Both the position numbers and the translations under genes were made by a program. Below are positions 1 to 64,000 of a DNA stretch of 64,000 nt, piece after piece; the stretch's first letter is position 1; each line of letters begins with the position of its first letter. The notes beneath the pieces are model-generated. The model ran no database searches and had not been told where the DNA came from. It saw nothing but the letters and a program-made list of their open reading frames with translations. This stretch comes from Antechinus flavipes (Eukaryota). The stretch is from NCBI RefSeq assembly GCF_016432865.1, contig NC_067399.1:224502001-224566000 (forward strand), in the 5' to 3' direction.

Positions 1-308
1 TAGCTATTTATCTCCCAGGATCCTTATAGATCACATCATGTCTATTAAACCAGCTCACACCAAGGCAGCCACAGCAGGTTAGTAGAGGGAAGAGCAACGA
101 GTAGCTCTGTTCTGCAGGCAGACATGTACACAAAGACACACATGACCTGACCAAGCAAACTACATAGAGAACAGTTCTTCCCCCTCCCCATCCCCCATCC
201 CCAACCCCAGTCCTCAGTCCCATGACAGTATGGCTTTTATGCAAGATGGAAAGACCAGGCTCACAGCAACTTAAGAGACACTCCATGGGGAAAGAGCCCC
301 AGATTTAC

Positions 309-359
309 CCCACATTCTGTTGCCTTGTGGGGTCCTGGCTCTTGGGCTGATGAACACAG
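309..359 (-). CDS. CAD: Putative 51-nt alternative (cassette) exon of CAD encoding (A)VFISPRARTPQGNRMW
   Basis: Pyrimidine-rich acceptor ...cctctcttgttatgggcag| at 360, donor GGG|gtaaat at 308; 51 nt, phase 1-1, no stop, in frame after exon 35. Confidence 0.6.
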
Positions 360-613
360 CTGCCCATAACAAGAGAGGAGGAATAAGGGGAAGCTAGGGA
401 GGGGACAATCATCCCTAGTGTTAATTATCAAAATCAAGGATGAAAAAAATGGAACAATCTTGGTAGAAAGGATGGGGATAAGATGGGGAAACAGGAACAG
501 GGAAAGGGCAGGAGCTAGAGTGGGGAGACTCTTTAAACTAGGGGTTAAGCAAGAAGACAATTTGGAAGAAATGCTGAGCCTCCAAAGACCTACTCCTCTA
601 TGCTGAGTCCTTA

Positions 614-19540
<18,927 letters not shown>

Positions 19541-19576
19541 CACACTCACACAGAACCTTTCCTTAAAAAGAGGGGT

Positions 19577-19582
19577 TTTATT
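19577..19582 (-). terminator. Probable ATRAID polyadenylation signal (AATAAA)
   Basis: TTTATT on plus strand, ~200 nt downstream of the ATRAID stop; first canonical hexamer after the stop. Confidence 0.6.
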
Positions 19583-19780
19583 AGGACCCAACTTCCTTTA
19601 CAAACACTTCTAACTTCAAGCCTGATCTAGAACCAGCCAGACCATCTGTAGGAAAGCTCTCCTCTCCACCCTCTACTTTCCTGCACCGCGGGTCAAGATC
19701 CGAGCTGTCTGTGCAAGGAAACTGGCTGTAACAACCACGTAAGAGCTTATACTTTTTTTAGTTCCATAGGAAGACCGGGT

Positions 19781-22700
19781 TCAGGAAGCTTTGATTTTGC
19801 GAAGCTGGGTCCCCCAGAGCAAGATGGAGATGCAAAACGTGGTAGTGCCCAGAATTCCAGAGAACATGAGGAGTGGGAAGGAGCCCTGTAAGCAACATGC
19901 CGGGAGAAACAAAAGTCAGCAGAGCCTTTCAAAGACAAATCTATCTTTCTCATTCCCCCTCACCCAGGCACATCTCTCGAAACAGCAGTTCTCTCCTGGA
20001 GGTGTCTTCAGTGCAGCTGAATCCAACCTACTTCTTGTCCCAAACCCACTTCCCACACCCTAGTGCTCAATGCTCATCCCCAAGTTCATTCACATCCCCA
20101 GTCTTCACCTCACGTAAACACTTGTAGCCATGGAAGCCAGTAGTACAAAGACACTGGAAGAGGCCTGGGCCATCAGAGACACAATATGCATTCTCAGGAC
20201 ACAAAGCTGGCAGGAGAAAAACTGTATTAATGTCAGACCGATTAGATAGTTGAGACTCTCTATACTTCTGGTCCAACCCCAAATCCTTCAAACTGTTTTC
20301 CAGGCCAGCAGCAACAATAGAAAGGATGTGAATAACTTATCTACATAGGGTAAGGATATATGAAATATAAGAAAGCTCTTAAAAATATGCCTGCTAATTA
20401 AAATCAGGGGCTAATTTCCATTTTTTAAAGGGTAGAGTCTAAGGGAAGTCAGACAGTTCCTAGAATTACAGAAGTGAAAACTTGTACCTGGCTCTACAGT
20501 ACTATTGCACTGAATTTGCCCATGGCAGGTACAGCTGTCAGGGCCACAGGTGATATTATCCCACGCATTACTTCCTCCAGGACAGTCTACTTTTCGCGGC
20601 AGCACCCTGAATATAATACATAGTTGTTATACCATGCAGTCAGATATTGCTGATCTTATTATATGTTTCCTATTTTACTCACAGTATCTGGAGCTCAGTG
20701 AAGTTACGAAAGACTGAGGGAGATATATTCAGGAAGGGGTTGGCTTGTAAGTCCCTGCAAATCAAAAACACCCATTGTTACTATGCATTACCTAGGGAAG
20801 CTCCCTAATTCTACTTCTGAGAAGTGAATATTTCTCTCTTATATTTGATAAATATTGTGTTAGAACCAAGATTTCCTCCATCCCCTTTTTTTTCTACTTC
20901 CTCATCCAGAAATCAACTTTTGGGGAGTTACCCAGGTCTAGATCTAATTCAGACAGTAAAAGAAATTCTAAATTTTAGCTAATAGGTGTATTCCTGCTCA
21001 TGTGTTTGCTCAGAGAGGCTTGGGAAAATGTTGATTCTATTATCAAAGATAGGTGATTTGAAAATTGATATCATTTTGACCATTTGAGTGACTTGTCATA
21101 CTCCTCATGACAGACCACCACCTATTGTGTAAAACCAATCAGAGGTGATTACATATCCCTCAGGAATACTTCCTCTTTGAAGAACATATAAACTGTAACC
21201 ACAATGCTGTAGAGGGCTGAACTCTGCAGAAGTATACTTGAAACGAGGTATTAACTCAGCAGAAGTGATGAGATAGATTCTCTAGTTCACATATATACTT
21301 AGTATGGTGATGTAATGGTTCTCTAGTTTATACAATATTCAATATGCTATAATGATATAATTGTACTAAAGTATATAAGGGTGGAGAAGGGCTGGAAATG
21401 ATTCATTCCATTTTTGACCATCCTCCTGATGGCTCTCCTGCCTCCTCCACTTCTACACTAAGATCAAGACTGGGTTAAACTGTGGCAGATATAGATTGTA
21501 AAGAAGACAGACTGTGAAAGAGACAATAAAAACTTTAGACTCTATTCCTGACCATTCTCATGGTGTCTATCCTGCTGAGACCAAGGCCCATCCAAAGGAC
21601 CTCCAAAAAGCTAGCCAGAACATTACACACTGCCATTAGGGGTCTTTAGTTTGAAACAGTCAAAGGACTATCCAGATTGATAACCTGAGAACAGGTAAAA
21701 GGACCCCCAGATTTCTTCTGGAAGGGCTCTCCCCCTCCCCACTTCTTCCCCTACACTTATATCCTGTCAGAGAAAGGGATCTGAGAGCACTTACAGAACA
21801 ATGGCAGAATGGGCCTCAGTAAAGAGTGGGTCCAGTTCTTTCAGGGAACAGTTCTGAAGATCGAGTCTAAAAGAAAAGAAAGGTCAGTGTGATCATGTCC
21901 CTCTTGGCCCAGCCACCAGCAGGACTGTTTTACCACCTGTCTTTTTTGTCTCCTTTTCCAACTAGTCATTGTTTTTGCAGACAACACACCCTAAGTGCTG
22001 GGCTTCATATTAATCGTTACTTCCTGGGACCAACCTGTCAGAATATCTGTGCCTATTAGGAAATAAGGAAAAGGTGCTGTACTTCTCATTTAGAAAAAAG
22101 TTTCTCATATTTTACCAGATTACTGCTGGCTTATTAAAGGATGGTACAAAATTCAAGTTAATAAAAATTGAATTTTTGTTTTTCCTCAAGTACAGATGTG
22201 AATATCCAACTAAACTGCAAAATCCTCTGGATTTAAGACTCTGCTTTAGTATTGTTTTTTCTTCAATATCTTTTATATTTCTTCAACAAATATGTATTGA
22301 AAACCAATCATGTGCTGCGTATTACTATGTAATAGTATTGTGAGCTATTAAACTGGTATGTGTAAAAAGATTCCTGATCTCAAGGAGTTTACAATGTATT
22401 AGAGGGAAAGGAAAAGAACAAGACACACACACAAAATTATTTAGGAATTTGAGAACAACATAAAAATATCATAAAGAAGCATTTGATATCATGTGTTACA
22501 GAGAGATGGATCAGGATTAGCTAGAATAATCAGTGAAGACTTCATAAGAGAAATGAGACAAGCTAAGATGTATATAGAATATAACCAGTATTGTGGGAAG
22601 AAAGGAAAAAAAAAGCATTAACAATCTGGCTACAGCCATATTCATATCACAGAGCAGTTGTTAGAAAAAAAGCTTGTGTCTAGAATGCCAGGCTCAAAAA

Positions 22701-25700
22701 TTTATGCTTTATTCTGGTGGCATAAGAAATATTAAAGTTGATCTAGCAACAAAATAAGCAATATTTCAAAGGACAGAAAGACTAAAGGAAGGAAGACCAA
22801 TTGGGGACTACCAAAACATGCATTCAAGGCTAGATTATAATAATGCCAATGGAAATGGAAAGTAATAGGCTGAAATATGTGAAAAACAGAATAAAGGAAG
22901 AAGGGACAAACTTGATGAACTTACTGGGGCAAAGAAGAGGGAGGAGTCAAAATGATTGGAAGGATATCTTCAGACTGTATTTGAAGCAATTCCATGAAAA
23001 ATTAAACAAGTAACTGGAAATATACATATGATAATATTTTGTCCTTAAAGAATACATTTATTGGTATTCACGTGAAAAAACGCAAGAGAAAGAAATCGTT
23101 ACTGTTGAAATTTTAAAAATAATTTATCTTAAGTTATTTTAGGAAACAAAAAACAAAAAACACATTTATGGATCAAGATAGTTAATACAATCACTAGATA
23201 AAAAAACAACAAAAAAGGCTCAATTTCAAATAGAAAATTCAAAATGCAAAGATGCATAGTCATAAAACTCAGTTCAAATCAATTACTGTTTTCTATTCAG
23301 ATGAAATTGTACAGAGACATTCTGTAACGTTCAAAGGAGGATACATTTCTACACTTGAGACATGTGGTCTTTTTTGCTTTACCACCCAATATTAGCTTTA
23401 GTGGCAAAACAAAAGATATAGATATATATTTTACAAATTTAACAGCAACTATTAATTGTCTATAAAGCTCCTAGGTGGCAAAGTGAATAGGTGGATAGAC
23501 CTAGAATCAATTATCTGAATTCAAAGGTGGCCTCAGGAACCGTCTAGCTGTGTGACCCTAAGTCATTTAAGCTAATTTGCCTTAGTTGCCTGAACAAATG
23601 AGCTGGGGAAGGAAATGGCAAACTATTCCATTATCTTTGCCAAGAAAACCCCAAATCAGATAAGACTGAAAAAACTAAACTTGCTAGGCAAAAGTAACAT
23701 GATACTGCTTTTGTTTAGTAGTTATATAATCAAATAAGACAGGTGGTCCATAGGGCTTTCCCTACCCAAAAGGACATATAGATTAAAAGGTATAAGGACT
23801 ATGTATCTGTAGAGTTGTATTTTGTTATGGGCCCGAACTCTGAACTTGAAACAAAGGATTCTTACAAGGTACTAAGTCAGTGGAATTGATAGAGACAATA
23901 GTTATCTAATTTAGCATGGTTCAGTATGACTGATTTAATCCTATAAGGAGATGTTATGGGCCAGAACTTGAAACAAGGTATTAAGTGGAACTGAAGAGAC
24001 AATGGCTAAATTTAGTTTAGCATAGATTTAATCCTACAACAAATAATGGTGATATAATGATTGGTATATACTCAGTGTGGGGCATATAAACAAGAAGTTC
24101 TCAGGGCTAGAAAGACAAGCGCACTAGAAGCTCTCAGAGCCTCAGACAGCTATTAAAGTTCAAATCCTTTATAATCTCTTTCCAAGTCTTGTCTCCTTTC
24201 CTGCGGCCCAGTTAGCTTTCTTAGAGGCCTTCTGTAGTCTTGGTTCTGAGTACTTGAACTGTTGGCTTCTGAATCTCCCGGACTGAATCCTGGCTGAGGT
24301 TCCTAGCTTATATATGCTCTCTTAAAGGTGTGAATCTTGTAGAACTATAGTAAATACTAAGTACATGTACTGAACTAGAGAATTGCTATCATTGTCTCTA
24401 TCAATTCCACTGACTTAGCACCTTGTTTCAATCCTTTGTTTCAAATTCAGAGTTCTGGACCATAACAGTATTTTGAAAATCAAAAATGATGTTTCAAATC
24501 ATACAACTGTATATAATCACACAGCCTGTTCCTATTTCTTACCCCACAATGGTGCCCTGTTTGGTCAGACAGCAACGTGCGTTCAGCTTTAACTCTTGTC
24601 TCTGTTTACAATAAAGGTCAACCTCTGACTTGTCATATACAGGCCCTGGACAGTATTTGCATATCTGCAGGATGTGAAGAATTAAGGACAGACAAGAAAA
24701 AAAAAAATGATCATAATGCTGACCACCAAATTCTTACCTTATAAAAGAACAAATTCCTACCTTAAAAAGGGACAATGAGATTGCATTATTTCATCATCTA
24801 ATATAGAAAAGTTAAATTCACACTCCAGATTCTCTGAAAGAGGCTCTACTCACCCCTCCCCACATTCTGGCCTGGAGAAGAACATATTCCTCTCTTTTTC
24901 CCTTCTTTTGTGTTAGGTATCAATTCTTTTATTGGGCAATACCCTTCAGAAACTATTCTCCACTCTTTCCAAATCTGAATCTGTTGATAAAAGTTCTTCA
25001 CCTACTTATATATTACCATTTAAAAATATTTATTAAATAAGTACAATAACTTTTAAAATGCAAACCTGTCAAATTGAGGAGACATAAAAGCCTTTTACAA
25101 GAACTCAATACTGGCAACATCCTACAGTTTTAGATCTGCATTAGAGGCAAGCATTTGTTCATGGAGAGTATGAGTTACCCATTAAAATGGTAAAGATAAA
25201 GAAGTGACATTTTAGGAAACTTTAAATTAATAATAGCAGTGTTAGTTCAGACCCATAGAAGGTTATAAAGTGATTTTTGGAGATCATTTCCTTCAACAGC
25301 CTCTGCCTCTAGACCTCAGATTTACTGGGGACCAGAGGTATCCCGGATGTTACTTTGGGTAAATCACTTAAATCTGTCCCTCCTAAACACAACTCAGATT
25401 ATACAATAGAAAGAGCATTGCCTCTGCAGTCCAAGGATCAATCGAATTCAAATTTTATCCTTTAAGTATAAAATACTCTTAAATTCCTGGTCCTCAAGTT
25501 TCCCCATCTGTAAAATGAAGTTGGATTCTGAGGCACCTTCTAGCTGTATAAGATCCCAAGACTAAATGGAAGGAAAGTGACTTGCCCAAGGTCATACAAC
25601 TAATTAAGTGTGAGTGAATAGAGATAGCTAAATAATGCAGGGTATAGAACAGGTCTTAAGACACCAGCTGTGTGACCCTGGCATGTCACTTGACCTCAGT

Positions 25701-26589
25701 CTCTCAGTTTCAGCATCTGTAAAATGGAAATAATACCATCTACCAGCCAGGTTTTGTTTTGTTTTGTTTTGTTTTTTGAGGGGGGGGAGAAGAAATAAGT
25801 GTATGAAATATTTGTAAAATTTCATAATATATTCTGACTTCCAGTTCCAGGCTTGCTTATAACTAAGTAATAATAGTAATTGGAATTTATAATTAATTGT
25901 ACGAACAGCAACAGGTATTTAAATCGATCTTTAGGAGTATGAAGGTCAGAAAAACCTGGGTTTCAGTTCAGTTTCAGAGGAATAAGACGGGTGGCCCTTT
26001 AGCCCTTTCAATCAAGTCCTTTCAATTTCTGCCGCCAGGCAGCTCTCAGAACTCTAAAGCAGTTCATCAGTATTGGTACTAGGAGTTTTCACAAAGGGAA
26101 TTCCCACCCAGATAATGCCAACCCTACACCAGCCATGGTTCTGACCTAAAATTTTGCTAATGTTCGCCCCAATACGTTAATTATCTTGTCACCTCACACA
26201 CATATTGACTCCTTCCGCGGAATACTTGGGTTGATCTTTTACTAACATTTTAGGTCATGTAAGAATCGGGAGGGCACGGGGCGGGGGCTCGGGGGATCAC
26301 GGAAGGGTGACAGTCCAGGAGAAGGTGCCCAGAGGTTTGGGTAGGCCTAGAAGCCTCGGGTTGGCTCGGGGATCCCTGTCCTGTTTTCAGCCCAGCGAAG
26401 GCGAGCGGCGGTGGTGGCGCCAGGGCAAGGCCAGGGGCCGATTATCCCCTTCTCCCACCTCCCCGATCCCACCGATTCTATCTTCAGTACCTCGGGCAGC
26501 GCCGGGGCCCTTCCCGCGCTCAGAGCGAGGAGAAGGGGTATGGCCCTAGACAACCAGCCCAGAGATCGGCTCAGACACACAGGCGCCAT
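19781..26589 (-). CDS. ATRAID: All-trans retinoic acid-induced differentiation factor (APR-3): signal peptide, Cys-rich/LRR-like and EGF-like ectodomain, TM helix; 228 aa
   Basis: Exons 26491-26589, 24543-24664, 21795-21866, 20683-20754, 20488-20606, 20109-20206, 19781-19885 (687 nt, GT-AG). Peptides ICKYCPGPV, ARCCLTKQGTIVGLDLQNCSL, DLQANP, CPENAYCVSDGPGLFQCLCTTGFHGYKCLRE, GSFPLLMFSGILG...LLWGTQLRKIKAS match ATRAID; synteny between SLC5A6 and CAD. Confidence 0.97.
21208..21627 (+). mobile_element. Solo ERV LTR in ATRAID intron 3
   Basis: TG...CA termini (tgtagagggc...gaacattaca), TATA (gtatataag), AATAAA near 21525, 6-bp flanks caatgc/cactgc (TSD with one mismatch). Confidence 0.75.
22290..22950 (-). 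mobile_element. L2 LINE fossil in ATRAID intron 2
   Basis: caacaaatatgtattgaaaacc...cctgatctcaaggagtttacaat L2 3'-end signature; boundaries approximate. Confidence 0.55.
23468..23685 (+). mobile_element. Mar1-type marsupial SINE (CORE plus RTE-derived tail)
   Basis: ctagctgtgtgaccct...aatgagctggggaaggaaatggcaaactattccattatctttgccaagaaaaccccaaat. Confidence 0.75.
23823..24468. mobile_element. Composite of two LTR 5' halves joined tail-to-tail, with ~77-bp terminal inverted repeats and a 6-bp TSD
   Basis: Starts TGTTATGGG, ends CCCATAACA; arms 23823-23899 and 24391-24468 are reverse complements with ~7 differences; flanks gtattt (23817-23822) and gtattt (24469-24474). Confidence 0.8.
25480..25750. 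mobile_element. Cluster of MIR fragments in ATRAID intron 1
   Basis: cctcaagtttccccatctgtaaaatg; gtgacttgcccaaggtcataca; gtgtgaccctggcatgtcacttgacctcagtctctcagtttcagcatctgtaaaatgg. Confidence 0.75.
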
Positions 26590-27300
26590 TTTTTCTCCCT
26601 CTTCCCTTAGAGCATGACGTTGATAATCACGTGTCAGACTACGCGGTGCGTCACCTTGACGTAAACTCCCCTCTCCCACCCCCTAGCCGTGGAATGATCT
26701 TTCAGAGTAAAGTTTCGCTGGCGCCTTGAGGGCTTTGGGAGATGTTCTTTCTTTGCTGGAGAGTGGGTCCTTCCTGCCCCCAACCCTCGAGTTGTTCGAC
26801 GGTCTTCTTAGGATTTCCTTTCCCGATTCCCTTTGGAGGGCAGACCTCCTTTCCTTCCCAGTCTCCATCTGAGGTCCTAGCCTGTTTTCAGCAGGTTCGG
26901 AGGGATTCCTGGACTGGCCTGCAGTTCCGGGGTCGCCTACCCAGCGCCGAACTTCAAGGACTCTAGGGACACTTGATGTACAGCTTTACGTGCCCTCAGT
27001 TAACATGGTGGGCGTAGCCTCTGTGGGCTGCATTTTCTCCAATCAGAAGACGTCGTTGCGGAGGCACGGCAGTGGTGTCATCAATCCGCGCGCTCCCGGC
27101 CCCGAATATCTCCTTCCGAGAAACCCACGTGTGTCTGTGCTACGCTGGGGGTAGCTGCCGCTGGATCAGGTTGGGGTGGGATGGGGGCGGGCCTGAAGAG
27201 CTAGAGATATCTGTTCATCTCGGAGCTGGCGTGCATTATGACTTGGAGGCAAGGAAGTGAAGAGTCTGCCAGCCAGAGGTAAGCAGTGAGGAGGGAGGGC
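26200..27300. promoter_or_regulatory. Bidirectional CpG-island promoter shared by ATRAID (minus) and SLC5A6 (plus)
   Basis: CpG-rich. TGACGT 26615-26620, TCACGTG 26627-26633, TGCGTCA 26647-26653, TGACGTAA 26657-26664, YY1-like GGCGCCATTTT over the ATRAID ATG, CCAAT near 27039; strong plus-strand donor CAGAG|GTAAGC at 27278/27279. Confidence 0.85.
27080..27278 (+). other. SLC5A6: Putative non-coding first exon of SLC5A6 (5' boundary approximate)
   Basis: Consensus donor AG|GTAAGC at 27279 at the downstream edge of the CpG island, following a CCAAT box. Confidence 0.55.
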
Positions 27301-28189
27301 GGGGAAGAAGAAGGATACGAGCATCCCAACCTTGAGATTAGGAAGGGAAAAGCCTTTTTTTTTCTTTTATTTTTATAATTTGGGAAGGGATTCTTTTTGC
27401 AGAATCGGGGTCAGTGCCCTTTGTGGAGGAGATTGTGGCTCGAGCTTGCTACCTGGAGACAAGAATTCTCCATCTAGAGACATCGAGTGAAACAGGGAAG
27501 AAAGGAAAGAGACTGAGTGGATGGGTGACTGGTGATAGAATAAAGTAGGGAGAGAAGAGGAGCCTAGTGGTGGTGGTGGGGGCATGTAAGGGAAGAGATA
27601 GAAATGAAGGGAAGGGAAGAGATTAAGAAAAGACCATTGGATGTCCAGATCTGCCCTTTCTTTAATCGCAGAAAAGCAAATGATGAGGAGCTGGAAAGAG
27701 ATGAAGGGGACTTCTTAGCACTTGTCTAAGCAAAGGAGGTAAGGCTTTTGGGGGACACCATACCAGTCCACGTGGTGGCCTGGACTATATTTCCAGCTTT
27801 GCTGTTTTTGTGACTTGCTAATCTCCAAAATGAGGAGATTGGGTTAGTTTTCTCTAAGGTATATGTCAGTTTCAAATCCTGTAAAAGAGAAGAAAGAGGA
27901 GCCTCTGCTAGGGAGATGGGGATATAAGGAGAGGAGGATGAAGACACTGCTCTTTCAAAGAGTTTTTGAAGTTTCTTCTTCAGAAAGAAGGCAGTAGGAC
28001 TTTTGATAGATTTGTGTTTAAGATGATTTGTTTGAGTATTTTTTGAGCACTTGTATGTATCTGATGGAACAAGGCCTCAGCTAGCTTACAATAGTTTATT
28101 TTTAAGACATTGGAGGTATCTGCATTTTATTTTTTTTATAATTTTTTAAATATTTGTATTTTAAAAGAGAATTCTTAAAAATTAAATCC

Positions 28190-28384
28190 TTCATGTAAAC
28201 ATATATTGTATTTAACTTATACTTTAACATATTTAACATGTATTGGTCAACCTGCCATCTGGGGAAAGGGGTGGGGGGGAAAGAGGGGAAATGTTGGAAC
28301 TAAAGGTTTTGCAGTTGTCAGTGCTGAAAAATTATCCATGCATATATCTTGTAATTAAAAAGCTATAATTAAAAAAAAAAAGAA
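28190..28384 (+). mobile_element. 5'-truncated L1 3' end with A tail
   Basis: Marsupial L1-type 3' UTR (ttaacatgtattggtcaacctgccatctgggga...), A-rich tail, TSD aaaaattaaatcc at 28177-28189 and 28385-28397. Confidence 0.85.
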
Positions 28385-28429
28385 AAAAATTAAATCCGTT
28401 TTTTTTTAATCCCTAAGGAATATCAGACA

Positions 28430-29040
28430 CAATAACAAATTCAATAAGCATTTATTTCAGTTAGTAAAGCTAATCTTTTTAATAATAGCTTTTTATTTTT
28501 CAAAATACATGCAAAAATAGTTTTCAACATTCACACTTCAAACATTTATTTATTAAGCACATACTATATGTTAAGTTCTGTACCAAGCACTAAAGATGAA
28601 AAAGGAAAGCAAAAAAAAGACATTCCTTCTTCTCAAGGAGCTCACAGTTAATGGAGGGGAGACAACATGAAACAACCATGTACAATAAGCTATACATGGA
28701 ATGAATTTGATCCCAGAGAAGGGGCATTTGCATTAAGACAGAAAGTGGTAGTTAGAAAAAACTTTTTTGCAGTAAGTGGATTTAGCTGACACTTGAAGGA
28801 ATCTAGGAATAGGCAGTTATCATTAACAATAACAGAAAAGTTAAGAAGAAGGGAAGACTAAATTACCCTGGCATGCATTCTATCAATAAAAAGTTATTAA
28901 AAAATTAAAAAAAAAAAGAAGGGAAGACTTAAAGAGAAAAATAATTTAGAATTGAATAGGTTGAGTTCAAGATGTTTGTGGGACATTCAGTTTGAAATAA
29001 CCATGTGACAGTTGGAGATATGAGATTAAAAATCAGTACT
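28430..29040 (-). mobile_element. L2 LINE fossil in SLC5A6 intron 1
   Basis: aaacatttatttattaagcacatactatatg...ctcaaggagctcacag...gagttcaagatgtttgtgggacattcagtttgaaat. Confidence 0.6.
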
Positions 29041-31083
29041 TAAGTTATCTGCTTGTCAAGGGCACTTATCCTGTATTTGGCAAAACAAGGCCTCGGCTAG
29101 CTTTTAATAGTTCATTTCTAAGACATTGGTGATATCTGCATTTTATTTTATTTTATTTTATTTTATGCTAGTCACCTTTTAAAGGAGGATTCTTAAAAAC
29201 TAAAAATCCTTTTCTTTATTTTTAACCTCAAAGGAATATCAGACACACAGTGATAAGCATTGGAGGAAATATTTCAGAGCAAGACATCTTATCCCTTTGT
29301 GTCTTCTCCCTACTTGTGAACCTGGCCCTATCTTTTAAGATTCTCCATTTCTAGATTTTAGGATATTGTTTCCTAGTTTTTTAAAGCCAGATACATATTT
29401 GGGAAGGGCATCTAGTAATCCATGAGGATTTGTCTATCCAGAAGCACATAATATTACACCTCCCTCATTTTATATAAGGAAACTATGAGATGAAGTAATT
29501 TTGATAAAAATTAATCATTTAATGGTAATGCTGGAACTAGATTCCATAGATTCCCTTTCATCTGATTCATAGGATATTCAACTGTCAGCCATCTTTCATT
29601 ATTTTTGCCACAGTTGTGATCGCCTTCATCTCCACCATAATTTTGAAACACAGAATGTTGCAATAATATCAAGATTATTTTTGTGTCAAATGGAAGAGTT
29701 CCAATCAGAAACCATTGGGAAGTGGTTTATGGGAAGAATAGGGTTTATGATTATGCAGAGCATGTGATTCCTCTGATCTACCAGACCCCAGTCTCCTTCC
29801 ATCTTGTTTTAGGAAATTCTTAAGTCAGGGCTGAACTTTGTGAACTCAGTCTAGTCATACTCTGCCTAGATGGCAGAGACACTTGTGGGAGGAAGGCCAG
29901 ACTGTTTCCTTAAGGAGAAGAAGGAGAAGTCTCAAAAGGGAGGATTAGGCTGGGAGGAGGGGGGAGAGAACCACCGGGAGAGAGAGAGGAAAATACAAAG
30001 TAAAGTATGTTAATCAGTCTCTAGATTACATGAAAGCTAAACTCTGTTTCTAAGGTTACTTGACTGCCCCTTCCCTGATTCTTGCAGTAAAGGTTAGAAG
30101 ATTAGAGTATCAGCAAGAGCACTTCTCCGCACCCACAAAGTTCTAGTGCTTTCCTTGTTTTTTTCTCTCTTGTACTGATCTCGGCTCTCTCATATTTCCC
30201 CCTGTTCCACATGCAGCACCTATAGCATTTAGTCATTGGTTTTCCCTAAATTGTTAGTTTTCTCCTGGGCAAACATGAATTTCCTGATGCCAACAGAGGT
30301 CTGGTATAATCTGTGAGATTAAAGAAGTGCCGTTTCCTTCTGCCTGTTCTCTTACCTCCTTTAGCCTAGTGTCAAGTGGTGCCCTACGAGAAACCTCCGC
30401 TGTCTGGGAATATTCCTGTACCCTGGTGTTCCCTCTGCCATTCACCCACTCCTAGGCCTCTCTGGGCTTGGTTTAACTTTGTGGCCATAGGGGTCACTGC
30501 TCCCCAGCTGTCAGGGGAACTCAGGCTTTAAAGATTAATTCTATGAAAGGCTGGAATGGAACTTTACTCTTTAGTTGTGGGAATTTGTTCACGCCCCCAT
30601 CCTTGGCCCCACCTCAGCCAACTTAAAAGATCAGATCCTTAGTCCCTTGTCAGAACTCTAATCAGAGGAAGCTTGACAGCTCTTGCCACTTGACCAGCCA
30701 AGCTGAACTTCTGTAGCAGGATCTCATCTCCAGGTGTGTGTCTGCCCCTAGGAAAGTCACTGTCATGTCTGCCTTCCCTTGATCTTCCTTCCTTCTCCAG
30801 GTCTGAGCCCCTCAGCTTCACCAGTACTCTTCTATGTTTCTGCAAAGGGAGTAGTTCTGAGAGTTGGAGGAAGGGGGGCCATATTGTGACTGGGGATGTA
30901 AAGAGTAGCGTTTGTAGCGGAGAATTGCAAGGACATGGAGTTACTTCAGGAGGATACTGAAAAGAGACATCAAAGGGGTCGAGGAGGACATCGAGAGGTT
31001 GGGAGCTTGTGACCAGAAGTACTGATTGAAACAATGAAATGGTTAATCTTACCCTCCCATTCCCTGCTGGGGTCTGGCGCCAG

Positions 31084-31287
31084 ACGGCCTCCACCGCCGT
31101 GGTGAACTGTAATTCTTGGTCCTGTGCTGTGTTGACTTTTGTCTCGCTGTTGGAGTGGCGACCCTCCAAGGGCTTTGCGTTTGAGCAGATCCGTAGCTCC
31201 TCGCCAGGCCTGATGGCTCCTCTCCTACCTTTGTGCTGGCTTTCTGCCCTACTCCATCATCCTCTAGCCTGTACTACAGAGACATAG
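31084..31287 (+). other. SLC5A6: Putative non-coding 5'UTR exon of SLC5A6
   Basis: Acceptor ...ggcgccag| at 31083, donor TAG|gtatat at 31288, local CpG retention. Confidence 0.45.
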
Positions 31288-31576
31288 GTATATAACATCT
31301 GTCTGCTCTCAAGTCTTTCTGTAGTCCAAGGCTTCAGGCATGGGAAGCACCAAGGGGACTGGGAGTGAGAGGAGGAGGACTGGCCTGACTTGGTATGAGT
31401 TCCCTTGACAGGATTCCCTGATTCCCTTGACAGCTTGGCTTCTACCATGCCCCCCGGCAGAGGAGGAGAACTGTGAGGAGAGTGATTGGGCACCAGGTTG
31501 TAGTTGCAATCCATCTTTTGCCTTTGCCCGGCTGGAAAGCATTGCAGAATCTGTGAGGGATACCTAGGTACAGGGC

Positions 31577-38809
<7,233 letters not shown>

Positions 38810-41800
38810 CCTGGGAGCAGAACAGGATCTGCTGTCTTTGTTTCTCCATCCACCCACAAGGCAAATGCATAATGCATCAACCCTCTCCCAGTAAACCAAG
38901 AGTGAGCCAGTGTCTGCTCCAGCAGGGAAATCTGAGCCTGGTGATCTAGTGTGCACCAAAGAACCTCACGATAAGATTTTCTGTCACTCACCATCTTGTT
39001 ATTTCTGATTATTGTTGGACTTTCTCATGCTCCTAAGCAGAAAGGAGTCTATGCAGAAGAGGAATCAATTATTGTCTCCAAGGAGATTAAAAGGGATCTC
39101 ACGGGAAATGGGTTTAACTTCAAACCTTCCATTTCCCGCAAGTGTAACTTCGTACACCAATCCAAGACCTGGATGACAAGTTGCCAATGACCCAGCCCCA
39201 ACAGCCCCCAAAAGACACAAAATTCTCCAGACAGAGACATGGTCCGGTCCCCAGGACCTCCCTGTGGTGGAAAACACGTCTGTTTTGCTCCTGTTGCTAA
39301 TCAGAACTAAAGGGTTTCATAGGCCCTGGTAGGTAGGTTAGACTGGTAGATGAAGCTTCTAGCATACTCTAAAGGAGCAAATGAGGTAGGAGAGGCCCTG
39401 AGTAGAGGCCCAAGCAAAAAGCACTGACTAGCTGGCTTCTGTCTGCCCTCTAACTGATCCTGGTCTCCCATCAGTGGTCCCGATTGGTCTATCGCTCCGT
39501 GCCATCCCCCGGAATGTCATTCTGCCTCTTGTTGAGGTTTCTTCACATATGGGGAATACAGTTCTTTTACCTGGATTCATCTCACCACCTCTTTATTGCA
39601 GCTGTCTTGGGCCCACTCTGAAGGCACTTCTTTTTATGGTATAAATACTATAAAAGCCGTCACTGGGAAACTCATTTCCCAAGTCCTCTTTATTCCCTGT
39701 CCTTTCGGTTGCCTTCCTTTTTTCAGTCCCTCTTCTTCGTCTTGGTCAATGGCTCGGGCCTTCCTTGCTGATAAGCAGAAGCTCTTAGGAGCCAGGCCTG
39801 CACTTGGAGAGGGGCTCTTTGGCCCCATGATAAGATTTAAACGGTCATTCCCTTCAGCCCCAGAAAATGTGACAATCAGATCCTAAGTAGGGGCAAGGTC
39901 AGGGTTCTCCCCCCCACAATCCCCCCCTACTGTCCTACCTCTGATCTGGCACACCTACTATCTGCCTTCCCTCGAGAGAAAAGAGTTCATGTAGTGTGTG
40001 ACGTCCTGAAGTAAGGAGTCCATGACTCTCTTGAGACTTGAAGCAGATAGATATATTTACTGAGAAGGTTAAGGGAGAAATAGGCAGTTGAAGAGACTTC
40101 CCCACCCCAAACTAAGCTAGCTAATTCTAACCCTTCTGTTATTCCCTGGAAAGATTGCTCCCCTGTCCTTCATCCCTGGAGTGTGCATTGCCAAACTTTC
40201 TCCCCCTTCAAAATCCTCCCCCCTCATTCTCCCCAGCCCAGGCCATCTTGGCCTAATGAAGAAGATGTAGCTATTCAACTTTTAAAAATAGAATATTTGA
40301 GCTGGACTTTTATGGTCTTGGAGTGAGGAACACTGTGCTCACACCCTCCTCCCACACCTGGACACTCCACAGCCCCCAATTCCCTCCCACCCCCAGTGCA
40401 GCTGCCTGAGAAGCAACTCCATCCAAGCTCCCCATAGCCTGGTCCTAAGCAGATTTATGAGTTTAGCCTTGGCTGAGGCCTCCTTCTCATGGCTTCCAGC
40501 CATGTCTCAACTGCTCCTCCACATCCTGGGCAGCCCCAGAGCTCAAACTCTCCCTGTTTCCTCTTTTACCCCACCTCAATAATCTGATCTTTCTCCTCCA
40601 GCCTCATTCTTCTCTGTGCCCCTGACCCCTAAATTTGTACCTTCATCTTAGAATTCAGGTCTATGGCCTCTTTGGTCTTAAGTATTGAAATAAATGTTCC
40701 TTAATGTTCCCATACCTCTGTAACAGCTTCTATGTAAGGACCAGTTTGGAGGAGACTAAAATCTCTCTTCCATCCCTATGCCCCATCAGACCCTTAGAAG
40801 GTTTTGGGCTGAGGGCTGATCCTGAGAATAATACTGCCTCCAAATGTGCTTTGGGCTCCGTTTCATGTTACTTTACAGGGAGAGAACTTCTTGGTTGTAG
40901 TGACCACCAGTGCAGGTCAGGATGAACCTGCAGAGTAACATTTGTCCTGTTAGAGAGAGGCCTAATGTGGTTGGCAAGTGCACTGGTTCTAGAATCACTT
41001 GACAGAGATTTGTAGGATTCAAGTCCTACCTCAGATGCATGCGACTTTAGGCAGTCACAACCTCCCTGGAACTTAATTTCCTCAACTCTTAAAAATGTGT
41101 TAGACTAGATGGTCCCTGAGGGCCCTTCTAGTTTGGGGTTTAGGATCTAGTAATACTGAAGTAGATAGACAACGCAGCTGGGAAATTGGAAATGTAAGAG
41201 CTGAGGATTTGTTTACATGTAAATTTGATTTGCAGAGGAAGGAAAAGGAATGGAGAAGGAAAGTGGCAGAGTTCAGTAAAGGACAAAAATGGACATTTAG
41301 GGCCTATATCTGGAAGAGTAAGAAGTAAGAATTTGTGAATGTCCTGCTAATGAGGGCTATCTATCTGGTCACCTTCAATTTGGTTTACATTAGAACCAAC
41401 TATAGTACACTCTTCCATCATTCCAGTGATGCTTCTTTGGTCCTTGGGTCAAAATTGGTGCTTAGTTCTTATTACAGTTTTGAACTTGGCTAAGATGCAT
41501 TGAACAGCCTCCTTTCCTTAATTCTCATTGGAGCTGAATGTCTTGCTACACCTGCCATCCAAGTCCTCTCCATCTTTGCCCTTGGCTATTCTCAGGTTGC
41601 AAAGAATTAAGATCTTCACAAAGAAGACAAGAGGGAGAGATGTTTTTGAAGATTCCATCTCTCCAACATGATAATAAACATCCAAAGCTGTCAATCCCAA
41701 CAATGGGAACTGAGTCCCTCTGAAGCTATATTTCAGAGCCAAGTCCCAGTACTTCTGCCTTCAACTGCCCTGTTGCCCCTTAAGCCAAAAAATCCCCCTC

Positions 41801-41983
41801 CCTGCTCACTCCCTAAGCCCCAACTTCATAAGGAATGTGTATGTACCGGGGAATTCTGAAAGCAGACTCTGAAATGGACCTGGTAGGCTAGAAAGTCATA
41901 GAAGGGATAATAAGTAAGGCCAGATTGAGGGAGTTGGCCCTTTCACTAAGTTAAGGGGCCAAGCACAGGGAAAACAAATGAAA

Positions 41984-44900
41984 TTATTTGCCGCTGCGAG
42001 TTGGTGAGACTGGCTTGGGAGGAATGAATTCCACCTCTCCAGGGACTTGGGGGCTGATTGCTGATTCCCACATTCTCTGGCCAGGAGCACTGGTAGTAGG
42101 AGGGTCAAGGCCAGATGGCCCCAAGGCTCCAGCATAGAGGCGAGATCTCATTGGCCATTTCTGCAAGACATGAGGATAGGAAATAAGTAATGTTAACAAT
42201 ACATGTAACAGAAACCTCAAATCATCTTCTTGCAGATCCTGAACTCTTTGAACTCAAATCCAACCTTCCTTTAATATCTCTACCTCATTAAACTTCATGC
42301 ACCCCATGAAATTACTTTGCTTTTAATTTGTATTTACATCTATATCAATGTGATGTTCTCCCACTCTCCCCGGGAAAAGCAAGCTCAGGAGGACTGGGAC
42401 TGATTCAGTTGTCTTTTGTTTCCCTAGTACCTGGCACACAATTGATTAAGTGCTGGTTGAAAGGTCAAATTAAAACTGATAAGAGACTCAACCTGAAATT
42501 CCAAAAGCAGGTAGAGAATGAAACTCCACCCACTCTGAAGACAATGCTTGGGCCTGGCAAAGTTGACACTAGTTGGAGGTCATGAGGAGCCTATATCCAC
42601 CTTGAGGTCATTAAATGAGTACCAGAATTCTGCCTAATGTAACTGGCCAGTGAAAATTTGGTACCTGTTGTCCATTCCCTGTACTGCTCCATCCCAAACC
42701 TTTCTCATGGGGTCCCTGAGTAAGGAGAAGCCTGAGCCTCTATCCCTTTGACATAGCTCATCAGAGATTCATAGAATTTAAGGGTTAGGAGGGACTGTGA
42801 CCATCAAGTCTAACTCACTCCTAAAAGAATCCTCACTAATGTTTTCATCAACTATTCTTGAAGGCTTTCTGGTGAGGATCCACTTATCCATTCTGGAATT
42901 AATCTAGTCTGCAATTGGATTGCTCTAATTATTAGGCAGTTCTTCCTGAATTTGACTAAATTCTCTAATTGTTAATTTTAAGGCAATGGTTCTGGAGCCA
43001 AATAGTTATCATCTCCACAGCCATTCTCAAAATGTGGCCCCAGGACCAAGACCCTTTCAAGGTGGTATACAAGAACAAAACTTTTTATAATAAAAAATTT
43101 TTAACTTCCAAAGCAAACTGCAAATATAGATAGATCTAACCCAAATAAACAAGTTCTTTGGAGTCCTTAAGTAGCTTAAAGAGTAAGCAGATCCTGAGAC
43201 CAAAAAGTTTGATAACCATTTGCTACAAAGGAAAAAACATTTGTTTCAGTGTTAGAAACCCTGGGTTTGAGCCCCACCTTTTCCACTTGGAAACCACTTC
43301 CCTTACTGAAGCCAAGTTTTCTCATCTAGAGAATGAGGAGGTTGGCGTTTTCTAATATATGAAGCCTTTTTCTTTAGCTGGATGAAAGGTAGAATGAGAT
43401 GGTAGCCCATCCCTTTCCCTACCTCTTTAACTAATCAAGTCAATTGCATTACCTATGTTATGTCAGGATTATCATTCAAAATTCTCACCCCTTTGGACTC
43501 AGATTCTTGGCTTTGAGTTTAATTTTCCTACTCCAGAACTTCCAGGTAATTTGTCTACTAACAGCTCACCACCTTTCATGTTTTTAGATAATTGTTAGGG
43601 TTATGTGAAAAATGGTGGTGGGGGCGTAGGGCATAGAGAGTTAGACTTAGAGACAGGAAGACTTGTCAAATCTTGCTTTCTATACTTAACAAATTTTGTG
43701 AACCTGGACAATTCACACACTCTCTAAGGCTCAGTTTTTCTATCTATAAAATGACAATGACAATAGTTATCTCATAAGGTTGTTTTGAGGATAGGATATT
43801 AATGAAAAATGCTTTGAAAACCTTAAAGCGCAATATAATATTTTTTTTTTAAGAAGAAAGAAAGAAATCTCTCCCCTTAACTAATCTGGCAATGGGCCTT
43901 ACCAAACTTAGGCAGGGCCTTGGGATAACAGAGACAGTGTCCAGAAAGTTTCTCCAGCCCAGGAGGACCACTCAGAGATTGCTCCCTACTACGCACAAGC
44001 TTTGAGAATGATAATGGTATATCAAGCTATTTTTCTAAATCCAGTGTTACAACTCTGTCAGGATAAGGCTTCAGAATAGGGCTTTAGTGGAAGAAGTTTT
44101 TTAATAAACTCAAATATTTTCTTGATGCTATTTAATTTTAAAAATCATCAGAATAGTGTCATAAATAAGGCTACAGTTAAGTTTCTGGGCTGACACAGTT
44201 GACCCCCACCCAATACGGTTTTCCAGGAATAAGAGCTGCCCCTTGCCCATACTCTACCGCCTGTGTTCTGAGGAGAGAGAGCTGCTGTGGACAGAGATGT
44301 GCTGGGTAAGCGCCTTGGTCCCCAAACCTGTTTTCCAGCAAAGGAGGGCTGTACAGTATTGTTAGGAAATAATTACTGGGAGCCGGCCAGCCAAGTGTTT
44401 TCCTAGCTATCCTTCTCAGACAGGGTCGGCCTCAGAGCTGCAAGAGACCACGGAGGCCGTCTAATCCAGGACTTTCATTTGAGAGAAAAGGGCGTTGAAG
44501 CCTCGAGGAGCAGCCCCCGGTCACCTTTTCACTACAGCCGCTCCTCTTTCTGAAATCTGTTCTTGGTTCCTCCCCACAACCCACCAAGCCCCTGCCTTCT
44601 CAGCCTTCCCACCATGCCTGAACCTGCCAGGGTGTTTGCCAAGAAGAGCCCGCTGTCTCAGGTCCCCTTCACCCCCTCCCAGGGAGAAGAGTCTCGCAGT
44701 TACCTTGAGAGGGTGCAGGTAGCGGAGCCCACGCAGGAAGGGGGGCCAGGCTGCCCCCGGCAGCTCCTGGCCCAGCGCTTGGGTGAGGTGGGCTATGTAG
44801 CTCGTGGCCAGGACGAGGACATCCAGTTTCGAGAGCTTCGTGTCCGGGGGCACTGCCGGTAATGCTGCTTGCAGAGCCAGAAAGGCCTGGCGCAGAGTCC

Positions 44901-45789
44901 TTACTCTACTCCGCTCCCGGGCTGCATTCTCTGGGCTGGACTCGCCCTGTGTAGGGGCCCAGGACAGAGAATTAACGCTGCCGTCCTTCCTCCCAAGTGG
45001 GCTATTTGGCTCCTTTCTCTCCCTGTGCCAGCCCATGGCACCTCCTCCCAAAACCTAGTTCTCAGCCTCTGACTGACAATGAGCCCCATTCTGAAGCTCT
45101 GAAACTCAGGCGTTAGGCTTAGGTGAGCTGCGGAGAGGTGAATGACAGTGGCAATAATCACCAGCGTTTCGATATTACTTTGCATTTTACAAAGTTCATC
45201 CCTCCTACCGTGGTATGGTGGGTCACACAAGCACTATGAGCTCCACTTTACAGATGGGAAAATGGAATCCCTCAAAGGGCCGACATGATTTGCCTGGGTC
45301 AGCCGGGGCAAGGCTGGGATCTGGACTCCCCGGCCAGCCCTTTCCCAGTGTTCCGTGCCAGAGCAGGTGCCCGCCGTGCCAGCGGTGAGCCCTCTCGAGG
45401 AGGGCAGCGCTAGCGAGGTCTAGCTCCAGCCCTCCAACATGGCACCTTGCTGCCACCCTCCTGCCGTAGCCTCCACTTGGAGGCTCTCCTCGCCCGACTC
45501 CCGCCAGGCCCATCTTCCCCCGCCCTGGCGAGTCAGACCGCCGTTGACCTTCTCTGGGGATGCCCTTTCTCCTTACCCTGCCAACGGCCAAGCTCCTGGC
45601 CCTGGGATTATGGATGGCGGGGCCCGGTCTGATCCATCTCTGGCTGCCCCAGCTAGTCTCCCCCCACAGTCCCTGCTTGGCCTTCATCAGGCGGCCCCGC
45701 TTCCTGTCAGTGCCCAGCGCCAGCCCAGGTCCGCCGGGGCCGCCCAGGCCAGGCATCCTGGGAGAAGCCCTGGCTTCTCTCTGCGTCAT
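41984..45789 (-). CDS. TCF23: Transcription factor 23 (bHLH, OUT); 210 aa
   Basis: Exons 45577-45789 ([14 protein letters not shown]...AVGR|gtaagg), 44704-44946 (b[54 protein letters not shown]...HPLK|gtaact), 41984-42160 ([11 protein letters not shown]...); all phase 0. Confidence 0.96.
43018..43220. mobile_element. Non-autonomous hAT/Charlie-like DNA transposon fossil (MER-type)
   Basis: Degenerate inverted ends cagccattctcaaaatgtgg ... gagaccaaaaagtttgataaccatt typical of MER3/MER33-like elements; recognised by eye only. Confidence 0.5.
43600..43830 (+). mobile_element. MIR SINE in TCF23 intron 2
   Basis: tgtgaacctggacaattcacacactctctaaggctcagtttttctatctataaaatg core. Confidence 0.7.
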
Positions 45790-46700
45790 GTCACCCTGCC
45801 GGGATGGGTGCTGCCCACCGCGCAGGGAAGCAGCTCCCGTGTGGGCCCCTGGGCTGGGGCTGGCCGGAGCTGGATGGTCAGCTGGCCAGGAGTGTCTTTA
45901 TCTGTGGGAGCTGGCGCCAACTCGGCCCCGCTCCACTCCTCGCTCTGGGAAAACCGCCCACCCAGCCCATCCCCCTCAAGAACCTCCTGCTTGCCTTGCA
46001 CCCCAGCCTGGGCAGGGGGAGGACATTGTGAGCTGGGGGGGGAGGAGGCTGATGTCCATGGGAGTGGCTAGGCACGGGGAGGGGGTGCTGAGGGAGGCTG
46101 GAGGGTAGATGGGAGCTGGAATCCATCCCCCTTCGTCAGGCCCCACTCTGAGAGGATTCTTGTGGTGGCCTTGGAGCTCGGCTTTGGGACACCAGTCCTG
46201 CCTGCTGGAGTTCAGATACTGAGACCCAACTCCTCCCCCAGCCCGCTCCCCCAAATCCCATCTAGTTCTTGGGAAATGGTGTCTCAGGACTGCGGAGCCC
46301 GGGAGGAAGTTCTCCTGTCTCCCTTCAAGGGAGAGCGTTCTTTCCCCTCACTCGGCAAGCATTTACTAGGCTTACCGGGAGGCTGGGGCATGCTCCTGCC
46401 CTCAAGGAACTTCCCCAGCCGAGGGGAGAGGCAGAAGGGGCAGCCACGCGTCAAGTGTGACACAATTTGGGCCTCCAGATCTAGAGAAAGTACAGAGAAA
46501 ACGTGGCCAGAGTTTCAGAGGACTTGGATCTAGGCAGGCTGCGTGGAGGAGGTGCTTCCTAAGCCGGACCTTAAAAAATGTCTTCGGGAAGGGCCAGCTG
46601 AGAAACAGAACTCGTTCCAAGCGTGGAGGGGAGGGGAGGTGGGGGCATGGGTTAGCCGCCAGGTAAATGCCCGAATGTAGGAGGTGGCTTGGAGTGGGAA
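44440..46700 (-). promoter_or_regulatory. TCF23 GC/CpG-rich region (exons 1-2 and promoter)
   Basis: High GC and CpG; minus-strand GATAAA at ~45898-45903 and GGGCGG at ~45953-45958 upstream of the ATG at 45789. Confidence 0.6.
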
Positions 46701-47099
46701 CAGCCAGTTTGGCTAGAATGCAGAGTGCAGGAAAAGGAGGGGTGGGAAACAAAGATGGAAAGAGAGGTTAAGGTGGATCACAAAGGTCCTCCAATGCTAG
46801 GGAAAGGGTTTTCTATTTTTTCCTGGAGGCTGTAAGTCACTGGAGGCTTTTCTTTAGAGCAATGATGGGGTTTCTTTCAGATCCTGGGAAAGTTCTTTTG
46901 GTTTGTGTGTGTGTATTTTTAATGTTCAATACATGTAAAGACAGTTTCCAACACTGATTTTTGTAAGACTTTGTGTTCCAAGTTTTTTCTCCCTCCTCCC
47001 CAAGATAGCAAGCAATCCAATATAGGTTAAACATGTGCAATCCTTTTAAACACATTTCCATACGGTCCAAACATATTTCCATAAACATATTGCTGGGAA

Positions 47100-48000
47100 A
47101 GTTGTTTTGACAGCTAAGTGAAGGATGGATTGGAAATAGGGGAGAAGCTAGAAAGGCTGAACATATGGAAGACAACTGAGAGGCTACGGCAAGGATCCAG
47201 GTAAATGGATAATGAGGTCTTAAACTAGGATGGTGGCCATGAAAGTAGAAAAAGGCAGAGGCAAAAGACACTGTAAAGAATCTGCAAGACTTGGAAAACT
47301 ATTTTACATGGGAATTAAAGGATTTCAAACCAAGGTATATATGGTGATACCTGCTACAGAATTAGGGAATTTGTAGAAGGGGCAGGTTTGAGAGTAGGAT
47401 GATGAGCTCTATTTTGATTATATTGAATTTGAGGTGCCATCAGGTGAAGGTATCAGGCAGACAATTAGTAAAAGCAGAGTAAAATTTAGAAGAGAAATTA
47501 GGATGGGAGATATAAAGTTAGGGGTCATCTGCATAGTGGTGAAAATTGAAGTTATGGAAGTTATGGGGCTCACCGGGGAATGTCAGGAGAAAAGAGAAAA
47601 GTCTCGGGATGAATCTTTGAGAATAAACCATTCTTAGGGAGCAAAAGGTTTTGATGGAGAATCACGTGAGAAAAGAGAAAAGGTCTCAGGATGAATCTTT
47701 GAGAATAACCCATTCTTAGGGAGCAAAAGGTTTTGATGGAGAATCACGTGAGAAATGACAGGGCAGAGAGGAGAATTAGAAAAAAAAAAAGAATATCACA
47801 TGAAAGGTGTACATTTACAATATCAAAAGTGTAGAAGTCAAAGAAGTAGAGGATGAGAAAAAGCCATTGGATTTAGAAGTTAAAATCATCGCCTTGGAGA
47901 GCAGTTTCTGTACAAAATGATCAGAAGCCAGACTTGCAAGGTTGCAGTGAGGAAGTCGAGAGTGTAGCCAACTTTCAAGGAGTTGAAAAGGAATACTAGA
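47100..48000 (-). mobile_element. L2 LINE fossil upstream of TCF23
   Basis: gatgagctctattttgattatattgaatttgaggtgccat...ggagatataaagttaggggtcatctgcatagtggtgaaaattgaag. Confidence 0.6.
47587..47755. repeat. Tandem duplication of an ~81-bp unit (2 copies plus a few bases)
   Basis: gagaaaagagaaaag(g)tctc(g/a)ggatgaatctttgagaata...ttttgatggagaatcacgt at 47587-47667 and 47668-47749; about 3 differences. Confidence 0.95.
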
Positions 48001-51000
48001 AATCTAGAGAAATGCCCTAAGGGATAGAAAGGTCAAGTAAAGGTGTTCTACCTTCCTCCTTTGGGAACACAGCCACCATTGATGTCTTCTTGGAGTTTGG
48101 GAGAAGCCCAGGCAGCAAGAAAAAAGGCTTAACAAGTGCCAGATTATCCTGTGTGTATAGCATGATTGTGAGAATAGATTTCTTTATCAGCCTCCATTGC
48201 CTATCCCCCAAGCTCTGAGCATCGTTAAACAACCTTTGAAACATTGACTAGTGAGTCTTTGAGACAGGTCTGGGACCTGACATCTCTGCCAGGTATTCCT
48301 TCTGGCTCCCCTTTGAGCCTTCCCTCTGAGCTCCCTGACGTTGCCCCTTGTTGTGACGTCTTGATTGAGGGCTCATGGTGGATGAGCCCTTTGATCTCCC
48401 CTAAGGCTCATAGAGTGTGAAAAGAGCTCCAGTGTATTATGCAGCACAGCCTTGTTGATATACATTTTTGCAAGCGTGATCCATGCGTGAACAGTGGGCA
48501 ATCCCCAATCACCATTCAGAGAAGGCTCCATCTGCCATACATGTGAGAGGCCCTGTCCAGGTATCCCTGCTTATGAGCAACTACTCTGTGACCCTCAGGC
48601 CGAAAGCTTTCCCACTTCTGCAACAGGCCAGAAAACTTACTGTCCCCCAAAGGTCAAGGTGGTCTCAGTACTCCCCCTCGGCAGGGTCCCATACTCTAGC
48701 ACCCCTCCTCCCCTAAGAAATCCCCAGGTTATACTTCCCTAATAAAAAAATCTGATGATGAAGGTCTTTGCTAAATCTGGCTTAAGCCCACTATGAGATT
48801 CTCTTTCTTTCTCTCTTTCTCTCTCTCTCATAGTGCCTTCCCTTTAATGGCATCTTTCTCCTTACTATTTAAAAAAAAATCTCCTTACTATATCGCTAAT
48901 TTTGCTAAACTCCTCTGTGCATTTAACCTGCCAGTTAATGGCCTTATGGCCATTCCTTATGGCATATTCCTTTAATAGATTCTTCCAAACTCTTTTCCTT
49001 GATAATGATATTCCCTTTGCTCTTTCAACTCTATTTCATATTTCCCAGTCCTGGTGCCTAGTTTACCTCTTATTTTATCTGCAATCTTTTCTCCTAAATA
49101 AACCTACTTTTTGGCAAAAAGAATGGCCATTGTGAATTTGCCATATGTTTATTTCGAACTAGGAATTGCTACCTTGACCTCATCACCATCACCAACATCA
49201 GACCCAGCATGAGAATTAGGTTTAGTATTATTATGTCTTGTGGTACAAAGGTCCTTCTCCTCACAGTGCCTGATTCAGAACAGAATTACAACAATGCTTG
49301 GCATTTAAAGCCCTCTGTAATCTTTCATCCTTCAAAAGGTATAGGAACCAACCAAAAAAAATTCAGTCTAGGCGTGCTTCTCACCAAGAGGGTGAGATAT
49401 TTCCAAGAAACTTGAAAGGAAGTACTCAGTACTGTAAAGTAATGGATAATGGGATTGTTGTGAAATTGTTCATCTGAACAAAGAAATTAAATACCTATTA
49501 AAAAATACCTACAAGACTAGAGTGTTTGTGGCCCTAACTTTTGAGTTAGAAAGAAGCCCAGCCAGCTATGATCAGGCTTAACCAAATCCTTGACTATCCT
49601 ATTTGTAATACAATGATTGTGAGGATGGAATTCTCTTATCAATCTCCATTGAATTTGTTTTACTCTTGGGTCACAGAGAGATGTGGAGGAGCTCAGAATA
49701 TTAATGGGATAAGGACAAAATATGAGCCAATTTATGGTAAGTTTGTGAAATATTATATATTAGTGATTTTACACTTAAAACCCTCAACCACAACATGAGG
49801 AATGTGAGTCAAGATGAGGGTAGGTGCTTTTGTATATATAAGTAAATTTCTTATACTCTCTATAATTACAATATCAATACTTTTCACATGGAAGGTACTA
49901 ATCCACTGTCTCTCCATGCTGGCTTCTATGCTACTTTTAGCTATGCTGAAGAGAAGACAGACCAAGAAGGGATACTGCAGGGGGAATAGGATCATTATAT
50001 TTACCAACGAGAGAATGAAGAATCTTTTATTTTTCCCATTTAGAAGGCACCGAGGGAGAGAAAAGCTTCAGGATTTGTGCAGGTCCAAGGAATGACCACA
50101 AACAGGATTTCATCACTTATATTCCTGTGGTGGCACAATTTTCAAAATGGATGAACTTTTTTTTACAGCAACCACACCAGACACGTCCGGAGCATCTGCA
50201 TGCAAACATGCAGGATGGTGTGGGAGAGTCACTCTGACTCGGAGATCCGGACTCCCATTCCTGGCTATTTGGAAGTCAGGCCAGCAGTGGCTAAGCTGCT
50301 GGTGAGGATGGGCTTGCCTGGACACCAGAAAGGACCTTGGAATGCTGCAAGAGGAAACAACCATGATGGCTCTGGAGCTTGGAACCTTCAGTGACCACCA
50401 GACATTAGCGGTCACCTGGAGACAGACTGGGGAGCAGTTGTGGGTATTACATAAGTTAGATTAGGACACACTTATCATGTAGAAGGACCACTATTTCTCT
50501 GCTCAACAAGAATTGTTTCCTTTTTGCTTCTTTATCTTCCATGACTAACACAGTGTCTATGCACATAATAGGCATTTAATAAATGCTTGTTGAACTGAAT
50601 CGAATATGGATAGGGACTAAAAATGTATTTATGCATCAAGAAAAGAATAAATAGTTGGGGAGAGATGAGAGGGAGGGAATTTGTACCATCCATACTAGCT
50701 CTCTGGAGGGTCTCAGTACCGGTCCTTGTTCTTAGAAGAGGAGTGAAGAGGCAGGGACTCATGTGGATAGTCAAATATAGAGTCTGTTTATTTCAAGTTC
50801 TCTCTGCCTTAAATACTCTAGTACAATTATATCACCACAGCACACTGAGCATGTGCTAACTATAATAACCCATCTATTATTATGCAGATGCCTCTTTACT
50901 GCCAGTATCTCTGCTTCAACTGTCCCCTGACTTCTCAGGAAGGCTGAGACGCCCCAAGGGGAGATGGGGGAGCCGAACCAGACATTGTCAGCAGGTTCCC

Positions 51001-51434
51001 TCTGGGCTGAAGAGTCTTATACCTCACCCAGAGCTCCCCCCACTGACTGTGACCCTCTACAGGAATTATTGACGGAACAAGTTCCCCAAAAAAAGGGGAA
51101 TGAAAGGAATCCAAGGAATAAGTAGAGGGGATGTTCTTGCCAAGAAGAGTCCCTTTGTACAAGCTAGCGAGAGCCGGGAGATCCCAAGTATGTACAGTGC
51201 TACCCTTAAGACTCTAGGGTAAATGACCGTCTCCTGGAGAACGTGTGAGGATAGGCCTTCACCCTGACACGTGTCCTGGCAGGAGCATCTTCCATGACAT
51301 GCTAAGCCTGGGCCCTGGCCCAGGGAGACACATGCTTTGCTTCTTGATAAAGGGGACATGCCCTTTTAATCAAAGAGAACTAGCCATGGAGCAACATATT
51401 TGGCTAGTAGACAATAAAAGGAGAGACAGCTTCT

Positions 51435-52175
51435 TTTTTTTATAATTATAACTTTATTGACAGAACCCATGCCCAGGTAATTTTTTACAACATTATCCCT
51501 TGCATTCACTTCTGTCCCTGCAGATTGTCCTTTGCTTCTGCCTCTGCTTTCTTCAGCCTTCAATCCAGCTCAACTCTTCATGTAATTCCACTGAAAATAT
51601 GTCCGAGAGCCTCTGTCTGTTTCTTTTATACGAGAGAGAGGAATTGTGGGATACAAGAGAGAAGGATTATGGGTTTTCTCCCACAGTGCTCTCTGGCCCC
51701 AAGAGCTTCAAGGGAGGTATGAATTCACAAAGTTACACAGTTAACTTTGTGAATCTCCCATACTTGTGAACTCCAATGAGTAAAGGTGTGAACACAAGCA
51801 TTGTATCAATTAGTTCTACTTAGTACCTTGTTTCAGGTTCTGGCCCAAAACATCTTCTTGTAAGATCAGATCAATAATCTATCAACTCTAATGAGTTAGC
51901 AGTTTGTAAAGATTCCAACATGTTCTGATTTTTCCCCTTCCTCCCTCCCTCCCCTCCCCCAGATGCCAAGCAGTTAAATAGGTATATCCTAGATAGTTTT
52001 TGTGTACAGAACCGAACAGTTCTCTTGTTGCACAGGGAGAATTGGATTCAGAAAGTAAAAATAACCCGGGAAGAAAAACAAAAATGCAAACAGTTTACAT
52101 TCGTTTCCCAGTGTTCTTTCTTTGGGTGTAGCTGCTTCTGTCTATCATTGATCAGTTGGAACCGAGTTAGATCTT
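51435..52175 (-). mobile_element. Young L1 3' fragment interrupted by an LTR
   Basis: T-tail at 51435; near-identical to L1 ends at 55083-55530 and 56237-56700; TSD gagagacagcttct at 51421-51434 and 52176-52189. Confidence 0.9.
51517..51920 (-). mobile_element. 3'-truncated ERV LTR nested in an L1 3' UTR
   Basis: Minus strand starts TGTTGGAATC and contains tgttttgggccagaacctgaaacaaggtactaag (related to the 23823 element) and TATAAAA; splits the L1 sequence cacttctgt|tccgattttt. Confidence 0.75.
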
Positions 52176-52489
52176 GAGAGACAGCTTCTGAAACCACGTG
52201 TCCTGCTTTTCCTTGGAGCTATGGGGGAGCAGAAAAATCAAATACCATGAGGCGAGCCTGCGATGGGCCCTCAGGCCCTTGGGACCTCTTCTGTTTTATG
52301 TCTAGAACGTCTGGGACCCAGTAGCTGCTGCGTTTCACCTTTGGTCTCAAGGGGACCGCGTGGTTCTCAGGCCCTGAGGGTGGAGTCTTGACCTGTCCAC
52401 GAGCAGTGAGCCACGGTGCCAGGCTGACCAGAGGGCTGCATTCAGTTACTACCCAGAGCGAGCAGGTCTGAGGGGAAGAGGAAGTCCCT

Positions 52490-52870
52490 TATCCTTGTTT
52501 ATCTTAGTTCTTTCGTGTGTAAAATGAGCTGGAAAAGGACCTGGCCAACCTCCCTCTTGTCTTTTCCGAGAAAACCCCAATGGGGTCACAAAAAGTCAGA
52601 CAAATGAACCCCAAAAGGCTGACACTTAAAACAGCGGTGTTCGTGATTTAATGAAGCAATAACAATAATACTAAATTTAACATTTATATAGTGCTACCAT
52701 GTGCTAGGCGCTGTGCTAAATGCTTCACCAGTGTTATGTCGTTGGGTCCTTACAACAATCCTGCCACTGTGTTACGTGTGTGGACACCCAGGCAAGCAGA
52801 AATAAGGTGAGGTGCTCAGGGCAACAGAGCCAGTGGGAGTCTGAGGTGAATGGGAACCCAGGGCCTCAGC
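52490..52870. mobile_element. Mar1-type tail (plus) followed by MIR (minus)
   Basis: gtgtaaaatgagctggaaaagga...gagaaaaccccaatggggtcacaaaaagtcagac; then tttatatagtgctaccatgtgctaggcgctgtgctaaatgcttcac. Confidence 0.65.
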
Positions 52871-53848
52871 TCTGCCCCGGGCCCCCTTGCTGTCTCAAGC
52901 AGCAGCCTTAAGCAGACTGTAACAAGCGGTGGATTCGTGTTTTGTGTTCGGGGGAGGACCAAGACATAAGCCAAACCTAAGCTTTATTTAAGAAATAGTT
53001 CTACTCCAGGTTGAAGTGATGAAAATAATGAAATAATTAAAAAGAGACAAAAATAGTAGATAACTTGGGTTCTCTTTTTAGAATTCATGTTCCTTTAAGA
53101 CTGAACACAGTTTAGTAAATTAGCCTGGGCTGCTTAGTAATAGAGGGCATGACCTTGGGTCCTATAAAGAGCTAGACTTAGGAAGGATTGTAAAGGAACA
53201 CCTAGTTCTGAAATCTCTCCCTTATTGTAGAGAGCCCTCCCACATAAGATATACAGAGAAAGACACGATTAAATATTCACAGTATTGCTGTGAGTAAGTG
53301 AGTAAGTAAGTTATTAAATCCCTTTTATAGATGAAGAAATTGAAGCAGATAGGAATTAAATGACTTGCCCGGGTCATACGGCCATTAAATATCTGTTAAT
53401 TTGAACTCTGGTCTTCCCAATTCCAAGTCCAACATTCTATTCAGTGTGCTACCTAATTTATGAGAGACTGGAGGGAAACTCAGCCATAAAGGGGAATAAA
53501 AAAAAGAACATTTAGACTCATCCACAGAAAAATATACAGATCCAAAGGAGAATAGGAAAAAGGCAAAAGTGAGAAGACCTTAACTTCTAAGGTCTCTTGC
53601 CTATTGTCAAAGAGGTGGTGGATAACAACAGGGGAATGAAAAGTTAAGTTTCCAGCCAAACCAATATATTGATTTATGGTACTTTGCTGGACTACATTCA
53701 TCTATTACAAGATTTTTAATGGAAGAGGATAGTTATTGGGAAGTTATAGTGATGTTAAAAAAACAAAAAAAAAAGCTGAAAGAACAGCAAAGAAAGGAAG
53801 ATAAAAGAACAGAAAAAGAAATTTTAAAATGTATAAGTCTGTAGTACT

Positions 53849-53935
53849 ATTGAGGCTGGGGACTCCAAAAGGTTGGGGGTCGCAGATCAGTGTCACAAGG
53901 TGTCTCAAAAGAATTTGCAGGCTTATCAAATGTGA
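53849..53935 (-). mobile_element. LTR 3'-end fragment (same family as 59319-59913 and 62695-63233)
   Basis: Aligns by eye (~80%) to ttgaggttgg...ccaaaaggttgagggt...gtctcaaaagaatttgcaggctta. Confidence 0.7.
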
Positions 53936-54099
53936 TAGTGAGCAACCTTGTTTCACCCCTGATCTAGGTGAATGGTTCCAGTTTATCTTCATTATATATG
54001 ATGCTTGCTGATTTGGAACTATGCCCAAAGGGCCATCAAACTGTCTATATCCTTTGATTCAGCAGTGATACTGCTAGGCCTCTATCCCAAAGAGATCTT

Positions 54100-55530
54100 T
54101 TTTTTTTTTTTTTAAAATTTTGAGATCACTTTCATATCTGAGATTCCATGATTTCATTTAAATTATTCAGGCAGATTTGTGAAGGGTGGATTGGAGGAAG
54201 GGGAAGCTGACTATAAATGGGAATCCATATTAGGAGGCTATTGCAATCATCCAGGTGAAAGGTTACAAGAGTCAGCACTAACGTGGTAGAAAAAAAAGAT
54301 ATGACTGAGTCCTTGAGACCTTGTCCCATTTAAGTTATCCCTGACATGTGGATAGAACATTCTTATAGATTTTGCACAGAAGTGATAGTGTCCATATGGG
54401 TCAATCCAAGAGAAATGACATGATATCAAAAGAAAAAAAAAATCTATGTTGGTTTTACCTGGTATTATTGTACTTCATTTTTGATTACTTGATTCTTCTA
54501 CTGCTGCTCCACAATCTCATCTCTCCTTTTTTCCATCTTTGTTAACCTATATCTGGAATATGTCTCCCCTTTGCATCCCTAGCCATTATTTTTAAATCCA
54601 AGTTGCAATTATTAAAATCCCAATTGAAATATTCATAGCAGTTCTTTTTGTAGCAAAAAAGTGTAAACTAAGTAGAAACCCAATAGTTGGAGAATGGTTA
54701 AACAAACTGTGGTATGTGAATATATATATATGAACTGTGAATATAAAGAATTTTGAAAAGTATGAGAAAGGTCTTTTACAAATGGATACAAAGAAAAGCA
54801 AGAAGAAAGAGAAAATCAATATACACCATGGGTATAATATAAATGAAAAAATAAACAACAATAAGAAACAATGCTATGGAATTATAACCAAATAGTCCTA
54901 AAGAAAAAATGAGAAAATATACTACTCTACCTTCTTTGCAGAGATAGACAAGGAGGGAGGGGATGTGAACCATCACATATATTATCAAAAGTGGTTTATG
55001 ATTTAGTTTTGTTAACCCTTCCCTACCTCCCTTCTTTTTAAAATACTCCTTATTGATATCTTTTGTTTTTAAATCATCTAGATTTTTTTTAAATAACTTT
55101 TTATTGACAGAACCCATGCCAGGGTAATTTTTTACAGCATTATCCCTTGCACTCACTTCTGTTCCGATTTTTCCCCTCCCTCCTTCCATTCCCTCCCTCA
55201 GATGGCAAGCAGTCCTTTACATGTTGAATAGGTTACAGTATATCCTAGATACAATATATGTGTACAGAACCGAACAGTTTTCTTGTTGCACAGGGAGAAT
55301 TGTATTCAGAAGGTAGAAATAATCCGGGAAGAAAAACAAAAATGCAAACAGTTTACATTCATTTCCCCATGTTCTTTCTTTGGGTGTAGCTGCTTCTGTC
55401 CATCCTTGATCAATTGAAACTGAATTAGCTCTCTTTATCGAAGAGATCCACTTCCATCAGAATACATCCTCAAACAGTATCAATGTTGAGGTATATAATG
55501 ATCTCCTAGTTCTGCTCATTTCACTTAGCA
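54100..55530 (-). mobile_element. Truncated L1 (55083-55530) plus ~970 bp of 3'-transduced sequence and poly(A)
   Basis: 17-bp TSD tatcccaaagagatctt at 54083-54099 and 55531-55547; T run at ~54098-54113. Confidence 0.85.
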
Positions 55531-56236
55531 TATCCCAAAGAGATCTTAAAGGAGGGAAAGGGACCTGTATGTGCAAGAATGTTTGTGGCAGATCTCTTTG
55601 ATCTGATTTCCAGAAACTGGAAACTGAGTGAATGCCCATCAATTGGAGAAAGGTTGGGTAAATTGTGATATATGAATATTATGGAATATTGTTGTTCTGT
55701 AAGAAATGACCATCAGGATGAATACAGAGAGGCTTGGAGAGATTTACAGGAACTGATGCTAAATGAAGTGAGTAGAACCAAGAGAACAATGTACATAGTA
55801 ATAAGATTATGTGATGAGCAACTGTGATGGACATGGCTCTCTTCAACAATGAGATGCTTCAAACCAATTCCAGTTGTTCAGTGATGAAGAGAGCCATCTA
55901 CACCCAGAGAGAGGACTGTGGGAACTGATTGTGGTTCACAATATAGCATTTCTACTCTTTCTGTTATTGTTTGCTTGCATTTTGTTTTCCTTCTCAGATT
56001 TTTTTTTCTTTCTAGATCCAATTTTTCTTGTGCAGCAAGATAGTGTATAAATATGTTTTTTTTTTGTGTGTATATATATATACACATATATATATGCATA
56101 TATATATATATGATTTAACATATTTAACATGTATTGGACTACCTGCCATCCTGGGAAGGGAATAAGGAGGGAAAAATTTGGAACAGCAAGGATCTGTTTG
56201 GAATCTTTGGACTTGGAAATTTGGAATTTGAAATTT

Positions 56237-58417
56237 TTTTAAAATAAGTTTTTATTGATAGAACCCATGCCAGGGTAATTTTTACAGCATTATCCCTTGC
56301 ACTCACTTCTGTTCCGATTTTTCCCCTCCCTCCCTCCACCCTCTCCCCCAGATGGCAAGTAGTCCTTCACATGTTGAATAGGTTACAGTATATCCTAGAT
56401 ACAATATATGTGTGCAGAACTGAACAGTTTTCTTGTTGCACAGGGAGAATTGTATTCAGAAAGTATAAATAACCCGGGAAGAAAAACAGAAATGAAAGCA
56501 GTTTATAGTCATTTCCCAGTGTTCTTTCTTTGGGTGTAGCTGCTTCTGTCCATTCTTGATCAATTGAAACTGAATTAGCTCTCTTTATCGAAGAGATCCA
56601 CTTCCATCAGAATATATCCTCAAACAGTATCGTTGTTGAGATATATAATGATCTCCTGGTTCTGCTCATTTCACTTGGCATCTGTTCATGTAAGTCTCGC
56701 CAGTCCTCTCTGTATTCATCCTACTGGTCATTTCTTACAGAACAATAATATTCCATAACATTCATATACCACAATTTACCCAACCATTCTCCAACTGATA
56801 GACATCCATTCATTTTCCAGTTTCTAGCCACTACAAACAGGGCTGCCACAAACATTTTGGCACATACAGGTCCCTTTCCCTTCCTTAGTATCTCTTTGAG
56901 ATATAAGCCCAGTAGTAGCACTGCTGGATCAAAGGGTATGCACAGTTTGATAACTTTTTGAGCATAGTTCCAAATTGCTCTCCAGAATGGCTGGATGTAT
57001 TCACAACTCCGCCAACAATGTATCAGTGTCCCTGTTTTCCCACATCCCTTCCAACATTCCACATTATCTTTCCCTATCACTCTAGCCAATCTGACAGGTG
57101 TGTAGTGGTATCTCAGAGTTGTCTTAATTTGCATTTCTCTGATTAATAATGATTTGGAGCATATTTTCATATGTCTATAAATAGTTTCAATTTCTTCGTC
57201 TGAGAATTGTCTGTTCATATCCTTTGACCATTTATCAATTGGAGAATGGTTTGATTTCTTATAAATTAGAGTCAATTCTATATATATTTTGGAAATGAGG
57301 CCTTTATCAGAACCTTTGATTGTAAAAATGTTTTCCCAGTTTATTGTTTCCCTTCTAACCCTGTCTGCATTTGTTTTGTTTGTACAAAAACTTTTCAATT
57401 TGATATAATCAAAATTTTCTATTTTGTGGTCAATAGTAATCTCTAGTTCTTCTTTGGTCATAAATTCCTCCCTCTTTCATAGGTCTGAGAGGTAAACTAT
57501 CCTATGCTCTTCCAATTTATTTATAATCTCATTCTTTATGCCTAGGGTCATGGACCCATTTTGACCTTATCTTGACATACGGTGTTAAGTGTGGGTCAAT
57601 GCCTAGTTTCTGCCATACTAATTTCCAATTTTCCCAGCAATTTTTGTCAAATAATGCGTTCTTATCCCAAAAACTGGGGTCTTTGGGTTTGTCAAACACT
57701 ATATTATTAAAGTTATTGGCTGTTTTGTCTTTTGAACCTAACCTATTCCATTGATCAACTAGTCTATTTCTTAGCCAATACCAGATAGTTTTAGTAACTG
57801 CTGCTTTATAATATAATTTTAGATCTGGTACAGCTAGGCCACTTTCATTTGATTTTTTTTTTTCATTAATTCACTTGAAATTCTTGACCTTTTGTTTTTC
57901 CATATGAACTTTGTTGTTATTTTTTCTAGTTCATCAAAGTAGTTTTTTGGGAATCTGATTGGTATAGCGCTAAATAAATAGATTAATTTAAGTAGTATTG
58001 TCATCTTTATTATATTTGCTCGCCCCATCCAAGAGCATTTAATATTTTTCCAATTGGTTAAATCAGACTTAATTTGTGTGGAAAGTGTTTTGTAGTTTTG
58101 CTCATAAAGTTTCTGATTTTCCCTTGGCAGATAGATTCCTAAATATACAATCAGTAGTTACTTTAAATGGAATTTCTTTTTGTAACTCTGTTGGGTTTTG
58201 TCAGTAATATATAAGAATGCTGATGACTTATGTGGGTTTATTTTGTATCCTGAAACTTTACTGAAGGTGTGGATTGTTTCTAATAACTTTTTAGTAGATT
58301 CTCTGGGGTTCTTTAAGTATACCATCATATCATCAGCAAAGAGTGATAATTTGGTTTCCTCATTGCCTATTCTTATTCCTTTAATCTCTTTCTCAACTCT
58401 TATTGCCAAAGCTAGCA
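56237..58417 (-). mobile_element. 5'-truncated LINE-1 (~2.2 kb): ORF2 C-terminal part and 3' UTR, non-functional
   Basis: ORF 56721-57461 is the L1 ORF2 C-terminus (HMKICSKSLLIREMQIKTTLRYHYTPVR, CWKGCGKTGTLIHCW zinc knuckle); upstream part frameshifted; TSD ttggaatttgaaattt at 56221-56236 and 58418-58433. Confidence 0.95.
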
Positions 58418-58519
58418 TTGGAATTTGAAATTTGGAAAGCAAGGATCAATGTTGAAAAATTACCTTTGCATATATTTTGTAAACAAAAAGCTTTAATTAA
58501 TTAAAAAAATCTGCGGGCT

Positions 58520-58774
58520 TGAATCCATATCAAGTCAAGGGGTGAAGTTTATTGTTATTGTAAGATAGGAGCCAAGGAAGGATTAGCAAAAAGCTGCTAG
58601 TTACCTAGTTTGTTTTTTGTTTTTCTCTCAGAATGGAGTAAATTTCTGGAATTATTCCCAATGTTTCAGGAATTTTTCTTGCCATCTTAAAATGACTAAC
58701 TGCCAAACTTTTTAGTCATTGCTCTCAAAACTTTGAGAATTTGCTAAGATGCTATTTTAGTTTTAATTAGCTGA

Positions 58775-58809
<35 letters not shown>

Positions 58810-59913
58810 CCCCCAGCATGGTCAGAACTGAAGTCCACAGAAAAAAAGTTAGGCTTTTTAAGAAATATTTCCACATTCTTAGTATAGGATAGAAGTTTTT
58901 TCTTGTTGGTTGCACTTTAAATCTTTCTAGGTAACAAAATCTAGCTCACAGAAAGAACATCTGATACAGAGATGCAGACACAGACAAAAATGACATGAAA
59001 GAGGTCTGTCCCATCTTTGCCAAAAGCCATAAAATTTTTCCAAAAGCCATCCTATAGCACTTCATCTCTCCTGATATCCCAGAGAAAATGAAAAGGTGGC
59101 AAAGGTTCCCTAGGAACTTTGACAAAAATTGCAAGAATTTAGAAATCCCCAGTCAAAGAAAACTTGCTCAGCATGGAGCTCACAATGACCCAGACAAGTC
59201 TTCCAGTGGCTTGGATTGTCCCACCAATAGGATTGAGGGGGAAAAAATGGGAGGTTTACTTTGACAAAAAGGGAATCGAGCCAGGGGCGGCCAGACTCTC
59301 CCCATATGAGTCACTAAATGTTGAGGTTGGAAAGGGACCCCAAAAGGTTGAGGGTAGCAGACCACTGTTGCAAGGTGTCTCAAAAGAATTTGCAGGCTTA
59401 AACCCATCTCCAAGTCAGGGAGCAAAGTTTAATGTAATTATAAAGCCTGAAGTATGCTAAAGTCCAAAGAATTTAATAAAGCACCAGAAGCAAGGAGACA
59501 CATTTATCTAGTTCATGTTACTGATATGCTCATTTTATGGCCTAGAGGTAGAACTGAGGAGTGATCTCAGGAATTTGGTTATCACTGACCAGTGATAATC
59601 TAGGATCATCAAAGCCAGAAGACTTTAGAATCATTGAGGGACAAACTTGTCTGAACAATGGTATTCTAAGATTAGAGAATCTCAGGATCATTAATATATC
59701 TTCCTTAAAGTCTAAGGGAAGAAATATTATATTCCTAGGCCAGAAAACTTATAGTCATTGACAGAACAATAGCATTCTTGGATCAGAGGACCTCAGGATC
59801 ACAGACTCCTAAGCCAGAAGATTTAGAATCATTGACATTGTTAGAACAGAAGCCCCCTAAGGTCAGGGGACCTTAAAATTATTGCTGTCTCCCCTAGAAG
59901 TTTTATTCCATCA
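58520..59913 (-). mobile_element. ERV 5' LTR (59319-59913) with degenerate PBS (59299-59316) and leader/gag remnant
   Basis: LTR TGATGG...CTCAACA aligns at both ends with 62695-63233. Followed by TAGTGACTCATATGGGGA, which matches a tRNA-Arg-type PBS (TGGCGACCCAGATGGGAC, from memory) at 12/18; possible gag start MGQTSF near 59010. Confidence 0.65.
58777..58807. repeat. (TG)n microsatellite
   Basis: Direct reading. Confidence 0.95.
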
Positions 59914-59924
59914 TTATTAAAGCT

Positions 59925-60420
59925 CACACTCTATGGGGGAGCTGACAAAGAAATAAATATGTACAAACAAGGTAGAGACAAGATAAATAGGAGATAATAA
60001 ACAAAGGGAAACCCATAGAGTTAAGAGGGGTTAGGAAAAGCTTCCTGGAGAAGGCAGGGTTTTAGCTGGGATTTAAAGGAAGGCAGAAAGTCAAGAGGAG
60101 GAGAGAGAATGTTCTGGGCGGCAGGGGACAATCAGAGAAAACGTTTGGAGCCTGGAGATGTTTGTGGAATACAAAGCACAGCAGTGACACTGGATTGAAG
60201 TAGACTAAGAGTATAAAAAGATGAGAAGGGGAGGAGGAATAGATTATGAAGATTATGAAGGAATAGATTTGAAAGCTAAATAAAGGATTTGTTATTTGAT
60301 CTTGAAGGTGAGAAGGGGCCACTGGAGTTATCAAATAGGGTGGTACCATTATTGGAACTTCACTTTAGGAAAATAACTTTGATGCACAATATAGAGGATG
60401 CACAGAACTGGGGAGAGACT
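59925..60420 (-). mobile_element. L2 LINE fossil
   Basis: aaagcttcctggagaaggcagggttttagctgggatttaaagg...gaaggggccactggag. Confidence 0.55.
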
Positions 60421-62257
60421 TGTGGCTGGCAGCTCCAATAAAGTTTCCATTATGTTCCAAAAATTAGGAATTAATGAAGCGGTATCTTTTGTCTGATATT
60501 CTTAATCTCTCTTTCCTTCTATGAATAAATCAGTTTCCTCAAAAGTGTATTGAGTTTGAATTCTCCTCTGGGGCTATCCTATGATGCATACTTAAAAGTT
60601 GACATTTCTGGTTCTGGTCTACCATGTAAAGTTTTGGGACCTGCTTCTGGCTAATCATGACTAGGGACTAAAAAGCCTAGACTCTAAGATCCTAGAGTCA
60701 TTGACTGAACAGTCAGAAGAACCCACAACTCAGTTTCCAGAGGTTTGTTTTTATCTCCCTACATAGGCTTTCTGTCAGTACTTATCTAGCCTGGGCCAGT
60801 AAGGCTCAAATTGGATGACTTCTTTAATAATTTTTTCCTGACCCTGGGTGAACAAGAATTTATTCTGAGTTGCCCTTATCTGGGTTTGGAAGTGACCCTG
60901 TAAGTCTGAGAGGTCCATAGATGAATGGTGACAGGGAAAAAGTCCTCAGATACTACTCCAACACTCAAGGAGAGGATAGCTGTGGACAAGAAGATGGACT
61001 TAAAGCTGGACAGTTTTACCAGAAAATACAGACTAGTAGTTGTTTCAACAGTGCAGAACTAAGGTGAAATAAATGGCTAATTAACAATCCTAAAAATTGT
61101 TTTATGTCTTGAGAAATTTGAAATATCAATTTCCCAATAGATTAAAAAGAAAAGAAGTGGGTGTCTCTTTTACTAACTGTGGACTACACTGTCTTTAGTT
61201 TGAGGGCAAAACATATCTTCCCCAAAAGAATATGTGCATTAATATTAAAGTTACTATTATTCCCTTTGGTTTAAAAAAAATTTCAAACTGAAAAATAAGT
61301 ACTTTGGTTTTGTCAATGTGGAATTTTTTCATCTCTTGTGTCAGTACTACTAGAAAAATGAGTTAGGAATTGCTTAAGTAAAAGAGTTGTCTGTTGAGCA
61401 AAAGAAATTCTGGCCAGAATCTCTCTCCAAACAAAATGCTTGTAAAATAATAAAATGTGTCTCTGACAGATCTGGCTAAAACTCAGAGTGTTGTGCACTT
61501 TCGTTCCATAGAAAGAAAAAAATGAATCCATTGTTTTCTTCCTTCTGTCATCTCCTCTTTCAAAGACCCCTAACCAACTTCTTTCCAGGTTTTTGGTCGA
61601 TGATCCTTCCTTGATCCTCCAGAAAGATCTACTTAAAAGATACTGACTTCTGATTCTCCCAGTTTAGAAAGCTATGGTATAACTTCCTACCCTTCTTTGC
61701 AAAGGTATAGGAATATGAGTATGAAATATTGCTGTATTGGTTAGTTTGATTTTTCTGTATATTGATTGATATTTCTATAAGGCTCTTAGGGAGGGAAGGG
61801 GAAATATAATATTTGGAAATGAAGGTAATGTTAAAATAAAAAAATAAATAAATAAGTTTTTTAAAGTTTAAAAATGCCTGTTTTTAAAATAATATCCACA
61901 CTAACATCTAGTCTTTTCTTCCTCCTCAAAGTATTCATGAAGTGAATACTAAACTAATTTACTTTCAAGAATTAAAAGAAGTCCATGCTGCTCCTTTGTC
62001 ATTATGATCAGGTCAGTTTTCCAGATTGTCCCGTTTGCATAAAATAAGGAGAGGCTGGAAACTCAATCAACTATCATTCAGTCTCCAGTCTCAATGACGT
62101 GAGGCCAAAACTCTTAATCAGACCATCCTTTCTGAGACTGTCTGGATAGTCTTGTTAGCATCTTTAAAGACAGTCAGAACAAGCTTTATGACAAACTTGA
62201 TGGGAACTTAGTTTTCCCAGACTGTCTTTGGAATAGAGAAATGCAGATGTGTGGGAC

Positions 62258-62640
62258 TGTGTCATCCACAAAAATAATCAAAGACTCTCAGAGTAAGAAA
62301 AAGCAAAAAGAGGTTTTATTATGATCTCCTGAGAAAGGGCATCTCCTATCTGACAAGGTGTTTGTCAGAAGTGCAAAGCATAAACTGCAATACCAAATTA
62401 AATAGCCTGAAGGCAGAAGCCCCCAAAGTTTTCCTACTGGCCTTTTCTCCCATTGTTTGAGGGAATCCAGGTTTACATTCTAATCCTAGAAATCTAACCT
62501 AGAAACAAAATACAAATAAATAATGATAAACTCTTAATTTAATTTAAATTTCCCTAGAGAACTGATATACAAACAGATATAGAATTCCAAGCCATCATCA
62601 CCTTTGTAAGAAGTACTTTAAAAATGCTAATTTAGAAGTG
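62258..62640 (-). mobile_element. Probable 3' LTR of the minus-strand ERV whose pol lies at 63.7-64 kb
   Basis: Minus-strand AATAAA near 62316-62321 followed by U5-like ctttttgctttttcttactctgagagtc...gatgacaca; left boundary fairly clear, right boundary approximate. Confidence 0.5.
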
Positions 62641-62694
62641 GTGGGAAATAGGAGGGGACAACATCTTCAACTTTTAGTTATAGCTATGTATTAT

Positions 62695-63233
62695 TGATGT
62701 AATATAGCTTCTAGGGGAGACAGCAATGATTTTGAGGTTCCCTGACCTTAGGGGACTTCTGTTCTAACAATAAGTTAGTAATTCTAAGTGCTCTAGCTTT
62801 GGAGTCTGGCCCAGGAGACTCCCACACTGAATCTAAAAATTACTATCTGTCTAGATTCTCAAGTCTCCTGGCCCCGGGGTAGTCTCGGGACCAAAGGCCT
62901 GAGACAATAGTGAATAGACCTCTCCTCAGTTCCTTGCTGTCAGAAAGATAATCTGTGGGTCAGTGAGAACCAAATTCCAGAGAGCAATTGGTCCTAACTC
63001 TGGGCCACAAAATTAGCATACCTATAACACAAAGAACTAGATAATTGTGTCTCTTTGCTTCGGTTGCTTTGCTAAGTTCTCTTGGAATTTAGACCACTTG
63101 TAATGGCATTAAAATTATAATAAACTTTGCCCTTTGACTGGGAAATGGGTTCAAGCCTTGAAATTCTTTTGAGACAGATCATGATACTGGTTTGTGACCC
63201 TAAACTTTTGGGGTCCCTCTCCCAACCTCAACA
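62695..63233 (+). mobile_element. Solo ERV LTR (class I-like)
   Basis: TGATGT...CTCAACA, AATAAA near 63118, 4-bp TSD ttat (62691-62694 and 63234-63237). Confidence 0.8.
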
Positions 63234-63239
63234 TTATTA

Positions 63240-64000
63240 TAAAGTATTAAGTCACAAGTGAAGTGTAGGTTAAGGCTATTTTCCCATAAGAGCATCTTCA
63301 CTTTGCTCATGTTAATTACTTCCAATTCCTCCATTTTTTATTTATCCTTGAAGACCTCTCACACCATTCTTGATAACATTTCCTCAACCAATTTGTTTTT
63401 AGTCTCCAATCTCTCTGGATCTGACTTGTCCTTTTTATCTAGTGGGGTCCATCCTTGTCTAACTGGACCTCCTTCTCCAGGTTGCTCAGTCTTTATAAAT
63501 TGGGGCTCTGTACCCCCGGCTCCTATCTGGGGCCATCTATCACCCCAACCACTTGTGTCCCCGGTAATTAGAATAAAACTGTCTTTCCCTAAAGTCAGCA
63601 ACAACAGAAATGCTAAAAGAAACAGATCATAAACTTCCCATACATATTCTCAAGGTTCATGTGCCCCCCCAGCAGGAGGTCCCCGGGATGGTTGAATCCA
63701 CAGCCCACTCAGTGGGAACATTAACTGGTCTCTTAGTCCGAGGGTGGTGAGTCCAGCCTTTCTCCTTTGTCCTCCCAGCGATGTCTGATGTCAGCAAGAC
63801 TTGGAAAAGTCCTCCCCAAGGGAGGGAGTTTTTCCTCTTTCCATCTCCATCAGTTCCCAGTCTCTGGGCTGAAATTTGTGTATAGGGACTGTAGTGGTGA
63901 AGTCTGAGCAATCAGCCCTTCATTCTGCAACAGAGTCAAATGTTTTACCATATAATTCCTGAGGAATTTGTCTCTACGTCAATATGGGGTCCCAGTTTCC
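63240..64000 (-). mobile_element. Degenerate ERV internal region: integrase C-terminus (pol) and downstream env-side remnant
   Basis: Frameshifted HKFQPRDW...WGGLFQVLLTSDIAGRTKEKGWTHHPRTK resembles the class I ERV integrase C-terminal motif (FQPGDWV...WEGPFQVLLTT..AVRT..KGWTHH). Confidence 0.75.

Follow-up and report, generated by a model that had tools for sequence, protein, structure and literature searches.

A 645-bp element in an intron of the ATRAID gene of Antechinus flavipes consists of the 5' parts of two LTRs that face each other within a single exact 6-bp target-site duplication (TSD), and by analogy with other loci in the same genome it probably originated through plus-strand mis-priming, the product of which, a DNA molecule with U3 at either end, would have been integrated in a single step. 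The element spans positions 23823-24467 of the window (the whole 64,000-nucleotide stretch analyzed here, positions 224,502,001 to 224,566,000 of contig NC_067399.1), and the hexamer GTATTT, read directly from the sequence, abuts it on both flanks (23817-23822 and 24468-24473). The left part, on the plus strand, is the 5' 327 bp of an A-type LTR (23823-24149) and consists of U3, in which the start of the LTR is repeated internally at 23952, behind a remnant of a purine tract; its TATA box lies at 24085-24090 and the LTR breaks off about 60 bp past it. The right part, on the minus strand, is the 5' 325 bp (U3 and R) of a B-type LTR (24143-24467), with a TATA box at approximately 24308-24316 and with R running just beyond the poly(A)-signal position at 24168-24173, where the element has TATAAA and the copies have AATAAA, so that the signal is degenerate. 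The inner end of this part lies about 20-25 nt beyond the signal position, and the 3'-terminal ~100 bp of the LTR are missing. Both parts were delimited by comparison with family copies: A-type copies align up to 24149 and B-type copies from 24143, leaving a junction overlap of 7 nt (24143-24149) that is compatible with both A sense and B antisense, with a single mismatch to the B copies.

Both junctions with host DNA are exact LTR 5' termini, and because the two subfamilies share their 5' end the element carries a terminal inverted repeat, with 77-nt arms at 23823-23899 (plus) and 24391-24467 (minus) that are 91% complementary in an arm-against-arm comparison. The initial annotation had described two facing LTR 5' halves within a shared hexamer, inverted termini of ~77 bp and a TATA box in each half, and this description holds with corrections of 1 bp (a length of 645 rather than 646 bp, and a right LTR starting at 24467). 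The TG...CA termini and the TSD of family length are those of a solo LTR, but the element is not a U3-R-U5 unit of one orientation ending in the family U5 terminus, since its right end is a reversed 5' end; the family's genuine 3' (U5) end is unlike the sequence found there. The closeness of its length to that of A-type solo LTRs (about 640 bp) is regarded as coincidence. Neither a PBS nor a tRNA copy is present at the junction on either strand, and no third copy of GTATTT lies between the two halves, where the center of the element is itself missing. The TSD had also been said to match that of a solo LTR at 21208; the agreement extends to the 6-bp length, which is that of the family in 20 of 20 exact cases (80 5' ends sampled), but the solo LTR's own flanking copies, CAATGC and CACTGC, agree with each other at only five of six positions. 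This solo LTR (21208-21627) belongs to a more distant subfamily and lies in the next ATRAID intron.

Identity to the A-type copies is 91-94% for the left half (29 of 29 copies), and identity to the B-type copies is 89-92% for the right half (all 11 tested); with 89-94% identity to their nearest copies the two halves are equally old. Solo LTRs measure 572-706 bp in the A subfamily and about 427-442 bp in the B subfamily, and the parent LTRs are abundant, with 1,273 and 2,314 exact motif matches, the second count including internal repeats. The parent family has a tRNA-Lys(CTT)-type PBS behind its 5' LTRs, a purine tract before its 3' LTRs and a 6-bp TSD, a combination that we take, pol phylogeny aside, to be the signature of class II (ERVK/beta-like) ERVs; on these features the parent would be a class II-like ERV that used tRNA-Lys(CTT) as its primer. 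Solo LTRs of class II (betaretrovirus-like) ERVs are abundant in dasyurid genomes (PMC11334065), and the parent LTRs are like them in their 6-bp TSD, tRNA-Lys(CTT)-type PBS and purine tract; the terms 'inverted', 'target site' and 'tRNA' do not occur in the main text of that paper.

The element is a solitary, passive fossil, and nothing suggests that it was ever copied again. Its junction was found in one of 40 scored candidates (380 candidates in all) in the similarity search, and the genome-wide junction pattern gave 10 exact matches, one being the window element and the other nine ordinary LTRs. In public contigs from related species, unique flanking sequence runs into the left LTR end in two of four runs (organisms E and F; runs X9 and X14 have no left-flank cover) and into the right LTR end in all four (organisms D, E and F), at a flank divergence of about 3-6%. 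Because these contigs enter the same ends, the facing LTR ends are real and old rather than a product of assembly, and the element is older than the split from organisms D-F. No contig spanning the junction was present in any of the four runs (organisms B, D, E and F, including a close relative; 71-96% read, from filtered records with no positive control), and it is possible that the center differs between species or is lineage-specific. No empty site was seen in the public contigs of related species.

A survey of 327 LTR-bearing loci, drawn from 194 stretches of the first part of contig C1 together with loci found by similarity search, yielded 104 distinct TSD-bounded LTRs of the family, and as estimates from this sample 102 have a normal U5 end, one clearly ends in a reversed U3 (L274) and one is ambiguous (L189). 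The clear case, L274:296-1502 (C1:96321055-96322755), is an element with two U3 ends from the same LTR superfamily as that in the window, flanked on both sides by exact copies of GAAAAC. Both of its LTRs come from a single rare subfamily, and they agree at 358 of 396 positions. The reversed part comprises a whole LTR, then TTT, then an 18-nt copy of the PBS that matches the 3' nucleotides of tRNA-Lys(CTT) at 15 of 18 positions, the three differences all being transitions, and it stops where the homology of the first LTR ends. The ambiguous case (L189:1499-1980) has an exact TSD and an LTR that is cut short in R, its final 15-22 nt being similar to a reversed 5' end; it was left uncounted, since a local palindrome or a variant form of the 3' end may explain these nucleotides. 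The survey also showed an LTR 3' end with about 200 bp of flank in inverted duplication (L104:366-1079), and a segment of the window (55082-58561) that matches flanking sequence at as many as 20 of the fetched loci and is probably a long interspersed repeat.

A second group of related loci is provided by the 3' arm of tRNA-Lys with an encoded CCA, for which there are 35 genomic matches, 30 of them fetched. All 30 have an LTR followed by 41-76 nt of tRNA-Lys complement, the read-through having been selected for by the pattern, and in 10 of these 30 a reversed LTR 5' end lies downstream of the tRNA copy. Seven of the 10 are flanked by identical copies of a 6-bp TSD, a match expected by chance about once in 2,100 at any one locus; at an eighth the copies differ at one position, at a ninth they differ at two, and the tenth has no TSD. 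The inverted repeat at L360 is not an LTR end and was left out of this count. In the eight good cases (L343, L346, L348, L350, L351, L352, L353 and L361, on C1 and C3), a single 6-bp TSD encloses an LTR, 55-76 nt of tRNA-Lys(CTT) read-through and then a reversed 5' piece of an LTR, and the arms, 94-524 nt long, are 96-99% identical, which makes these loci younger than the window element. Every junction is different and two LTR families are involved; the tRNA-tailed two-headed loci are independent events of one kind. Three of them (L348, L350 and L361) have in common a piece of 160-190 bp that follows the tRNA copy and precedes the reversed arm. Its three versions are 92-98% identical to one another; we take the piece to be SINE-like, and it possibly derives from a template switch onto a co-packaged SINE RNA; L361 has a further ~600 bp of other sequence in this position. 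We note that at L345, L368 and L371 a second LTR, 98.5-99.8% identical to the first, lies in direct orientation beyond the tRNA read-through; these are provirus-like elements with a tRNA insert.

To account for the window element, A-type and B-type RNAs would have been packaged into the same particle, where plus strands primed at each polypurine tract would have annealed through the 7 complementary nucleotides and been extended to each other's U3 start. The product would be a short linear molecule ending in U3 on both sides, and integrase could have processed both ends to generate the normal 6-bp duplication, possibly with later trimming of the center. In the analogues, the trigger was plausibly that normal transfer failed once reverse transcriptase had read past m1A58; such read-through blocks normal plus-strand transfer (PMC11251516). 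A single integration is favored because both ends are exact LTR 5' termini within a TSD of family length, and because two unrelated TSDs would match by chance in only about 1/2,100 cases; for the 109 TSDs, direct counting gives 8/11,772 and a positional model about 1/2,088. One-step formation is favored because the analogous loci carry signatures of reverse transcription. The single integration of a chimeric DNA proposed in the initial annotation is thus the likeliest origin of the window copy, a probable one argued from its resemblance to L274 and the eight tRNA-tailed loci. Like the members of the two-U3 class, the window element has two outward-facing exact U3 termini and one normal TSD, but it departs from them in having no PBS or tRNA sequence at the junction, and its arms come from two subfamilies whereas those of all nine good analogues, eight of which were chosen for their tRNA tail, come from the same subfamily (90-99% identical). 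Because of these two differences we regard plus-strand mis-priming as probable and go no further. The 7-nt overlap is also compatible with microhomology repair, and is one of several 7-mers common to A and reversed B.

An alternative that appears unlikely, although it has genuine evidence in its favor, is a double insertion at the same site, in which an inverted B element entered the 3' TSD of A (or landed within 1-2 bases of it), both were reduced to solo LTRs, and the center of the near-palindrome so formed was deleted at the 7-nt repeat. Such a history would allow different subfamilies to meet without co-packaging, and Drosophila offers documented double insertions that retain the target site, among them two Rover elements in inverted orientation (PMC5932611). 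LTRs nested inversely in other LTRs occur at six of the 327 loci (L030, L085, L110, L114, L092 and L176), and those at L092 and L176 fall in the last 5-15 bp of the U5 end of another LTR; furthermore, the 3' halves of A and B are 72-83% alike, with the left break situated where that homology begins, and the lack of junction contigs in related species (filtered records, no positive control) is compatible with a later deletion. Against this, a double insertion demands exact register followed by a deletion of ~420 bp, and a one-step route is demonstrated elsewhere in the same genome. Three genome patterns also failed to find an intact pair in exact register: the head-to-tail LTR pair pattern had no matches, the tail-to-tail pattern had three matches with no LTR pair among them, and the head-to-head pattern had a single match, a 35-bp scrap. 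This last (L069:1486-1534; C6, near 68041461) consists of two LTR 5' ends in palindromic arrangement, spaced by 1 nt and flanked by a 7-bp repeat, and looks like a captured scrap of cDNA. L092 was considered as an intact shared-TSD precursor and rejected, because there one LTR, with a TSD of its own, entered the final bases of another in inverse orientation, and no further U5-U5 junctions of this type were found among 40 scored of 3,066 candidates. Inverse nesting within the superfamily (six of 327 loci) seems to exceed the expectation from LTR density.

It is improbable that two full-length cDNAs from one particle were paired crosswise by integrase, so that their U3 ends were inserted while their U5 ends were resected and joined by microhomology. 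Crosswise pairing does account for an exact U3 terminus at each end, for a single TSD and for a junction at microhomology, and concerted integration in vitro employs separate donor oligonucleotides (PMC11054761); from the window sequence alone it is indistinguishable from plus-strand mis-priming. However, no in vivo precedent was found in the literature searched, and the analogues indicate strong-stop DNA rather than full cDNAs. Very improbable is the fusion, by deletion, of two convergent LTRs inserted independently at separate sites, with the hexamers matching by chance. Convergent neighbors within 1.6 kb do exist (L054, L179 and L203, for example) and GTATTT is AT-rich, with a chance of about 1e-3 under the TSD model, but a coincidence of 1/1,000-1/2,100 is needed on top of a rare deletion, and no pair of convergent neighbors (L054, L179, L203 and others) shares a hexamer. 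Just as poorly placed are a MITE-like non-autonomous family, as raised in the initial annotation, and an assembly chimera, despite the MITE-like terminal inverted repeats (77 nt, 91%) and the absence of junction confirmation in related-species contigs (filtered records, no positive control), given that a family requires several copies with a common interior and different TSDs whereas this junction occurs once and no second locus carries it in either the similarity or the genome-wide pattern search, and that unique-flank contigs of related species enter the LTR 5' ends on the left (E, F) and the right (D, E, F).

The host intron belongs to ATRAID, which is encoded on the minus strand, and the flanking exons are both in one orientation: the coding exon upstream of the intron lies at 24543-24667, with its donor GT at 24542-24541, and the following exon at about 21865-21770. 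The distance of 74 nt between the element and the donor had been noted at the outset and is confirmed, the donor G being at 24542. The B half is oriented along the sense direction of ATRAID. An inversion with breakpoints inside two LTRs was rejected, as there is no reciprocal 3'-3' LTR product nearby and the orientation of the ATRAID exons is constant. The inverted arms are predicted to form a stem in the ATRAID pre-mRNA (-252 kcal/mol, z -9.4 against 20 shuffles), as would any comparable inverted pair; the initial annotation had proposed this stem as a possible ADAR substrate. The window copy, which is single and old and shows no sign of function, is most likely neutral for the host.

If the favored reading holds, facing LTR halves need not always reflect a nested insertion or a later deletion, and two-headed insertions generate inverted repeats within introns. 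There is an even chance, in our estimation, that the window element is a germ-line fossil of plus-on-plus priming between two co-packaged ERV subfamilies, that a mammalian retroviral integrase accepts two U3 ends in vivo with a normal TSD, and that two-headed elements constitute, as sample estimates, ~1% of the TSD-bounded LTRs of the family and about a quarter of those with tRNA read-through. If so, genomes would keep a countable record of failed second-strand transfers that were rescued for integration; the class would inform on the co-packaging of ERV RNAs and on the tolerance of integrase for two U3 ends in vivo, and would show how often the primer tRNA failed to halt reverse transcriptase. 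Annotation would break such elements into unrelated LTR fragments.

Within the literature searched, with most subscription papers and supplements outside it, we found no description of an integrated element with two U3 ends and a normal TSD; the available text of PMC9278108 reports asymmetric LTRs and inversions and describes no two-U3 proviruses. Several known systems resemble it in part. In the double insertions of McGurk and Barbash (2018; PMC5932611), inverted pairs of LTR elements share one target sequence, but the diagnostic given there, a copy of the target inside the junction, is absent from the window element. The aberrant HIV-1 and ASLV integrations of Varadarajan et al. (2016; PMC5041404) involve priming by a viral 3' end on other viral DNA, of either strand, through short homology, and in that account host enzymes join one of the ends, with duplications or deletions of large size; the window element has neither a non-integrase junction nor an abnormal duplication or deletion, and both of its ends are exact within a 6-bp TSD. 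The complex elements attributed to template switching by Sabot and Schulman (2007; PMC1950507) are chimeras of two co-packaged elements, formed during reverse transcription, that integrated once and are recognized by their TSDs, as is likewise proposed here, although they are described as having three LTRs, two internal regions, near-identical outer LTRs and apparently normal ends, whereas the window element has facing halves of different subfamilies, U3 at both ends and no internal region. The plus-strand strong-stop and tRNA read-through intermediates of PMC11251516 and PMC12789967 have the same U3-R-U5-PBS(-tRNA) make-up as L274 and the tRNA-tailed analogues; as far as their available text extends, these papers cover the failure of transfer and do not describe how a second U3 end, in inverted orientation, could rescue it for integration, and unlike such intermediates the window copy is without a PBS. 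Set beside these systems, the window element is a real single-copy fossil and a variant of known errors of reverse transcription, notable for joining two subfamilies.
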